The notes beneath the pieces are model-generated. The model saw only the letters and a program-made list of their open reading frames with translations. It had not been told where the DNA came from and did not search any database. 62,880 nt of DNA, taken from NCBI GenBank assembly GCA_964437835.1, contig CAYTJA010000187.1:1-62880 (forward strand), given 5' to 3'. Source of the DNA: an uncultured Spirochaetales bacterium. GTDB taxonomy: Bacteria > Myxococcota_A > UBA9160 > SMWR01. Shown here one piece after another: positions 1 through 62,880 of the stretch; positions within the stretch are counted from its first letter, which is position 1, and every line of letters starts with the position of its first letter. Position numbers and translations under genes: made by a program.

Positions 1-114
1 GAGTCACTGCTCGAGCAGAAGCAGAATGCGGAGCTCGAAGCCTGGATCAGCGCCCGGCGCAGCGCGCTCGAGCAGTCCGGCGAGCTCTTCGTCGACACCT
101 CGATCCTCGACTAG
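1..114 (+). CDS. 3' end of a truncated CDS (possibly the C-terminus of a SurA/PpiD-like foldase)
   Basis: Frame 1 reads ESLLEQKQNAELEAWISARRSALEQSGELFVDTSILD* with GC-biased codons and TAG at 112-114. Product guessed from a helical C-terminus only. Confidence 0.45.
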   Translation, partial: ESLLEQKQNAELEAWISARRSALEQSGELFVDTSILD

Positions 115-196
115 CCTTGCGGGTCCCGGGCCGGGAGCGGCCCGGCGCTCCCGCGCTGCGCTCGGCTGCGCCTCGCTGCGCGCCGAAGCGGCTTGC
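115..196 (+). repeat. REP-like modular palindromic repeat, cluster 1
   Basis: ccttgcgggtcccgggccgggagcggcccgg followed by gctcggctgcgcctcgctgcgcgccgaagcggcttgc; same modules recur at 2401, 3279, 14649, 31907 and 35797. Confidence 0.85.
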
Positions 197-239
197 GGTC
201 TCGGCTGACGGGGACGCTCCTGGGCCGCCCCCATTCGCG

Positions 240-817
<578 letters not shown>

Positions 818-821
<4 letters not shown>

Positions 822-1234
822 TCGGGCTCTCCACAGACGAAGCTGTTCTTGCGCGTCTCGTGGACGCGGACCCGCAACAGGCGCGCCGCGCCGAGCGCCG
901 GGATCTCGCGCTCGAGCTCGCGGTACACCACGCGCGCGATGTTCTCTGCCGTCGGAACCCACTCGGCAAAGGCAGGATCGAGATTCAGCATGCGGTGCGA
1001 GAAACGCGCCAGCACGCGCTCCTGCACCAGGCAGTCGAGGCGCTCCGGATCGAGGATGCGCCCGGTCCGAGCGTCCTGCGGCCCGGAGACCGTCACCTCG
1101 ATGCCGTAGTTGTGGCCGTGGCCGGCCGGATTCGCGCATTTGCCGTAGATGCGGCGATTCTCCGCTTCCCCGAGCGAGGGATGGCTCAGCACGTGAGCCG
1201 CGGGGAACGCATAGCGGCGGGTCAGCGCGATCAC
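818..1234 (-). CDS. 6-pyruvoyl-tetrahydropterin synthase / QueD family, intact active site
   Basis: FPAAH, YGKC-x5-HGHNY, PTAEN, VHET motifs; GTG at 1234 overlaps the upstream TGA, and the stop overlaps the folE start. Confidence 0.9.
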
Positions 1235-1656
1235 CTGCGGCTCCGTTCCGGCTCGATCCAGTCGACCCACAGCTCGGCGTCCCGGTAGAGCCGGATGCGG
1301 TCGAGCAGCCCCTCCGGCAGCGCGGCCGCGAGCAGATCGCGGATCACACGCAGCAGGTTCTCGGGGGTCGGGGGCCGCTTCTCGAAGCAATCGGTGTCGG
1401 TGTTCAGATCGCGGTGGTCGAAGCGCGTCATGACCTCGCGTTCGAGCAGCTCGTCGAGATCCTTGAGATCCATGACCATGCCCGTGATCGGATCCGGCTC
1501 ACCGCACAGCGTGACTTCGAGCCGGTAGTTGTGCCCGTGCTGGGAGGCCTGCGCGCCGAAGAGCGCGCGATTCTCGGCTTCCGAGAGCTCCGGCAGTCGA
1601 TAGCGGAGCGATGCGGAGAACTCGATTGCGCGGGTGATGCGGACGCTTTCGGGCAT
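1231..1656 (-). CDS. PTPS/QueD-family paralog with degenerate active site
   Basis: Keeps [26 protein letters not shown]; lacks the first His (FSASLR) and the Cys. ATG at 1656. Confidence 0.85.
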
Positions 1657-1744
1657 GTCGCTCAGGGCCGCTCCTCCTGCCCCCAGAATCGCGCGGCCGG
1701 GGCAAGAGCGTCCCGAATCAGCCCCGAAAATCAAGCCGGGCGCT

Positions 1745-2347
1745 TCAGTACTTCCGCAGCAGCCCCCGCACCACGCCCCGCACCTGCACCTCCGACGCCG
1801 GCAGATCGATCGGGGCCATCGAGGCGTTCGCGGGCTGCAGCCGGATCCGGCGCCCGCGCCGGAAGAACTTCTTGAGCGTGGCTTCCTGGCCGTGCACCAG
1901 CGCGACGATGGTGTCGCCGTCGCGCGCCTCGCGCCGGCTCTCGACGATCACGAAGTCGCCGTCCCGGATCTGCTCGTCGATCATCGAGTCGCCGCGCACG
2001 CGCAGCACGAAGCTCTCGCCGCGGCGCGGCACGAGATCGCGCGGCACTTCGATGCTTTCCGCGACCTCGACGGCCTCGATCGGCGCGCCTGCGACGACGC
2101 AGCCGAGCAGCGGCAGCGTGACGGCCCCCTCCGCGACCGGAAGCATCGGCTCCACCGAACGCGAGCGGTTCCAGGCCTTGCGCAGGAAGCCTTTCTCGAC
2201 GAGGTGCTGGACGTGCTTGTGAACCGTAGCGACAGAGGAGAGCCCGAACGCGGCGCCAATTTCCTCGAGGCTCGGCGAATAGCCGTTCTCCTCGACGAAG
2301 TGCCGGATGAAGTCGTAGACCTCTCGCTGGCGTCGCGTCAGGGCCAT
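1745..2347 (-). CDS. lexA: SOS repressor LexA
   Basis: N-terminal LTRRQREVYDFI...YSPSLEEIG wHTH, VAG cleavage site, GDSM Ser, ATLKK Lys; ATG at 2347. Confidence 0.96.
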   Translation of the reverse strand: MALTRRQREVYDFIRHFVEENGYSPSLEEIGAAFGLSSVATVHKHVQHLVEKGFLRKAWNRSRSVEPMLPVAEGAVTLPLLGCVVAGAPIEAVEVAESIEVPRDLVPRRGESFVLRVRGDSMIDEQIRDGDFVIVESRREARDGDTIVALVHGQEATLKKFFRRGRRIRLQPANASMAPIDLPASEVQVRGVVRGLLRKY

Positions 2348-2355
2348 GGCATGCC

Positions 2356-2387
2356 TTCGTGTTCCATTCGCTCGAATGAAACACGAA
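2356..2387. promoter_or_regulatory. Candidate LexA autoregulatory operator (32-bp near-perfect palindrome)
   Basis: TTCGTGTT-C-CATTCG-CT-CGAATG-A-AACACGAA, AT-rich, 8 nt upstream of the lexA ATG. Confidence 0.6.
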
Positions 2388-2400
2388 ATTCGCAAACGCC

Positions 2401-2625
2401 GCAAGCCGTCGCGCCGCTCCCGACCCGGGACCCGCAAGGCCTGCAAGGTCCGCAAGCCGTTTCGGCGCGCAGCGAGGCACAGCCCAGCTGGAGTGCGGGC
2501 AAGCCGTTTCGGCGCGCAGCGAGCCAAAGGCGAGCGGAGTGAAAACAAGCCGCCCCGGCGCGCAGCCAACTGCGGGCGAGCGCAGCGCGGGAGCGCCGGG
2601 CTGCGCCCGGACCGGGACCACAAGG
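2401..2625 (-). repeat. REP-like modular repeat, cluster 2
   Basis: Reverse copies of the cttg(c/t)gg(g/t)tcccggtccggg module, two gcaagccgtttcggcgcgcagcgag modules, and a module shared with cluster 4. Confidence 0.85.
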
Positions 2626-3234
2626 CTACGCCCGCAGCGGCGCGTCCAGGCCCGCGCGCAGCTTGCGCTCCTGGTCAGCCCGGTAGTAGTGCCGGAGCTC
2701 CGCGAGCAGCGCACCGGTGTGTTCGCGGCACGGGTAGCGCTCCTCGAGTGCGGCGCAGTAGCGCTGCGCCGCATGGTGGGCGGTCGCGTAGCGCTCGCGC
2801 TCCGCGGGCCCGAGCCAGTCCGCCCAGGCGAAGTCGCGGAAATGCCGCAACGCCTCGCGCCCATCGAGGCGCGCGAGCAGGTAGCGATCGACCTCGGACT
2901 GGAGCTCGAGCGCGAGGCTCGAAACGCGGCGCTCCTGGGCCGCGTGCCACGCGACGCAGACCAGGTGGCTGGTCTCCTCGGCGATCGTGTCCGCGTTCTC
3001 GGCGTCCGCGGGATCGATGTAGAGCGCGCAGTGGAGCTCCTGAGCCTCCTCGAGCACGAGCAGACCGGAGCGCGGGCGGAGCTCCGAGAACAGCTCGCGT
3101 GCGGCGCAGGCGTCGATCAAGAAGCGCTCGGGCTCGAAGCGGAGCCCGAGTCGGTAGACCTCGCCGAGCCGGCGGGCGGCGCGAGCGACCTCCGCGGCCA
3201 CCGGATCCAACGCGCTCGGGGCACCCGAAGGCAT
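2626..3234 (-). CDS. Hypothetical protein with EETSH motif (possible zincin-like fold)
   Basis: GC3-biased ORF, ATG at 3234; IAEETSHLVCVAW...LELQSEVDRY segment. Confidence 0.7.
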   Translation of the reverse strand: MPSGAPSALDPVAAEVARAARRLGEVYRLGLRFEPERFLIDACAARELFSELRPRSGLLVLEEAQELHCALYIDPADAENADTIAEETSHLVCVAWHAAQERRVSSLALELQSEVDRYLLARLDGREALRHFRDFAWADWLGPAERERYATAHHAAQRYCAALEERYPCREHTGALLAELRHYYRADQERKLRAGLDAPLRA

Positions 3235-3278
3235 GCGCCCTCGGATCGGCCGAGCGCAGCTATCGCTGCAGCGCCAAG

Positions 3279-3400
3279 CCTTGCGGGTCCCGGTCCGGGA
3301 GCGGCCCGGTCCCACCCGCTCTCCGCTCGGCTTCCCTCGCTGCGCGCCGAAGCGGCTTGCACTGCGGGTTCCGGGTGGGGAGCGGCCCGGGACCCGCAGG
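3279..3400 (+). repeat. REP-like modular repeat, cluster 3 (inverted ends)
   Basis: Starts ccttgcgggtcccgg and ends ccgggacccgcagg (inverted repeat), with the gctcggc...gcgccgaagcggcttgc module inside. Confidence 0.85.
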
Positions 3401-3438
3401 GCCGGAGACGCGCTGCAGAAAAAGTTCTCGATCCCGAC

Positions 3439-3467
3439 TTGAAGCGCGGACTCGCGGGCCCTAGATT
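3439..3467 (+). promoter_or_regulatory. Sigma70-type promoter of groES-groEL
   Basis: TTGAAG-17 nt-TAGATT directly upstream of the CIRCE element. Confidence 0.6.
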
Positions 3468-3475
3468 GCGGCCGG

Positions 3476-3502
3476 TTGGCAGTCTGACGTTGCGACTGCC
3501 AA
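3476..3502. promoter_or_regulatory. CIRCE element (HrcA operator), variant
   Basis: TTGGCAGTC-N9-GACTGCCAA perfect inverted repeat (canonical TTAGCACTC-N9-GAGTGCTAA) upstream of groES; hrcA is in the window. Confidence 0.85.
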
Positions 3503-3628
3503 TTGCGCGCTCCATCCCAGAACCAGGTCGGTCGGGTGGAGCGTGATCACAACTGAAACCCAGGCCGCTGTTCTCTGCCCGGCTCCAGCAACCCGCCGGG
3601 CAGCGCGGACCCATCACGGAGGAGACCC

Positions 3629-3916
3629 ATGAAGATCCGCCCGCTCCAGGATCGGATCCTGGTGAAGCGCATCGAAGAGGAGGCGAAGACCGCCGGCGGG
3701 ATCATCATCCCCGACACCGCGAAGGAGAAGCCCCAGGAGGGCAAAGTGATCGCTGTCGGCGCCGGCAAGGTGCAGGACGACGGCAAGCTCCAGCCGCTCG
3801 ACGTCAAGAAGGGCGACCGGATCCTGTTCAGCAAGTATTCGGGGAGCGAGGTCCAGATCGAGGGCGAGGAGCACCTGATCCTGCGCGAGGACGACGTCCT
3901 CGGGATCCTCGAGTAG
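3629..3916 (+). CDS. groES: Co-chaperonin GroES
   Basis: [14 protein letters not shown]...[18 protein letters not shown]; GGAG RBS. Confidence 0.98.
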
Positions 3917-3931
3917 CACTCGCAACCCTGA

Positions 3932-5647
<1,716 letters not shown>

Positions 5648-5692
5648 CCGGCCCCTGCGCGCGCGAGCGCGCGGCGCGGCTTCAGAGAAGAC

Positions 5693-5727
5693 GAAGGCCC
5701 CGGAGCTCCACGGCTCCGGGGCCTTTC
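5693..5727. terminator. Probable bidirectional intrinsic terminator between groEL and the histone gene
   Basis: 13-bp perfect stem aaggccccggagc/gctccggggcctt, 6-nt loop, followed by ttc. Confidence 0.75.
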
Positions 5728-5743
5728 GCATGCAGCCGCAGGA

Positions 5744-5959
5744 TCAGATCGCCAGCTTGGCCCGCGCCGCCTGCACGTCGGTGTCCATCACGGTCTTGCG
5801 CTTGTTCTCGACGGCCGAGGCACTTGCCTCCTGCGCGAGCCGCGCGATGTAGTTCTCGGCCGCCTGCACCGCGAGATCGAGCGCTCCGCCGGAGACGCGC
5901 AGATCGCCGCCGTGCTTGGTCAGCAGTCGCTTCACTACCGCGTTGGGAAGTTCCCCCAT
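5744..5959 (-). CDS. Histone-fold protein, archaeal HMf-like
   Basis: MGELP start, L1 RVS, long alpha2, L2 RKT with R54-x6-D61 clamp, full alpha3; AGGAG/GGAGAGG RBS upstream. Confidence 0.88.
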   Translation of the reverse strand: MGELPNAVVKRLLTKHGGDLRVSGGALDLAVQAAENYIARLAQEASASAVENKRKTVMDTDVQAARAKLAI

Positions 5960-6186
5960 TCGCCTCTCCCTCTCCTAACGCCGCTCTCGATCGATGCGGC
6001 ATGTGATGTGGAGCGGACCCGGTCCGCTCGGCGCGGGAACGTAGCACCGCCGGACGCTGCCGGAAGAGCGCGCGGGACCGCGATCCCCACGCGTCGGATG
6101 TGACGGGGATCACAGCACCCAGGGTCCGCTCGGCTGGCGCCGTGCGTCCGTGGGCTCGCGCCCCGAGCGGGCGACACCGCTGCGTT

Positions 6187-6969
6187 TCATTCGATGCTGT
6201 CGAAGAAATCGGCGATCCGGCGCGCCAGCTCGGGGCCGCCGAAATCCACGGTCGCGATGTGCGCAGCATCGGGCTGCAGCAGGCGCTGCTTGCGCTGCGA
6301 CCCGACCCCCGCGAGCAGCGCGTCGAGGTCTGCGGGATCGGCGCTGCGGTCGTGCGCGCCGTGGGCCGCGAAGATCGGCGCCCGCACCAGGGCCAGCTTC
6401 TGCTTCACGAAGTGCTGCAGCCGCAGCAGCTGCCGCACGCTCGCGAGCGGCATCACGGGGTAGGTCGGGTGTCGCGCGCGCGCCGCCGGATCGCGGATGT
6501 CGGGCCCGCCCCGCTTCGGCAGGAAGGGGCGCAGGCGCTGGACTAATGCCAAGATCGGATCGGGCGGCAGGCGCAGCGCGAGCGGCGTGCCGATCGTCGC
6601 GATGCCCGCGAGCGGTTGCTCGGCCGCGAGCGCCAGCGCCAGCAGGCCGCCCATCGAGGTTCCGACCGCGAAGACGCGCAGGTGCAACGCCGCGAGCTCC
6701 GCGTGGGCAGCACGCGCCGCTTCGAGCCAGGCCTGCCAGGGAACGCGCGCGAGGTCACGAGGCTGCGTCCCGTGCCCCGGGAGCAGCGGTCCGAGCGCGC
6801 GGAAGCCGCGCAGCGCCAGCGCCTCGGCCACGGGCCTGACCTCGTAGGGCGTGGCCGTGAGGCCGTGCAAGCACAGCACCGCGCGCGATTCGCGCGCGCC
6901 CGCGGCGATGCCGTGCCCGCGGAGGTCGAAGCTGCCCGGATCGGGCGCGCCCGCGCTCTCCGCCGTCAC
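6187..6969 (-). CDS. Alpha/beta hydrolase (carboxylesterase/monoacylglycerol lipase-like)
   Basis: LCLHGLTATP, GTSMGG nucleophile elbow, HGAHD, C-terminal His; GTG overlaps the larC stop. Confidence 0.9.
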   Translation of the reverse strand: MTAESAGAPDPGSFDLRGHGIAAGARESRAVLCLHGLTATPYEVRPVAEALALRGFRALGPLLPGHGTQPRDLARVPWQAWLEAARAAHAELAALHLRVFAVGTSMGGLLALALAAEQPLAGIATIGTPLALRLPPDPILALVQRLRPFLPKRGGPDIRDPAARARHPTYPVMPLASVRQLLRLQHFVKQKLALVRAPIFAAHGAHDRSADPADLDALLAGVGSQRKQRLLQPDAAHIATVDFGGPELARRIADFFDSIE

Positions 6970-8336
6970 AGCTCGGCTGCCGCGGCGGCCTCCGCCTCCT
7001 GGATCACCAGGCGGAGCGCGATGCCGTGACGCAGCGCGGCGCGCTTGCAGTCGTCGTACTCGGCCGACGCGCTGCCCACCCCCTGCTCGTCGAAGACGAT
7101 CTTCACGCGCAGCCGCCCGTAGCGCGTCGAGACGCGCCGCTCCTCGCGCCGCAGCAGGAGTCGCTCCGCGTCGTTCACGCGCACGCCGATCGCGGTCGAG
7201 CGCGAGAACAGCAGCCGTGCGAGCGCTTGGCGCTCCGATGGCTTTGCCAGCACACGCACCAGGAAACCCGGTCGGTTCTTCTTCATCTGCAGGTGCTGGA
7301 GCGAGACATCGAGCGCCCCGGCCTCGAAGAGCGATTCCATCAGATAATCGAAATGCTCGGGCACCAGGTCGTCGAGGTGGGTCTCGAGCACGCTGATGCG
7401 GTCGCGCAGCAGCCCGCTCTCTCGGCCCAGCACAGCGCGCAGCACGTTCGGCATCGGACCCGGTCGATCGTTGCCGGCTCCGTAGCCGACGGCATCGATC
7501 GTCATCGCGGGCAACGCGCAGAACTCGTCGACGACGCAGCGCAGGATCGCAGCGCCAGTCGGCGTCACTGTCTCCCAGGGGACGTGCGCCGGCACGCTCG
7601 GAATGCCGCGCAGCAGCTCGAGCGTGGCCGGCGCGGGCAGCGGCAGCCGGCCGTGGGCGGACTCGACCGCCCCGTGACCCAGCGCCACCGGCGCCGCCGT
7701 GACGCGAGCGACGCCGAGCAGCTCGAGCGCCACCGCGGCGCCCGCGATGTCGACCATCGCGTCGACCATCCCGACCTCGTGAAAGTGCACCCGGGCGAGC
7801 GGAATGCCGTGTACCGTGGCCTCGGCGCGGGCCAGCGCGTCGAAGATCGCCTCGGCGCGCTCGCGCGCCTTGCCCGGCAGCCGCGCGCGGCGCAGCAGGC
7901 GCTGGATCTCTGCGTAGGGCCGCCCCTGCGAGTGGTCGTGCAGATGGCGCTGGCGCTGCCCACGGCCATGGCCGTGGCGGGCGTCGCGATCGTGATCGGT
8001 GTCGTGAGCGTGAGCATGAGCATGGCGCTCGGGTGCAGCGGACTCGACCAGTCGGAACGCCCCGGCGCCGACCCGCTTGCGCACGCCTCCGCTCGGGGCC
8101 AGCACTTCGACATAGCGCGCCGCGAGCGGTCCGCGCCGCACCTTCCTGACGCGCAGCTGGTGCGCGACGCCGAGCCCGCGCAGCGCAGACTCGAGCTCCC
8201 GCTGCGGCAGCCCCGCATCGATCAGCGCGCCGAGGAACATGTTGCCGGCGATTCCGGAGAAGGTATCGAGGTGCAGCAGCCCACCGGCGCTGCGCGGCGC
8301 CTTTTTGCTAGGCGCGGTTGATGAGCGTCGCGACAT
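6966..8336 (-). CDS. larC: Nickel pincer cofactor biosynthesis protein LarC
   Basis: DTFSGIAGNMFLGAL, His-rich insert, VHFHEVG, PAPATLELL, TPTGAAI, MKKNRPG, AEYDDC. Confidence 0.94.
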   Translation of the reverse strand: MSRRSSTAPSKKAPRSAGGLLHLDTFSGIAGNMFLGALIDAGLPQRELESALRGLGVAHQLRVRKVRRGPLAARYVEVLAPSGGVRKRVGAGAFRLVESAAPERHAHAHAHDTDHDRDARHGHGRGQRQRHLHDHSQGRPYAEIQRLLRRARLPGKARERAEAIFDALARAEATVHGIPLARVHFHEVGMVDAMVDIAGAAVALELLGVARVTAAPVALGHGAVESAHGRLPLPAPATLELLRGIPSVPAHVPWETVTPTGAAILRCVVDEFCALPAMTIDAVGYGAGNDRPGPMPNVLRAVLGRESGLLRDRISVLETHLDDLVPEHFDYLMESLFEAGALDVSLQHLQMKKNRPGFLVRVLAKPSERQALARLLFSRSTAIGVRVNDAERLLLRREERRVSTRYGRLRVKIVFDEQGVGSASAEYDDCKRAALRHGIALRLVIQEAEAAAAAEL

Positions 8337-9060
8337 GCGCGGCCCCGAATCCGTTGTCGATGTTGACCACGCTGACGTTCGAGGCGCAGCTCGAGAGCAT
8401 CCCCAGCAGCGCCGTGAGGCCGCCGAAGGAGGCCCCGTAGCCCACGCTGGTCGGGACCGCGATCACGGGCGCTGCGACGAGGCCGCCGACCACCGAGGGC
8501 AGCGCGCCTTCCATGCCGGCGACGACGATCAGCACGCGCGCCCCGCGCAAGACCTCGCCCGCGGCGAGCAGCCGGTGCAGACCCGCGACCCCGACGTCGA
8601 CCAACATCTCGACCTTGTTTCCGAAGCGCCTCGCCACCGCGGCGGCCTCGGCCGCGACCGGCAGATCGGCCGTGCCAGCCGAGACGACCGCGATCGTGCC
8701 GCGCCCGCGAATCTCGACCTCGGCGGGCCCGAACCACAAGAGCCGCGCGACGGGATCGTGATCGGGCAGCTCCGGGCTCTGCGCGCAGACCTCGCGCGCC
8801 ACTTCGAGCGCCACGCGCGTGACGAGCACCGGCTGACCGGCGCTGCGCAGCGCGGCCGCGATCTCGCAGATCTGGAGCGGCGTCTTGCCTGGACCGTAGA
8901 TCACCTCGGGCAGCCCCTGGCGCAGCGCGCGATGGGTGTCGACCCGGGCGTCCGCGACGTCGACGAAGGGCAGCAGCGCGAGTCGCTCGACGCCTTGCTG
9001 CGGCGACAGCGCTCCCGCGCGAATCTCCTCGAGCAGGGCGCGAACGCGCTCGGGGTCCAT
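8308..9060 (-). CDS. larB: Nickel pincer cofactor biosynthesis protein LarB
   Basis: DTHRALRQGLPEVIYGPGKT, AGTADLPVA, DVGVAGLHRL, VAGMEGALPSV, PTSVGYG, VVNIDNGFGA. Confidence 0.96.
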   Translation of the reverse strand: MDPERVRALLEEIRAGALSPQQGVERLALLPFVDVADARVDTHRALRQGLPEVIYGPGKTPLQICEIAAALRSAGQPVLVTRVALEVAREVCAQSPELPDHDPVARLLWFGPAEVEIRGRGTIAVVSAGTADLPVAAEAAAVARRFGNKVEMLVDVGVAGLHRLLAAGEVLRGARVLIVVAGMEGALPSVVGGLVAAPVIAVPTSVGYGASFGGLTALLGMLSSCASNVSVVNIDNGFGAAHVATLINRA

Positions 9061-9075
9061 GCTCGGACGAACGTA

Positions 9076-9627
9076 TCAGAGCGCTCGCTGTGCGGGCAGC
9101 TCTGCGATCAACACGAGCAGCAGCTCGGGCTCGCAGCCCTGCGCGCGGAAGCCGAGTTCGATGCGCACTGCGCGCGCCCCGAGCCGCAGCCGCTCGCGCC
9201 TGCGCGCGAGCTCCCGCTCGGGCGGTCCGGAGACCAGGCGCGGGATCGAGGGCAGGATGCGGCCCGCGAGCGCGTCGGCGAGGCCCGAGACGACCTGCGA
9301 CGCGACGATGTTCGCGAGCTCGATCAGGAGCAGGCGAGGCGCTTCGGATGCGCCTGCGCCGGCGCTCGCGGCTGTTGGACCGGCCGTCTCGCGCAGCAGC
9401 AGTGCGATGCAGCCCACGGCGTCCCCCTCGAGCTCGAAGTACACGCCGGCGCCCCAATCCGGCGCCAGCGGCGCGCAGAGATCGACCTGCGCTCCGGCGT
9501 CCGCCGACAGCGGCCGCTGCCAGAGCTGCTCGAAGGCCAACGCGGCGCCTTCGGCGCGCGGGGCAATCGCTGCGAGCCATGCGTCGGCGAGGGTCATCGG
9601 AGTGAATGCGCGCGCGCTCGTGCCCAT
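9076..9627 (-). CDS. cheC: CheC-like phosphatase (DifG-like position)
   Basis: One ELANIVASQ...ILPSIP CheC-type motif; follows cheA; ATG at 9627. Confidence 0.7.
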   Translation of the reverse strand: MGTSARAFTPMTLADAWLAAIAPRAEGAALAFEQLWQRPLSADAGAQVDLCAPLAPDWGAGVYFELEGDAVGCIALLLRETAGPTAASAGAGASEAPRLLLIELANIVASQVVSGLADALAGRILPSIPRLVSGPPERELARRRERLRLGARAVRIELGFRAQGCEPELLLVLIAELPAQRAL

Positions 9628-9629
9628 CC

Positions 9630-11335
9630 CTACACCAGCTGGTTCAGATCGAGCAGGAAGACCGGACGCCCGTCGCCGAGCAGCGTGAGGCCGGCCAGGG
9701 CCTTCAGCCCCGCCAGCAGCGGCGGCACCGGCTTCACGTAGATCTGCTCCTGGCTGTGGACGCGATCGACGCACAGCGCGACGCGTTCGCCGCGCACGTC
9801 CGTGAGCAGCAGGGTCAGCACCTCGAGCCCGGCATCCCGCGGCAGGCCGGTGCGCGCTGCGGCGCCGGGCGCAACCGGGGCGATCGCGTCGCGCAGGAAG
9901 AACAGCGGCAGGGGCTCGCCGTCGACGAGCGCGAAGGCCTCGCGCGCGGCGATCTCGACCTGATCGCGCCGCACCTCGACGATGCGCTCGACGCGTGCGA
10001 CCGGGATCGCGCTGCGGCCGCCGCCGGCGTCGACGATCAGCACGCGCTGGACCGCGGCCGTGACCGGCACCACGAGATCGATCGCCGTGCCGACGCCGGG
10101 TTGGCTGGACAGCTCGACCTGGCCACCCAGCGCCTCGATCGTGGAGCGCACCACGTCCATCCCGACGCCGCGCCCCGAGACCTCCGAGACCTTCCGCGCC
10201 GTCGACAACCCCGGGTGGAAGATGAACGCGATGATCTGCTCGGGCGGCAGGTCGCAGGCCAGATCCGGGATCACCAGCCCCGCCTCGATCGCGCGCTCGC
10301 GCACGCGCTCGAGATCGACGCCGCCGCCGTCGTCGCGGATCGAGATCCGGATCGAATCGCGATCGCGCGCCGCATCGATCCGGATCCGGCCGATCTCGGG
10401 CTTGCCGCGCGCGACGCGCGTCGCGACGGGCTCGATCCCGTGATCGACGGAGTTGCGGATCACGTGCACGAGCGGATCCGAGAGGCGATCGAGGATCGAG
10501 CGGTCGAGCTCGACGTCGGCATTTCGGATCTCGACCTCGACGCGCTTGCCCAGGCGTTGAGCGAGGTCCCGCGCGAGGCGCGGCAGCGGTTCGAGGATGC
10601 GCTCGAGTCGCGTGGTCCGCAGCTCGAGCGCGCGCCGCTGCAGCTCTCCGACGACGCGATCCATGCGGTTCAGCCGGCTCTCGAGCTTGGCCGGAGCCGA
10701 GTTGCGGCGCGCGGCGGTCGTGCGCAGCTGATTCGACGAGAGGATCACCTCGCCGACGGTCGAGAGAAAGCGATCCAGGACTTCGGTGCGGACGCGTACC
10801 GTCGCGGGCGGCTTCGGCGCCTCCGGGTTGCCGCGGCGCGGTCGCGCTTCGGGCGCCGCCGCGGACTCCGGGACGGGTCCCTGCTGCGCGGGCGCCCGGT
10901 CGGCAACCGCTGCCGCAGCGGCCGCCGCAGCCTCAGCTCCGGTCAGCGCCGGCTCGTCTGCGTCCCGGCCGATTTCAGGCTTTTTTTTTTGAGCGCGGTC
11001 TGCCGCGGAGGCGCTGCGCCGCTGCTGCGCACGCCGGCGATCAGCGACTCGAGCTCTTCGAGGCCTGCAAAGACCGTCGCGAGCTCTGCGGCTTCGGCGC
11101 GACCGCGCCGCCGGATTTCCTGCATGTGACTCTCGAGCTCGTGGGCGGCCTCGGCGACCGAGGCGTAGTCGAGGGAGCCGGCCATGCCCTTGATCGAGTG
11201 CGCCATCCGGAAGACCAGATCGATCGACTCGGCGTCTGCCGCGTCCTTCTCGAGCGCGAGCAGACCCCGCGCGAGCTCGGCCAGCTGATCGGCCGCCTCC
11301 TCGAGAAATACCACCCGGTAACGCGCCATGTCCAT
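9630..11335 (-). CDS. cheA: Chemotaxis histidine kinase CheA, split by a frameshift at an A10 tract (Hpt ORF 10943-11335; dimerisation/kinase/CheW domains in the -1 frame)
   Basis: Hpt MAHSIKG; after the tract the -1 frame reads KPEIGRDADEP...TVRVRTEVLDRFLSTVGEVIL, then HVIRNSVDHGIE, DDGGG, FHPGLST, SGRGVGMDV and a CheW domain. Confidence 0.9.
10981..10990 (-). other. A10 homopolymer (coding strand) at the cheA frame junction; candidate slippage site or assembly error
   Basis: T10 on + strand; codons CTC AAA AAA AAA AGC; one extra A joins the two ORFs. Confidence 0.7.
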
Positions 11336-11378
11336 GCTCGAAGCCCTGACCTCGCCGCTTTTCCCAGGCGTTCCGCGC

Positions 11379-11750
11379 CTAGCCCTCGAGCTTCTCGACC
11401 AGCTTTCGCAGCGTCGCGAGGACTGCGGCCGGCTTGAATGGCTTCACGATGAAATCGCGCGCTCCGGCTGCGAGCGATTCGGCCACCAGCGACTCCTGGC
11501 CGAGCGCACTGCACATCACGACGCAGGCCTTCGGGTCGAGTTGCATGATCGCCTTGAGCGCGTCGATGCCCGACTTGCGCGGCATCACGATGTCCATCGT
11601 CACGATGTCCGGCTGGAGCTCGCGGTAGCGCTCGACGGCCTGCACGCCGTCGGAGGCTTCGCCCGCGACCTCGAAACCCTCCTCCTGCACGATCTCTTTG
11701 ATCATCATCCGCATGAAGGAGGCGTCGTCCGCCACCAGGATTCTCGCCAT
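11379..11750 (-). CDS. cheY: Single-domain response regulator CheY (DifD-like)
   Basis: DDASFMR, VTMDIVMP phospho-Asp, MCSA, IVKPF. Confidence 0.93.
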   Translation of the reverse strand: MARILVADDASFMRMMIKEIVQEEGFEVAGEASDGVQAVERYRELQPDIVTMDIVMPRKSGIDALKAIMQLDPKACVVMCSALGQESLVAESLAAGARDFIVKPFKPAAVLATLRKLVEKLEG

Positions 11751-12236
11751 CTAGGAGTCCCCTTCCCGCGTCGGCGCAGTGGTGCCGCTCGCAGCACTCG
11801 CGTTTGCGATCAGCTCTCGCGCGCGCGCGAGCAGCCGCTGTGGGTCGATCAGGTTCGCCATGCGCCCACCCAGATTCCGGCGCTCTGCGATCGGACTGGC
11901 GCCGCGTGCCTGCGCGGGCCTTCCGGGCGCGAGCCCGATCACGCGGTCGACCGGCAGCCCGAGGCGGCTGCCTTCGCCCTCGCTGCCGTCGGTCACGACC
12001 ACGAGCTGGGCCGCCGGCTTCGCCCCCTCGGACACTCCGAGCAGCGCCGACTGCGAGAGCACCGGCAGCGCGTCGCCGTGATGGTTCACGACGCCGCCGA
12101 TCTCGATCGGCAGCGTCGGCACGAGCGAGAGCGGAGCCGCTTCGGCGACCTCGAGCACGCCGACGATCGGCAGCGCGTAGAGTGAGCCAGCGAGCTCGAA
12201 GGTGAGCAGGCGGTCCTGGGCGGCAGCGGAGCTCAC
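11751..12236 (-). CDS. cheW: CheW adaptor
   Basis: [15 protein letters not shown]...EVAE...VPTLP...[12 protein letters not shown]...LGLPVDRV. Confidence 0.88.
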
Positions 12237-13513
12237 TCGGGTTGCTCCAGCGGCAGCGCGGGCCCGGTCTTGAGCCGGCGCAGATTCGACTGCAGCGCCT
12301 CCGTGCGCGACGCCACCGCGCCGGCGACCTCGCGCAGGCGCTCCATCGAGCTCTCCTGGCTGCGGGCCGTCGTCGTGACCTGCGCCAGCGCCTGCGCGTT
12401 TCGCGCCTCGACCTGCTTCAGCGCATCCATCGCCGACACGATGCGCTCGACATCGCGCGCCTGCGCGTCGGCGCCCTCGAAGATCTCCTCGCTGCGGGCG
12501 GCCGCCTCGCCGACCGCCGAGCGGATCTGCTCGAGCGAGCTCGCGATCGTGTCGACGTCCTCACGACCCTCGCCGACCACGACCCTCGACTCGCGCATCT
12601 GGTCCGCGACCTCGCCGGTTCCGGTCTGGATCTCGTCGACGAGCTTCGCGATCTCCTCGGCCGAAGAGCCGGCACTCTCGGCCAGCTTGCGGATCTCCTC
12701 GGCGACGACCGAGAAGCCGCGCCCCGCCTCCCCGGCGCGCGCGGCCTCGATCGAGGCGTTCAGCGAGAGCAGGTTCGTGCGGTGCGCGACCTCGGTGATC
12801 ATCTCGGTGATCTGATGCACGTGGCGCGTCTTCTCCTCGAGCTCGAAGACGCGCGCGACGACCTGCTCGACGCGCTCGAAGACCGTGCGCATCTTCTGGA
12901 TCGCGAGGCGCGTGATGTCGACGCCGCTCGCGGCCTTCTGCGTCGCTTCGGCGGCGAAGCCGAAGGCCTCGCGCGCGCGCGCCGCGTTCTGCTCGATCGT
13001 CGACGCCATCTCGTGGATCAGCTGGTTCGCGTCGAGCAGGAGCCGCTGCTGCTCGGCGACGCTGTCCGAGAGGTGGGTGACGGTCGCGGCGATGTCGCGA
13101 TTCCCGACGCCGAGCCGGTCGACGGCGCGCAGCAGGTCCTGCGCGGTTTCGGAGACGCCGTTTGCGTTGCCCTGGGCGCTTCCGAGCAGCGCCGAGAGGT
13201 TCGCGGCCATCTCGCGCATGCTGCCGCAGAGCTCGCTCGTCTCATCGGGGAAGCGCTGCGGCGACAGCGACGGCTGCACCGAGAGGTCCCCGCGGCTGAC
13301 CGATCGCGCGGTATCGCGCAGCGCGCGCGTCGCCGCCGCAAGCGGTCGCGCGAGCCAGTAGCCGAGCACCGCGCCGCCGAGCAGCCCGAGGAAGGGCACG
13401 GTTCCGGAAGTGACGAGGATGCCCGCGGCCGCGAGCAGGTCCGGCAGGAAGAGCGCTGTGCAGCCCACGAGGACCGCGCCGAGCGCGCACTTCTGCGAGA
13501 GAGGGAGCCGCAC
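12233..13513 (-). CDS. Methyl-accepting chemotaxis protein (DifA-like, two close TM helices, HAMP)
   Basis: [36 protein letters not shown] signalling tip; hydrophobic N-terminus. GTG start at 13513 is inferred. Confidence 0.92.
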
Positions 13514-13619
13514 CGAGGAACTATCGGAGGTCGGAGGCGCGCGCTTGATCCGGGCCCCCCGCGGCGCCTCGAGCGGCAACCCATGCGCAGGCACGCTGCA
13601 GCCCCCGCGAGCACGGACG

Positions 13620-14624
13620 TCAGAAGTGCCTCCAGCCGGCGCCGGGGTGGGGGGCGGGACGCGGGCGCCGCGCTGCGGGCTGCTCGCGCAGGCCGCCGAC
13701 CTCGCTGACGGCAACTCCGAGCCGGCGCGAGAGATCCGCTGCGCAGGGAGCGCTGCGCCGAACCGCGAAGAGCAGCTCGTAGTCCTCCCCGCCGCCGAGC
13801 AGCAGCGCCGCCGGGTCGGCCCCGAGGCGCCTGCATAACGCGTCGAATCCGGGCGGGCGCGGCACGCGCAGGGGGTCGATCCAGGCCTCGAGCTGCGCGC
13901 CGCGCCGGCGCGTCTGGCCGGCGCGCGCGAGCTGCGCGGCATCGGAGGCGAGGCCATCGGAGAGGTCGATCACGCCTCCGAGCCAGCGCTCCCCGCTCTC
14001 ACGCAGGCGCGCGAGCGCCCGGCCGACCGCGAGGCGCGGCGTCGGCAGCTGCTGGATGCGTCGCCCTTCCCGCTCCGCGCGCAAGAGCGCCAGCGCTGCG
14101 CCGCCGAGCGTGCCGGTGACGCAGAGTCGATCGCCCGGGCGCGAGCCGCTGCGCCGCAGCGCCGCGCCGCGCGGCACCGAGCCCAGCACGGTCAGCGCGA
14201 GCGAGGTCTCGCGGGCGCGCGTCAGGTTGCCGCCCACGAGCGGCGCCCCGAGCGCGGCGCCCTCTTCCGCGACCCCGCGCAGCAGCGCGTCGAAGCGCTC
14301 GAGCGGCAGCTCTGGCGGAGCCGCGAGTGCGCAAGTCATGCCGAGCGGGCGGGCGCCCATCGCCGCGAGATCCGAGAGCGCCGCGAGCGCGGCGCGGCGC
14401 CCGATCCAGCGCGGGGACTCGCTTTGCCAGCGGAAGTGCACGTCTTGCACGCGCGCATCGGAGCTCACGACGAGTTCCTCGCCGGGCGCCATCCGCAGCA
14501 CCGCTGCGTCGTCCCCGATGCCGAGCGAGACGTGCCGCTGCGGGCCGGCCTGCGCCTGCACGAGCCTCCGGATGCGTTCGACGAGGCCCTGCTCGCCGAC
14601 CTCCGCGAGCGTGGGAGGAGCCAT
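13620..14624 (-). CDS. thiL: Thiamine-monophosphate kinase
   Basis: [46 protein letters not shown]. Confidence 0.95.
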
Positions 14625-14648
14625 CCCGAAACAGCGTAGCGGGACGCC

Positions 14649-14907
14649 GCAAGCCGCTTCGGCGGAGTGCGGGTGGGCTGCTCCCAGCCCGGAACCTGCC
14701 AGATCGCAAGCCGTTTCGGCGCGCAGCGAGGCGAAGCCGAGCGGAGGGCGGGTGGGACCGGGCCGCTCCCGGACCGGGACCCGCAAGACCCGGCGCGCAG
14801 CGAGCCGCAGGCGAGCGGAGTTAAAATAAGCCGCCCCGGCGCGCAGCCAACTGCAAGCGAGCGCAATGCGGGAGCGCCGGGCCGCTCCCGGACCGGGACC
14901 CGCAAGG
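14649..14907 (-). repeat. REP-like modular repeat, cluster 4
   Basis: Two ccgggccgctcccggaccgggacccgcaag copies, gcaagccgtttcggcgcgcagcgag, and the ttaaaataagccgccccggcgcgcagccaactgc module shared with cluster 2. Confidence 0.85.
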
Positions 14908-14918
14908 CCTGCCAGAGC

Positions 14919-17342
<2,424 letters not shown>

Positions 17343-17500
17343 CCCCGCGCGTTTCGTCGGCGCGAGCGGGCGACTTGAGATCGGCGATCCGACCGGCACG
17401 GAAGTGTCGCGCAGACACCTGTGCAGCGCGTGCGCAGCGCGCCGACCCGCCGGCGCCGAAGCCGAGCTGCCACTTCGGCCGGCCCTCGCTGCGGAACCTG

Positions 17501-19573
17501 CTAGGGCCCGATCTGGACGAAGTCCTTGCCCTCGACGCTGATCAGGAAGGGCCGCTTGCGCGCGTTGCCGTCCTCGGCGATCGAGATCACTCCCGACGCG
17601 CCGGGGTGGCCGCGCAGCTCGCGCAATCCGTTCCGCAACTCTTCGCGCGAGTCCGCGCCGTGCGCGAGCTGCAGCAGCGCGAGATTTGCCGCGTCGAAGG
17701 CCTGGGCCGAAAATTCGTTCGGCTGGGTCTGGAAGGCCTGGCTGTAGTCGCGCGTGAACTGCTGCACGAAGGAGGTCGGGCTGCCCGGGAAGTAGTGAAC
17801 CGGGAAGACCGCCTTCTGCACGTGCTCGCGCGCGAGCCGCACCAGCTCCGGTGCATACCAGCCCGAGGCGCCGAGCAGCACCGCGCCCTTCACCTCGTGG
17901 AACGCGAGCTGCGGCGCGATCAGCACGATCTGCTCGTGCGAGGCGGGAATGAAGAGCGCGTCGAAGTCGACGATCGGCGGCAGCGGCGCGCCGTCCGGCG
18001 CGGTCATCGCCTTCGCCTCGGCGACCTGCACACGCGCCTCGCCGGCCGGGAGCCGCCGCGCGTGCGCGAGCAGCTTCCCGCGCTTCTCGAGCGCGGCCCG
18101 CTCCTCGGGCGAGAGCAGCTCGTAGCCGACGAGGCGTTTGATCGGCCCCGCGAAGTCGGTGCTGCCGGGCTCGAAGCCGGCCGCCGCGACCACGCTGCCC
18201 CCGCGCGCGAGGACGGCGTCCCAGAACAGCGCGCGCAGTCCGAACCCGTACTTGTCCTTCGGATACAGGATCGCGAAGCGCCGCGCGCCGAGGGCGCCCA
18301 TCGCGTGCTCGACGACGGCCTCGACCTCTTCGCGCGGCGTCGTGCGCAAGCGGAACACCTGGCTGCGGCCGCTGACGAGATCTTCCTTCGAGTTGAGTGC
18401 GAGCAGCGGGATCCCGGCCGCCTCGGCTTCGCTGGCTGCGGCTTCGCACTCGTCGGAGACCAGCGGACCGACGATCGCCGCGACTTCGGAATTCCCCGCG
18501 AGCTCTCGCACGGCCTCGGCCGCGCGGTCGCCGCGGCCTGCGGTGTCGCGGATCAGCAGCCGGACCTCGGAGCGGCTCGCGGCCGGGTCGCCTCCGAAGA
18601 CGCCCGCGGCGAGCAGGATGCCCTCGAGGCTCTGCTGGCCGAAACGCGCGAGGCGACCCGACAGCGGCAGCACCACGCCGAGGGTTCCGCGCGCCCGCGA
18701 GACGTCCGGACTGCCGGCGCCCTCGAGCTCTGCGAAGGCCGGCAGCCCCGCGAGAGCCGTCGGCTGCGAGGCCGGGCCGCCAGACGTGGCCCGCCGCAGC
18801 CGCTCGCTGACTGCCGCATAACGCGCTGCCGCCGCCGGCGTGAGCGGCAGCTCGCCGGCCTCTTCCACGGCGTGCTGTGCCATCAGCGTGTCGCCCTGGT
18901 CGAGCGCCCGCTCCGCGGCCGCGATCCAGACCGGGCCGGCCGCCAGCTGGCGCTCGAGCGCCTCGGCGGCGCGCAGATGCTCGTGCAGCGAGAGAGCGCG
19001 AGCGGTGGCGTCGATCTCCGCGTCGATGCGCGCGAGCGCCGGCTCGCTCTGCTCCTCGCCGCGCAGCTGGGAGAGCCAGCGCAGCTTCTGCACCGGGTCG
19101 CTCACCGCATCCGCGAGCAGGCGATAGGCCTCGCGGCGCTGGCCGGGCTCGAGGCGTGAGAAGCGCAGCCGCTCGAGCAGCGCGGCCGCCTTCGCGGGCT
19201 GGCCCTGCTGCACCAGGAGTGCCCCGAGCCGCAGGCGCGCGGTGTCCGCGTGCTGCGAATCCGAATGGCGGTCGAGCAGCGTGCGGTACCAGTGCTCCGC
19301 TTCCGTCGGGCTGCGCCGGCGGGCCGCGAGCTCCGCGAGGCGCATCGACGCATCTGCCGCGAGCGAGCCGTCGGGGTACTGTACGAGGAACTGGCGCAGC
19401 GCGCGCGCCTCGGAGTCGGGCTGCGGCTGCGCGAGCGCCTGCTGGTAGGCGCGATGCTCGGCCTCGCCGGCTTCGGGCCGTGGCGTCGCGCAAGCCCACG
19501 CCAGAAGCGCGGCGCAGCCGAGCGCGGCGCAGCTCCGGCGCAGCTGCAGTGACTGCTCGCGCATGGACCGCAT
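17501..19573 (-). CDS. LpoA/LppC-like lipoprotein (TPR-like N-terminus plus periplasmic-binding-protein domain)
   Basis: Lipobox LAWAC; FLVQYPDGSLA TPR-like repeats; LGVVLPLSG, AIVGPLVS, AQAFDAA. Start at 19573 or 19564. Confidence 0.8.
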   Translation of the reverse strand: MRSMREQSLQLRRSCAALGCAALLAWACATPRPEAGEAEHRAYQQALAQPQPDSEARALRQFLVQYPDGSLAADASMRLAELAARRRSPTEAEHWYRTLLDRHSDSQHADTARLRLGALLVQQGQPAKAAALLERLRFSRLEPGQRREAYRLLADAVSDPVQKLRWLSQLRGEEQSEPALARIDAEIDATARALSLHEHLRAAEALERQLAAGPVWIAAAERALDQGDTLMAQHAVEEAGELPLTPAAAARYAAVSERLRRATSGGPASQPTALAGLPAFAELEGAGSPDVSRARGTLGVVLPLSGRLARFGQQSLEGILLAAGVFGGDPAASRSEVRLLIRDTAGRGDRAAEAVRELAGNSEVAAIVGPLVSDECEAAASEAEAAGIPLLALNSKEDLVSGRSQVFRLRTTPREEVEAVVEHAMGALGARRFAILYPKDKYGFGLRALFWDAVLARGGSVVAAAGFEPGSTDFAGPIKRLVGYELLSPEERAALEKRGKLLAHARRLPAGEARVQVAEAKAMTAPDGAPLPPIVDFDALFIPASHEQIVLIAPQLAFHEVKGAVLLGASGWYAPELVRLAREHVQKAVFPVHYFPGSPTSFVQQFTRDYSQAFQTQPNEFSAQAFDAANLALLQLAHGADSREELRNGLRELRGHPGASGVISIAEDGNARKRPFLISVEGKDFVQIGP

Positions 19574-19622
19574 GCAAGCCCCCCCCGTGGCCCTGGCCCG
19601 CGACCGTAGCGATTCCAGAATA

Positions 19623-20759
19623 TTAGTCGAAGAGGTCCCGGAGCTTGTCGAGGAAGCTCTGGCGCACCGGCGAGATCTCTTCTCCCGCCTGCTCCGCGAA
19701 TTCCTCCAGCAGCTCGCGCTGGCGCTTCGTGAGGCGGGTCGGCACTTCGACGAAGACGTGCACGTGCTGATCGCCGAGCGCGCTGCTGCGCAGCGAGGGC
19801 AGACCCTTCGCGCGCATGCGCAGCACCTTGCCCGACTGCGTCCCTTCCGGAATCCGCAGCTTGACCTTGCCGTCGAGGGTCGGCACGTCGACTTCCGCGC
19901 CGAGCGCGGCCTGCGCGAAAGTGACCGGGACCTGACAGTGCAGGTCCTGCCCGTCGCGCTCGAAGAGCGGGTGCGGCTTGACCGAGACCACGACGTAGAG
20001 ATCGCCGGACGGCCCGCCAGCGATCCCGGCCTCGCCCTCGCCCGACAGCCGCAGCCGTACGCCGTCGTCGACCCCGGGCGGCACCTTGACCTTGACGCGC
20101 TGGATGCTCTGCGTGCGCCCACTGCCGCGGCAATCGCTGCAGCGCTCGCGGACGATTTCCCCGGCCCCGCCGCACTCCTCGCAGGGCCGGCTGATGCGGA
20201 AGAAGCCCTGCTGCAGCACGACCTGCCCCGCGCCGCGGCAGCGCCCGCAGGTCTCGGGCCGGGTACCTGGCCGCGCGCCGCTGCCGTTGCAGCTGCCGCA
20301 GGGCCGCGTCTTCGGGATCTCGATCTGGGCTTCGAGCCCGCTGCGCAGGTCGGGCAGCTCGACCTCGAGGTTGTAGCGGAGGTCGGCGCCGCGCTGGCCG
20401 CGTCCGCGCCCGCGGCCGCCGCCGGGGCGCCCGCCGAAGAGGTCGCCGAACAGGTCGTTGAAGATGTCGCCGAAGCCGCCGAGATCGCCGACATCGAAGC
20501 CAGGCACGCCGGGACCGCCCCCAGTGCCGACACCCGCGAAGCCCAGCCGGTCGTAGACCCGGCGTTTCTCGGGCTCCGAGAGGATCGCGTAGGCCTCCGA
20601 GGCCTCCTTGAACTTCTCCTCCGCCTCGAGATCGTCGGGGTTGCGGTCCGGGTGGAACTGCAGCGCGAGCTTGCGATACGAGGACTTGAGTGCGGCGGCC
20701 TCTACGTCGCGCGGAACGCCGAGCACCTCGTAGTAGTCGCGTTTCGCCAAGCTGGGCAC
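19623..20759 (-). CDS. dnaJ: Chaperone DnaJ
   Basis: KRDYYEVLGV, HPD motif, G/F region, four CxxCxGxG repeats. Start may be TTG at 20750. Confidence 0.97.
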   Translation of the reverse strand: MPSLAKRDYYEVLGVPRDVEAAALKSSYRKLALQFHPDRNPDDLEAEEKFKEASEAYAILSEPEKRRVYDRLGFAGVGTGGGPGVPGFDVGDLGGFGDIFNDLFGDLFGGRPGGGRGRGRGQRGADLRYNLEVELPDLRSGLEAQIEIPKTRPCGSCNGSGARPGTRPETCGRCRGAGQVVLQQGFFRISRPCEECGGAGEIVRERCSDCRGSGRTQSIQRVKVKVPPGVDDGVRLRLSGEGEAGIAGGPSGDLYVVVSVKPHPLFERDGQDLHCQVPVTFAQAALGAEVDVPTLDGKVKLRIPEGTQSGKVLRMRAKGLPSLRSSALGDQHVHVFVEVPTRLTKRQRELLEEFAEQAGEEISPVRQSFLDKLRDLFD

Positions 20760-20901
20760 CTTAGCCGGATGGGAGATCCACGCGGACCGCTGCGCACCCG
20801 CGGGGTTAGAAATCGAGGCCGATGTATGGAGCCCGCCCGCGGGAAGTCAAGTGCGCCGGGCGAGGCACCCGACGCCCCCCCTTGCCCACAGCGGATTCGC
20901 T

Positions 20902-22743
20902 CTAGGAGGACTTGTCGCCCGGCTCCGCAGCGTCTTTGCCGCCCAGCGCCTGGTACAGCGTTTCGGTCATCTTGTAGGTCAGCGCCGACAGCTCGTCGAT
21001 CGCGGCCCGCAGCACAGCCGAATCCTCGCCTTGGATCGCGACCTTCGCCTTCTCGAGCGCGGCCGCGAGCGGGTCGCGATCGGAGCTGTTGATGTGGCTC
21101 GCGAATTCCTCGAGGGTGCGCTCCGAGGAGTAGATCAGGCCGTCGGCCTTGTTCTTGAGCTCGATGAAATCGCGCCGCTGGCGGTCGGCCTCCTGATTCG
21201 CCTCGGCCTCCTCGACCAGCGTCTCGATCGCGTCCTGCGAGAGCCCGCTCGAGGCCTGCACGCGGATCGCCTGCGTGCGCCCGGTGCCGAGATCCTTCGC
21301 GGAGACGTTCACGACGCCGTCGGCGTCGATGTCGAAGCTGACCTCGATCTGCGGCACGCCGCGCGGCGCAGGCGGGACGCCGACGAGCTCGAAGCGCCCG
21401 AGCGTCTTGTTGTCCTTCACCAGCGGGCGCTCGCCCTGCACCACGTGGACCCGCACCACCGTCTGGTTGTCCTCGGTGGTCGAGAACACCTGGCTCTTGG
21501 AAGTCGGGATCGTGGTGTTGCGGTCGATGATCTTGAACGCGACGCCGCCCTGCGTCTCGACGCCGAGCGAGAGCGGCGTCACGTCGAGCAGCAGCACGTT
21601 GCCGACCTCGCCGACGATCACCCCGCCCTGCAGCGCCGCGCCACAGGCCACGACCTCGTCCGGATTCACGCTCTTGTTCGGCTCGCGGCCGAAGATCTCC
21701 TTGACCTTCTGCTGGACCACCGGCATGCGCGTCATGCCACCGACCAGCACGACCTCGTCGATTTCACCGGGCGCGAGGTTGGCATCGGAGAGCGCCGTCT
21801 TGCAGGGCTCGACCAGGCGATCGATCAGGTCCGCACACATCTGCTCGAGCTGGGAGCGCGTGAGCGTGGAGGTCAGGTGCTTCGGCCCCGAGGCGTTGGC
21901 CGCGATGAAAGGCAGGTTCAGGTCGGTCTGGTCGCAGGAAGAGAGCTCCTGCTTCGCGCGCTCCGCGGCTTCTTTGATGCGCTGCAGCGCCATCTTGTCC
22001 TGGCGCAGATCGATGCCCTCGCTCGCGAGGAATTTCTCGATCAGCTGGTCGGCGATGCGGTTGTCGAAGTCCTCGCCGCCGAGATAGGTGTCGCCGTTGG
22101 TGCTGCGCACCTCGAAGACGCCGTCGGTGATCTCGAGAATCGAGATGTCGAAGGTGCCGCCGCCGAGATCGAAGATCGCGACCACGCTCCTGCCCTGCGA
22201 TCCGAGCCCGTAGGAGAGCGCCGCGGCGGTCGGCTCGTTCACGATGCGCAGCACCTCGAGCCCGGCGATCTTGCCCGCGTCCTGCGTGGCCTGGCGTTGC
22301 GAATCGTCGAAGTAGGCCGGCACCGTGATCACGGCCTGTTCGACCGGCTCGCCCAGATAGTCCTGGGCCGTGTCCTTCATCTTCTGCAGGATCATCGCCG
22401 AGATCTCCTGCGGCGAGCAGGCGCGGTCTCCGATCCGGACCCAGGCGTCGCCGTTCTCGGCGGCCTCGATCGCGAAGGGCGCGATCTTCGCGAAGCGCTG
22501 CACTTCCTCGCTCGCGAACTTGCGCCCGATCAAGCGCTTCACGGCGAAGACCGTCTGCTCCGGATTCGTTACGGCCTGGCGCTTGGCGATCTGCCCGACC
22601 AGCTTCTCACCGCTCTGCGTGAAGGCGACGATCGAGGGCGTGGTTCGCGCGCCTTCGGCGTTCGCGATCACTGCGGGCTCGCCGTCGAAGATCGCGACGC
22701 AGGAGTTCGTCGTGCCGAGGTCGATACCGATCACCTTGCCCAT
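20902..22743 (-). CDS. dnaK: Chaperone DnaK (Hsp70)
   Basis: [48 protein letters not shown]. Confidence 0.98.
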
Positions 22744-22958
22744 CGCTGGCGGCCCCTCCGCAGTGGGCGCCCGCGGCGGCCGGCCCGGACCGGGCGTGGG
22801 CGCCGCGGCGCTCGCCGCTGCGAGGGTCTTTTCGGACGACCCGACTCCGGACTTTTCCTGGAATTGCCGGTTCCGGAAGAAAGGCAGGGAAAGGAAGGGG
22901 TTGGGCGGCTGCCGGATGGCTGCGGAGGCCGGGGATCAGGTCCCGGAGCTGAGGCCCT

Positions 22959-23648
22959 TCAGTCCGGCGCCCGGGACACCATCACGCGGGCCGGCCGCAC
23001 CACGCGCTCGCGCAAGCGGTAGCCCGGCTGGAAGATCTCGAGCACCGTGCCGGGCGGGAGGTCGGCACGCGGCATCTGCGTCATCGCCTCGTGGACCTGC
23101 GGATCGAAGGGCTTCCCGAGTGCCTCGATCACACTGACGCCGTGCTTCTCGAGCGCACCGCTCAGCTGCCGCCGCACCAGCTCGACGCCCTCGAAGAGCG
23201 CCTTCAGATCGACTCCCTCCTCCACACCCTGCAGTGCGCTCCGGCTGTGCGCGATCGCGCGTTCGAGATTGTCGACCACCGCGAGCAGGTCGAGGACGAG
23301 GGCCTGGTGGCCGTACTGGGAGGCCTCCTGGCGCTCGCGCAGCGCGCGTTTTCGGAAGTTGTCGAAGTCGGCCTGGAGCCGTACCAGCTGATCGCGCTGT
23401 TCGAGCAGCTTGGCCGAGAGGTCCTCGCCTCCGCGCGCGGGGTCGGAGCTCGCGGGCGGTGCCCCCGCTTCGCCATCCGCTGCGGGCGCGCCAGCGCGCG
23501 CGAGCTCGGAGTCCACCGGCCCGCCCTCGCGCCGGCGCTCGGCTTGCTCGACCGCGGCCTCCGCTTCGCGCAGTGCGGCCTCGAGCTCCGGGTCGACCGC
23601 GAGCTGCGAACGCTGGGACGCCGGCTTGCTCTCGTCGCTCGCGCTCAT
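22959..23648 (-). CDS. grpE: Nucleotide exchange factor GrpE
   Basis: RLQADFDNFRKR, LLAVVDNLERA, FDPQVHEAM, GYRLRERVVRPARV. Confidence 0.95.
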   Translation of the reverse strand: MSASDESKPASQRSQLAVDPELEAALREAEAAVEQAERRREGGPVDSELARAGAPAADGEAGAPPASSDPARGGEDLSAKLLEQRDQLVRLQADFDNFRKRALRERQEASQYGHQALVLDLLAVVDNLERAIAHSRSALQGVEEGVDLKALFEGVELVRRQLSGALEKHGVSVIEALGKPFDPQVHEAMTQMPRADLPPGTVLEIFQPGYRLRERVVRPARVMVSRAPD

Positions 23649-23678
23649 CGGCTTTCCTGGACCCGCGCTCTCGACCGC

Positions 23679-24827
23679 TCAGGCGCCGAGCTTGTGCGAA
23701 ACCACCTGCGAGAGGTAGTCCACGAAGGGGATCACGAAGGGGTAGTTCATGCGGCTCGGGCCGATCACGCCGAGCACTCCGAGCGGCGCGCGCTCGTCTC
23801 CGTAGCGAGAGACGACGAGCGCGCATTCGCGCAGCCCGGCCGAGGCAGCCTCGTCGCCGAGGAAGACGCGCACCGCCGGCGCGGGAGGCAGCTCGCGCGT
23901 GGAGTCCGCATCCGAGGGAGCGGCCTGCGTGAGCAGCCCGTCCAGTACCGCGAGCAGCTGTTCCTTCGTCTCGAGCGCCTCGAAGAGTTCGCGCAGGCGG
24001 CGCGGATCCTGGAATTCCGGCTGATCGAGCAGCGCGAGGCGCGTTTCGATCACGAGATCGCGCGGGCCCTCTGCGAGCTCGGTCGCGAGCATCTGGATTC
24101 CGATCTCGAGCGCGCGCGCGAGCAGGGCATCGGCGCGGCCGCGCAGCTCGCGCGCCTCGTCGCGGACGCGCCGTCGCACTTCGAAGAGCGTCTTCCCGGC
24201 GACGCGCTCGCAGAGCAGCGAGGCCATGCGGTCGAGCTCGGCCTGCGTCGCTTCGGCAGCACTCTCGATCACCCGCCGGTGCGCGACGCCAGTCTCGGAC
24301 ACCAGCACGGCCAGGATGCGATCGGAGGCGAGCCGCACCAGCGAGACGTGGCGCAGCACCACTCGCTCGAGGCGCGGCGGAATCACGAAGCCGAGCTGGC
24401 GCGTGTGCTGCGAGAGCAGCTGCGACGCGAGGCGCACCACGCCGTCGGCTTCGGCGTGCTCCACGCCCTTCTCGATCGCGCGGCGTTCGAAGGCCTCGAG
24501 GTCGCCCGCGCCGGCTGCGCGCGTGAGCTCGTCGACGAAGAGGCGCAGGCCGCGCTTCGTCGGCAGGCGACCGGACGACGCGTGCGGCTTGTCGACGAGC
24601 CCGAGCTCGGCGAGCTCCGCAAGCGTGGTGCGGATCGTCGCCGACGAGACCTTGACCGGCAGCAGGTGCGACAGCAGCTCGGAGCCGATCGGACCGGCAT
24701 CCCCGAGATAGGCGCGCACGACGCCCTGGAGCACCGAGCGCTGGCGCAGCGAGAGCTCGGGCGCGGGCCCACTCGCCGCGGCGCGGCCAGGCGCGAGATC
24801 TCGGAGGCTGTGGGCAGTCGAGCTCAT
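23679..24827 (-). CDS. hrcA: Heat-inducible repressor HrcA
   Basis: LSLRQRSVL...PIGS...SSATIR...HASSGRLPT; GVLGVIGPSRMNY; ATG at 24827. Confidence 0.93.
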   Translation of the reverse strand: MSSTAHSLRDLAPGRAAASGPAPELSLRQRSVLQGVVRAYLGDAGPIGSELLSHLLPVKVSSATIRTTLAELAELGLVDKPHASSGRLPTKRGLRLFVDELTRAAGAGDLEAFERRAIEKGVEHAEADGVVRLASQLLSQHTRQLGFVIPPRLERVVLRHVSLVRLASDRILAVLVSETGVAHRRVIESAAEATQAELDRMASLLCERVAGKTLFEVRRRVRDEARELRGRADALLARALEIGIQMLATELAEGPRDLVIETRLALLDQPEFQDPRRLRELFEALETKEQLLAVLDGLLTQAAPSDADSTRELPPAPAVRVFLGDEAASAGLRECALVVSRYGDERAPLGVLGVIGPSRMNYPFVIPFVDYLSQVVSHKLGA

Positions 24828-24892
24828 TTGTGGTGCCAGCCAAGGGGTACCACCCGCGTGCACCCGAGTAAAGAGCGGAAACCCGCGCGCTC

Positions 24893-26113
24893 CTAGACGA
24901 ATTCCGCAAAGACCGAGTCCGAGAGCAGACGCCCGCGAGGGCTCAGCGCGAGATCGCCGCCGGCGGACTCGCGCAGCAGCTCCTGTGCGACGAGTCGCCC
25001 GATTGCCTCGGCGTAGAACGCGCGCGGCGGCCCGCCGAACTCCGCGGCGAAGCGGGAGGCATCGAGGCCAATGCACTGCCGGAGCGCGAGAAAGACCGCC
25101 TCTCCGCGCGCGCTGGCCTCGCAGAGGATCTCCGGCGCGTCGGCGGCGGGCCGCTCCGCTTCGACCCTCGCGAGATACAGCCCGAGCGCGCGCGGGTTCG
25201 CGCGGCGCGAGCCGAAGGGCGCCTCGGCGCGCGCCGGCTCCGTCGAAACCGCGCCGACACCGAGTCCGAGCACGGGCCGGCGCTGCCAGTAACGCCGGTT
25301 GTGCAGCGCCTCCTGGCCCGGTCGCGCGTAGCTCGAAATCTCGTAGCGCGGAACTCCCGCGGCCTCGAGGCGCTCCTCGGTGCGCAGCAGCAGCTCGAGC
25401 GCGAGATCCTCGTCGGGCAGCGCGAGCTGACCGCGCTGCGCGGCCAGCGCGAAGGGGGTGTTGGCTTCGATCGTGAGCTCGTAGACCGAGACGTGGTCGG
25501 GAGCGAACGCGAGCGCCGCGTCGAGGTCGGCGTCGAGCTGTGCCCGGCCCTGCCCCGGCGCTGCCGCGATCAGATCGATCGAGAGCTGTTCGAAGCCGGC
25601 CGCGCGCACTGCCTCCAGCGTCGCGCGGCACTCCCCGGCGCGGTGCGCGCGGCCGAGGCGCCGCAGCGTCGCGTCGTCGAAGGACTGCGCGCCGAGCGAG
25701 ATGCGATTCACACCCGCCGCGCGAAAGCCCGGCAGCCGCTCTCGCTCGAGCGTGCTCGGATTCACTTCGAGCGTGAACTCGCGCAGCGCGCGCGAAGCGG
25801 CGTCCGCCTGCGGGCCCGCGGGATCCGGAAACGCCGTGCGCGCGGCCTCCGCGATCCGGGCGACCGACTCGGGGCGCAGCAGCGAGGGAGTGCCGCCGCC
25901 GAGGTAGAGCGTCTCGAGGCGCCTGCCGCGGAACTCGTGGCTGCGCGCGGCGAGCTCGGCCAGCAGCGCCGCAACATAGCGATCTTCATCGCCTGGCGAG
26001 AGCCTGCGCGCCGCAACGACGGCGAAATCGCAGTAGGGACAGATGCGCTCGCAGAAGGGCACGTGCACGTAGAGGCCGAGGCTTCCGTCGTCCGGTCCGT
26101 TCGCCGCAGTCAC
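24893..26113 (-). CDS. hemW: Radical SAM heme chaperone HemW (HemN-like)
   Basis: LYVHVPFCERICPYCDF (CX3CX2C), GGGTPS, NRISLGAQSF, YEISSYA, HNRRYW. Confidence 0.93.
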   Translation of the reverse strand: MTAANGPDDGSLGLYVHVPFCERICPYCDFAVVAARRLSPGDEDRYVAALLAELAARSHEFRGRRLETLYLGGGTPSLLRPESVARIAEAARTAFPDPAGPQADAASRALREFTLEVNPSTLERERLPGFRAAGVNRISLGAQSFDDATLRRLGRAHRAGECRATLEAVRAAGFEQLSIDLIAAAPGQGRAQLDADLDAALAFAPDHVSVYELTIEANTPFALAAQRGQLALPDEDLALELLLRTEERLEAAGVPRYEISSYARPGQEALHNRRYWQRRPVLGLGVGAVSTEPARAEAPFGSRRANPRALGLYLARVEAERPAADAPEILCEASARGEAVFLALRQCIGLDASRFAAEFGGPPRAFYAEAIGRLVAQELLRESAGGDLALSPRGRLLSDSVFAEFV

Positions 26114-26138
26114 GCCAGAAGGGTACTCTCCCGAAACC

Positions 26139-28814
26139 TTGAATCCGCAAGACGCTGCGCCCGCCCCGCCCTACCGCCGCCACCAGCTCGACAACGGCCT
26201 CGACCTGCTGTTGCTGCCGACCGACCTCGCGCCGGTCGTCGAGGTGCAGATCTGGGCCGGCGTCGGCTCCGCCGACGAGAGCCCCGAGGAAGCCGGGCTC
26301 GCGCACTTCCACGAGCACATGCTCTTCAAGGGCACCGCGCGCCGCGGCGTCGGCGAGATCGCGGGCGAGGTCGAGGGCGCGGGCGGCCGCATCAACGCGT
26401 TCACGTCCTACGACGTCACCTGCTACCACGCAACGCTGCCGAGCGACTCCTGGCCGGTCGGCCTCGACGTGCTCTCCGACGCCGTGCTGCATTCGGCCTT
26501 CGACCCGGGCGAGATCGCGCTCGAGATCGACGTCGTGCTCGAGGAGATCCGGCGCAGCGCGGATTCTCCCCACCACGTGCTCTCCGAGCTCTCCGCGCGC
26601 ACGCTCTACACCGCACATCCGTACCGCGAGCCGATCCTCGGCAGCGCTGAGAACGTCGCGAGCTTCGATCGCGCCAAGGTGCGGCGCTTCTTCGAACGCT
26701 GGTACGCGCCGCACAACCTCGCGCTGGTCGCGGCCGGCGACTTCGATCCCGAGGCCTTCCTCGTGCAGGCGCAGCAGATCTTTGGCGCGCGACTCGGCGC
26801 CGGGAAAGCGGCCGCCGCGCAGCGCGTGCGCCGGCCCGAGCCCGCACAGCGCGCGCTGCGCACTGCGATCCTGACGCGCGCCTTCGAGCGCGTGCGCATG
26901 GAGGTCTCGTGGCCGGTCGTCGCACTGCGCCACCCGGACGCGCCCGCGCTCGACCTGCTCGCGTTCATCCTCGGCAGCGGCGATTCCTCGCGCCTCACGC
27001 GACGCGTGCGCGAGCGCGATGGCCTGGCCGAGCGCATCGACGCGGCCTGCTACACGCCGCTCGACCCGGGCGCGTTCTCGGTGGACATCGAGACGGACGG
27101 GGAGCGCGCGGCCGAGGCGCTCTGCGCGAGCGTGCGAGAGGTAGAGCGGCTGCGCAGCGAGGCGGTCGCGGACGACGAGCTCGACAAAGCCAAGACGAAC
27201 TTCCTGGCGGCGCAGCACTTCGAGCGCGAGAGCGTCTCGGGCCAGGCGGGCAAGCTCGGCAGCTTCCTCACGCTCGCGGGCGATCCGGGGCTCGAGGTGC
27301 GCTACCTCGCCGCGGTCAGCGAGGCCACGCCGGCCTCGCTGTTGCGCGTTGCGCAGCAGTACCTCGCGGCCGATGGGATCTCGGTCGCAGCACTGGTTTC
27401 GGAAGACGCGCGCGGCGCGCTCGACGACGCGAGTGCGGCCGAGGCAGTCGCGCGCGGCGTCGCGGAGCTCGAACGGTTGCGGGAGGCTCCGCGACGCATC
27501 CCGCCCCCCAGCCAGCGCGCGGGTGCAACGCCGAGCGCGACCGCTGCAGGCTCTCGCGCGGCGGCCGCGCCGCCGCGCGCGAGCGCACCCGAGCTGCACG
27601 CATTCGAGCTCTCCGGCGGTACGCGTCTCTACGTGCTGCCGCGCCGCGCGGTTCCGGTCTTTTCGCTGCGCGCGGCGCTGCTCGGCGGGCAGCTCGCCGA
27701 GACGCACGAGCGCTCGGGGCTCTCCGCGTTCCTCGCGGGCATGTGGCTGCGCGGCACGCGCAGCCACGGCGCGGCCGACTTCGCGCGAACTTCCGAACGC
27801 CTGGCGATCGATCTCGACAGCTTCTCGGGACGCAACAGCATCGGCCTGACCCTGGACGCGCCCTCCGCGCGCTTCGACGCGGGACTCGAGCTGCTCGCCG
27901 AGATGTTGCTCGAGCCGGCCTTCGACGCCGAGGAGCTCGAGCGCGAGCGCCGCGAGACGCTGGCCTCGATCGAGCGCCGCGAAGACAGCCTCGCCCAGCG
28001 GGCCTTCCTGCTCTTCGGGGAGGCCCAGTTCCCGACCCATCCCTATGGATGGCCGCTGCTCGGCTGGCGCGAGGGCGCGCAGGCCGTCGATATCGACGCC
28101 GTGGCGCTGCACCACGACGCGCTGGTGCGCTCGGGCAACCTCGTGATCTGCGCCGCCGGCGACCTCGACCCGGATGCGACGGCCCGGCTCGTCTCCTCAC
28201 GGCTGGCCGAGCTCGACACCCGCCCCTTCTCGCGGCCCGAGCTCACGGTCGACCCCGCGCCGGAAATTCCGATCTGCCGCGAGGCGCGCAAGGACCGCGA
28301 GCAGGCCCACCTCGTGATCGGCTTCCGCGGACTCTCGCTGCACGACCCGGACCGCGAGGCACTCGAAGTGATCTCGCAGCTCCTGGCCGGCCAGGGCGGC
28401 CGCCTCTTCCTCGAGCTGCGCGACCGCCAGGGCCTCGCCTACTCCGTCACCGCGAGCCACGTGGACGGCCTCGGCACGGGCACCTTCAGCACCTACATCG
28501 GCACCTCGCCCGACAAGCTCGACGCCGCGCGCGCGGGCTTGCTGCGCGAGCTCGAGAAGCTGATCGCCGCAGCGCCGGAGCCGGCCGAGCTCGAGCGTGC
28601 GCGCCGCTACCTCGCAGGCAACCACTGCATCGACCTCCAGCGCAACGCGAGCCACGCCGCGCACGTCGCGCTCGACGCGCTCTACGGCATCGCCCCCGAC
28701 GCCTATCAGGTGCTGCCGGAGCGCATCGCAGCCGTCACGCCGGCAGACGTACTGCGCGTCGCCAGGCGCGTGATCCGGCTCGACGCGCGCAGCGAGGCCG
28801 TGGTGCGGCCCTAG
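26139..28814 (+). CDS. M16 family zinc peptidase (fused two-unit)
   Basis: GLAHFHEHMLFKG HxxEH, INAFTSYD; second half degenerate (GLSAFLAGMW); LRDRQGLAYSV. Confidence 0.93.
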   Translation: MNPQDAAPAPPYRRHQLDNGLDLLLLPTDLAPVVEVQIWAGVGSADESPEEAGLAHFHEHMLFKGTARRGVGEIAGEVEGAGGRINAFTSYDVTCYHATLPSDSWPVGLDVLSDAVLHSAFDPGEIALEIDVVLEEIRRSADSPHHVLSELSARTLYTAHPYREPILGSAENVASFDRAKVRRFFERWYAPHNLALVAAGDFDPEAFLVQAQQIFGARLGAGKAAAAQRVRRPEPAQRALRTAILTRAFERVRMEVSWPVVALRHPDAPALDLLAFILGSGDSSRLTRRVRERDGLAERIDAACYTPLDPGAFSVDIETDGERAAEALCASVREVERLRSEAVADDELDKAKTNFLAAQHFERESVSGQAGKLGSFLTLAGDPGLEVRYLAAVSEATPASLLRVAQQYLAADGISVAALVSEDARGALDDASAAEAVARGVAELERLREAPRRIPPPSQRAGATPSATAAGSRAAAAPPRASAPELHAFELSGGTRLYVLPRRAVPVFSLRAALLGGQLAETHERSGLSAFLAGMWLRGTRSHGAADFARTSERLAIDLDSFSGRNSIGLTLDAPSARFDAGLELLAEMLLEPAFDAEELERERRETLASIERREDSLAQRAFLLFGEAQFPTHPYGWPLLGWREGAQAVDIDAVALHHDALVRSGNLVICAAGDLDPDATARLVSSRLAELDTRPFSRPELTVDPAPEIPICREARKDREQAHLVIGFRGLSLHDPDREALEVISQLLAGQGGRLFLELRDRQGLAYSVTASHVDGLGTGTFSTYIGTSPDKLDAARAGLLRELEKLIAAAPEPAELERARRYLAGNHCIDLQRNASHAAHVALDALYGIAPDAYQVLPERIAAVTPADVLRVARRVIRLDARSEAVVRP

Positions 28815-28891
28815 ACCGCTGTTCTCAGCAGATCCACGGCAGCGCCCGCGCGTGCTACGGGTCTACTCCGGTCGCAGGGGGGGGAATCGGC

Positions 28892-30919
28892 ATGCCTTCG
28901 GTGATCCGCGCAGCACTCGCGCTGGCGTTGTGTCTTTCACTGCTCGTCGCCTGCGATGCGTCCGGGCCGCCGGCCGGAGGCGAGGCGGCCGGCGAGAAGT
29001 CGGGCAACGCGGCGCCGGCCGGGGCCGACAAGTTCGGCTTCACGGCTCCGAGCGCTTCGACCCAGCAGGCGCAGGCCGCGGTCGCGAGATCGCTGCCGCT
29101 GGCCGACGCTCAGGCCTTCGAGGACGCGAAGCGCGGGCTCGTCGCGAGCGAGCCGAAGCTCAGGATCAAGGGCAGCGACGGCAAGTGGATCTGGGACATG
29201 CCGGCCTTCGACTTCGTGCAGGGCGAGGCGCCGCCCGCGGTGAATCCGAGCCTGTGGCGCCAGGCCAAGCTGAACAACCTGCACGGCCTCTTCGAGGTGA
29301 CCGAGGGCATCTGGCAGGTCCGCGGCTACGACGTCTCGAACATGAGCTGGATCCGCGGCAAGACCGGCTGGATCGTCGTCGACCCGCTCACCTCGCGCGA
29401 GACCGCCGCGGCGGCGGTCGCGCTCGCGCGCAAGCACCTGGGCAATGCACCGATCACCGCGGTGATCTTCACGCACAGCCACGTCGACCACTTCGGCGGG
29501 ATCCTCGCACTGCTGCCGAAGGAGCCCGCAGCCCTGGCGAAGCTCCGCATCGTCGCACCGAAGGGCTTCGTGGCCGAAGCCACCAGCGAAAACGTGCTGG
29601 CCGGTCTCGTGATGGGCCGCCGGGCGACCTATCAGTTCGGCACCACGCTGCCGCGCGGCGCGCGCGGCTACGTCGACACGGGCCTCGGCAAGGCACCCGC
29701 GCGCGGCACGATCGCACTGCGCGGCCCGACCGACAGCATCGATCGCACGCCGCAGCCGCTCGAGCTCGACGGCCTGCGCTTCGTGTTCCAGTACGCACCC
29801 GAGTCGGAGGCGCCTGCCGAGCTCAGCTTCTACCTGCCCGAGCACAAGGCCTGGTGCGGCGCGGAGCTCGTGAACCAGACCCAGCACAACCTCTACACGC
29901 TACGCGGCGCGAAGGTGCGCGACGCGCAGAAGTGGAGCGGCTACATCGACGAGGCACTGCGGATCTTTCCCGAGGCCGAAGTCGTCTTCACCAGCCACCA
30001 GTGGCCGGTCTGGGGCGCGGATCGCGTGCGCGCGTTCCTGAAGGGCCAGCGCGACACCTACAAGTTCATCCACGACCAGACGCTGCGCCTCGCGAACCAG
30101 GGCCTGACCCCGCGCGAGATCTCGGAACGCATCGAGCTGCCCGAGTCGCTCGCGAAATCCTTCGCGAACCGCGGCTACTACGGGACCGTCCGGCAGAATG
30201 CGAAGGCCGTGTACCAGTTCTACTTCGGCTGGTACGACGGCAACCCCGCGAACCTCGACCCGCTGCCGCCCGAGCCGCTCGGCGCGAAGGTCGTCGCGGC
30301 GATCGGCGGCGCCGCGGCCGTAAAGCAACAGGCGCAGGCCGCGATCGACGCGGGCGAGTACCGCTGGGCGGCCACGCTGCTCGACCACCTCGTTTTCGCC
30401 GAACCGAAGGACGCCGAGGCGAAGCAGCTGTTGGCCAATGTCTACGACCAGCTCGGCTATCGCGCGGAATCTGGCGTCTGGCGCTCGGTGTATCTGACGG
30501 GCGCCCAGGAGCTGCGGCATGGCCTACCGCAAGAAATCCCGCTCTCGCTCGCGGCCGGCTTGATGCGCAATCTGCCGATCGACACGCTCTTCGGCGCGAT
30601 GGCGACGCGCCTCGATGCCGCGAAGGCGCAGGGCAAGACCCTCGCGATCAACTTCCAGTTCTCGGACCTGAAGAAGAACTGGGTGCTCGAGCTCGAGAAC
30701 AGCGTGCTGCACCATGCACGCCGCGACCCGCTGCCGAACGCCGCGGCGACGGTCACGCTCACGCGCGAGCTGTTCCTGAAGCTCGCCGGCGGGCAGGCCG
30801 GTCTCGAGGAGCTGATCTTCTCGAAGGACCTCGAGGTCGCCGGAAGCCGCGCGGATCTGCTCTCCTTCTTCACGCTCTTCGAACGCCCGGACGGACTCTT
30901 CCCGATCGTGACGCCGTGA
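28892..30919 (+). CDS. Alkyl sulfatase (SdsA1/YjcS family), lipoprotein
   Basis: Lipobox LVAC; PSLWRQA, IFTHSHVDHFGG, HNLYTLRGAKVRDA, HQWPVWG, GYYGT; C-terminal SCP2-like domain. Confidence 0.93.
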   Translation: MPSVIRAALALALCLSLLVACDASGPPAGGEAAGEKSGNAAPAGADKFGFTAPSASTQQAQAAVARSLPLADAQAFEDAKRGLVASEPKLRIKGSDGKWIWDMPAFDFVQGEAPPAVNPSLWRQAKLNNLHGLFEVTEGIWQVRGYDVSNMSWIRGKTGWIVVDPLTSRETAAAAVALARKHLGNAPITAVIFTHSHVDHFGGILALLPKEPAALAKLRIVAPKGFVAEATSENVLAGLVMGRRATYQFGTTLPRGARGYVDTGLGKAPARGTIALRGPTDSIDRTPQPLELDGLRFVFQYAPESEAPAELSFYLPEHKAWCGAELVNQTQHNLYTLRGAKVRDAQKWSGYIDEALRIFPEAEVVFTSHQWPVWGADRVRAFLKGQRDTYKFIHDQTLRLANQGLTPREISERIELPESLAKSFANRGYYGTVRQNAKAVYQFYFGWYDGNPANLDPLPPEPLGAKVVAAIGGAAAVKQQAQAAIDAGEYRWAATLLDHLVFAEPKDAEAKQLLANVYDQLGYRAESGVWRSVYLTGAQELRHGLPQEIPLSLAAGLMRNLPIDTLFGAMATRLDAAKAQGKTLAINFQFSDLKKNWVLELENSVLHHARRDPLPNAAATVTLTRELFLKLAGGQAGLEELIFSKDLEVAGSRADLLSFFTLFERPDGLFPIVTP

Positions 30920-31105
30920 GCGACGGCTGCGGGCCGATCGGTTGATTCCAGCGGGAGATGCCACGCACGCGACCGCATCCCCGCGGCTGCGGACTTGCGC
31001 CCTGTTCCGATCCCAGCCCCTTCCCTAGGATCCCGCCGTCACAGCCGACCCTGAGCGCGCACGACGCGGGCGACGGCCGGCCCATTCAGCGAGGAAGCGA
31101 GACCG

Positions 31106-31852
31106 ATGTTCCGAACCCTATCTGCGATCGCCGTGCTGAGCCTCAGCGCGGCGCTGTTCGCCACCGCGCCGGCGCTCGCCCAGGAGCTGAAGAGCGACGA
31201 CGAGAAGACGCTCTACGCCTTCGGCGTGATGATGTCCCAGAACCTGAGCGCGCTCGGGCTCACGAAGTCAGAGCTCGATCTCGTCCAGTCCGGGCTCGCC
31301 GACGGCGTGCTCGGCCGGAAGCCGAAGGTCGAGATGAAGACCTTCCAGCCCAAGATCCAGGCCCTGGTGCAAACGCGCCAGGCTGCCGCAGTGAAGAAGG
31401 AGAAGGACGCTGCGAAAGGCTTCCTCGAGAAGGCCGCGCAGGCCAAGGGCGCCGAAAAGCTCGCGTCGGGCGTGATCTATCGGGAGACGCTTGCCGGCAG
31501 CGGTGCTTCGCCGAAGGCCACGGACCGCGTCAAGGTCCACTATCACGGCACGCTCACGGACGGCAGCGTCTTCGACAGCTCGGTCGAGCGCGCGGAGCCC
31601 GCGGTCTTCCCGCTCAACGGCGTGATCAAGTGCTGGACCGAAGGCGTGCAGAAGATGAAGGTCGGCGGCAAGGCCCACCTGGTGTGCCCTTCGGAAACCG
31701 CCTATGGCGACCGCGGCGCGCCGCCGCGCATCAAGCCCGGAGCCGCCCTTTCCTTCGACGTCGAGCTGATCGAGATCGTGGCCGCAGCAACTGCGCCGGC
31801 CGCCGACGGGGGCAAAGCCGCCGGTGAGGGCAAAGCCGGAGGCGGGAAATAG
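31106..31852 (+). CDS. FKBP-type peptidyl-prolyl isomerase (FkpA/Mip-like)
   Basis: Signal peptide, FKBP_N region, VHYHGTLTDGSVFDSS, AYGDRGAPPRI. Confidence 0.95.
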   Translation: MFRTLSAIAVLSLSAALFATAPALAQELKSDDEKTLYAFGVMMSQNLSALGLTKSELDLVQSGLADGVLGRKPKVEMKTFQPKIQALVQTRQAAAVKKEKDAAKGFLEKAAQAKGAEKLASGVIYRETLAGSGASPKATDRVKVHYHGTLTDGSVFDSSVERAEPAVFPLNGVIKCWTEGVQKMKVGGKAHLVCPSETAYGDRGAPPRIKPGAALSFDVELIEIVAAATAPAADGGKAAGEGKAGGGK

Positions 31853-31906
31853 AGCAAAGCCGAGCGCTGCGGCGGACGCGAGTTCGCCGCAGCGCATTCT
31901 GCAAGT

Positions 31907-32100
31907 CTTGTGGTCCCGGTCCGGGCACAGCCCGGACCACCCCACTTCGCTCGGCTGCGCCTCGCTGCGCGCCGAGCCTTGCGGGTCCCGGTCCGGGAGC
32001 GGCCCGGTCCCACCCGCTCTCCGCTCGGCTGCGCCTCGCTGCGCGCCGACGCGGCTTGCAGTCTTGCGGGTCCCGGTCCGGGAGCGGCCCGGGATCCGCA
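31907..32100 (+). repeat. REP-like modular repeat, cluster 5
   Basis: Three cttg(c/t)gg(g/t)tcccggtccggg modules alternating with two gctcggctgcgcctcgctgcgcgccga modules. Confidence 0.88.
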
Positions 32101-32107
32101 GAGATTG

Positions 32108-33829
32108 CTAGAACCCCACTGCGAGTCCGTCGCGGCGCGGGTCACTGCCGCCGCTGAACCAGCCGGTCAGCGGATCCACGACGATCGCCTCGGCGCTCGA
32201 CCAGTGCTCGTCGCCGCGCTCGACCGTGTGCCCGCGCGCACGCAGAGACTCGAGCACGTCCGCGGGGATCTCGGGTTCGACGAGCAGCTGGTCCGGCAGC
32301 CACTGGTGGTGGAAGCGCGGCGCGGAGACCGCCTCCTGCACGTCCATGCGGTAATCGACCACATTCAGCACCGTCAGCAGCGTCGTCGTGATGATGCGAG
32401 GTCCGCCGGGGCTGCCGGTCACCATCACGAGCTTGCCGTCCTTCTGCAGGAAGGTCGGCGTCATGCTCGAGAGCGGGCGCTTGCCCGGCGCGATCGAATT
32501 CTGGCCGCGGGTATCGACGAGGCCGTAGGCGTTCGGGACATTCGGGGCGACCGAGAAATCGTCCATCTCGTTGTTCAGCAGCACCCCGGTGCCGGGCACC
32601 GTCAGCCCGGAGCCGAAGGGGGTGTTGATCGTCTCGGTCAGCGACACCGCATTGCCCGCGGCGTCGGCGGTCGATAGGTGCGTGGTGCCGGAGTCCTCGA
32701 GCGGGAGCCCGGGCCCCTCGACAGTGATCGCGGACTCGCCGCGCCCCCAGCTGAAGAGCGAACGTTCCCAGAAAGGCGGATTGATGCGCGCGCGCTGGCG
32801 CTGCGCGTAGGCCTTCGAGGTGAGCTCGTCGACCGGCACCGGGACGAAGTCGGCGTCTCCGAGCAGGCTGTTGCGATCGGCGAAGGCCAGCTTCATCGCC
32901 TCGGCGATGCGGTGGATCGACGCGGAGGAGCCCGAGCCGAGCGCGGCGAGGTCGAAGCCCTCGAGCACGTTCAACATCTCGAGCAGCGCGACGCCCCCGG
33001 AGGAGGGCGGCGGAAAGCTGAGCACCTCGAGGTCTCGATAGCTGCCGAGAATCGGCTTGCGCCACTTCGGAGTGTAGGACGCGAGATCCTCGCGGGAGAG
33101 CAGGCCGCCGCGCTGCTGCATCTCGGCGGCGATGCGCTCGGCGATTGCACCGCGATAGAAGATCGCCGGCCCCTGCACCGCGATCGACGCGAGGGTGTCG
33201 GCGAGATCGCGCTGCACGAGCGGCCAGCCCGGGCGGATCGGCTCGCCATCCGGCGGGAACTGGATGCGCCCGGTCTCGGGAAACTCGTCCGGCAGCCCCA
33301 TCGCGCGCACCTGCTCGAGGCGCTGCGCGTGATAGGGGCCGATCGCGAAGCCCTCGCGCGCGAGGCGGATCGCGGGCTCGAGCACCTCCGCGAGTGGCAG
33401 CGACCCGTAGCGCGCCTGCAGCTCGGCGAGGCCGGCGACGAGCCCGGGCGTGGCGACTGCGAGCGGCCCGTAGAGCGAGGCGCCCTTCTCGACGCCGGGC
33501 TGCACGAACATGTCGCGCGTCGCCGCGGCGGGTGCCGTCTCACGGCAGTCGAGTGCGATGACCTCGCCCGTGGCGAGGCGGATCAGCGCGAAGGCGCCGC
33601 CGCCGATGCCGGTCGACATCGGTTGCGTGACGGCCAGCGCAAAGGCGGTCGCGACCGCGGCGTCGATCGCATTGCCGCCGCGCTCGAGCATTGCGAGGCC
33701 CGCGCGACTCGCGTCGACCTGGGAGCTCACGACCATCCCGCGCGGGGCCTGCGCGGGCGCGGCGGCCGCGGCCCAGCCGCACTCGGCTATCGAGCCGGCG
33801 GCGAAAAAGCCGATGAAGCAGCAGAACAC
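32108..33829 (-). CDS. ggt: Gamma-glutamyltransferase
   Basis: GGNAIDAAVA, TTHLS nucleophile Thr, TINTPFGSG, LLNNEMDDF, PLSSMTP, GSPGGPRI. Start uncertain (GTG at 33829 used). Confidence 0.93.
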   Translation of the reverse strand: MFCCFIGFFAAGSIAECGWAAAAAPAQAPRGMVVSSQVDASRAGLAMLERGGNAIDAAVATAFALAVTQPMSTGIGGGAFALIRLATGEVIALDCRETAPAAATRDMFVQPGVEKGASLYGPLAVATPGLVAGLAELQARYGSLPLAEVLEPAIRLAREGFAIGPYHAQRLEQVRAMGLPDEFPETGRIQFPPDGEPIRPGWPLVQRDLADTLASIAVQGPAIFYRGAIAERIAAEMQQRGGLLSREDLASYTPKWRKPILGSYRDLEVLSFPPPSSGGVALLEMLNVLEGFDLAALGSGSSASIHRIAEAMKLAFADRNSLLGDADFVPVPVDELTSKAYAQRQRARINPPFWERSLFSWGRGESAITVEGPGLPLEDSGTTHLSTADAAGNAVSLTETINTPFGSGLTVPGTGVLLNNEMDDFSVAPNVPNAYGLVDTRGQNSIAPGKRPLSSMTPTFLQKDGKLVMVTGSPGGPRIITTTLLTVLNVVDYRMDVQEAVSAPRFHHQWLPDQLLVEPEIPADVLESLRARGHTVERGDEHWSSAEAIVVDPLTGWFSGGSDPRRDGLAVGF

Positions 33830-33908
33830 AGCGAAGAGCCGCGCCGGCCCGCATCGCCGAGGGCGTTTCTCGGAGTGGCAAGTGCAGACAGAAACAGGCT
33901 GGGAAAAA

Positions 33909-34640
33909 GTGGAAATCACGCGCGGAACCTACCATAGACCGGCTCTCGCGCTGAGGCTCGGCTCGCTGCTCGCGGCGCTGCTCGGAGCCTGCGGCGACCC
34001 GGCCCGGAACGCGAGCGGCGAAAGCAGCGCGGCGGCGGAGCTGCCCGCGTTGCCCGATCTGAGCGGCCCCCGCGCTCGCGCGCTCTTCGAGCTCGAGGAA
34101 CTCGGAGAGGTGCGCATCGAGATGTTTCCGGAGCTCGCGCCGCAGACGGTCGCGAACTTCGAGAAGCTCGCGCGCGAGGGCTACTACGACGGCACCACCT
34201 TCCATCGCGTGATTCCGGGCTTCATGCTGCAGGGCGGCGACCCCAACACGCGCGATGCCGATCCGCGCAACGACGGCCGGGGCGGTCCCGACTACGCGAT
34301 GCCGCGCGAGACCTCCGCGTGGTCGCATCGCCGCGGCACGGTTTCCTGGGCCGCGAGCGGCCGCACGCCCTCGGGCAGTCAGTTCTTCATCGTGCTGCAG
34401 GACTCCCCGCACCTCGACGGGCAGCACAATGTGATCGGGCGCGTGGTCGAAGGCATGCAGGTGTTGGATCGCGTCGCCGCGCTCGAGATCGACAGCTACG
34501 GCCGCTATGGGCCGCAGAACCGCCCCTACCCGGTCGATGCGCGCATCCGGCGGATCCAGATCGAGCCCGCGCACGCGGACGCCGCTCGAACCGCGAGCGC
34601 CGCGCCCGTGCCGGAAGCAACGGCCGCGGGCGGCTTCTAG
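33909..34640 (+). CDS. Cyclophilin-type peptidyl-prolyl isomerase, lipoprotein
   Basis: Lipobox LGAC; APQTVANF, YYDGTTFHRVIPGFMLQGGD, GSQFFI. Start uncertain. Confidence 0.9.
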   Translation: MEITRGTYHRPALALRLGSLLAALLGACGDPARNASGESSAAAELPALPDLSGPRARALFELEELGEVRIEMFPELAPQTVANFEKLAREGYYDGTTFHRVIPGFMLQGGDPNTRDADPRNDGRGGPDYAMPRETSAWSHRRGTVSWAASGRTPSGSQFFIVLQDSPHLDGQHNVIGRVVEGMQVLDRVAALEIDSYGRYGPQNRPYPVDARIRRIQIEPAHADAARTASAAPVPEATAAGGF

Positions 34641-34677
34641 CCCCCCTCCGCGGGAGCGGCTACGTTTCGGCTTCCGT

Positions 34678-34753
34678 GGCCCGGTAGCTCAGTTGGTAGA
34701 GCACGCGACTGAAAATCGCGGTGTCGGCAGTTCGATTCTGCCCTGGGCCACCA
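34678..34753 (+). tRNA. tRNA-Phe (GAA)
   Basis: 76 nt: GGCCCGG acceptor stem, TAGCTCAGTTGGTAGAGC D-arm, CT-GAA-AA anticodon loop, GTTCGATT T-loop, encoded CCA. Confidence 0.97.
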
Positions 34754-34902
34754 CGCCTCATGCCTGCCTTCGAGCCCGGATCGGCACGGCTCGCATCCGC
34801 GGCCGGCACCCCGAAATTTCCCTCCCCTGCACGAGGACGCGCGTCTACAGTGTGTGCCGCCGGCGACCGCGCGCAGCGGATTCGACCGGACGGAGGGCTC
34901 CG

Positions 34903-35781
34903 ATGCGCAAGATCACGACTTCACGAATTCGCGTGCTAGGTGCGACGGCCGCCGCACTCGCGATTGGTTTTCCCGTGACTGCCCAGGCGGACGAGACTGC
35001 GGAGAGGCCGAGCCGGGTATCCGGCATCGCCCAGGTCGATCTCTCGAATGCGTACTACTTCCGCGGGATCAAGCAGGAGCGCGACGGGATCATCGTCCAG
35101 CCCTGGGCCGAGCTGTATCTGAACCTGTACCAGGCGGAAGACGGCCCGATCCGCGACGTCAGCATCGGCGCGGGCGTCTGGAACAGCATCCACGGCGACG
35201 GCACGCTCGCGGAGCATTCGCCCACGTCGATCTACGAGACGGACTGGTACCCGCTGATCTCGATCGGGCTTCCCGGCGGCCTCACCTGGACGACGACCTA
35301 CTACTTCTACACCAGCCCGAACGGCGCGTTCTCGACCGCGCAGGAGCTGAACTTCAAGCTCGCCTGGGACGACAGCGAGACACTCGGGCGCTTCGCGCTC
35401 GCGCCCTGGGCCAACCTGGCGTACGAGACGGATCGCACGGCGTTCGGCGATCGCAAGGGCGTGGGCGTACAGATGGGGATTGCACCGACGCTGTACGCGC
35501 ACGACGACGAGCGATTCCCGATCGAGGTCACGTTTCCGATCGAGCTCGGGCTCTCGATCGACGACTACTACGAAGAGACAGGCGTCTCGAACGATACTTT
35601 CGGCTACCTCTCGTGGGGCCTCTCCGTGCGGATCCCGCTCGGTTTCCTCGACCCAAGCTGGGGCGCGTGGGCCGTGACAGCCGTGGGCAAGGGCTACACC
35701 TTCGGCGACTCCCTGGAGGAAGCCAACGGGGGCGACGAGCTGCAAGCGCAGGGCGTCGGGAGCCTGAGCCTCGAGTTCTGA
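34903..35781 (+). CDS. Outer-membrane beta-barrel, TorF-like putative porin
   Basis: Signal peptide, LSNAYYFRGIKQ motif, alternating beta pattern, C-terminal Phe. Confidence 0.75.
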   Translation: MRKITTSRIRVLGATAAALAIGFPVTAQADETAERPSRVSGIAQVDLSNAYYFRGIKQERDGIIVQPWAELYLNLYQAEDGPIRDVSIGAGVWNSIHGDGTLAEHSPTSIYETDWYPLISIGLPGGLTWTTTYYFYTSPNGAFSTAQELNFKLAWDDSETLGRFALAPWANLAYETDRTAFGDRKGVGVQMGIAPTLYAHDDERFPIEVTFPIELGLSIDDYYEETGVSNDTFGYLSWGLSVRIPLGFLDPSWGAWAVTAVGKGYTFGDSLEEANGGDELQAQGVGSLSLEF

Positions 35782-35796
35782 TCCAAAAACCCGCAG

Positions 35797-35949
35797 TGGG
35801 ACCGGGCCGCTCCCGGACCGGGACCCGCAAGGCTAACGAGGCTCCGCCTCAGACCGACGAGACGTGCAAGCCGACGAAGTCGGCGCGCAGCGAGGCGCAG
35901 CCGAGCGAAGCGGGGTGGTCCGGGCTGCGCCCGGACCGGGACCACAAGG
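35797..35949 (-). repeat. REP-like modular repeat, cluster 6
   Basis: Two reverse A-modules (…ggaccgggacc(c/a)(g/c)caaggcta) plus gcgcagcgaggcgcagccgagc; lies between convergent genes. Confidence 0.85.
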
Positions 35950-37077
35950 CTAGGCCGGCGAGGCGGATCCCGCGGGCGGCTCCGGATGCAGCAGGCGTGC
36001 GGCCTCCGGCGCGAAGCTGAGCCAGAGCTGCGCACCCGGCCGCACCGTCGGCTCGTGGCGCGAGGCCTCGAGATAAGCCACGAGTTCGTCGCCCACGGAG
36101 TCGCGCAGTGCGCAGCGCAGCACCGGCCCCTGGAACACCAGATCGGTGCAGGTCACCGACAGCCCGCAGCGCTCCGGCGGCGGGGCCAGAACGGCGAGCT
36201 GCAGACGCTCGGGCCGGATCATCAACAGCGCCTTCGCTCCGGCCGCGAAGCGGCGGCCTCCCGTCGCGACCTCGCTGCGGCGCCCGCCCGGGAGCCCGAG
36301 CAGCGCGACACCGTCGCGCTCCTGCTCGACGACGACGGGAAGCAGGTTCGCGCTGCCGATGAAGCGCGCGACGAAGGCCGACTCGGGCGCGTCGTAGATC
36401 TCCACCGGCGTGCCGACCTGCTCGAGCCTGCCACCGCGCATCACCGCGATCCGGTCGGACATCGTGAGCGCTTCCTCCTGGTCGTGCGTCACGAAGACGA
36501 AGGTGATGCCGACGTCGCGCTGGATCCGCTTCAACTCCAGCTGCATCTGGCGCCGCAGCTCGAGATCGAGGGCCGAGAGCGGCTCGTCGAGCAGCAGCGC
36601 CGAGGGCTCGTTCGCGAGAGCGCGCGCAAGTGCTACGCGCTGGCGCTGGCCGCCGGAGAGCTGGCTCGGCTTGCGCTTCGCGAAGTCGCCCAGGCGCACG
36701 ACATCGAGCATCTGGCGCACGCGCGCCTCTACCTTTTCGGGCTCGAGCGAGCGGATGCGCGGCCCGAAGGCGACGTTGTCGAAGACCGAAAGATGCGGGA
36801 ACAACGCGTAGTTCTGGAACACCGTGTTGACCGCCCGGCGATAGGGCGGCACGCCGACGACGTCGGCGCCGTCGAGCTTCAGCACGCCGCTCGACACCTC
36901 CTCGAAGCCCGCGATCATGCGCAGCATCGTCGTCTTGCCGCAGCCCGAGGGACCCAGCATCGAGAAGAACTCGCCGCGGCGGATCTCGAAGCTCGCCTCG
37001 TGCACGGCGACGGAATCGCCGTAGCGTTTGCTGACGCGCTCTACCGAAATCACGGGCTCTGCGTCGGAGTGGATCAC
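35950..37077 (-). CDS. potA: Polyamine ABC transporter ATP-binding subunit
   Basis: GPSGCGKTT, VNTVFQNYALFPHL, LSGGQRQRVA, FVTHDQEEALTMSDRI, C-terminal TOBE domain. Confidence 0.9.
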   Translation of the reverse strand: MIHSDAEPVISVERVSKRYGDSVAVHEASFEIRRGEFFSMLGPSGCGKTTMLRMIAGFEEVSSGVLKLDGADVVGVPPYRRAVNTVFQNYALFPHLSVFDNVAFGPRIRSLEPEKVEARVRQMLDVVRLGDFAKRKPSQLSGGQRQRVALARALANEPSALLLDEPLSALDLELRRQMQLELKRIQRDVGITFVFVTHDQEEALTMSDRIAVMRGGRLEQVGTPVEIYDAPESAFVARFIGSANLLPVVVEQERDGVALLGLPGGRRSEVATGGRRFAAGAKALLMIRPERLQLAVLAPPPERCGLSVTCTDLVFQGPVLRCALRDSVGDELVAYLEASRHEPTVRPGAQLWLSFAPEAARLLHPEPPAGSASPA

Positions 37078-38267
37078 GGGGGGCCTGCTGCGGCCGTCCC
37101 GGCGCTCGGCTGTGGATCCGGGGCGGCTTCGGGGTCGAAGCCCTTGTCTCGGCTCGCGTAGACGAAGCGGCGCGTCTTCGCGAGCTCGGCAGAAATCGCG
37201 GCGAGCTGTTCGTCGAGCCAGTGCGGGTTCTGCGCGATCCAGCGGCTCACGTCGCCGTTCAGCGTCGGATCCGTCGCGAGGCCGGGCCCGTAGTGCCGGC
37301 GGAAGACGTCGTAGCGGAACAGCGGCTTCAGCCGCTTCAGATCGCGCGCGCCGGTCGGCAGCGGCAGCAGGGCGACGTCCTGCTTGCCCGTCGCGCGCCG
37401 CTCTTCGAGCCGCGTGAGCACGATCGACAGGCTGCTCATCAGATGCGTCGGCTCGCAGTAGGTCGCGAAGTCGTCGTAGAGGAGCTTCATCACGGCCGCG
37501 GCCTCGTCGATCGGCAGCCGCGCCTCGCGCTCGCGCCCGACTCGCCGCAACAGCAGCATGAAGGGCACCGGGCGGTCGCCGCTGCGCGCGATCTCGGCCG
37601 GGTCGCGGAAGTCGGGCTGGCGGTACGGGAAGTGGCGCGGGTCGATCGCGTCGAAGCCGCCGCGCCCGTAGAACAGCACGCGCTGCAACGAGAGCTTGTC
37701 CTCGGGGCTGAAGTACTCCATCTCGGCCGCGAGATCGACGCGCATCCCGAAGTAACGGCCGGGCGCATCCGGGGCCGGGAGCTGGAGCACGCCCCGCTGG
37801 TGCAGCGCGTGCAGATACGTGACGGCGAGATCCAGTGGCGCAATCCGCAGCCAGTACGTGAGCACGGAACCGCGCGCATCGGGCAGCATGAAGATGTGCG
37901 AGAGGTAGACGACGCAGAGGTCCGGCGCGTAGGCGGGGTTCACGAGCACGCGGCCGTCTCGCACGCCGCGGATCGCACCGCTCACGCGATCGCGAGCGAC
38001 GAGCAGGAAGTAGCGCGCGAAGGTTCCCGAGGGCAGCGCGCGCAGCGGATCGTCCTGCAGCATGCGCCGGATCACGTCCTCGGACTCCATCTCGCCCGAG
38101 GCCCCGAAGGCCTCCCAGAGGATCTCGTAGGCGCGGTGGAAGTCGGGGTGATCAGGGTGATCGATCGACTCGACTTCGTACTTGCGCGTCTCGCGTTCGA
38201 TCATCTCGACCACGTCGTGGGCGTAGAGATCCTTGAGGCAGAGGCGGACGCGGGTGCCCTGACTCAT
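37074..38267 (-). CDS. Uncharacterised GNAT-like protein (paralog A)
   Basis: YLSHIFMLPDARG (acetyl-CoA loop-like), FYGRGGF; shares several motifs with 41194-42042; ATG at 38267. Confidence 0.7.
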   Translation of the reverse strand: MSQGTRVRLCLKDLYAHDVVEMIERETRKYEVESIDHPDHPDFHRAYEILWEAFGASGEMESEDVIRRMLQDDPLRALPSGTFARYFLLVARDRVSGAIRGVRDGRVLVNPAYAPDLCVVYLSHIFMLPDARGSVLTYWLRIAPLDLAVTYLHALHQRGVLQLPAPDAPGRYFGMRVDLAAEMEYFSPEDKLSLQRVLFYGRGGFDAIDPRHFPYRQPDFRDPAEIARSGDRPVPFMLLLRRVGREREARLPIDEAAAVMKLLYDDFATYCEPTHLMSSLSIVLTRLEERRATGKQDVALLPLPTGARDLKRLKPLFRYDVFRRHYGPGLATDPTLNGDVSRWIAQNPHWLDEQLAAISAELAKTRRFVYASRDKGFDPEAAPDPQPSAGTAAAGPP

Positions 38268-38351
38268 CGGTTCGATTCCCCTCGGGGTGCGATATGGGCA
38301 GCCCGGACCCGGTATGGCGCTGGCGGCTCCCGACTGTAAGGGTTCCGACGG

Positions 38352-39668
38352 GTGCGTGACCAGAGCTTCGATCGGAACACCTCTGCCTGGGTTGCCGAGT
38401 GCGAGGCGCCGCAGCCGACCCCGGCGCTCGCGGGGCGGGTCGCGACCGACGTCGCGATCGTCGGCGGCGGCCTCACGGGGGTCTCGACCGCGTGGCACCT
38501 GCGCGAGCGGCACCCCGAGCTCGGAATCGCGCTGCTCGAGGCGCGCGAGCTCGGGCACGGCGCGAGCGGGCGCAACGGCGGGCAGGTCCTGAACTGGGTG
38601 AACGGGGTGAGGCCCGAGAGCCCCGAGGAGGCGTGCCGGATCCACGCGGCGACGCGGGCCGGCATCGATCTCGCCGAGGACTTCGCGCGCCGCTTCGGCC
38701 CGCCCGACTGCTTCCGGCGCCAGGGCTGCCTCGAGGTCTTCACCGACGCGGCTCGCGCCGAGCGCGCGGCGCAGCACGCCGAGTGGCTGCGTGCGGCGGG
38801 CATTCCCGCGGAGTTCGTGCCCGCGAAGGCGCTAGGCGTGCGCGGCACCCACGGCGCGCTGCTCGATCCGGTCGCCGGCCGCATCAATAGCCTCGCGCTG
38901 CTCCAGGCGATGCGGCCGGTGCTGATCGCCGCGGGAATCGCCGTGCACGAGCAGACGCCCGTACGCCGCGTCCGGCTCGGCGGCGAAATCGCGCTCGAGA
39001 CGCCCGCGGGCGAGCTGCGGGCCCACGCGCTCGTGCTCGCGACGAACGCCTGGACGCCCTCGCTCGGCTTCTTCCGGCGCGGGCTGCTGCCGCTGCACTC
39101 GCACGCACTCGCGACCGCCCCGCTGCCCGAGGATCTCTGGGCGCGCATCGGCTGGGGACGCTGGGACGGCTTCTCGGACGACATGGACCGCATCGCGTAT
39201 GCGTGCCGCACGCCCGGAGGGCGCGTGCTCTTCGGCGGGGGTGGCAACGCCGCCTACACGTATCGCTTCGGCGGCTCTCCGAACGCGCGCGCTGTGGATC
39301 TCGACCGCGCGGTCGGCTTCATGCGCCATCGCCTGACAGGTTATTTCCCGGAGCTGGCAAACGTTCCGATCGCGCACCGTTGGTCGGGGCCGCTCGGCAT
39401 CACACTCGACCGCATCTGCTCGATCGGCGTCGGCCTCGCGGCGCCGAGGGTCTACCACGCGCTCGGCTACAGCGGCCACGGCCTCGCACTTTCGCTGCTC
39501 GCGGGCCGCGTCATCGCCGACCTCTACGACGACCACCACGAGCCCTGGCGCGACCTCCCCTTCTACCAGAAGCGCCTCCTGCCCCTGCCGCCCGAACCCC
39601 TGCGCTGGCTCGGCTACCAGGCCTACACCCGCCTCACCGGCCGCTCCCCCCGACGCCCCTTCCGCTAG
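38352..39668 (+). CDS. FAD-dependent oxidoreductase, PuuB/DadA family
   Basis: DVAIVGGGLTG, GASGRNGG, VLATNAW, RVLFGG, WSGPLG, ALGYSGHG. Confidence 0.88.
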   Translation: MRDQSFDRNTSAWVAECEAPQPTPALAGRVATDVAIVGGGLTGVSTAWHLRERHPELGIALLEARELGHGASGRNGGQVLNWVNGVRPESPEEACRIHAATRAGIDLAEDFARRFGPPDCFRRQGCLEVFTDAARAERAAQHAEWLRAAGIPAEFVPAKALGVRGTHGALLDPVAGRINSLALLQAMRPVLIAAGIAVHEQTPVRRVRLGGEIALETPAGELRAHALVLATNAWTPSLGFFRRGLLPLHSHALATAPLPEDLWARIGWGRWDGFSDDMDRIAYACRTPGGRVLFGGGGNAAYTYRFGGSPNARAVDLDRAVGFMRHRLTGYFPELANVPIAHRWSGPLGITLDRICSIGVGLAAPRVYHALGYSGHGLALSLLAGRVIADLYDDHHEPWRDLPFYQKRLLPLPPEPLRWLGYQAYTRLTGRSPRRPFR

Positions 39669-39724
39669 GCCGAGCCCGCATGGACCTCTGGCATCCCCGG
39701 CGCTCGGTCGTCGCCGCCGATCGG

Positions 39725-41062
39725 TCAGAGGCGGTCGAGGGCGCGGGTCAGGGAGGCGAAGAGGCGGTCGAGTTCGTCGTGGGTGATCACGAAGGGCGGG
39801 GACAACGCGACGAGGTCGCGGATGCCGCGCACGATCACACCCTCCTCGCGCGCGAGCTGGTGAACGGCGAGGCCCAGCGTGTTCGGGGCGGCGTCGGCAT
39901 GCCGGCCCTGCTTCGGGCGGCGCAGCTCGAGCGCGCCGATCAGTCCCACGCCGCGCACTTCGGCGACCGCGGGATGCGCCGCCAGGCGCTGTAGCGCGGC
40001 CTGGAAACGCGGGCCGATGTCGTCGCGCACGCGCTCGATCAAATGCTCGCGCTCGATCAGATCGAGATTCGCGAGCGCCGCAGCGCAGGCAGTCGGGTGG
40101 CCCGTGTAGGTGAAACCGTGCGCGAGGGTACCGCCGGAATCGAGCGCGGCGGCGATCTCGTCGCTGACCAGAGTCGCGCCGAGCGGCAGATAGCCGCTGG
40201 TGATGCCCTTCGCGAGCGTGATCAGGTCTGGATCGAGGTTCCAGAGCTGCGACGCGAACCAGGCGCCGAGGCGGCCGAAACCCGTGATCACCTCGTCGGC
40301 GACGAAGAGGATCTCGTGGCGGCGGCACAGCTCGCGCAGCCGTGCCAGGTAACCCTCGGGCGGCACGATCACTCCGCCCGCACCCTGCACCGGTTCGACG
40401 AAGATCGCGGCGATCGTCTGCGCGCCCTCGCGCGCGATCGCTCGCTCGGTCTCCGCGAGGCACCACGCGCCGTACTCGGCCGGGCTCTTGCCGCTGGCGT
40501 AGGCATTCGGACCGGGCACCTGGACGAAGCCCGGCAGCGGGAGATCGAAGGGATCCGTGCAGCTCGGGAGACCGGTCAGGCTGGTCGTCGCGAGCGTGAC
40601 GCCGTGATAGGCGAAGCTGCGCGCGAGCAGCTTCGTCTTCTCGCGCCGGCCACGCAGCTTCCAGTACGCGCGGATCAGCTTGAGCGCGGTCTCGTTGGCC
40701 TCGGAGCCCGAGTTGCTGAAGATCGCGCGGTTGAGCTTCGGGGGCGCGAGCGCGGCCAGGCGCGCGGCCAGGCGGATCGTCGGTTCGGTCGTGGTGTTGA
40801 AGAAGGACGGGTAGAACGCGACCGCTCGCATCTGCTCGGCCACCGCCTGCACGATCTCCTCGCGGCCGTAGCCGACGTTCACGCACCACAGTCCCGCGAG
40901 TCCGTCGATCAGCTCGCGCCCGTCCTCGTCGACGACGGTCGAGCCGCGCGCGCTGCGGATCACGTGCGTGCCGACCGCGTGCATCGCGCGGTGATCCGTG
41001 AAGGGGTGCAAGTGGTGGGCCTGATCGAGCTTGCGCAGGGAGGCGAGGTCGAAGCGCGACAT
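39725..41062 (-). CDS. Class III aminotransferase (SpuC/omega-amine:pyruvate-like)
   Basis: DGLAGLWCVNVGYGR, SGSEANE, AYHGVT, FVADEVITGFGR, TLAKGITSGY, HGFTYTGHP. Confidence 0.93.
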   Translation of the reverse strand: MSRFDLASLRKLDQAHHLHPFTDHRAMHAVGTHVIRSARGSTVVDEDGRELIDGLAGLWCVNVGYGREEIVQAVAEQMRAVAFYPSFFNTTTEPTIRLAARLAALAPPKLNRAIFSNSGSEANETALKLIRAYWKLRGRREKTKLLARSFAYHGVTLATTSLTGLPSCTDPFDLPLPGFVQVPGPNAYASGKSPAEYGAWCLAETERAIAREGAQTIAAIFVEPVQGAGGVIVPPEGYLARLRELCRRHEILFVADEVITGFGRLGAWFASQLWNLDPDLITLAKGITSGYLPLGATLVSDEIAAALDSGGTLAHGFTYTGHPTACAAALANLDLIEREHLIERVRDDIGPRFQAALQRLAAHPAVAEVRGVGLIGALELRRPKQGRHADAAPNTLGLAVHQLAREEGVIVRGIRDLVALSPPFVITHDELDRLFASLTRALDRL

Positions 41063-41193
41063 GAGCGCGACTCAAGCACGGCGCCCCGCACTGCGCCAGA
41101 CCGCGCAGCGATCTGCGCGTGCTCCGATCGCGTAGACCCGCGGCGCGCCGGCTCAGCCTTGCGCCGCGCCACCCCGGGCGGTACGAGAGCGGC

Positions 41194-42042
41194 GTGGAGA
41201 TTCCGCTCATCGCCGACGATCTCGCCCCCGGGGACCGTCCGGTCGCGGCGCAGGACTGGAGCGACCTCCGAGTTCACCGCGTCGGCGATCCGCGCGAGCC
41301 CGATTTCGAACCCGCCTACCAGCGCCTCTGGAGCGAATTCGGCGCGCGCGGAGAGATGGAGCGACGCGCGGTGATCCGCGCGCGCCTCGCCTGGGATCCC
41401 GCGTCTCCGACCCCCCACGCGGCGCTCGCCTACGAGCTGCTGGTGCTGCGCCGGGGCGGCGCCGTGGCTGCACTGCGCGACCACACCGCGGTCGTGCGCT
41501 GCGATGCCAACGCATCGCCGCTGCCGGGTCCGATCGTCGTACACCTCTCGCACTCGCTGATCGAGCCCGCGCAGCGCGGCCGTGGCCTCGCGGGCTGGCT
41601 GCGCGCGCTGCCGCTGCAGGCCGCGCGTCGCTGCGCGCGCGCGATCGGCAGTGCACCCGGCACGCCGATCGTGCTGGTCGCGGAAATGGAGCCCCCGGAT
41701 CCCGCCGAGCCGTGGCGAATCGGCCGCCTGCGCTCCTACGGCCGCGCGGGCTTTCGGGCGGTCGATCCCGCGGCCGCCCCCTACGCGCAGCCGGACTTCC
41801 GCTCCCCCGAACAGCTCGAGGGCGCGGAGCCGCGCTCGCTGTCGCTCCAGCTGGTGCTCCGGCGGGTCGGGCGCGAGCACGAGAGCTCGATGCCGGCGGA
41901 AGAGCTCGCGGCCGTGGTCGAGTCGATCTACGCGGTCTACGGCGAGCACGTGGCAGACGCTGCACTCGCGCCTCTGCGCGAGGAAGCCCTGCGCTGGACG
42001 CGTCGCCAGGCGCGCTTCGAGCTGCTACCTCCCCAGGCGTGA
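41194..42042 (+). CDS. Uncharacterised GNAT-like protein (paralog B)
   Basis: HLSHSLIEPAQRGRGLA, AEME, YGRAGF, PYAQPDFR, LRRVGRE; GTG start at 41194 inferred. Confidence 0.7.
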   Translation: MEIPLIADDLAPGDRPVAAQDWSDLRVHRVGDPREPDFEPAYQRLWSEFGARGEMERRAVIRARLAWDPASPTPHAALAYELLVLRRGGAVAALRDHTAVVRCDANASPLPGPIVVHLSHSLIEPAQRGRGLAGWLRALPLQAARRCARAIGSAPGTPIVLVAEMEPPDPAEPWRIGRLRSYGRAGFRAVDPAAAPYAQPDFRSPEQLEGAEPRSLSLQLVLRRVGREHESSMPAEELAAVVESIYAVYGEHVADAALAPLREEALRWTRRQARFELLPPQA

Positions 42043-42959
42043 TCACCGCCTACCACGATCCCGGATTCGCTGCGCCGATCGGCGCGCACGTGATGCCGAT
42101 GCGGAAATTCCAGCGCCTCGCGGACGCACTCCGGGGCCGCGCGGGCGTGCGCATCGAAGCTCCGGCGCCCGTCGACCGCGCCGAGCTCACGCGCGTGCAC
42201 ACCGACGCCTACCTCGAGGCCGTGCGCAGCGGAGAACCGCGCGCGCTGGCCGAGTCGCAGAAGTTCCCGTGGTCCCCGGCGCTGTGGCCCTCGGTGTTGC
42301 TGACGAACGGCGGCGCGCTCGCCGCCGCCGCGCGTGCGCTCGAGGACGGCGCCGCCGCGGCGCTCGCGAGCGGCTTCCACCACGCTCACGCGGATCACGG
42401 CGAGGGCTTCTGCACCTTCAACGGCCTCGTCGTCGCGGCCGAGGCGCTGCGCGCGGCGGGCCGGGTGCAGCGGGTGGCGGTGCTCGATCTCGACCTCCAC
42501 TACGGGAACGGCACCGCCTCGCTCTGCGCGGCGCGCCCCTGGCTCTTCAACTGCTCGATCTACGGCAACGACTACTGGCAGAACACGCCGTATCGGGACG
42601 TCGAGACGCGCCGGCACGCGGACGGCCCGAACCACGTCTCCAGCGCGCTCCCGAACGGCAGCGGGCGCGCCGTGCTGCTCGAGGCGCTCGAGCGCGGCAC
42701 CGCGGCGATCCGCGCCTGGGGGCGCCCCGACCTGCTGCTGTACCAGGCCGGCGCAGATCCCTACCGCGAGGACCCCTACTCCCCTTTGGCGCTGGACCTT
42801 TCGGACCTCCGCGAGCGAGACTACGCGGTGTTCCGCTGGGCGCGCGCGGAGGGGCTGCCGGTCGCATGGGTGCTGGCGGGTGGCTACACCCCGGACCTGT
42901 CGAAAATCGTGGAGGTCCACCTTGGCACCTTTGACGCGGCGGCCGCAGCCTTCGGCTGA
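42039..42959 (+). CDS. Histone deacetylase-family amidohydrolase
   Basis: GFHHA, GEGFCTFN, DLDLHYGNGT, AGADP...DP, LAGGY; GTG overlaps the upstream TGA. Confidence 0.93.
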   Translation: MITAYHDPGFAAPIGAHVMPMRKFQRLADALRGRAGVRIEAPAPVDRAELTRVHTDAYLEAVRSGEPRALAESQKFPWSPALWPSVLLTNGGALAAAARALEDGAAAALASGFHHAHADHGEGFCTFNGLVVAAEALRAAGRVQRVAVLDLDLHYGNGTASLCAARPWLFNCSIYGNDYWQNTPYRDVETRRHADGPNHVSSALPNGSGRAVLLEALERGTAAIRAWGRPDLLLYQAGADPYREDPYSPLALDLSDLRERDYAVFRWARAEGLPVAWVLAGGYTPDLSKIVEVHLGTFDAAAAAFG

Positions 42960-43013
42960 GCAGCGCGCCCGCGCCCCCGGTTCCGAACGCGCTCGGCGCG
43001 GAGCCAGCGCGAG

Positions 43014-43787
43014 ATGAATCGCGTGCGCTGGCTGCTCGGCAGCTGGACCGCCTGCGTGTTCGCGTTCTTCTACCTGCCGATCGCGATCCTCGTGCTCTAC
43101 TCCTTCAATCAGTCGAAGCTCAACATCGTCTGGACCGGATTCACGCTCGACTGGTACCGCGCGCTCTGGAGCGATCGCGTGCTCGTGCGCACGCTGCAGA
43201 ACAGCCTGATCGTCGCCACTGCGACCACCGCGATCTCGGTCGTGCTCGGGACCGGCGGCGCCTGGCTGCTGCACCGCTATCGCTACCGCGCGAGTGGCCT
43301 GCTCGAGACGCTCGTGTTCATGCCGATGATCGTGCCCGAGGTGATCCTCGGCGTGAGCCTGCTGATCTTCTTCGTGAGCGTCGGTCTCGAGCTCGGATTC
43401 ACGACGATCGTGATCTCGCACGTGACCTTCTGCTTTCCCTTCGTGATGGCGTCCGTCCAGGCGCGCCTCTCGGGCCTCGACCCAGCGCTCGAGGAAGCCG
43501 CGCTCGACCTCGGCGCGACGCCGCTCCAGGCCTTCACGAAGGTGCTGGTGCCGTATCTGATGCCGGCAATCGTCTCGGGCGCGCTGATGACCTTCACGCT
43601 CTCGCTCGACGAGCTGATCGTGACCTACTTCACCGCGAGCGCCGGCACTCGCACGCTGCCGCTCGAGATCTTCGGCCGCGTGAAGAAGGGCCTCGATCCC
43701 TCGCTGAATGCGATCTCGACCGTCTTCATCGGCGTCACCGTGCTCTCGGTGCTCGCGACCGAGGCGCTGCGGCGCCGTAACCCCTGA
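43014..43787 (+). CDS. potC: Polyamine ABC transporter permease
   Basis: YLPIAILVLYSFN, GFTLDWY, PEVILG, LEEAALDLGA, SLDE. Confidence 0.9.
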   Translation: MNRVRWLLGSWTACVFAFFYLPIAILVLYSFNQSKLNIVWTGFTLDWYRALWSDRVLVRTLQNSLIVATATTAISVVLGTGGAWLLHRYRYRASGLLETLVFMPMIVPEVILGVSLLIFFVSVGLELGFTTIVISHVTFCFPFVMASVQARLSGLDPALEEAALDLGATPLQAFTKVLVPYLMPAIVSGALMTFTLSLDELIVTYFTASAGTRTLPLEIFGRVKKGLDPSLNAISTVFIGVTVLSVLATEALRRRNP

Positions 43788-43812
43788 TTCCAGAACCCAA
43801 GGAGCAGACCCC

Positions 43813-44856
43813 ATGCATCGCATCGCAGTCCGCCTCGCCGCGCTCGCCGCGGCGCTCTCGCTCGGGTCGGTCCCCGTCGCAGCCGGATCCGAGGAGCTGA
43901 ACCTCTTCGCGTGGTCCGAGTACGTGCCGCAGGGGGTGCTGGACGGCTTCCAGGAGGAAACGGGCATCCAGGTCAACTACGAGAGCTATGCCTCGAACGA
44001 GGAAATGCTCGCAAAGCTGCTCTCGGGCGCCGCGAGCTACGACCTGATCCAGCCCTCGGAATACACGGTCGAGGCACTGGTCAAGGAGAAGCTGCTGCTT
44101 CCGATCGATCACGCGAAGCTCCCGAACCTGAAGAACATCGGGAAGGAGTACTGGGGCCAGGCCCACGACCCGAAGCTCGAGTACAGCGTGCCGTACATGC
44201 AGGGCACGGTCGGGATCGTCGTGAACACCGCGAAGGTCAAGCAGCCGATCAAGGGCTACGCCGACGTCTTCACGAACGCGCACAAGGGCCGCATCGTGAT
44301 CCTCGACGACTCGCTCGAGATCGTGACCTGGGGCCTCGCGGCCCACGGGCTCGGCCCCGATCAGGTCAGCAAGGCAAACCTCGAAAAGGTGCGCCCGACC
44401 CTCGCGAAGTGGCTGCCGCTGGTCAAGGTCTACGACTCGGACAGCCCGAAGACCGCGCTGCTCGGCGGCGACGTCGATCTCGGCATCGTCTGGTCCGGCG
44501 AGGCCGCGATCCTGATCAAGGAGCAGCCCGGAAAGTTCGCCTACGTGCTGCCGGTGGAAGGCGCGCACATGTTCATCGACAATCTCGCGATTCCGAAGGG
44601 CGCCGGGAACGTGGCGGCGGCTCACCGCTTCATCGACTACGTGCTGCGGCCCGACGTGAGCCGCAAGATCTCCGAGGACTTTCCGTACACGAACCCGAAT
44701 CTCGAGGCGCGCAAGCTGCTCACGGACGCCGAGCGCGCGAACGCCGCGAGCTACCCGACCGGCACTCCGAAGCTTGCGACGTTTCGCGACATCGGCCCGC
44801 TCGCGGCGGACGTCGATAAGCTCGTGACGGACCTGAAGGCGAAGAGCGGGGGCTGA
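43813..44856 (+). CDS. potD: Polyamine ABC transporter substrate-binding protein
   Basis: Signal peptide; WSEY, YASNEEM, YDLIQPSEY, YSVPY, WSGEA, EGAHMFIDNLAIP. Confidence 0.9.
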   Translation: MHRIAVRLAALAAALSLGSVPVAAGSEELNLFAWSEYVPQGVLDGFQEETGIQVNYESYASNEEMLAKLLSGAASYDLIQPSEYTVEALVKEKLLLPIDHAKLPNLKNIGKEYWGQAHDPKLEYSVPYMQGTVGIVVNTAKVKQPIKGYADVFTNAHKGRIVILDDSLEIVTWGLAAHGLGPDQVSKANLEKVRPTLAKWLPLVKVYDSDSPKTALLGGDVDLGIVWSGEAAILIKEQPGKFAYVLPVEGAHMFIDNLAIPKGAGNVAAAHRFIDYVLRPDVSRKISEDFPYTNPNLEARKLLTDAERANAASYPTGTPKLATFRDIGPLAADVDKLVTDLKAKSGG

Positions 44857-44860
44857 GCCG

Positions 44861-45748
44861 GTGCGACAAGACGCGACGGGCTTCGCGAGCGCGGCCAGCA
44901 GCGCGCAGCGGCCGCCGGGCCGCATCGGCTGGTGGTTGCTCGCGCCGCTGCTGCTCTGGGCGCTGGCCTTCGTGGTCGCGCCGGCCGCGATCATGCTCGT
45001 CTACAGCTTCGCGCACCGGGGCACCCTCGGCGGCGTCGTGCTCGGCTTCACGCTCGAGAACTACGCGGGGGTCGTCGATCCCGTCTACCTGCAGATCGTC
45101 GTGCGCTCGATCGTCTACGCGGCGCTGACGACGCTGATCTGCCTCGCGGCCGGCTATCCGGTCGCCTTCGTGATCGCCCGCGCGGATGCGCGCTGGCGCA
45201 ACCTGCTGCTGATGGCCGTGATGGTGCCCTTCTGGACCAGCTTCCTGATCCGCACCTACGCGTGGGTCACGATCCTGAAGAGCGAAGGGCTGCTGAACTC
45301 GCTGCTCTTGCAGCTGCAATGGATCTCCGAGCCGCTCGAGTTGCTCTACACCCCGGGCGCGGTCGTGCTGGGCCTGGTCTACACCTTCCTGCCCTTCATG
45401 ATCCTGCCGATCTTCTCGAGCGTCGAGAAGCTCGACGGCGCGCTGATCGAGGCCGCGCTGGATCTCGGCGCGGGACCGCTGCGGGCGTTCTCGCGCGTGA
45501 TCGTGCCGCTGACCTCGCCCGGGATATTCGCCGGCGTGCTGCTCGTCTTCGTGCCCGCGCTCGGCATCTACGCGGTCAACGACATCCTCGGCGGCGGCCG
45601 CATCGACATGATCGGCAACATCATCGAGAACCAGTTCAAGGGCAACGCACGCAACTGGCCCTTCGGCGCCGCGCTCGGCACCACGCTGTTGCTCAGCTTC
45701 TCGCTGATCTACGCCTTGGTGAGCCGCAGCCAGAAGACCTCCGCCTAG
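44861..45748 (+). CDS. potB: Polyamine ABC transporter permease
   Basis: FTLENY, GYPVAF, VPFWTSFLIRTYAW, LPFMILP, IEAALDLGA, NWPFGAA. Confidence 0.9.
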   Translation: MRQDATGFASAASSAQRPPGRIGWWLLAPLLLWALAFVVAPAAIMLVYSFAHRGTLGGVVLGFTLENYAGVVDPVYLQIVVRSIVYAALTTLICLAAGYPVAFVIARADARWRNLLLMAVMVPFWTSFLIRTYAWVTILKSEGLLNSLLLQLQWISEPLELLYTPGAVVLGLVYTFLPFMILPIFSSVEKLDGALIEAALDLGAGPLRAFSRVIVPLTSPGIFAGVLLVFVPALGIYAVNDILGGGRIDMIGNIIENQFKGNARNWPFGAALGTTLLLSFSLIYALVSRSQKTSA

Positions 45749-45809
45749 CGCACCCGGTGGGAGTACAGCGCGACGCGGGGCTGCTACGGGCGCCAAGGGG
45801 CCCTGCCCC

Positions 45810-45836
45810 GCGCAGTGAGCCGCAGGCGAACGAAGT
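45810..45836 (+). repeat. Degenerate fragment of the REP-like family
   Basis: gcgcagtgagccgcaggcgaacgaag resembles gcgcagcgagccgcaggcgagcggag in cluster 4. Confidence 0.5.
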
Positions 45837-45929
45837 TCATCGGACTAGCGGCAGGATTCGGTCGGCTCGTCCAGGGCTGGCATCGAGATGCTCGATCGGC
45901 GGATTCGGAAGCGGCGCTCGCAGCGCCTC

Positions 45930-47042
45930 TCAGAGCAGCGAGTCCACCTTCGCGAGCGGCAGACCGAAGGCCTCGGCGACACCCGGGTACGCGACCTGCC
46001 CCTCGACGACGTTGAGCCCGCGGCGCAGCGCGGCGTCCTCACGGCAGGCTGCGCGCCAGCCCTGCTTCGCGAGCTTCCCGGCGTAGGGCAGCGTCGCGTT
46101 CGTGAGCGCCAGCGTGCTGGTGCGGGGCACCGCGCCCGGCATGTTCGCGACTCCGTAGTGCAGGATCCCGTCGACGACGTAGGTCGGGTCGGCGTGCGTC
46201 GTGGGCCGGATCGTCTCGACGCAGCCGCCCTGATCGACCGCGACGTCGACGATCACCGAGCCGCGCTTCATGCGCGCGAGGTCGGCGCGCTTCAGCAGAT
46301 GCGGCGCCTTGGCCCCCGGCAGCAGCACCGCGCCGATCACGAGATCGGCACGGCCGATCGCGTCGAGTATGTTATGCCGATTCGAGTAGGCGGTGTCGAC
46401 GTTCGCGGGCAGCACGTCGTCGAGATAGCGCAGCCGCTCGAGCGAGATGTCGAGGATGATCACGTGCGCGCCGAGCCCTGCCGCGATCTTCGCCGCGTTG
46501 ATGCCGACGACGCCGCCGCCGAGGATCACGACCTCCCCGGGCGCCACGCCCGGCACGCCGCCGAGCAGGATTCCGCTGCCGCCGAAGACGCGCTCGAGGT
46601 ACTTCGCGCCCTCCTGCACCGCCATACGACCGGCGACCTCGGACATCGGTGTCAGCAGCGGCAGCTCGCCGCGCTCGAGCTGCACCGTCTCGTACGCGAC
46701 CGCGACCGCGCCGGAGCGGATCACGGCCTGCGTGAGCTCGGCGTCCGCCGCGAAGTGGAAGTACGTGAAGAGCAGCTGTCCGCGGCGCAGCTTCGGCCAC
46801 TCGACCGCGACCGGTTCCTTGACCTTGAGGATCATCTCGGCCGACTCCCAGACCTCGTCGGCTCCCGTACAGATCCGCCCGCCGGCCGCGACGTAGGCCG
46901 CGTCGGGAAAGCCGCTGCCCTCCCCCGCGCCGCGCTCGACCAGGACCACGTGCCCCGCGCTCGCGAGCGTTTCGCAGCCGGCCGGCACCAGCGCAACCCG
47001 GCTCTCATCGGCCTTGATCTCCTTCGGGACACCGACGCGCAT
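45930..47042 (-). CDS. ald: Alanine dehydrogenase
   Basis: [60 protein letters not shown]. Confidence 0.96.
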
Positions 47043-47190
47043 GGGCTACCTCGCGAGGGATTTGGGGACGCAGTGAAGGCGTCGAAAGCCGACCCAGGAT
47101 AGAACAGCCCTCGCTGGAAGCGCGCAGCGGGGAGGCGGATTCCGCCGCGCACCGCTGGCGCGCGCTGCGGGAAGTCGCTTAGCTCGCGCC

Positions 47191-47658
47191 ATGCGCCTCG
47201 CGCCCGAGATCCGGCCTGCCCGCGCGGAGGACGTGCCTGCGCTGACCGCGCTGATCGGCCGCTACTGGGAGACCGAGGGAATTCCCGGCTTCGATCCCCC
47301 GCGCCTGCGCGCGCTGCTCGAGCGCCTGCTCGCAGAGCCGCAGCTCGGCAGCGCCTGGGTCACCTGCTCCGGAGCGGAGCGGATCGGCTATCTGCTCGGA
47401 GTCTACGTCTACAGCTTCGAGCACCAGGGGCTGATGGCCGAGATCGACGAGCTCTTCGTGCTGCCGGAGGCGCGCTCGCGCGGCATCGGCGCCGCGCTGT
47501 TGCAGGCCGCCGAGGCCGGCTTTCGCGCGGCCGGCTGCACGCGCGTACAGCTCCAGCTCGCCCGCGCCAACGGCTCGGCCCGCCGCTTCTACCACCGCGA
47601 GGGCTACGCCGAGCGCTCGCACTTCGATCTGCTCGATAAGGCCCTCGATCCGCGCTAG
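47191..47658 (+). CDS. GNAT family N-acetyltransferase
   Basis: IDELFVLPEARSRGIGAALL, ARRFYHREGY. Confidence 0.9.
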   Translation: MRLAPEIRPARAEDVPALTALIGRYWETEGIPGFDPPRLRALLERLLAEPQLGSAWVTCSGAERIGYLLGVYVYSFEHQGLMAEIDELFVLPEARSRGIGAALLQAAEAGFRAAGCTRVQLQLARANGSARRFYHREGYAERSHFDLLDKALDPR

Positions 47659-48065
47659 CCCGGCCGGCCGTCGACCAGCACCGCGCGCGCGCGTTCGGTG
47701 TCGAGGTATTCCTTGAACTCGAGGATCTGGCCGCCGCGCGCGCGCAGCAGGAAGTGATACTGCTGCTGGTAGCGGTGCCCGCCGGCGGTCAGGCCCTCGG
47801 AGTGCGCCTCGATCGCGACGCGCTCTCCCTCGGCAGTCAGCGCGTCGATCGTGAACTGCAGGCCCTTCGGAAACAGCCCCAGCACGCCCCGCATCCCCTC
47901 GAGCGCGGCTGCCTTGCCCCTCTGCCCCGAGAAGGGCAGCGAGCCGGCGGTCCAGATCCTCACGTCCTCGGCGTAGAGCTTGCGCACGGCCTCTGCGTCC
48001 GCCCGCGACAGCGCGTCGAGAAAGACCCGTGCGAGCTGCTTGTTCTCCTCTTCCTGACGACCCAT
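47655..48065 (-). CDS. SnoaL/NTF2-like protein
   Basis: ENKQLARVFLDAL...LYAEDV...AEGERVAIE...Y.Q.YHF...EFKEYLDT. Confidence 0.82.
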   Translation of the reverse strand: MGRQEEENKQLARVFLDALSRADAEAVRKLYAEDVRIWTAGSLPFSGQRGKAAALEGMRGVLGLFPKGLQFTIDALTAEGERVAIEAHSEGLTAGGHRYQQQYHFLLRARGGQILEFKEYLDTERARAVLVDGRPG

Positions 48066-48094
48066 CGAAGCTCCTCTCCGCTCTGATGTTGATG

Positions 48095-48925
48095 CTATTT
48101 CGCGCCGTCGCGCACACCGCTCGTACGGTCGCGGCCGTAGAGGTAGTCCCCGACGCGCCGCATCCAGTCGAGCTCGTCCTCACTCATCGGCCCCTTTTCG
48201 AGCGCGAGCAACGCGGCGCGCATCTGCTCCAGCGTGGCCGGGCCCGCGAGACACAGATCGACCGCGGGCTGCGAGAGCGCGAAGCGGTAGCAATCGGTGC
48301 CGGTCGGCGTCGCCTCGCCCGGCGGCGTGCGCGCGGGGTCGCAGAGCTGGCCCCAGCGCGTCGTGGTGTAGGTCGCGATGCCCGGGCGCTCGCTCGCGGC
48401 GCGGCCCGCGAGGCACGGGAAGACCTCGCGCTCGGCGCCGCGGTGTACCGCGTTGTAGCGCAGGTGCCAGACCGCGAATCGCGGGTCGCCGACGATCTCG
48501 GGCAGCAGGCGCCGCCGATGCGTCGAGAGCGCGAGCGCACCGACGAGGCCGCGGTCGCAGACGCGAAGCGCGGCATCGAGCACGCCCGCACCGGGCATCC
48601 GGTTGTGCCAGCCGAGCAGCAGGAGCTCGACGCGCTCGAGGCCCAGGCGTCGCAGCCCGCGCTCCACGAAGTGCTCGAGCAGCGGCCCGACCCTCGAATA
48701 ACTCTGGAGCACCACGACGAGCTGATCGCGCCGCGTGCGCGCGATCTCGCGGATCGCGTCCGCCATCGGGCGGCTGCGGTAGCTGCCCCAGTAGAAGTAA
48801 TTGACGCCGCGCTCGAAGGCCTCGAGATAAGCGCTTGCAGGCGCCGGGTACGAGGCGCCGAGTCCGAGCTTCGACACCGTGAGCCCGCTCCTGCCGAGCG
48901 TCACGCGCGGAGCGAATGCGGTCAC
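48095..48925 (-). CDS. Aldo/keto reductase-like protein
   Basis: TLGRSGLTVSKLGLG, SLRRLG-type segment GLRRLGLERVELLLLGWH, RYNAVHRGAEREVFP. GTG start inferred. Confidence 0.78.
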   Translation of the reverse strand: MTAFAPRVTLGRSGLTVSKLGLGASYPAPASAYLEAFERGVNYFYWGSYRSRPMADAIREIARTRRDQLVVVLQSYSRVGPLLEHFVERGLRRLGLERVELLLLGWHNRMPGAGVLDAALRVCDRGLVGALALSTHRRRLLPEIVGDPRFAVWHLRYNAVHRGAEREVFPCLAGRAASERPGIATYTTTRWGQLCDPARTPPGEATPTGTDCYRFALSQPAVDLCLAGPATLEQMRAALLALEKGPMSEDELDWMRRVGDYLYGRDRTSGVRDGAK

Positions 48926-49073
48926 TGTGAACCCTCCGAGAAATACCCTACACCGGCACTGGAAGCAGCGGGGAAGAGTTCTAGGGAGCTCTCCCGAGCC
49001 GCATCGGATCTCCACTAGCCGGCACCCGGGAAATGCCTAAAGCGCCCGCGGCGACGACCCGATCCAGGATCGC

Positions 49074-50057
49074 ATGAAGCAGCCGGCGACTCCCCTGGAC
49101 GAGCCCTCGCGGGTCCAGGCGCTGCACGCGACGCGGCTCCTCGACAGCCCCGCTGACGAGCGCTTCGACCGCATCACCCGCCTGGCCCAGCGCGCGTTCC
49201 ACGTGCCGATCGCGCTGATCAGCCTGGTGGACTCGGACCGCCTGTGGTTCAAGTCGCGCCAGGGCCTCGACATCGCGCAGACGCCTCGCGAGCACTCCTT
49301 CTGCGGCCACGCGATCCTCGGAGACGAACTCTTCGTGGTCGAAGACGCGAAAGCGGACGCGCGCTTCGCCGACAATCCGCTCGTCACCGATGGGCCCGAG
49401 ATCTGCTTCTACGCCGGCTATCCGCTCGCGACGCCCGAAGGCGCGCGCCTCGGGACGCTGTGCGTGATCGATCGCGAGCCGCGCAGCTTCAGCGACGAGG
49501 ACCGGATGCTGCTTCTCGACCTCGGGCAGTTGCTCGAGGAGGAGATGGCCACGCAGCAGCTCGCGACTCATGACGTCTTGACCGGCCTCGCGAATCGCCG
49601 GGGCTTCGAACTCGTGATCCATCAGACGCTGGCGCTCTGCGACCGCACAGCGAGCGCGGTGTCGCTGCTCTACTTCGACCTCGACGGCTTCAAGCAGATC
49701 AACGACTTCCACGGGCACAAGGAAGGCGACGTCGCCCTGGTGGAGTTCTCGGAGCTGCTCACGAGCGTGTTCCGCGCCTCCGACGTGATCGCGCGCATGG
49801 GTGGCGACGAGTTCCTCGTGATCCTGGCCGGGACCGGCGCGAAAGATCTGCAGACCGCGGTCGAGCGTTTCGCGCAAGCGGTGGTCGAGCACAACGCAAA
49901 GCCCGGGCGCCGCTACAGCCTCGCCTACAGCGTGGGCATCTTCACGCGCGACGCCGCTCGCCAGCGCACGGTCCCCGAGCTGCTCGAGGAGGCCGACCGC
50001 CGCATGTACGAGCAGAAGCGCAAGCGCAAGCGCCAGGCCGGCTACAGCAGCGAGTGA
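49074..50057 (+). CDS. GAF-GGDEF diguanylate cyclase
   Basis: GAF (FDRITRLA, SFCGHAI, FYAGYPL); HDVLTGLANRR, DLDGFKQINDFHGH, RASD I-site, intact GGDEF. Confidence 0.94.
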   Translation: MKQPATPLDEPSRVQALHATRLLDSPADERFDRITRLAQRAFHVPIALISLVDSDRLWFKSRQGLDIAQTPREHSFCGHAILGDELFVVEDAKADARFADNPLVTDGPEICFYAGYPLATPEGARLGTLCVIDREPRSFSDEDRMLLLDLGQLLEEEMATQQLATHDVLTGLANRRGFELVIHQTLALCDRTASAVSLLYFDLDGFKQINDFHGHKEGDVALVEFSELLTSVFRASDVIARMGGDEFLVILAGTGAKDLQTAVERFAQAVVEHNAKPGRRYSLAYSVGIFTRDAARQRTVPELLEEADRRMYEQKRKRKRQAGYSSE

Positions 50058-50078
50058 GCCGCTGGCGAAGGCGGGTGT

Positions 50079-50726
50079 TCAGGCACTCCAGCGATCGAAG
50101 CTCGTGATCGTCTCGGACTTCGGCCGCGCGGCGGGCTTGAAGTCGGTGCCCTTGGTAAACGCGACCGGCAGCAGCGCGACCTGGGAGTAGTCGTCCGGAA
50201 TCCCGAGCAGCTTCGCCGCCTCGGCCTCCCGGAACAGGTGCAGCGTGGTGAGCGCGGAGCCGAGGCCGCGGCTGCGCAGCGCGAGCTGGAAGCTCCAGAC
50301 CGCCGGGAAGATCGAGCCGTAGATCGCGGCGCCCATGACGTTGGTCGCCTGCTCGGGCAGTCGCCCCTTCACGCAAGGAATCACGTGCACCGGCACTTCG
50401 GCCAGGTGGTCGACCAGCCAGAACGCCGAGTCGTAGACGCGGCGCGTCTGCGCGTCGCCGTCCGGTATCGCCTTGCGCGCCATTTCGAGATAGGTGGCGG
50501 AAGTCTCCTTGTAGAGACGCGCGAGCTCCACCCGTAGCGACGCGTCCGTGACCACGAGCCAGCGCCAGCCCTGGCTGTTGCTGCCGGTCGGCGCCTGCTG
50601 CGACACTGCGATGCAGTCGAGCAGGATCTGGCGCGGCACCGGCTTCGCGAGGTCGAGGCGCTTGCGCACGGCGCGCGTGGTCGAGAGCAGGCGGTCGGTC
50701 ACGGAGAGATCGAAGGGTGTGCTCAT
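50079..50726 (-). CDS. Nitroreductase family protein
   Basis: LSTTRAVRKRL, QAPTGSNSQGWRW, WSFQLALRSRGLGS; ATG at 50726. Confidence 0.9.
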   Translation of the reverse strand: MSTPFDLSVTDRLLSTTRAVRKRLDLAKPVPRQILLDCIAVSQQAPTGSNSQGWRWLVVTDASLRVELARLYKETSATYLEMARKAIPDGDAQTRRVYDSAFWLVDHLAEVPVHVIPCVKGRLPEQATNVMGAAIYGSIFPAVWSFQLALRSRGLGSALTTLHLFREAEAAKLLGIPDDYSQVALLPVAFTKGTDFKPAARPKSETITSFDRWSA

Positions 50727-50922
50727 GGTTTCCTCGCTGAAGGACCTCCGAGTCGGCGGCGAGACTCTACTCGAGCCGGCGCGTGCTGGAACTGCGCTCG
50801 CAGCAACCCGCCTCGCATCGCGCGCGACTCCGGAGCAGCCAGCTCCCGAAGCGCTTTGAAATCCAAACTTCCCGAGCGATTCCAAAGAGATCCGCGCGCA
50901 ACCGCGAGTTTCGAGCGGTATC

Positions 50923-52074
50923 ATGCGCGGCATGGAATTCGGAATCTTTCAAGGCGCGTCGGTCGGACCTCAACCCTGGGACGAGAGCGAGCCCGCGCGC
51001 ATCCGCAACGACGTCGAGCTGGGCGTGGTCGCGGATCGCGTCGGCTTCGACTACCTCTCGGCCCCCGAGCATCACAGCCTCGAGGAGTATTCGCACTCCT
51101 CGTGCTCGCACCTCTCGTGTCTCGCGGTCGGCCTCAAGACGCAGCGGATTCGGCTCGCGACGGGCATCTTCAATCTCTGCCCGGCGATCAACCATCCGGT
51201 GCGCGTCGCCGAGCAGATCGCGATGATCGACGTGCTCACGAACGGCCGCATCGAGCTCGGCACCGGCCGCGGCAGCGGCTCCACCGAGGTCAACACCTTC
51301 GGTCTCAAGAACGAAGAGACGAAGGACATGTGGGAAGAGGCGATCCGCGCGATTCCGAAGATGTGGACGCAGGAGCTCTTCTCTTGGCAGGGCAAGTACT
51401 TCTCGGTGCCCGAGCGCGTGATCCTGCCGCGCGTGGTGCAGAAGCCGCACCCGCCGCTGTGGGTCACGGCCACCAACCCCAACACGATCGAGGACGCCGG
51501 CCGCAAGGGCATCGGCGTCGCGATGTTCAACTTCGTGAACCCGGAGAAGATGCGGCCCGCGGTCGAGATCTACAAGCAGAACATCGCGAAGGCCGAGCCG
51601 ATCAGCGAAGTCGTGAACAACAAGATCATGACGATCGCGACGCTGCTCTGCATGGAAGACGGCGACGAAGCCCGCGCGCAGTATCTGCGCTATGGCGGTA
51701 CGGTCGCGGCGCACTTCCCGATCTTCTTCGACACGGTCCCCGACTTCGCGAAGCGCCAGGCGCAGATCCCGCGGCCGATTCCGCAGTCGAAGCTGCGCGA
51801 GATGATCCGCCAGGCGGCGCTCGACGACGTCGACAGCCCCTACAAGATCACGCGCAACGACCCGGAGCATCTCTACAAGAACGGGATCTGCGTCGGGAAC
51901 CCCGACGAGGTCGCCGCGACGATGCAGCGTTACATCGACGTCGGCTTCGATCAGCTGGTGCTGATCCCGGTGATCGGCTTCCACCAGCCCCAGGCGCAGA
52001 GCATCCGCTCGCTCGAGCTGGTCGGCGAGAAGGTGCTGCCGAAGCTCCGCGCGAAGCTGCAGCAGAAGAAGTAG
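50923..52074 (+). CDS. Luciferase-like monooxygenase (LLM class)
   Basis: PEHHSLEEYSH, IRLATG, HPVRVAEQIAMIDVLTNGRIELGTGRG, QKPHPPLW. Confidence 0.9.
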   Translation: MRGMEFGIFQGASVGPQPWDESEPARIRNDVELGVVADRVGFDYLSAPEHHSLEEYSHSSCSHLSCLAVGLKTQRIRLATGIFNLCPAINHPVRVAEQIAMIDVLTNGRIELGTGRGSGSTEVNTFGLKNEETKDMWEEAIRAIPKMWTQELFSWQGKYFSVPERVILPRVVQKPHPPLWVTATNPNTIEDAGRKGIGVAMFNFVNPEKMRPAVEIYKQNIAKAEPISEVVNNKIMTIATLLCMEDGDEARAQYLRYGGTVAAHFPIFFDTVPDFAKRQAQIPRPIPQSKLREMIRQAALDDVDSPYKITRNDPEHLYKNGICVGNPDEVAATMQRYIDVGFDQLVLIPVIGFHQPQAQSIRSLELVGEKVLPKLRAKLQQKK

Positions 52075-52090
52075 GCGGCGGATCCGCGCG

Positions 52091-53038
52091 GTGCCGAAGC
52101 AGAGCGAGGCCGAGTTCCGCGAGCTGCTCGCGAAGCTCACGAACCGCGGCCGCTGGGGCGCGGACGACGAGCGCGGCGCGCTGAACCACATCAGCGACGC
52201 GAAGCGGCGCTCGGCCGCGGCCTGCGTGCGCCGCGGCCGCAGCTTCTCGCTCGCGATCCCGATGTTGAACGGCGCGGGGCCGCAGCAGGGTGGCGGTGGA
52301 CGCGTGAACCCGTTGCACTTCATGACCGCGACCGGCTGCGATCCGGTCGCGCGCATCGACCTCGGCATGAATACGCGCTTCACGGACGACTTCCTGGCCT
52401 TCACGGTCCAGGGCGGCACCCAGTGGGACGCGCTCTGCCACATCTACTACGACGACACTCTCTACAACGGCGCGCCCGCGAGCGAGGTCAGCTCGGCCGG
52501 CGCCGCGCGCATGGGCATCGACAAGGTCCACCGCGACTTCGTCTCGCGCGGCGTGCTGCTCGACGTCGCGCGCGCGAAGGGCGCCCTTTGCCTCGAGCCG
52601 GCCTATGCGATCACGACGCAGGACCTGCTCGACACCGAGAAGCGGCAAGGGATCACGCTCGGCGAGGGAGACATCCTGCTGCTGCGGACCGGCCAGATGA
52701 CGAAGGTGAAGCACGGCTTCCGCGACTGGTCGGCCTTCCACGGCCGCGAGCCCGGCCTGCACTGGGAGACCGCCGAGTGGCTTCACGAGCGGCGCATCGC
52801 CGCGGTCGCCGCGGACAACTCGATGGTCGAGGCGAGCGGGGTCCTGCCGGGGATCTGGGTCCCCTTCCACATGCTCGCGCTCTGCAACCTGGGCATTCAC
52901 CTCGGGGAGTTCTGGCAGCTCGAGGAGCTCGCCGACGACTGCGCAAAGGACGGCGTCTACGAGTGCCTGCTGGTCGCGCAGGCGCTGCCGATCGAAGGCG
53001 GCACCGGCTCGCCGGTCAATCCGATCGCGTTGAAATAG
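52091..53038 (+). CDS. Cyclase / kynurenine formamidase family hydrolase
   Basis: RWGADDERGALN, GTQWDALCH, RGVLLDV, GDILLLRTG, AADN, HLGEFW, GGTGSPVNP. Confidence 0.88.
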   Translation: MPKQSEAEFRELLAKLTNRGRWGADDERGALNHISDAKRRSAAACVRRGRSFSLAIPMLNGAGPQQGGGGRVNPLHFMTATGCDPVARIDLGMNTRFTDDFLAFTVQGGTQWDALCHIYYDDTLYNGAPASEVSSAGAARMGIDKVHRDFVSRGVLLDVARAKGALCLEPAYAITTQDLLDTEKRQGITLGEGDILLLRTGQMTKVKHGFRDWSAFHGREPGLHWETAEWLHERRIAAVAADNSMVEASGVLPGIWVPFHMLALCNLGIHLGEFWQLEELADDCAKDGVYECLLVAQALPIEGGTGSPVNPIALK

Positions 53039-53055
53039 CGGGGACGTTGTTGCCT

Positions 53056-53084
53056 CTTGCCTTTTCGGCGGCCGAAAAGGCAAG
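53056..53084. terminator. Hairpin between convergent cyclase and SDR genes
   Basis: cttgccttttcggc-g-gccgaaaaggcaag perfect inverted repeat 17 nt after the stop. Confidence 0.7.
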
Positions 53085-53168
53085 CCGAAGACTTGCCGTG
53101 CGGGCAGGCCGGCTGCGCCGGCCGATCACCCGCAAGGCCAGCAATAGGCAACCACGTCCCCTCTTGGC

Positions 53169-54077
53169 TCAACTGCTGTACGGGATGTCCAGCGGATAGG
53201 GCTGAAACTTCCCGAGCGCCTGCACGAGCTCGTCGAGCGCCCAGCTGCCCTGCTTCGTCGTCTTCTGCGTCAGCGTGAGCGGCTGGAAGAGCCCGATCTC
53301 GCCCTTCGCGACGAAGAAGATCTGGCCGTTGATGCCGCCCGCCTCTTCGCTGCAGAGGCTCGCGATCAACACGCCGACGTCCTCGGGCTTCTGCGCGGCC
53401 TTGAGCAGGTTCTCGGCGCGCAGCGCCGCCTCTCCGCCCTGCTTGCGGCCCATCTCGACCGCGTTCGTGACCATGCGCGTCTCGGTCGAGGACGGGTTCA
53501 CCGCGTTGACTGTGATGCCGAAGGGCGCGAGGTCGCGGGAGACGACGTTCGTGATCCCGAAGACGCCGCCCTTGCCCGCACCGTAGGCCACGTTGCCGGG
53601 CACGCCGATGATCCCCGCGCGCGAGACGAGGTTCACGATCCGGCCCCAGCGCTTCTGCTTCATGTACGGCACCGCGTGCCGCGTGCAGTAGAAGGTGCCC
53701 TTCACGTGGCTGTCGCAGACGCGGTCGAAGAGCTCCGCATCGAGCTCCCAGATCGGGCGCCCCGCGGAGAGCCCCGCGTTGTTGACGAGGATGTCGACGC
53801 CGCCGAAGGAATCGACCGCGGTCTGGATGATGCGCTCTGCGCCCGCCCACTCCGCGACGGAGTCGCGATTCGCGACCGCGCGGCCACCCGACTCGCGGAT
53901 CTCGCGCGCCACCTGCTCGGCCGGTGCGGAGTCCTCGCCGCGGCCGTCGAGCGCCGCGCCGAGATCGTTCACGACGACGGAGGCCCCCATGCCGGAGAGC
54001 AGAATCGCGGTCGCGCGGCCGATGCCGCGCCCCGCGCCGGTCACGATCGCAGTCTTGCCCGAGAGGCTCGCAGTCAT
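53169..54077 (-). CDS. Short-chain dehydrogenase/reductase
   Basis: TGAGRGIG, VVVNDLG, NNAG, YGAGK (YxxxK). Confidence 0.93.
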   Translation of the reverse strand: MTASLSGKTAIVTGAGRGIGRATAILLSGMGASVVVNDLGAALDGRGEDSAPAEQVAREIRESGGRAVANRDSVAEWAGAERIIQTAVDSFGGVDILVNNAGLSAGRPIWELDAELFDRVCDSHVKGTFYCTRHAVPYMKQKRWGRIVNLVSRAGIIGVPGNVAYGAGKGGVFGITNVVSRDLAPFGITVNAVNPSSTETRMVTNAVEMGRKQGGEAALRAENLLKAAQKPEDVGVLIASLCSEEAGGINGQIFFVAKGEIGLFQPLTLTQKTTKQGSWALDELVQALGKFQPYPLDIPYSS

Positions 54078-54188
54078 CGCAGCTCCTCCACGCGCGCGCG
54101 CCGCCGCGCGGCGCCGCGCATTCTATCAGCCGCCCGCAGGCGCGGGCCCCGCGATCTTCGCTTTCCCATGAGCGCTCCGAGAACGGGG

Positions 54189-54617
54189 CTAATCGACCTT
54201 GGGAACCCAGGGGGACGAGACCTGCTCGGGAATGATTCGCACCACGACGCGTTCGGCGCTCGGCGGATCGAGCTCGTAATGGGGCTTGTCCATGTAGAGC
54301 TGGGCGATGCGGTCGATGTAGCGCCGGCCGACGTCGTCCCGCAGCTCCGCGCGTCCGCGGATCTCGACATAGCGCGAGATGTCTGCCGGATCGAGGACGC
54401 AGATCGCGATGCGCGGATCGCGGCGCAGATTCTCGTACTTCTGGCGGTCCTTCGTGGTGCTGACCCAGAGCTCGTCGCCGTCGAGCACGACCGCGACCGG
54501 ATTCACCGACAGCTGGCCGTCTGGACGCACCGTGCACAGGTGCCCGAGCGGGCGGCCTTTTCCGTCGAGCAGGTCGCGGACTCGTTCGGGAATCTTCACT
54601 TCCCTGGCCTGCGGCAT
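54189..54617 (-). CDS. PPOX-class (split-barrel) putative F420-dependent oxidoreductase
   Basis: LCTVRPDGQLSVNPV, STTKDRQKYENLRRDPRIA, YVEIRGRAE, RVVVRIIPE. Confidence 0.85.
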   Translation of the reverse strand: MPQAREVKIPERVRDLLDGKGRPLGHLCTVRPDGQLSVNPVAVVLDGDELWVSTTKDRQKYENLRRDPRIAICVLDPADISRYVEIRGRAELRDDVGRRYIDRIAQLYMDKPHYELDPPSAERVVVRIIPEQVSSPWVPKVD

Positions 54618-54734
54618 CTCGGATCCTCCCGGCCGCGCATTCTCCCGGAATCCGCTCCGAAGCGGAAGGGCCCGTTTCCCGACTCTTCGCTCTGCGCCGC
54701 TGGTAGGATGGGCGCACTCTTCCAGGGGGCGGGG

Positions 54735-55805
54735 ATGCGGCGCTGGCGCGTGGTGCAGTGGGCAACGGGCGGCGCGGGCAGCCTCGCACTGCGGGCGCTG
54801 ATCGACCGACCCGAATTCGAGCTGATCGGCGTGCTCGTCCACTCGCCCGCGAAGCAGGGCGTCGACGCGGGCGAGCTGGCCGGCCTGGGCCTTCCTACGG
54901 GCATCCGCGCGACGCGCGACGCGAAGGCGCTGCTCGCGCTCGAACCCGATTGCGTCTCCTACATGGCGCACGGCGAGACACGCGCACGCGCGTGCATCGA
55001 CGACTACTGCATGGTCCTCGACTCCGGCGCGAACGTCGTCACGACTTCCGTCCCGGGCCTGATCTACGCTCCAGCCTTCGATGTGCGTGCGCGCGAGCGC
55101 CTCGAGCGCGCGTGCCAGAGCGGCGGCAGCTCGCTGTTCTGCTCGGGCATCGAGCCGGGATTCGCGGGCGATTTGCTGCCGCTCACGCTGGCCACGATGT
55201 CGCACGAGATCGAGAGCATCCGCACGCAGGAGCTCTTCAGCTACGCCGACTATCCGGTCGCGACGACGCTCTTCGAGGTCTTCGGCTTCGGCAAGCCGCT
55301 GGGCTTCGAGCCGCCCCTTTCGCAGCCGGGCGTGATCCGCTCGGCCTGGGGCCCGCCGCTGCAGCTGCTCGCCGCCGGCCTCGGCTTCGAGCTCGAGGCG
55401 ATCCGCGAGAGCTTCGCAGTCGCGCCTGCGGAGCGGGCGATCGAGGTGGCGGCCGGCCGCATCGAGGCGGGCACGATCGGCGCGCTGCGCTTCGAGGCAA
55501 TCGGCGTGGTCGGCGGCCGCGATGTACTCGTGATCGAGCACGTGAATCGGATGCACGCGAGTGTCGCGCCGCAGTGGCCCAGGGCCTCGCGCGACGGCGT
55601 CTATCGCGTGATCATCGAGGGCCGCCCGCGCCTCAGCTGCGAGCTCGCGGTCGGCAACCCGGAGGACTTCTCGCTGCAGGGCATGCTGGCGACCGCGATG
55701 CGCGCCGTGAACGCGATCCCCTACGTCTGCGAAGCCGCGCCGGGTCTCTTGTCCGCGCTCGAGCTTCCGATCACCGCGCCGCAGAGCGCGCTGCACCGTG
55801 CCTGA
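54735..55805 (+). CDS. DapB-like/2,4-diaminopentanoate dehydrogenase-family oxidoreductase
   Basis: VVQWATGGAG, KQGVDAGELAG, GANVVT, GIEPGF, ATAMRAVNAIPYVC. Confidence 0.82.
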   Translation: MRRWRVVQWATGGAGSLALRALIDRPEFELIGVLVHSPAKQGVDAGELAGLGLPTGIRATRDAKALLALEPDCVSYMAHGETRARACIDDYCMVLDSGANVVTTSVPGLIYAPAFDVRARERLERACQSGGSSLFCSGIEPGFAGDLLPLTLATMSHEIESIRTQELFSYADYPVATTLFEVFGFGKPLGFEPPLSQPGVIRSAWGPPLQLLAAGLGFELEAIRESFAVAPAERAIEVAAGRIEAGTIGALRFEAIGVVGGRDVLVIEHVNRMHASVAPQWPRASRDGVYRVIIEGRPRLSCELAVGNPEDFSLQGMLATAMRAVNAIPYVCEAAPGLLSALELPITAPQSALHRA

Positions 55806-55832
55806 GCGGCGCGCAGAACCAGGAGTTCCGAA

Positions 55833-57053
55833 GTGACTGCAGCGACAGCTCTTCCCCTCGAAGGCGTCAAGGTCGTGGAGTTGGCCGAGCACGGCTTCGT
55901 GCCGGCCGCCGCGGCCGCGCTCGCGGACTGGGGCGCGAACGTCGTCAAGCTCGAGAAGCCGAGCGGCGACGCGCTGCGCAAGGTGATGAGCCAGGGCTTG
56001 ATCGAGGCGACCGACCGCTTCAACTTCGTCGTCGAGATCGCGAACCGCAACAAGCGCAACCTCTGCCTCGACCTCGCGGTGCCCGAGGGACGCGCGCTCC
56101 TCGACCGATTGATCGGCTGGGCCGACGTCTTCATCACCAACCAGTTGCCCAAGGTGCTGCGCAAGTTCCGGATCGAGGCCGAGGACCTGTTCCGCGTGAA
56201 TCCACGCCTCGTCTACGCGCGCGGGCACGGCCAGGGCCAGAAGGGGCCCGACTCCGAGGCCGGTGGCTTCGACGGCGTTTCGTTCTTCGCGCGCTCCGGC
56301 CTCGCGCACATGCTGACCCCGACCGGCGCGCCGAACATCGTCGGCTCGCGGCCCGCACTCGGCGACTTTCCGACCGGCGTGCAGCTCGCCGGGGGCATCG
56401 CCGCGGCGCTGGTCAAGTCGCTGCGCACGGGCGTCGGCGTGAAGGTCGACGTGTCGCTGCTCGCGGGCGGCATCTGGCAGATCGGTCCGGACCTCGCCTA
56501 CACCTCGTACATGCACCACGAGCCGAAGAGGCTGCGCCAGAACGGGCCCGTCGCGACCCCGCTCGTCGCGACCCACAAGAGCAGCGACGGACGCTTCCTG
56601 TCCTTCTCGATGCTCCAGGAGGAGCGCTATTGGCCGCGCGTCTGCAAGGCGCTCGGCCTCGAAGCCTGGCTCTCCGACCCCGACTACGCGACTGCCGAAC
56701 TTCGCGCGCAGCGCGGGCAGGAGATCCACGCCGAGTTCGGCCGCCGCATCGCGAGCCAGCCGCTCGCGCACTGGAAACAGCGCCTATCCGAGTGCGAGTG
56801 CATCTTCGCGAGCTATGCGAGCCCGGTCGAGGTACTCGAAGACCCGCAAGTCCTGGCGAACGGCTATCTGCCTGCACACCCGACGATCCCGGGCGCACGC
56901 CTGCCGGCGACGCCGCAGCAGTTCGACGACCAGCCGGTGCGCATCCGCCGCGGCGCGCCGGACTGCGGCGAGCACACGGACGAGGTGCTGCGCGAGGTCG
57001 GGCTCGGGCTCGAGGAGATCGCGGCGCTGCGCAAGGTGGCCGCGATCCGCTGA
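55833..57053 (+). CDS. CoA transferase family III (CaiB/BaiF)
   Basis: PLEGVKVVELA, LADWGANVVKLE, NRNKRNL, ADVFITN, LGDFPTG catalytic Asp, GEHTDEVL. Confidence 0.92.
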   Translation: MTAATALPLEGVKVVELAEHGFVPAAAAALADWGANVVKLEKPSGDALRKVMSQGLIEATDRFNFVVEIANRNKRNLCLDLAVPEGRALLDRLIGWADVFITNQLPKVLRKFRIEAEDLFRVNPRLVYARGHGQGQKGPDSEAGGFDGVSFFARSGLAHMLTPTGAPNIVGSRPALGDFPTGVQLAGGIAAALVKSLRTGVGVKVDVSLLAGGIWQIGPDLAYTSYMHHEPKRLRQNGPVATPLVATHKSSDGRFLSFSMLQEERYWPRVCKALGLEAWLSDPDYATAELRAQRGQEIHAEFGRRIASQPLAHWKQRLSECECIFASYASPVEVLEDPQVLANGYLPAHPTIPGARLPATPQQFDDQPVRIRRGAPDCGEHTDEVLREVGLGLEEIAALRKVAAIR

Positions 57054-57062
57054 GCGCTGCGC

Positions 57063-57452
57063 TCAGCGCGCTCGGCGGTTCGCGAGCTCGAGCCCTTCTT
57101 CGAGCACCGCGCGAACGATCCGGCGCCCTTCCTGTCGCAGGCGCTCCCACTCCGACTCGCTGTGGCTGATCACGTCGCAGGCGATGCCGAGCCCCTCGAA
57201 GGCGCGCCTGAGCCGCTCGGTCCGCGCGAGAAAGGGCGCGGCGCCATCGCGCAGCAACACCCAGACATCCGCGTCGCTTCCCGGCGCGGCGCCGCCCTGC
57301 GCAAGCGACCCGAAGAGCCGGACCTCCAGCACTTCGGGATCGGAGCGCAGCAGCTCGCGCGCCCGTTCCGCGAGCGCGGCGCGGAGACGCTCGCGGTCGA
57401 GCCGGAACACGCGCACCTGGCTACCGCGATAGAATTCCTCGACAGAACGCAA
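57063..57452 (-). CDS. Minimal nucleotidyltransferase (MNT)
   Basis: LFGSLAQG-x4-SDADV motif and third Asp (CDV). Start uncertain (TTG at 57452 or GTG at 57416). Confidence 0.85.
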   Translation of the reverse strand: MRSVEEFYRGSQVRVFRLDRERLRAALAERARELLRSDPEVLEVRLFGSLAQGGAAPGSDADVWVLLRDGAAPFLARTERLRRAFEGLGIACDVISHSESEWERLRQEGRRIVRAVLEEGLELANRRAR

Positions 57453-57816
57453 GCACGACCTCGCTGTCCGCCAGCGCTCGCTCTGCTTCGCTAGGCGTAT
57501 AGTAGTCTGCGGGCGCGCCGGCCGGAATGCCATTCGGGTAGCGCGTCGGGATATACAGCTTGTCGAGGGCCCGCGCGCGATCCAGCAGCTCCGGCCCGAT
57601 CTCCGGAGCCTGCGGCCGCAGCGCGTCCAGCAGCTCCGTGACCGAATGCCCCCAGGCCTCGTTCCCGAGCCGCTCGTGAGCCGCCTTGGCGGCCTTTTCG
57701 GCCGCCTGTTGCGCGGCGAAGCAGGCCCACTCGTGATGCCCGCCGCGGTGGGCGAGCCGCGCGAGCGCGATATCCGCCTCGGCCTGTCGCATCCAATCCG
57801 CCGCACGAGCCGCCAT
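57421..57816 (-). CDS. HEPN domain protein (MNT partner)
   Basis: W..QAE.D, ACFAAQQAAEKAAKA, GHS, LDKLYIPTRYP. Confidence 0.9.
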   Translation of the reverse strand: MAARAADWMRQAEADIALARLAHRGGHHEWACFAAQQAAEKAAKAAHERLGNEAWGHSVTELLDALRPQAPEIGPELLDRARALDKLYIPTRYPNGIPAGAPADYYTPSEAERALADSEVVLAFCRGILSR

Positions 57817-58234
57817 GGGCGGGATCCTACCCCACGCTGGGCGCTGCGAGGCACGCCGTGCGTTCCCAGAGAGCAGCTTTCGAATCCATTGCGCTCGTGT
57901 GCGACGCGGCCGGCGTCGCGCCAGGTGTTTTCCCCGGCGCGCTGCTGCGCCCGCTCATGCGACCACCCCCCTCGCCGCGCACCCTCCCGTCCCGGAGCAG
58001 AACTTCGCACTTGCACGCTGATAGGTCTTGCTGGCGGCACCAAGGTGGGCCGCACTCGAGTTTTCGCCACGCTGGTCGCGACGATCGACGTCGACCCCGT
58101 GACGCAGGCGCTGGGGCTCCACGGCCGCGATCCTCCCGGCGGCGCTCGGTGCAGGGCGGATGGACTGCGAGCGCGTCTGTGCCGCCCTCTGCGCTTACCT
58201 GCTCGTGGGGGTCGCCTGCGGCGAGGTTGCGGTT

Positions 58235-58256
58235 TATATTCGGATTTTCGAATATA
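58235..58256. promoter_or_regulatory. Candidate ArsR operator
   Basis: TATATTCG-gatttt-CGAATATA perfect AT-rich inverted repeat just upstream of arsR. Confidence 0.7.
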
Positions 58257-58263
58257 GGTGCCG

Positions 58264-58656
58264 ATGTACCTCGACCGCGTCGACGAGCTCTTCCGCGCAT
58301 TCTCGGACCGGACCCGGCTCCGGATCTTGAACGTTCTGCGCGACGGCGAGCTCTGCGTGGGCGACCTCGTCGAGATCCTCGGCGTTCCTCAGCCGACGGC
58401 TTCCCGACACCTCGCTCAGCTCCGTGTGGCCGGACTCGTGCGCACGCGGCGACAGGGTCTGTGGTGCTTCTACACCTTGGCGAAACCTGAAGGGCGCTTT
58501 CACGCGCGACTGATCGGTTGCCTCGCCTCGTGCTTCGAAGAAGTGCCCGAACTCGCGGCAGACCTGACGACGGCGAAGGAGCTGCGACTGCACGGCGGCT
58601 GTTGTCCGGAAATCGCGCCGAAGGCTCCGTCAGGCGGCGCTCGGAGGTGCGGATGA
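58264..58656 (+). CDS. arsR: ArsR/SmtB family repressor
   Basis: FRAFSDRTRLRIL, ELCVGDL, QPTASRHLAQLR..GLV; C-terminal CC. Confidence 0.9.
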   Translation: MYLDRVDELFRAFSDRTRLRILNVLRDGELCVGDLVEILGVPQPTASRHLAQLRVAGLVRTRRQGLWCFYTLAKPEGRFHARLIGCLASCFEEVPELAADLTTAKELRLHGGCCPEIAPKAPSGGARRCG

Positions 58657-59675
58657 CACGAGTCGGGATCAATGGCTTTGGTCGGATGGGGAGGCTCGCG
58701 CTGCGCGCAGCGTTCGACTCGGACGAGCTCGAGTTCGTGGCCGTAAACGAGCCGCACGGCGACACGCAGACGCTCGGCCTCTTGCTCGAGTTCGACAGCG
58801 TGCAGAGGCGCTGGAATCGCTCGTGCAGCGGTCAGAAGGATGTCCTGCGCGTCGGCGAGCGAGAGATCCGACGGACCGGGTACTGCTCGCCCGGCGAGAT
58901 CCCATGGGACGCCCTCGGCGTCGAGCTGGTGCTCGAGTGCAGCGGCCTGTTCCGGACGACGCCGCTCCTCGAGCCGCACTTCGCGCGTGGCGCGAAGCGC
59001 GTCATCGTCTCCGCGCCCGTGAAAGACGGTCCCCCGAACATCGTCGTCGGCGTGAACCACGACCGCTACGAGCTTGCCACCGAACGGATCGTCACGGCGG
59101 CCTCCTGCACGACGAACTGCCTCGCACCCGTGGTCCGAGTTCTCCACGACGCGATCGGGATCGAGCGCGGCCTGATCACGACCATCCACGACCCGACCAA
59201 TACGCAGCGAGTGCACGACGCACCGCACTCCGATCCGCGGCGAGCGCGCGCGTCGCAGCTGAACCTGATCCCGACCTCCACGAATTCGGCGACCGCCGTC
59301 ACGTTGATCATCCCAGAGCTCGTGGGCAAGCTCGACTCGATCGCGATCCGAGCGCCGGTCCTGAATGCGTCGATTACGGACGCCGTGTTCCAGGTGGCGC
59401 GCGCAACGAGCATCGAGGAGGTGAACTCTCTCTTCGAACAGGCCGCTAGCAAGGCGCCGCTTGCGGGCATCCTTGGGATCGAGCACCGGCCGCTCGTGAG
59501 CACGGACTACGCGGGCGATCCGCGCAGCGCGATCGTCGACGCGCTCTCGTCGCGCGTCACTGACGGCACCCTCGTCAAGGTGATCGCCTGGTACGACAAC
59601 GAGTGGGGCTACGCGAACCGCCTCGTCGAGCTCGCTGCGATGGTCTCTCGCGCCTGGAAGCGCGGCCGTGGGTAA
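58653..59675 (+). CDS. ArsJ-associated glyceraldehyde-3-phosphate dehydrogenase
   Basis: GINGFGRMGR, TAASCTTNCLAP, TTIHDPTNTQ, WYDNEWGYANR; lies between arsR and arsJ. Confidence 0.93.
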   Translation: MTRVGINGFGRMGRLALRAAFDSDELEFVAVNEPHGDTQTLGLLLEFDSVQRRWNRSCSGQKDVLRVGEREIRRTGYCSPGEIPWDALGVELVLECSGLFRTTPLLEPHFARGAKRVIVSAPVKDGPPNIVVGVNHDRYELATERIVTAASCTTNCLAPVVRVLHDAIGIERGLITTIHDPTNTQRVHDAPHSDPRRARASQLNLIPTSTNSATAVTLIIPELVGKLDSIAIRAPVLNASITDAVFQVARATSIEEVNSLFEQAASKAPLAGILGIEHRPLVSTDYAGDPRSAIVDALSSRVTDGTLVKVIAWYDNEWGYANRLVELAAMVSRAWKRGRG

Positions 59676-60918
59676 CCTGCGCGACTACGCGGTCGTGACG
59701 GGGAGCTACTGGGCCTTCACGATCACGGACGGCGCGCTCCGCATGCTCGTGCTGCTGTTCCTCCACGAGCGAGGTTTCTCGCCGTTCGAGCTCGCGAGCC
59801 TGTTCATCCTCTACGAGTTCGCAGGCATGGTGACGAACCTCGTCGGCGGCTGGCTCGGCTCGCGCTTCGGCCTCAGTACGACGCTCTTCTCCGGGCTCGC
59901 GCTCCAGATCTTGGCCTGCTCGCTGCTCTCGATCGACCCGAGCCTCCTCTCGGTCGCGTACGTGATGACTCTCCAGGGACTCTCGGGTGTCGCGAAGGAT
60001 CTCACCAAGATGAGCTCGAAGAGCTACGTGAAGCTCGTCGTGCCCGAAGGCGACCTGCACGGGCTTCTGCACTGGGTTGCACTCATCACGGGCTCCAAGA
60101 ACGCGCTCAAGGGCGTGGGCTTCTTCGTCGGGGGCTTCCTCCTGTCGACGCTGGGCTTCACCCGAGCCTGCATCGGCATGGCGGCGATGCTCGGCGTCGC
60201 GCTCGCGACGTCTGCGCTGCTCTTGCCGCGCGGTGCGGGTCGTATCGCCGGGAAGGCGAAGTTCCGGTCGGTCTTCTCGGACGACGCGCGCATCAACTGG
60301 CTGGCCGCTTCGCGGCTCTTTCTCTTCGGGTCGCGCGACGTGTGGTTCGCGATCGCGCTGCCGGTGTTTCTCGCTGCGAACCTCGAGTGGTCGTTCGCAT
60401 GGGTCGGCGGCTTCCTCGCGCTCTGGGTGATCGGGTACGGCTTCGTCCAGGCGGCTGCCCCGCGCCTGGTCACGCCGGGTCGCGCGAGCGGCGCGGTTCC
60501 GGTCACGGCCGCGCGCCTCATCGGTTGGACGCTCTCGCTCCTCGTGCCACTCGGCGCAATCGTCGCTGCGCTTCGCACAGGCTCCGCACCCGAGGAAGCG
60601 CTGATCGTCGGGCTAGCGATCTTCGGCGCGCTCTTCGCCGTGAACAGCGCGCTCCACAGCTACCTGATCGTCGCCTACGCTGACAGCGAGAAGATCGCCA
60701 TGCAGGTCGGCTTCTACTACATGGCGAATGCCGCCGGCCGGCTCGCAGGGACCGTCCTCTCAGGTGCAGTCTTTCAGGCGGCGGGCCTCGGTTCATCCGG
60801 TCTCGCGGCGTGCATCGCGACGTCAATGGGATTCGTCGCGCTCTCGGCCGCGCTGTGTCTGCCGCTCGGGCGCGCGGAGCGGCGGCGCGCCCTTCCTTCG
60901 GAGGCACGCACGACATGA
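59668..60918 (+). CDS. arsJ: Organoarsenical efflux MFS transporter ArsJ
   Basis: YWAFTITDGALRMLVL, LYEFAG, GVAKDLTKMSSKS, TGSKNALKG, SRDVWF, VGFYYMANA. Confidence 0.93.
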   Translation: MGNLRDYAVVTGSYWAFTITDGALRMLVLLFLHERGFSPFELASLFILYEFAGMVTNLVGGWLGSRFGLSTTLFSGLALQILACSLLSIDPSLLSVAYVMTLQGLSGVAKDLTKMSSKSYVKLVVPEGDLHGLLHWVALITGSKNALKGVGFFVGGFLLSTLGFTRACIGMAAMLGVALATSALLLPRGAGRIAGKAKFRSVFSDDARINWLAASRLFLFGSRDVWFAIALPVFLAANLEWSFAWVGGFLALWVIGYGFVQAAAPRLVTPGRASGAVPVTAARLIGWTLSLLVPLGAIVAALRTGSAPEEALIVGLAIFGALFAVNSALHSYLIVAYADSEKIAMQVGFYYMANAAGRLAGTVLSGAVFQAAGLGSSGLAACIATSMGFVALSAALCLPLGRAERRRALPSEARTT

Positions 60919-61021
60919 GGCGAGAGGCCGAACGCGAGCCGTATCGTGTTCTACCTCTTGCGTTCGGGGCGTGCTTTCGCCGCTGATCTCGAATCTCTAC
61001 CCGAATTTCATCGGCCTCGGC

Positions 61022-62188
61022 TCAGCGCCTCGGCAGCGCCGCCTCGAGCACCGTCATGCCGCAGGCGAGCGTCGCGAAGATCCGATCGCGGTGCGCGACC
61101 GCGGTGTAGAGCAGCGAGCGGCCGCGCGGCGGTTCGCAGTCCGGTGGGCGTGGGAGTGCGAGATCTGCGATGGCGAGCGCCCCGCTCGCGCCGAGCTCCG
61201 CGACGATCACGCGCGAGGACCAGAGGGCCAGCAGCGCGCGTCCGTCGGCTGCGAATTGGATGTCCTGCACGAAGTCGAGCGCGCCTCGGGATCCGAGCGC
61301 CGCGCGCGCCAGCTCGGCGGCACCGCGCGTGACGCGGAGCCGCAGCTCGCCTCCGGTCGATTCGGCGAACCAGCCGCGGCCCTGCGCGTCGAAGGCGACG
61401 AAGTGCAGCTCCGGCGGAGCGGGCAGCGTCTCCGCGATGCGCCCGCTCGCGTCGATGCGCAGCGTCTGATAGGTGACGCCGCCCTCGGCGTCGAAGGCGT
61501 CGACATTCACCCAGATCTCGCCGCTCGCGGGGTCGACTGCGAGGCTCTTCGGCGCGCGGAAGCGCCCGCCCGCGGGCGCGATCGGGATCTCGCGCACGCG
61601 CTCGCCCGCGGGCGTCAGCACCAGCACGCCGCCGCGCGTCTGGCGCGCGGGATGCTCCGGCCGGTCGCTGTAGCGCGTCGCGTAGATCCGCCCTTCGGGT
61701 CCGAGCGCGAGCTCGTTCAGGCCCGCGCCCAACTCTGGATACGCGCGCGCGTCGCTGCCGTCGACCGCGAGCGAGCCCAGCGATTCGAAGAAGGTCGTGT
61801 AGTAGATGCGGCCATTCGGGTGGACGAGCAGGTCCCAGACCGAGCTGCGCGCGTGCGCTGCGCGCGGCAGCGCGCGCAGCGGCGCGAGGAACGCGCGCCG
61901 CGCGAGATCGAAGCGCCCGATCAGGAGCTCGCCAGGCTGCTCGAGATCGGCGCGCGAGTCCCCGCCGCGCTCCCACCAGAGACTCCAGAACGGCGATAGG
62001 CCGAAATACAGCATGCGCCCGTCGCTCGCGCCGAACCACGCGGAGTAGGCCTCGGGGCCGGAATTTCCCGCAGCGCCGCGATGCCACGGCCGGGGCACGT
62101 CCGCCGCGGGGTGCGCCGCGCAGGCCAGCAGCAGCGCAGCGAGCAGTGCCGGCGCAGCGCCTGCGCTGAATCCGCGTGCGCTAGTCAG
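61022..62188 (-). CDS. Beta-propeller lipoprotein (hypothetical); CTG start inferred
   Basis: Frame extends upstream of GTG at 62098 into LLAALLLAC (lipobox); repeated blades such as DLLVHPNGRIYY, ELALGPEGRIYA, SLAVDPASGEIW, FVAFDAQGRGW. Confidence 0.7.
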   Translation of the reverse strand: MTSARGFSAGAAPALLAALLLACAAHPAADVPRPWHRGAAGNSGPEAYSAWFGASDGRMLYFGLSPFWSLWWERGGDSRADLEQPGELLIGRFDLARRAFLAPLRALPRAAHARSSVWDLLVHPNGRIYYTTFFESLGSLAVDGSDARAYPELGAGLNELALGPEGRIYATRYSDRPEHPARQTRGGVLVLTPAGERVREIPIAPAGGRFRAPKSLAVDPASGEIWVNVDAFDAEGGVTYQTLRIDASGRIAETLPAPPELHFVAFDAQGRGWFAESTGGELRLRVTRGAAELARAALGSRGALDFVQDIQFAADGRALLALWSSRVIVAELGASGALAIADLALPRPPDCEPPRGRSLLYTAVAHRDRIFATLACGMTVLEAALPRR

Positions 62189-62787
62189 TCCGGGAACCGC
62201 GCGACGAGCGCCTCGAGTGCCGCGCGCGCATTCGCGAGCAGCGAGCGTCCGTCTCCGAGCAGCAGCAGATCGAAGTCGAGCCGCAGCAGCTCGCGCACAC
62301 TCGCGCGCAGCTGCTTCGGATCGTCGACGACGCGATCCGGCAGCAGCGAGAGCTGGCCCTCGGGATGCCCGATCAGCGCATCGCCGACGATCAGCAGCCG
62401 GCGCGCGGCATCGAAGAGCGCGACCTCGCCGGGCGACTTGCCGGGCACTCCGATCACGCGGAAGGGACCGATCTGCTCGCCTAGCTCGAAGGTCTCGTCG
62501 ATCCCCACGCCCTGGCGCCGCGCATGATCTGCGTCCAGCGGGTGGATCCAGACCTCGGCGCCGCTCTCCCGGTGCAGGCGATCGGCCGCGCGGGCGTGAT
62601 TGCGGTTCGTCAGCAGGATGCGCTGGACGCCGACGCGCGCGAGCTCGGCTGCGGCGTCGGCGTCGTAGTCGACCGGGTCGATCGCGGTGTTGCCGCTCGG
62701 GTGCAGCACGAGAAATCCGTTGAAGTCGTAGCCGTGGGGCTCCGAGAAGCGCGACCAGCTCGAGATTCCGGAAAGAATCGCTCGCAT
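62185..62787 (-). CDS. Metallo-beta-lactamase-fold protein with degenerate metal ligands
   Basis: IDP, LTNRNH, PGKSPG, IVGDAL, LLGDG; ATG at 62787. Confidence 0.8.
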   Translation of the reverse strand: MRAILSGISSWSRFSEPHGYDFNGFLVLHPSGNTAIDPVDYDADAAAELARVGVQRILLTNRNHARAADRLHRESGAEVWIHPLDADHARRQGVGIDETFELGEQIGPFRVIGVPGKSPGEVALFDAARRLLIVGDALIGHPEGQLSLLPDRVVDDPKQLRASVRELLRLDFDLLLLGDGRSLLANARAALEALVARFPD

Positions 62788-62880
62788 TTTTGACAGTTTA
62801 GCCCGCTTCTTGCGCGCGATCTGCTGCGTGCGGTTTCGCTTGACGGACCCGGTCCGCATCGCAGAGCATGATCCCGGGGG

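What the first reader, a model, noticed from the sequence alone, without database searches (positions are those of the whole stretch)
5744..5959. Bacterial gene encoding an archaeal HMf-like histone, convergent with groEL
Seen: standalone 71-aa ORF with a strong RBS, MGELPNAVVKRLLTKHGGDLRVSGGALDLAVQAAENYIARLAQEASASAVENKRKTVMDTDVQAARAKLAI. Aligned by eye to HMfA/HMfB as I recall them, about one third of residues are identical with a single 1-residue gap: ELP start, R11, L1 R21-V-S, a full-length alpha2, L2 R54-K-T56, the R54-D61 clamp and a complete alpha3. Established: these are the DNA-binding signature of archaeal histones; the characterised Bdellovibrio histone has a shorter alpha2 and a truncated alpha3. 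However, HMfB four-helix-bundle residues L46/H49/L62 correspond here to S48/E51/A64. Inference: an HMf-length bacterial histone with intact DNA contacts but an altered tetramer interface, so possibly a different oligomer or wrapping mode. Codon usage looks native and no mobile genes flank it.
Basis: partly seen in the sequence, partly recalled or inferred. Interest (0 to 1): 0.88.

Follow-up and report, generated by a model that had tools for sequence, protein, structure and literature searches.

The report
Full-length histone in uncultured Myxococcota
A small bacterial gene beside groEL encodes a full-size, archaeal-type histone that is kept across a whole uncultured Myxococcota lineage; published surveys say bacteria have only shortened histones, yet this one lacks the residues archaeal histones use to stack into nucleosome-like fibres.

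Summary
Window 5744-5959 (-) is a real, selected 71-aa gene. It passes both Pfam histone models. AlphaFold2 (pLDDT 92.5) gives a canonical histone fold with a 28-residue alpha2 and an 11-residue alpha3. Its best structural match is the archaeal histone HPhA.

The gene is native to a bacterial chromosome. The order LarC-(hydrolase)-histone-groEL/ES recurs in MAGs of at least 131 Myxococcota species, and GC3 matches the neighbours. There are no plasmid or phage hits.

Profile-profile comparison places the family with archaeal nucleosomal histones (score 103). It does not group with the alpha2/alpha3-truncated bacterial histones (score 32 against the HBb family).

All DNA-contact residues are invariant across 196 sequences. 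The equivalents of the tetramerisation residues L46/H49/L62 are Ser / variable, never His / Ala or Lys.

The most likely function is a homodimeric, DNA-bending nucleoid protein that does not build HMf-type hypernucleosomes. No multimer prediction was available, so its oligomeric state is untested.

Recent papers state that nucleosomal-length histones are absent from bacteria. One family member sits uncommented in a 2023 supplementary table. I rate it a new variant of a known kind, of moderate to high interest.

The parts
5744..5959 (-). Histone gene: 71 codons plus stop. Predicted alpha1 is residues 6-17, L1 18-23, alpha2 24-51, L2 52-58 and alpha3 59-69.
   Evidence: Translation. Pfam PF00125 and PF00808 above their gathering scores. 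AlphaFold2 pLDDT 92.5 with DSSP helices. Foldseek best hit is the archaeal histone HPhA, 1ku5. 193 homologues. Synonymous changes far outnumber non-synonymous ones.
5963..5976 (-). Shine-Dalgarno run AGGAGAGGGAGAGG, 3 nt upstream of the ATG.
   Evidence: Read directly from the sequence. GGAGG-type runs sit at the same place in orthologous loci.
6036..6049 (-). Conserved upstream block CGGTGCTACGTTCC. It reads as a possible extended -10 (TGcTACGTT), 77-90 nt upstream of the ATG. This is an inferred own promoter.
   Evidence: This is the only block conserved among window, L001, L034 and L045 in otherwise diverged intergenic DNA. The consensus sigma-70 scan found nothing, so this is inference only.
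5694..5725 (.). GC-rich hairpin (13-bp stem, 10 G-C pairs) between the convergent histone and groEL stops. Likely a shared bidirectional terminator.
   Evidence: Terminator scan: 3 sites found against 0.1 expected in shuffles, and this is the strongest.
6187..6969 (-). Alpha/beta-hydrolase gene directly upstream on the same strand, with a 227-bp gap to the histone. A conserved neighbour.
   Evidence: Pfam Hydrolase_4 and Abhydrolase_1. Present upstream in 41 of 88 related loci.
6966..8336 (-). LarC (nickel insertion protein) gene, a conserved upstream neighbour.
   Evidence: Pfam PF01969, E=6e-128. Found upstream on the same strand in about 80 of 88 loci.
3629..5647 (+). groES-groEL operon, convergent with the histone gene.
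   Evidence: Pfam Cpn10 and Cpn60. Convergent groEL lies within the fetched flank in about 65 of 88 loci.

Best explanation
The gene encodes a chromosomal, vertically inherited nucleoid-associated histone of an uncultured Myxococcota lineage.

Shown:
- It has a full-length canonical histone fold, like archaeal HMf/HPh histones and unlike all characterised bacterial histones.
- Its DNA-contact residues are invariant across the family.
- It is native to a bacterial chromosome.

Inferred:
- It forms a handshake homodimer.
- The basic ridge of that dimer binds about 30 bp of DNA non-specifically and bends it. The contacts would be two L1-L2 sites (R21/S23 paired with K55/T56, held by the R54-D61 clamp) and the central alpha1-alpha1 site (K10/R11).
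- Dimers do not join through an HMfB-type four-helix bundle, because the bundle residues L46/H49/L62 are replaced by Ser, by a variable non-His residue, and by Ala/Lys. It would therefore act as a DNA-bending or DNA-coating architectural protein rather than building hypernucleosomes.
For: Fold: Pfam hits. The AlphaFold2 monomer has pLDDT 92.5 with helices 6-17, 24-51 and 59-69. Foldseek's top hit is HPhA (39% identity, rmsd 1.3 A), followed by the Asgard histone HHoB, NF-YB and H3.

Class: hhalign of the family against archaeal nucleosomal histones scores 103 (E=7.7e-22, 68 columns, one 1-aa gap). Against the HBb family it scores 32 (52 columns, a 4-aa gap in alpha2). The family profile scores HPhA 31.4, HMfA 27.9, HMfB 23.6, HBb 21.5, HTkC 9.6 and HLp 5.7 bits. 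The window protein scores 66.5 bits on my archaeal HMM and 15.6 on my HBb HMM. In a neighbour-joining tree the truncated histones split from all full-length ones with 97.5% bootstrap.

DNA face: P5, A7, K10, R11, R21, A26, E35, A49, R54, K55, T56, M58 and D61 are invariant in 196 unique sequences. The pI is 9.3.

Interface: position 48 is S 82% / A 8% / L 6%. Position 51 is A 62% / E 14% / D 6% and never His. Position 64 is A 49% / K 25% / T 10% / R 6%. The literature treats L46, H49, D59 and L62 as required for tetramers and hypernucleosomes (PMC6136690). Restoring such residues made Bd0055 wrap DNA, and His49-less histones do not form stable tetramers (PMC10627809).

Native and selected: synteny across 88 loci, at least 131 species genomes including closed chromosomes, GC3, 18 synonymous against 3 non-synonymous codon changes, and no plasmid or phage hits.

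Expression signals: strong Shine-Dalgarno run, terminator and a conserved upstream block.
Against: No dimer, tetramer or DNA-complex model could be computed, because the structure tool predicts single chains only. The oligomeric state therefore rests on residue criteria taken from archaeal histones.

Several residues near the would-be interface are conserved and could pack as a different helix bundle built from small residues: S48 (82%), A49 (100%), A65 (99%), R66 (95%) and K68 (85%).

Positions 52 and 64 covary in a charge-complementary way (N-A, D-K/R, E-R). That could reflect a contact between dimers.

There are no expression, abundance or binding data for any family member.
Confidence: 0.55

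Rival explanations
1. It assembles into a family-specific oligomer that wraps or bridges DNA in a mode not yet described. This could be a closed or open tetramer using the Ser/Ala-rich end of alpha2, alpha3 and the covarying 52-64 pair.
For: Alpha2 and alpha3, the elements that make histone tetramer interfaces, are retained at full length. S48, A49, A65, R66 and K68 are conserved. The strongest covariation in the family is the charge-complementary pair 52-64. N52-x-R54, a face-to-face (FtF) tetramer motif (PMC11390915), is present in 44% of members including the window protein.
Against: Positions 51 and 64 are among the most variable in the protein (entropy about 2 bits), which is unusual for an obligate interface. 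The 52-64 covariation also tracks position 27, so it partly reflects two subclades. The pair could equally be an intrachain alpha2-alpha3 salt bridge. The FtF residue R48 is absent.
Confidence: 0.22
2. It behaves like HMfB. Dimers tetramerise through a four-helix bundle and polymerise on DNA into hypernucleosome-like superhelices despite the substitutions.
For: The nearest sequence and structure relatives are archaeal nucleosomal histones. D61, the D59 equivalent, is invariant. The L1 loop is Gly-rich (G17, G18, mostly G19), so stacking would not be blocked by bulky residues.
Against: Three of the four dimer-dimer criteria fail: there is no His49 equivalent anywhere in the family, Ser replaces L46, and Ala/Lys replaces L62. 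The stacking pairs K30-E61, E34-R65 and R48-D14 become Q32-Q63, N36-A67 and V50-K15 in the window protein. L1 is one residue longer. The protein scores below the NCBIfam archaea_histone cut-off, 44.6 against 50.
Confidence: 0.15
3. It is not a general chromatin protein. Instead it is a histone-fold adaptor or a sequence-specific regulator, NF-Y-like, perhaps functionally tied to the conserved LarB-LarC-hydrolase neighbours.
For: NF-YB and NF-YC are among the top structural matches. Linkage to LarC and the hydrolase on the same strand is conserved across the clade, with gaps as short as about 70 bp in some genomes.
Against: The whole region is syntenic (groESL, LexA, queuosine genes, MreBCD), so adjacency need not mean function. 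There is a 227-bp gap in the window, with its own conserved promoter-like block and its own terminator. The invariant residues are exactly the non-specific DNA-backbone and minor-groove contacts of histones. No partner histone-fold gene lies in the window or in any of the 88 loci.
Confidence: 0.07
4. It is an assembly or binning artefact: an archaeal gene on a chimeric contig.
For: The closest characterised relatives are archaeal.
Against: The same LarC-histone-groEL arrangement occurs in dozens of independent assemblies, including closed chromosomes of 4.5 and 5.8 Mb. GC3 matches the neighbours. The flanking genes are bacterial: groESL, LexA, MreBCD, PBP2 and chemotaxis genes.
Confidence: 0.01

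Closest known systems
Archaeal nucleosomal histones (HMfA/HMfB of Methanothermus fervidus, HPhA of Pyrococcus horikoshii, Asgard HHoB)
   Same: Same length and helix lengths (alpha2 28 aa, alpha3 about 10-11 aa). Same ELP N-terminus. Same DNA-contact set (R10, R19, R52-K53-T54, D59 equivalents). 33% identity to HMfB and 39% to HPhA. Best sequence, profile and structure matches.
   Different: The host is a bacterium. The four-helix-bundle residues L46/H49/L62 are replaced, and no family member has the His. The stacking salt bridges are not conserved. L1 has a one-residue insertion. K56 is replaced by an invariant Met. The protein scores below the NCBIfam archaea_histone cut-off.
Bacterial dimer histone HBb/Bd0055 of Bdellovibrio bacteriovorus (PDB 8FVX, 8CMP)
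   Same: A bacterial, standalone, tail-less, basic histone that lacks the tetramerisation His. It shares the RKTVM motif. This is probably the closest functional analogue, a dimer that bends or coats DNA.
   Different: HBb has an alpha2 that is 4-5 residues shorter and a one-turn alpha3. BLASTP finds no alignment with the window protein. hhalign scores 32 against 103 for archaeal histones. HBb relatives mostly have no precomputed Pfam hit on record (a minority hit PF00808), whereas this family hits both PF00808 and PF00125.
Face-to-face (FtF) histones HLp (Leptospira perolatii, 9QT0) and HTkC (Thermococcus kodakarensis, 9F2C)
   Same: Histone fold. The N-x-R-x-T motif at the alpha2/L2 junction is present in part of the family. 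FtF histones are reported from Myxococcota.
   Different: FtF histones have a truncated alpha2 and alpha3 and form a closed tetramer using R48 and N52. Here R48 is Ser and N52 is present in only 44% of members. Profile scores are only 9.6 bits (HTkC) and 5.7 bits (HLp).
Uncharacterised full-length bacterial histones in Acidobacteriota (Vicinamibacterales) and a Lentisphaerae MAG
   Same: 71-76 aa, a gapless full-length alpha2 and alpha3, the same DNA-contact residues, and no His49 equivalent.
   Different: Only about 45% identical. The interface positions are L-A-R. The gene context differs, being translationally coupled to an RNase H-domain gene.

Membership tests
Histone-fold superfamily (Pfam PF00808 CBFD_NFYB_HMF / PF00125 Histone) | Sequence match above the curated gathering score | tested here: met
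   PF00125 45.6 bits (cut-off 26.4). PF00808 42.9 bits (cut-off 21.4).
Histone-fold superfamily (Pfam PF00808 CBFD_NFYB_HMF / PF00125 Histone) | Helix-loop-long helix-loop-helix fold | tested here: met
   AlphaFold2 pLDDT 92.5 with helices 6-17, 24-51 and 59-69. Foldseek TM 0.80-0.90 to HPhA, HHoB, NF-YB and H3.
Archaeal nucleosomal (HMf-type) histones | Full-length alpha2 (about 28 aa) and alpha3 (about 10 aa) | tested here: met
   Alpha2 is 28 aa and alpha3 is 11 aa. The alpha2 alignment to HMfB, HMfA and HPhA is gapless.
Archaeal nucleosomal (HMf-type) histones | DNA-binding residues R10, R19, K53, T54 and the R52-D59 clamp | tested here: met
   R11, R21, K55, T56, R54 and D61 are invariant in 196 sequences. 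The criteria come from PMC6136690.
Archaeal nucleosomal (HMf-type) histones | Dimer-dimer (four-helix bundle) residues L46, H49, D59, L62 | tested here: not met
   The equivalents are S48 (S 82%), position 51 (A/E/D, never His), D61 (kept) and position 64 (A 49%, K 25%).
Archaeal nucleosomal (HMf-type) histones | Stacking loop without bulky residues (G16), plus stacking pairs K30-E61, E34-R65 and R48-D14 | tested here: inconclusive
   The loop is Gly-rich (G17, G18, mostly G19) but one residue longer. The three pairs are not conserved: Q32-Q63, N36-A67 and V50-K15 in the window protein.
Archaeal nucleosomal (HMf-type) histones | Forms the (hyper)nucleosomal tetramer or superhelix on DNA (the definition used by Schwab et al. 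2024) | not testable with these tools
   Only single-chain structure prediction was available. No experiment was possible.
Archaeal nucleosomal (HMf-type) histones | NCBIfam NF043032 archaea_histone curated cut-off | tested here: not met
   44.6 bits against a cut-off of 50. HMfB scores 98 and HBb scores 32.
Alpha3-truncated histones: bacterial dimer class (HBb) | Alpha3 of 3-4 residues and an alpha2 that is 4-5 residues shorter than nucleosomal histones | tested here: not met
   Alpha3 is 11 aa and alpha2 is 28 aa. Alignment to HBb needs a 4-aa deletion in alpha2 and stops at residue 63.
Alpha3-truncated histones: bacterial dimer class (HBb) | Sequence similarity to HBb/Bd0055 | tested here: not met
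   BLASTP finds no alignment. hhalign scores 32 against 103 for archaeal histones. The neighbour-joining split has 97.5% bootstrap.
Alpha3-truncated histones: face-to-face class (HLp, HTkC) | Truncated helices plus the conserved tetramer residues R48 and N52 (logo numbering) | tested here: not met
   Position 48 is Ser. N52 is present in only 44% of members. Profile scores are 9.6 and 5.7 bits.
Alpha3-truncated histones: face-to-face class (HLp, HTkC) | Closed torus-shaped homotetramer | not testable with these tools
   No multimer prediction was available.

The most novel reading that the evidence does not exclude
A lineage of bacteria packages its chromosome with a full-size histone that oligomerises through a new interface. 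That interface would use the Ser/Ala-rich end of alpha2, alpha3 and the covarying residue pair 52-64, and would give a bacterial nucleosome-like or fibre-like particle distinct from archaeal hypernucleosomes, HBb bending and the HLp tetramer. Together with its Acidobacteriota relatives, it would define a third major class of bacterial histones, and it could be informative about how truncated bacterial histones and archaeal nucleosomal histones are related.
Probability: 0.2. Interest if true: 0.85.

Novelty: new variant of a known kind. Interest (0 to 1): 0.62.

Why it matters
Current surveys state that nucleosomal-type histones occur only in archaea and eukaryotes (PMC11390915; PMC12701072). 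They also state that a short alpha2 is diagnostic of bacterial histones (PMC10627809). Both characterised bacterial histones, HBb and HLp, are truncated.

This family shows that a full-length HMf-size histone fold is stably and vertically maintained across at least 131 species-level genomes of a bacterial lineage. Related forms occur in Acidobacteriota.

It also offers a natural experiment on which feature determines DNA wrapping: fold length or the four-helix-bundle residues. Here the length is archaeal but the bundle residues are missing. The protein is small and easy to make, so dimer-versus-tetramer and bend-versus-wrap questions can be tested directly. Its placement bears on whether bacterial histones arose by transfer from archaea.

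Tried and rejected
1. Membership of the alpha3-truncated classes (bacterial dimer, FtF), which the literature reports for Myxococcota and Myxococcota_A. Rejected on helix lengths and on profile scores.

2. Archaeal contamination or a chimeric contig. Rejected by synteny in many assemblies and by composition.

3. A mobile-element origin. There were no hits in the plasmid or phage collections. Only one distant (35%) viral-contig histone was found, and it has a different architecture.

4. A structured 5' UTR. The GC-rich palindromes downstream of the putative -10 fold no better than shuffled sequence in 4 of 5 orthologues (z = -2.0, 0.5, 0.1, -0.9, -0.3). Not a feature.

5. A sigma-70 consensus promoter. 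None was found. Only a conserved TGcTACGYT block is visible.

6. A second histone gene, or an HU/IHF gene, in the window. None was found. Over 63 kb this says nothing about the genome.

7. Mapping the family onto the categories of Schwab et al. 2024. This was not possible. Their source data are keyed by UniProt accession, and none of my proteins carried one. The family could sit in their 'Undefined' or 'Bacterial dimer' bins.

8. Deep phylogenetic placement. The neighbour-joining tree resolves only the split between full-length and truncated histones (97.5%). The family clade itself and its sister group are unsupported.

9. Multimer modelling. The structure tool predicts one chain and returns no coordinates, so linker tricks would not have been interpretable. 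Not attempted.

Full report
**Observation.** Window 5744-5959 on the minus strand is an ATG-initiated ORF of 71 codons.
- An AGGAGAGGGAGAGG run lies 3 nt upstream of the ATG.
- A hairpin with a 13-bp stem at 5694-5725 sits between its stop and the stop of the convergent groEL gene (4010-5647, with groES at 3629-3916).
- High-GC DNA is full of spurious ORFs, but this frame is real. It passes the gathering thresholds of Pfam Histone (45.6 bits against 26.4) and CBFD_NFYB_HMF (42.9 bits against 21.4).
- It has 193 homologues of 70-76 aa (plus one 123-aa N-terminally extended call) at 72-97% identity.
- Against the closest orthologous gene it differs at 18 codons synonymously and at only 3 non-synonymously.

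**Fold.** AlphaFold2, run on a 53-sequence family alignment, gives mean pLDDT 92.5 with helices at residues 6-17, 24-51 and 59-69.
- Alpha2 is therefore 28 residues and alpha3 is 11. These are the dimensions quoted for archaeal nucleosomal histones. The alpha3-truncated histones have an alpha2 that is 4-5 residues shorter and an alpha3 of 3-4 residues (PMC11390915; bioRxiv 10.1101/2025.06.26.661778).
- Foldseek against the PDB ranks the Pyrococcus histone HPhA first (39% identity, rmsd 1.3 A). The Asgard histone HHoB, NF-YB/NF-YC and H3 follow. No truncated histone appears in the top 50.

**Which class.** I verified the reference sequences of HMfB, HMfA, HPhA, HHoB, HBb, HTkC and part of HLp against PDB chains.
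Against HBb it finds no alignment.
- The family profile scores HPhA 31.4, HMfA 27.9, HHoB 25.6, HMfB 23.6, HBb 21.5, HTkC 9.6 and HLp 5.7 bits. The alignments to truncated histones need a 4-residue deletion in alpha2.
- Profile-profile comparison is clearer. Family against archaeal nucleosomal histones scores 103 (E=7.7e-22, 68 columns). Family against the HBb family scores 32 (52 columns). That is no closer than archaeal histones are to HBb, which score 38.
- Reciprocally, the window protein scores 66.5 bits on an archaeal-histone HMM and 15.6 on an HBb-family HMM.
- A neighbour-joining tree separates the truncated histones from all full-length ones with 97.5% bootstrap. Nothing deeper is resolved.
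- NCBIfam's archaea_histone model matches end to end at 44.6 bits, just under its cut-off of 50. HMfB scores 98 and HBb scores 32.
- The protein is therefore a divergent, full-length, nucleosomal-type histone fold and not an alpha3 histone.

**It is bacterial and native.** The flanking genes in the window are GTP cyclohydrolase I, groES/groEL, an alpha/beta hydrolase, LarC and a methyl-accepting chemotaxis protein.
- The orthologous 60-174 kb contigs add Lon, CheA/W/Y, LexA, queuosine genes, SurA, MreBCD and PBP2.
- A scan of one genome per GTDB species found 131 genomes with a relative. All informative titles read Myxococcota, Myxococcales or 'Deltaproteobacteria' MAGs. A set of auto-labelled 'Spirochaetales' bins shares the same synteny. 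Two closed chromosomes, OZ245015.1 and OZ245002.1, are included.
- In the 88 loci I fetched, each carries exactly one histone gene.
- LarC lies upstream on the same strand in about 80 loci, with the hydrolase between it and the histone in 41. A convergent groEL lies downstream in about 65.
- groEL identity to the window across these loci ranges from 73 to 98% and histone identity from 61 to 96%. The gene has therefore been inherited vertically through a deep clade.
- GC3 of the histone gene (0.86) matches its neighbours (0.87-0.95).
- There is no hit in 72,556 plasmids or 50,697 phage genomes. The single hit in IMG/VR is an unrelated 209-aa viral histone.

**Conservation pattern.** The analysis covers 196 unique family sequences.
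- The invariant residues are P5, A7, K10, R11, R21, A26, E35, A49, R54, K55, T56, M58 and D61.
- These include every equivalent of the HMfB DNA anchors R10 and R19, the L2 contacts K53/T54 and the R52-D59 clamp (criteria from PMC6136690).
- The equivalents of the dimer-dimer residues are not kept. L46 is Ser (82%). H49 is Ala/Glu/Asp/Ser/Gly and never His. L62 is Ala (49%), Lys (25%), Thr or Arg.
- Positions 51 and 64 are among the most variable in the protein.
- The stacking pairs K30-E61, E34-R65 and R48-D14 are also not conserved. L1 (K-H-G-G-G) carries an extra residue.
- The nearest relatives outside the family also lack the His. They include a 72-aa family from Acidobacteriota/Vicinamibacterales. 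The L-H-L triad appears only among more distant, archaeal-looking sequences.

**Mechanism.** Shown: a canonical full-length histone fold, an invariant basic DNA-binding face (pI 9.3), chromosomal vertical inheritance and purifying selection.
- Inferred: a handshake homodimer. The core positions A26, A30, V31, L41, A45 and A49 are conserved. The dimer would bind and bend roughly 30 bp through two L1-L2 sites and the alpha1-alpha1 site.
- The published criteria for tetramer and hypernucleosome formation fail at three of four interface positions.
- Experiments support the importance of those positions. His49-less archaeal histones do not form stable tetramers, and Bd0055 gains DNA wrapping when given the archaeal interface residues (PMC10627809).
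- The most likely behaviour is therefore a dimeric bending or coating nucleoid protein. Functionally it is closest to HBb; structurally it is closest to HMf. I put this at about 0.55.
- The main rival, at about 0.2, is a family-specific oligomer. Supporting it, S48, A49, A65, R66 and K68 are conserved, and the strongest covariation in the alignment is a charge-complementary pair, 52-64 (N-A, D-K/R, E-R). That signal partly tracks two subclades and could also be intrachain.
- Canonical hypernucleosomes (about 0.15), a non-chromatin role (about 0.07) and an artefact (about 0.01) follow.
- No multimer prediction was possible with the tools, so the quaternary state is the key untested step.

**Expression signals.** The gene has a strong Shine-Dalgarno sequence that is conserved in orthologues. 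A probable bidirectional terminator is shared with groEL. There is a 227-bp upstream gap whose only conserved element, CGGTGCTACGYTCC (window 6036-6049), reads as an extended -10. This suggests an independent promoter, but it is inference. No sigma-70 consensus was found, and the 5' UTR palindromes are not significant.

**Comparison with the literature.** Schwab et al. 2024 divide prokaryotic histones into nucleosomal ('exclusively in archaea') and alpha3-truncated. They report FtF histones in Myxococcota and bacterial dimers in Myxococcota_A.
- Hu et al. 2025 repeat that nucleosomal histones are exclusive to archaea and eukaryotes.
- Hocher et al. 2023 call the short alpha2 diagnostic of bacterial singlets, but for that analysis they discarded proteins longer than 65 aa.
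- Their Supplementary Table 1 does list one member of this family: Deltaproteobacteria bacterium UBA6930, 70 aa, identical to my locus L047. It also lists a related 76-aa Lentisphaerae protein. Neither is commented on.
- NCBI and JGI pipelines already label members 'histone-like protein', 'NFYB/HAP3 family' or 'histone H3/H4'.
- I found no paper that describes or characterises the family.
- I could not determine how Schwab et al. binned it, because their data are keyed by UniProt accession.

**Verdict.** The gene is not a member of either characterised bacterial histone class. It meets the structural and DNA-binding criteria of archaeal nucleosomal histones but not their oligomerisation criteria. 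I classify it as a new variant of a known kind: an uncharacterised, widespread, full-length bacterial histone. Interest is 0.62.

Noticed in passing
L090:5765-5983 (also L091, L092); proteins P0141, P0271-P0284: A second bacterial family of full-length, His-less histones (72 aa) in Acidobacteriota/Vicinamibacterales MAGs. The cluster has 40 members, one of them on a 5.47-Mb contig. The stop codon overlaps the start of a 221-aa RNase H-domain gene, which suggests translational coupling. argG is divergent upstream.
   Followed up: partly
Family alignment, residues 52 and 64 (window codons at about 5804-5806 and 5768-5770): The strongest covariation in 196 sequences is between residues 52 and 64 and is charge-complementary: N-A 72, D-K 47, A-A 20, D-R 8, E-R 4. 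It also tracks L/I at residue 27, which defines two subclades. It could be an alpha2-alpha3 salt bridge or a contact between dimers.
   Followed up: partly
L034 and L040 (contigs JANNKU010000012.1 and JANNKU010000107.1, MAG SOY_38_metabat_69): One MAG carries two family loci of different subtypes (N52/A64 and D52/K64). Each has its own LarC upstream and groEL downstream. This looks like a mixed bin of two related genomes rather than true paralogues.
   Followed up: no
L047 (DKAI01000097.1, MAG UBA6930): This family member is listed verbatim in Supplementary Table 1 of Hocher et al. 2023. It was excluded from their bacterial-singlet analysis by a 65-aa length filter. A related 76-aa Lentisphaerae protein (OGV57618.1) is in the same table.
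   Followed up: yes
L089:2674-3303 (IMGVR_UViG_2860317346_000001, 175 kb): A low-GC viral contig encodes a 209-aa protein with a long acidic N-terminal extension followed by a histone fold (MPNAAVKRIM...KKRKTIMDRDIE). It is 35% identical to the window protein.
   Followed up: no
Protein P0147 (metagenomic, 155 aa): A tandem doublet of two family-like histone folds in one chain, found among the closest representatives. Its taxon is unknown.
   Followed up: no
window 6036-6049 (-): The block CGGTGCTACGYTCC is the only conserved element in the histone upstream region across four species. It reads as an extended -10 (TGnTACGYT), preceded by a conserved CTTCCCG.
   Followed up: partly
window 6966-8336 (-) and upstream genes; L001:6755-9769: A LarB (AIRC) - LarC (nickel insertion) - alpha/beta hydrolase cluster, from nickel-pincer cofactor biosynthesis, is tightly and persistently linked upstream of the histone gene throughout the clade. 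No functional link is evident.
   Followed up: partly
window 34678-34753 (+): A single tRNA-Phe (GAA) gene. It is the only tRNA/tmRNA gene ARAGORN found and the only Rfam match at gathering score in the 62.9-kb window.
   Followed up: no

Follow-up and report, generated by a model that had tools for sequence, protein, structure and literature searches.

A conserved adenine run as a probable programmed recoding site in the chemotaxis kinase gene cheA of Myxococcota

Introduction

The chemotaxis kinase gene cheA on the DNA studied here (the window, that is, the whole stretch of 62,880 bp that was analysed, with a G+C content of 70.4%) cannot be read in a single frame. A run of ten adenines (A10) in the linker after the Hpt domain separates a short Hpt-only frame from the frame that encodes the rest of the kinase. 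The question is whether this run is an error or a lesion, a switch, the border of two separate genes, or a site at which expression is programmed to change frame. An earlier note on this DNA had favoured programmed slippage that yields free Hpt plus full-length CheA. Here the run was traced through related loci, and its surroundings were examined for selection and for RNA stimulators of frameshifting. As judged from these sequences, the A10 is probably a conserved programmed recoding site in cheA and not a lesion.

Results

The gene is located on the minus strand in a compact che cluster of the order MCP, cheW, cheY, cheA and an ORF of 232 aa. Based on Pfam, the cluster begins with the MCP gene (HAMP and MCPsignal domains; listed ORF 12233-13957, inside which the true start probably lies), followed by cheW (11751-12236) and cheY (receiver domain; 11379-11750), all on the minus strand, with cheY directly upstream of cheA in the same operon; the 232-aa ORF after cheA has no Pfam match. 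cheA starts with the ATG at 11335. Its zero frame is an ORF of 130 aa (10943-11335), which encodes the Hpt (P1) domain (residues 6-101; 11033-11320; Pfam) plus the tail KKKSLKSAGTQTSRR, and ends with TGA at 10943-10945. The A10 tract (10981-10990; T10 on the plus strand) is positioned 3' of the Hpt domain, where the zero-frame mRNA reads gcg ctc AAA AAA AAA Agc ctg aaa ... tga, the TGA being 12 codons past the last full AAA. In the -1 frame the mRNA reads cAA AAA AAA AAg cct gaa and is open from 5' of the run to 9630; this continuation (9630-10991, with the stop at 9630-9632) encodes an Ala/Pro linker and then P3, P4 and P5. The -1 frame would be reached via one A added to the mRNA, or via a -1 ribosomal shift.

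When the run is corrected to A11, the product is 568 aa long and harbours, in order and all above the Pfam cut-offs, Hpt, the dimerisation domain H-kinase_dim (P3; residues 178-238; 10623-10805), the HATPase_c kinase domain (P4; residues 287-426; 10059-10478) and the CheW-like domain (P5; residues 432-567; 9636-10043). With these four domains in order and within a che operon, the gene is thus a member of the CheA family. The translation of P4 exhibits the N, G1, F and G2 box motifs, and no P2 domain was detected in the corrected product by Pfam. This anatomy agrees with that of the earlier note, which had described an A10 in the Hpt linker that splits cheA, a frame-0 stop 12 codons on that leaves a 130-aa Hpt-only protein, an open -1 frame for about 568 aa in total, and A_AAA_AAA within the tract (the zero-frame heptamer is at 10982-10988); it was also correct that A11 or A8 would put cheA in frame. 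The coordinates it had given, 10943-11335, match the Hpt ORF and not the tract alone. Its claim that the gene carries no other lesion stands as well, as there are no further stops in the -1 frame past the shift up to 9630 and every domain is intact. Rfam assigned no family to the tract, its only match being a tRNA elsewhere. Moreover, a promoter and terminator scan of 10700-11400 gave no signal on either strand, thus the T10 on the plus strand is not an antisense intrinsic terminator.

A run of this length is exceptional in such GC-rich DNA. As the earlier note had observed, the A10 stands alone: it is the only A/T homopolymer of at least 7 nt in the 62,880 bp. Among 100 dinucleotide-preserving shuffles none contained an A10, and A7 matches averaged 0.15. 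Lysine is mostly encoded by AAG, both elsewhere in the genes of the window (39 AAG versus 4 AAA) and in cheA outside the run at the ortholog loci described below (1032 AAG versus 103 AAA). Being unique in a GC-rich window, absent from the shuffles and built of a codon that is otherwise avoided for lysine, the A10 is not there by chance. Furthermore, the 783 kb of GC-rich DNA that flanks the ortholog loci harbours no other A/T run of at least 7 nt. Two apparent extra A-runs in these flanks turned out to be the same cheA site, in the N-terminally truncated loci L109 and L146.

A one-base miscount in a homopolymer of 10-11 nt would give just such a split gene in one assembly, and the earlier note had named homopolymer assembly error as its alternative. 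The same A10, however, recurs in the window's own lineage. The closest relative (L081; 79% identity, on a 174-kb JGI contig) has an A10 at the same offset (345 nt), in the same phase and with the same -1 relation. The same operon, with the same A10 and the -1 relation, is also found on a Logan contig from SRR22387798 (L161), the Hpt of which is 94% identical, while a 73%-identical match has an A10 in the same phase and the -1 relation in each of three separate JGI metagenome assemblies (L162-164). Together with the window, six assemblies of the lineage thus have the A10. Because it recurs in other assemblies of the lineage, an assembly error is untenable, and that alternative is effectively refuted. 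Nor does the evidence suit a recent inactivating mutation: the feature is common to more than 100 orthologs, accurately sequenced A7 runs among them, the 783 kb of flanks hold no comparable run, and the low dN/dS past the shift, well under 1, speaks against decay. A sequencing or assembly error, or a recently arisen pseudogene, is therefore scarcely credible. With the Hpt ORF as query, 317 matches were obtained at E≤1e-5, and every one of the best 120 of the 317 is an Hpt-only ORF of 122-184 aa. No record matched the 130-aa ORF exactly, and the exact DNA pattern with variable run length had no match in a genome contig collection that does not include the window's own genome.

The run was then followed across orthologs. 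With the A11-corrected protein as probe, 80 loci from species-representative genomes plus 80 from metagenomes were collected and typed by tblastn framing and run detection; 156 were classified, almost all of them from Myxococcota or 'Deltaproteobacteria' metagenome-assembled genomes. An A-run with the kinase core in the -1 frame was found in 98 of the 156 (A7 in 36, A8 in 10, A9 in 15, A10 in 36 and A11 in 1), an A-run with the core in the +1 frame in 13 (A7 in 8, A9 in 4 and A10 in 1) and an A10 in frame in 12, whereas in 30 the run is absent and the gene continuous, the Geobacteraceae-type outgroup being among these. None of the 156 loci is frameshifted without a run. The homologous A7-A11 runs, present in 126 related loci, are located about 350-440 nt past the start, and in 111 of these 126 the run is out of frame, 98 of them with the -1 relation. 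The earlier note had proposed to check whether orthologs keep an out-of-frame A-run at this position, and they do. The zero-frame heptamer A_AAA_AAA is present in every -1 locus.

In a neighbour-joining tree of 150 corrected proteins, the run goes back to the base of a large clade of Myxococcota and has been lost secondarily a few times. Within it the A7 -1, A8 -1, A9 -1, A10 -1, A7 +1 and in-frame A10 sub-clades are each monophyletic. Codon position 3 is where the run ends in every -1 locus beyond the window's lineage (run phases: 2 for A7, 1 for A8, 0 for A9, 2 for A10 and 1 for A11), thus changes in its length have come mainly from substitutions at the 5' edge, which keep the frame relation, and not from indels. 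A replacement of AAA by AAG was also sought at the homologous 'KKK' position of run-less orthologs, where the linker is not alignable.

These lengths and phases bear on phase variation, the ON/OFF switch that the earlier note had offered as a further possibility, in which the tract would change length during DNA replication, CheA would be ON or OFF in subpopulations and the assemblies would show the OFF state. A10 tracts are mutable: L142 (A10, -1) and L143 (A9, +1) have identical flanks, and a few A9 loci with the +1 relation branch among A10 -1 loci, thus some instability of the tract does occur at the DNA level. Nevertheless, the out-of-frame state is the consensus (111 of the 126 run-bearing loci, with the same -1 relation in 98), A7 runs, which are poor at mutating, are as common as A10, and tract length is equal in 11 of 12 pairs of near-identical loci. 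The end of the run at codon position 3 in -1 loci outside the window's lineage likewise implies 5' substitution instead of indels, and neither the early stops conserved in the frame of the short product nor the stimulators that adjoin short runs (both described below) are what a switch calls for. Among the assembled loci, close strains did not present the polymorphic lengths, with ON and OFF both common, of a phase-variable locus. The switch is thus disfavoured, and we regard it as quite improbable.

Selection was examined on both sides of the run. For pairs of shifted loci, dN/dS is 0.11-0.35 in Hpt and 0.13-0.38 in the core as read in the shifted frame; between the window and L081 the values are 0.22 and 0.24, respectively. 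By these estimates both halves of the gene are under purifying selection. A pseudogene was considered as a candidate in its own right and rejected on the core dN/dS of 0.13-0.38, the lack of other stops and the integrity of all domains.

Two conserved halves could also be two genes. An 'Hpt encoded as a separate gene' has generally been suggested to mark a bipartite CheA (PMC10782961), in which Hpt and P3-P4-P5 would be genuinely split, the core having a start of its own. Gene callers do annotate two ORFs here, the core of L161 being called from a GTG, and P1 set free from the kinase is reported to work in trans (PMC10782961). In the window, however, the core frame has no ATG, GTG or TTG from the run up to P3; its first is the GTG at 10746-10748, inside the dimerisation domain (10623-10805), and the GTG codon used for L161 is GTA in the window. 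Likewise, such a codon is missing from this stretch in 84 of the 111 shifted loci. The core frame is open from 5' of the run in all shifted loci except L100 and L110, where it opens within the run, with a TAA that overlaps the first two A's. The run is the only place at which both frames could be joined in every locus. A split gene would moreover leave unaccounted for the conserved A-run, the exact overlap of the frames at the run and the clade with an in-frame A10. The bipartite suggestion does not fit the shifted loci, and separate genes are a highly improbable reading of the window.

The stops past the run tell of the short product. In shifted loci, the median distance from the run to the zero-frame stop is 16 nt, compared with 127 nt for the third frame (P value=6e-9), and 82% of the zero-frame stops are located within 30 nt of it. 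In the in-frame A10 clade, it is the -1 frame, which one added A would bring into use, that stops early (5-29 nt past the run, usually 5 nt), and the +1 frame is open for 88-493 nt. The production of two products looks selected in the pattern of these stops.

If the run is a recoding site, either the RNA polymerase or the ribosome could slip on it. The window has features of both. As in slippage of the Thermus dnaX type, the coding sequence contains an A/T homopolymer of at least about 9 nt, and the arrangement of run and frames with a nearby stop is conserved (126 run-bearing loci). As in -1 programmed ribosomal frameshifting of the dnaX type, there is a heptamer of the form X_XXY_YYZ in the zero frame. 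The stimulators that accompany the latter type were therefore compared across run lengths. RNAalifold found no consensus for the A7 -1 group, because indels in the linker break the alignment, and only a short consensus stem for the A8 group; with results this weak, per-sequence folding against controls from the same gene was used instead. For each run, the 45 nt downstream were folded and the anti-Shine-Dalgarno (anti-SD) pairing upstream was scored, both as z against windows of the same gene.

Short runs (A7-8; n=48) have a mean z of -1.75 for the downstream hairpin and -1.21 for the upstream SD-like motif, in contrast to 0.02 and 0.02 for long runs (A9-11; n=68). The difference is significant for both (Mann-Whitney; P value=9e-11 for the hairpin and 2e-9 for the motif) and is partly phylogenetic, as A10 loci nested in the A8 clade retain hairpin and SD-like motif, while in the basal clade the motif is present in short-run loci and not in their long-run sisters. 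The hairpins of short runs begin +6 to +8 past the run, the extreme being L136 with a 19-bp stem (-51 kcal/mol), and GGAG(G) motifs peak 3-7 nt upstream of short runs. Covariation in the hairpins is weak: most pairs are invariant, with one pair that varies in the +1 clade (C-G, U-G, U-A). The SD-like motif could reflect conserved Pro-Glu codons.

The window behaves as a long run, with z of 0.25 for the hairpin and 0.34 for the SD-like motif (A10; n=1). Folded against shuffles, its flanks gave z of -1.06 (downstream 61 nt) and -0.03. A stable 3' stem-loop or pseudoknot 5-9 nt downstream of the tract was thus not found in the window (folding z of -1.06 and +0.25), nor was an upstream SD-like stimulator, the best anti-SD duplex being of -2.8 kcal/mol (z +0.34).

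Because the long runs, that of the window included, lack both stimulators, the window would belong to the class of polymerase slippage; we hold this with some preference, within the recoding explanation. The other route, -1 programmed ribosomal frameshifting on A_AAA_AAA, would yield the same two products. The window and all -1 loci have the zero-frame heptamer, and the short-run relatives, with hairpins at +6 to +8 and SD-like motifs, present the classic layout for such a shift. Yet neither the window nor its closest relative L081 has either stimulator (z about 0), the long-run loci lack them as a class, and mRNAs of varied length would make the +1 and in-frame configurations of the run more tolerable. 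As the main route in the window, ribosomal frameshifting is therefore unlikely.

One sub-clade does not fit this picture. It comprises seven A7 loci plus one A9 locus with the core in the +1 (equal to -2) frame. Their zero frame harbours a perfect A_AAA_AAG followed by one codon and then TGA, and they have the strongest SD-like motif of all (-10.3 kcal/mol) plus a conserved 9-bp hairpin, while the -1 frame is open for about 127 nt. Full-length CheA would here need a -2 or +1 ribosomal event, or a transcript that loses one A or gains two. Canonical -1 signals here accompany genes in need of a +1 or -2 shift, contrary to what such signals would lead one to expect.

Discussion

The earlier note's main reading, programmed slippage to free Hpt plus full-length CheA, is supported by the out-of-frame run in 111 of the 126 run-bearing loci. 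Under programmed recoding, faithful transcription and translation of the window's cheA would give a 130-aa free Hpt (P1) that ends 12 codons past the run, and in a fraction of expression events a -1 frame change would give the full 568-aa CheA (Hpt-linker-P3-P4-P5), a full-length CheA without P2. The main route would be slippage of RNA polymerase on the T10 template, by which one A is added to some transcripts, with a -1 ribosomal slip on A_AAA_AAA as a possible contributor. We infer the slippage, the machine that slips and the ratio of the products from sequence features.

The phospho-accepting His motif FRMAHSIKGMA is present in the Hpt and conserved in all matches inspected. Since liberated P1 is reported to function in trans (PMC10782961), free Hpt could serve the kinase and the neighbouring CheY as an added phosphotransfer substrate, a shuttle or a sink. 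A wider proposal, put forward tentatively, is that one recoding site has been kept across the Myxococcota radiation while it moved between two mechanisms, ribosomal shifting as suggested for A7-8 runs and polymerase slippage as suggested for A9-11 runs, and three frame relations (-1, +1 and in-frame). The site would hold the ratio of free P1 to CheA constant, or perhaps adjust it to growth state or NTP pools, the excess of diffusible P1 acting as a shuttle, buffer or sink, and in the +1 sub-clade canonical -1 signals would drive a -2/+1 shift.

No description of recoding in cheA or Hpt was found in the 2016 review by Atkins (PMC5009743), in the GeneTack survey and its supplements or in the survey of CheA architectures (PMC10782961), and full-text literature searches, which leave most subscription journals outside their coverage, returned nothing relevant. 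The class of mechanism is known; the cheA gene family is new to it. If confirmed, a widespread cellular family would join the short list of conserved bacterial recoding outside mobile elements (dnaX, prfB and cso2), and this would be the first such recoding in a chemotaxis kinase. Hundreds of metagenomic ORFs of the 'Hpt-only' or 'N-terminally truncated CheA' kind would then be mis-called halves of one gene. With runs from A7 to A11, with -1, +1 and in-frame relations and with or without a hairpin, the family is also a natural series on ribosomal frameshifting versus polymerase slippage in evolution. For signalling, it raises the question of what a cell gains from a phosphotransfer domain that is both free and tethered to its kinase.

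Among known systems, dnaX of Thermus thermophilus, with its tau and gamma products, is comparable in that a long A/T run is located in a GC-rich coding sequence. Runs of 9 A/T are an efficient substrate for RNA polymerase slippage there; no RNA stimulators are needed, and the mixed mRNAs give a full-length product plus one truncated at a nearby stop (PMC5009743). This polarity is shared by the in-frame A10 cheA clade, as standard decoding would give the long product and one added A would lead to a stop 5 nt on. In contrast, the window and most orthologs are reversed, the long product needing the slip, and the in-frame clade has its nearby stop in the -1 frame only, not in both non-zero frames as in Thermus. 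Furthermore, cheA encodes a chemotaxis kinase and not a clamp-loader, and slippage in cheA is what we infer. Both arrangements are known from dnaX itself, where the non-standard event can produce either the long or the short product, and changing one nucleotide exchanges the two; in some lineages the long dnaX product is the frameshift product, with a stop directly after the site (PMC5009743), and most cheA loci resemble these.

In E. coli dnaX, the SD sequence is located roughly 10-11 nt from the slippery site. The A7 and A8 cheA orthologs resemble this gene, with its A_AAA_AAG, upstream SD and stem-loop, in the phase of the heptamer, the stem-loop at +6 to +8 and the upstream GGAG(G), yet their SD-like motif is closer to the run, at 3-7 nt, the covariation for their hairpins is weak, and the window lacks both stimulators.

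In E. coli, translation from an internal start yields the short form CheA-S, which has no phospho-accepting His and is the opposite of the product proposed here, and CheA3 and CheA4 of Cereibacter sphaeroides are separate genes; recoding is not known to be involved in either case. What CheA-L/CheA-S and CheA3/CheA4 share with the present case is a kinase function spread over two polypeptides that differ in P1, with P1 acting in trans (PMC10782961).

An out-of-frame gene that is rescued or extended on an A/T run is also known from Shigella mxiE/spa and from poly(A) slippage in endosymbionts (PMC5009743). Those genomes are AT-richer or decaying, and slippage in endosymbionts is often 'corrective', whereas the cheA run is unique in a genome of 70% G+C and conserved over deep divergence. 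Finally, the rcsD frameshift of Yersinia pestis (PMC10191623) resembles the cheA case in pairing a small free Hpt with a full-length phosphorelay protein, and it alters signalling. It is a lineage-specific mutation that concerns a C-terminal Hpt, whereas cheA has an N-terminal Hpt and an ancient, conserved homopolymer site.

Location and direction of the proposed frame change in cheA

At two of the orthologous cheA loci, L100 and L110, the kinase core (P3-P4-P5) is in the −1 frame relative to the Hpt (zero) frame, and the A9 run shares its first two A's with a TAA stop in this core frame. The zero-frame stop lies 13 nt past the run. Any change of frame at these loci is therefore confined to the run or to the next 13 nt, before the zero-frame stop.

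The core lies in the +1 frame in a sub-clade consisting of L011, L062, L063, L106, L117, L123 and L130, each with an A7 run, and L116 with A9. Despite the +1 core, A_AAA_AAG is found in the zero frame at the A-run of these loci, with a strong GGAGGG 5 nt upstream. A single codon separates the run from a TGA, and a 9-bp hairpin beginning at +8 is conserved. A −2/+1 shift is possible in this sub-clade.

Tract length differed within one near-identical pair (L142, PVMS01021104.1; L143, PVMK01126948.1), whose runs lie at 437 nt from the ATG. The two loci do not differ over the 200-nt flanks, but the tract is A10 (−1) in the former and A9 (+1) in the latter. This represents either a real within-species polymorphism of tract length or a sequencing difference. 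In L052 (MFD10007.bin.2.207), cheA has a second frame change, at the C-terminus (query residues 544-567) and thus close to the 3′ end of the gene. It is not located at an A-run and is probably an assembly indel; the source is a contig-style, long-read-looking MAG.

Genomic context and annotation

Beside the A10 tract of cheA (10981-10990, −), the only homopolymers of at least 8 nt in the window are a C8 run (19579-19586) and a G8 run (28877-28884). The C8 run adjoins the upstream end of the listed ORF at 14919-19577 (−), which is very long and resembles Lon protease in its C-terminal part. The sole RNA gene detected in the window is a tRNA-Phe (GAA; 34678-34753, +).

Among the database matches P0002-P0120 to the Hpt ORF of the window (from the best 120 of 317 at E≤1e-5), many Hpt-only ORFs of 122-184 aa carry the JGI name 'two-component system chemotaxis sensor kinase CheA'; in public metagenomes, the halves of cheA are being annotated as separate genes.

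Directly downstream of cheA is a 232-aa ORF (9076-9774, −) that, as listed, overlaps the 3′ end of cheA, and a gene call of 183 aa occupies the matching position in the same-lineage relative L161. A Pfam search returned no match for the 232-aa ORF. It contains ELANIVASQVVSGLADALAGRILPSIP, which agrees with the motif of CheC/CheX-type phosphatases, E-x2-N-x22-P.
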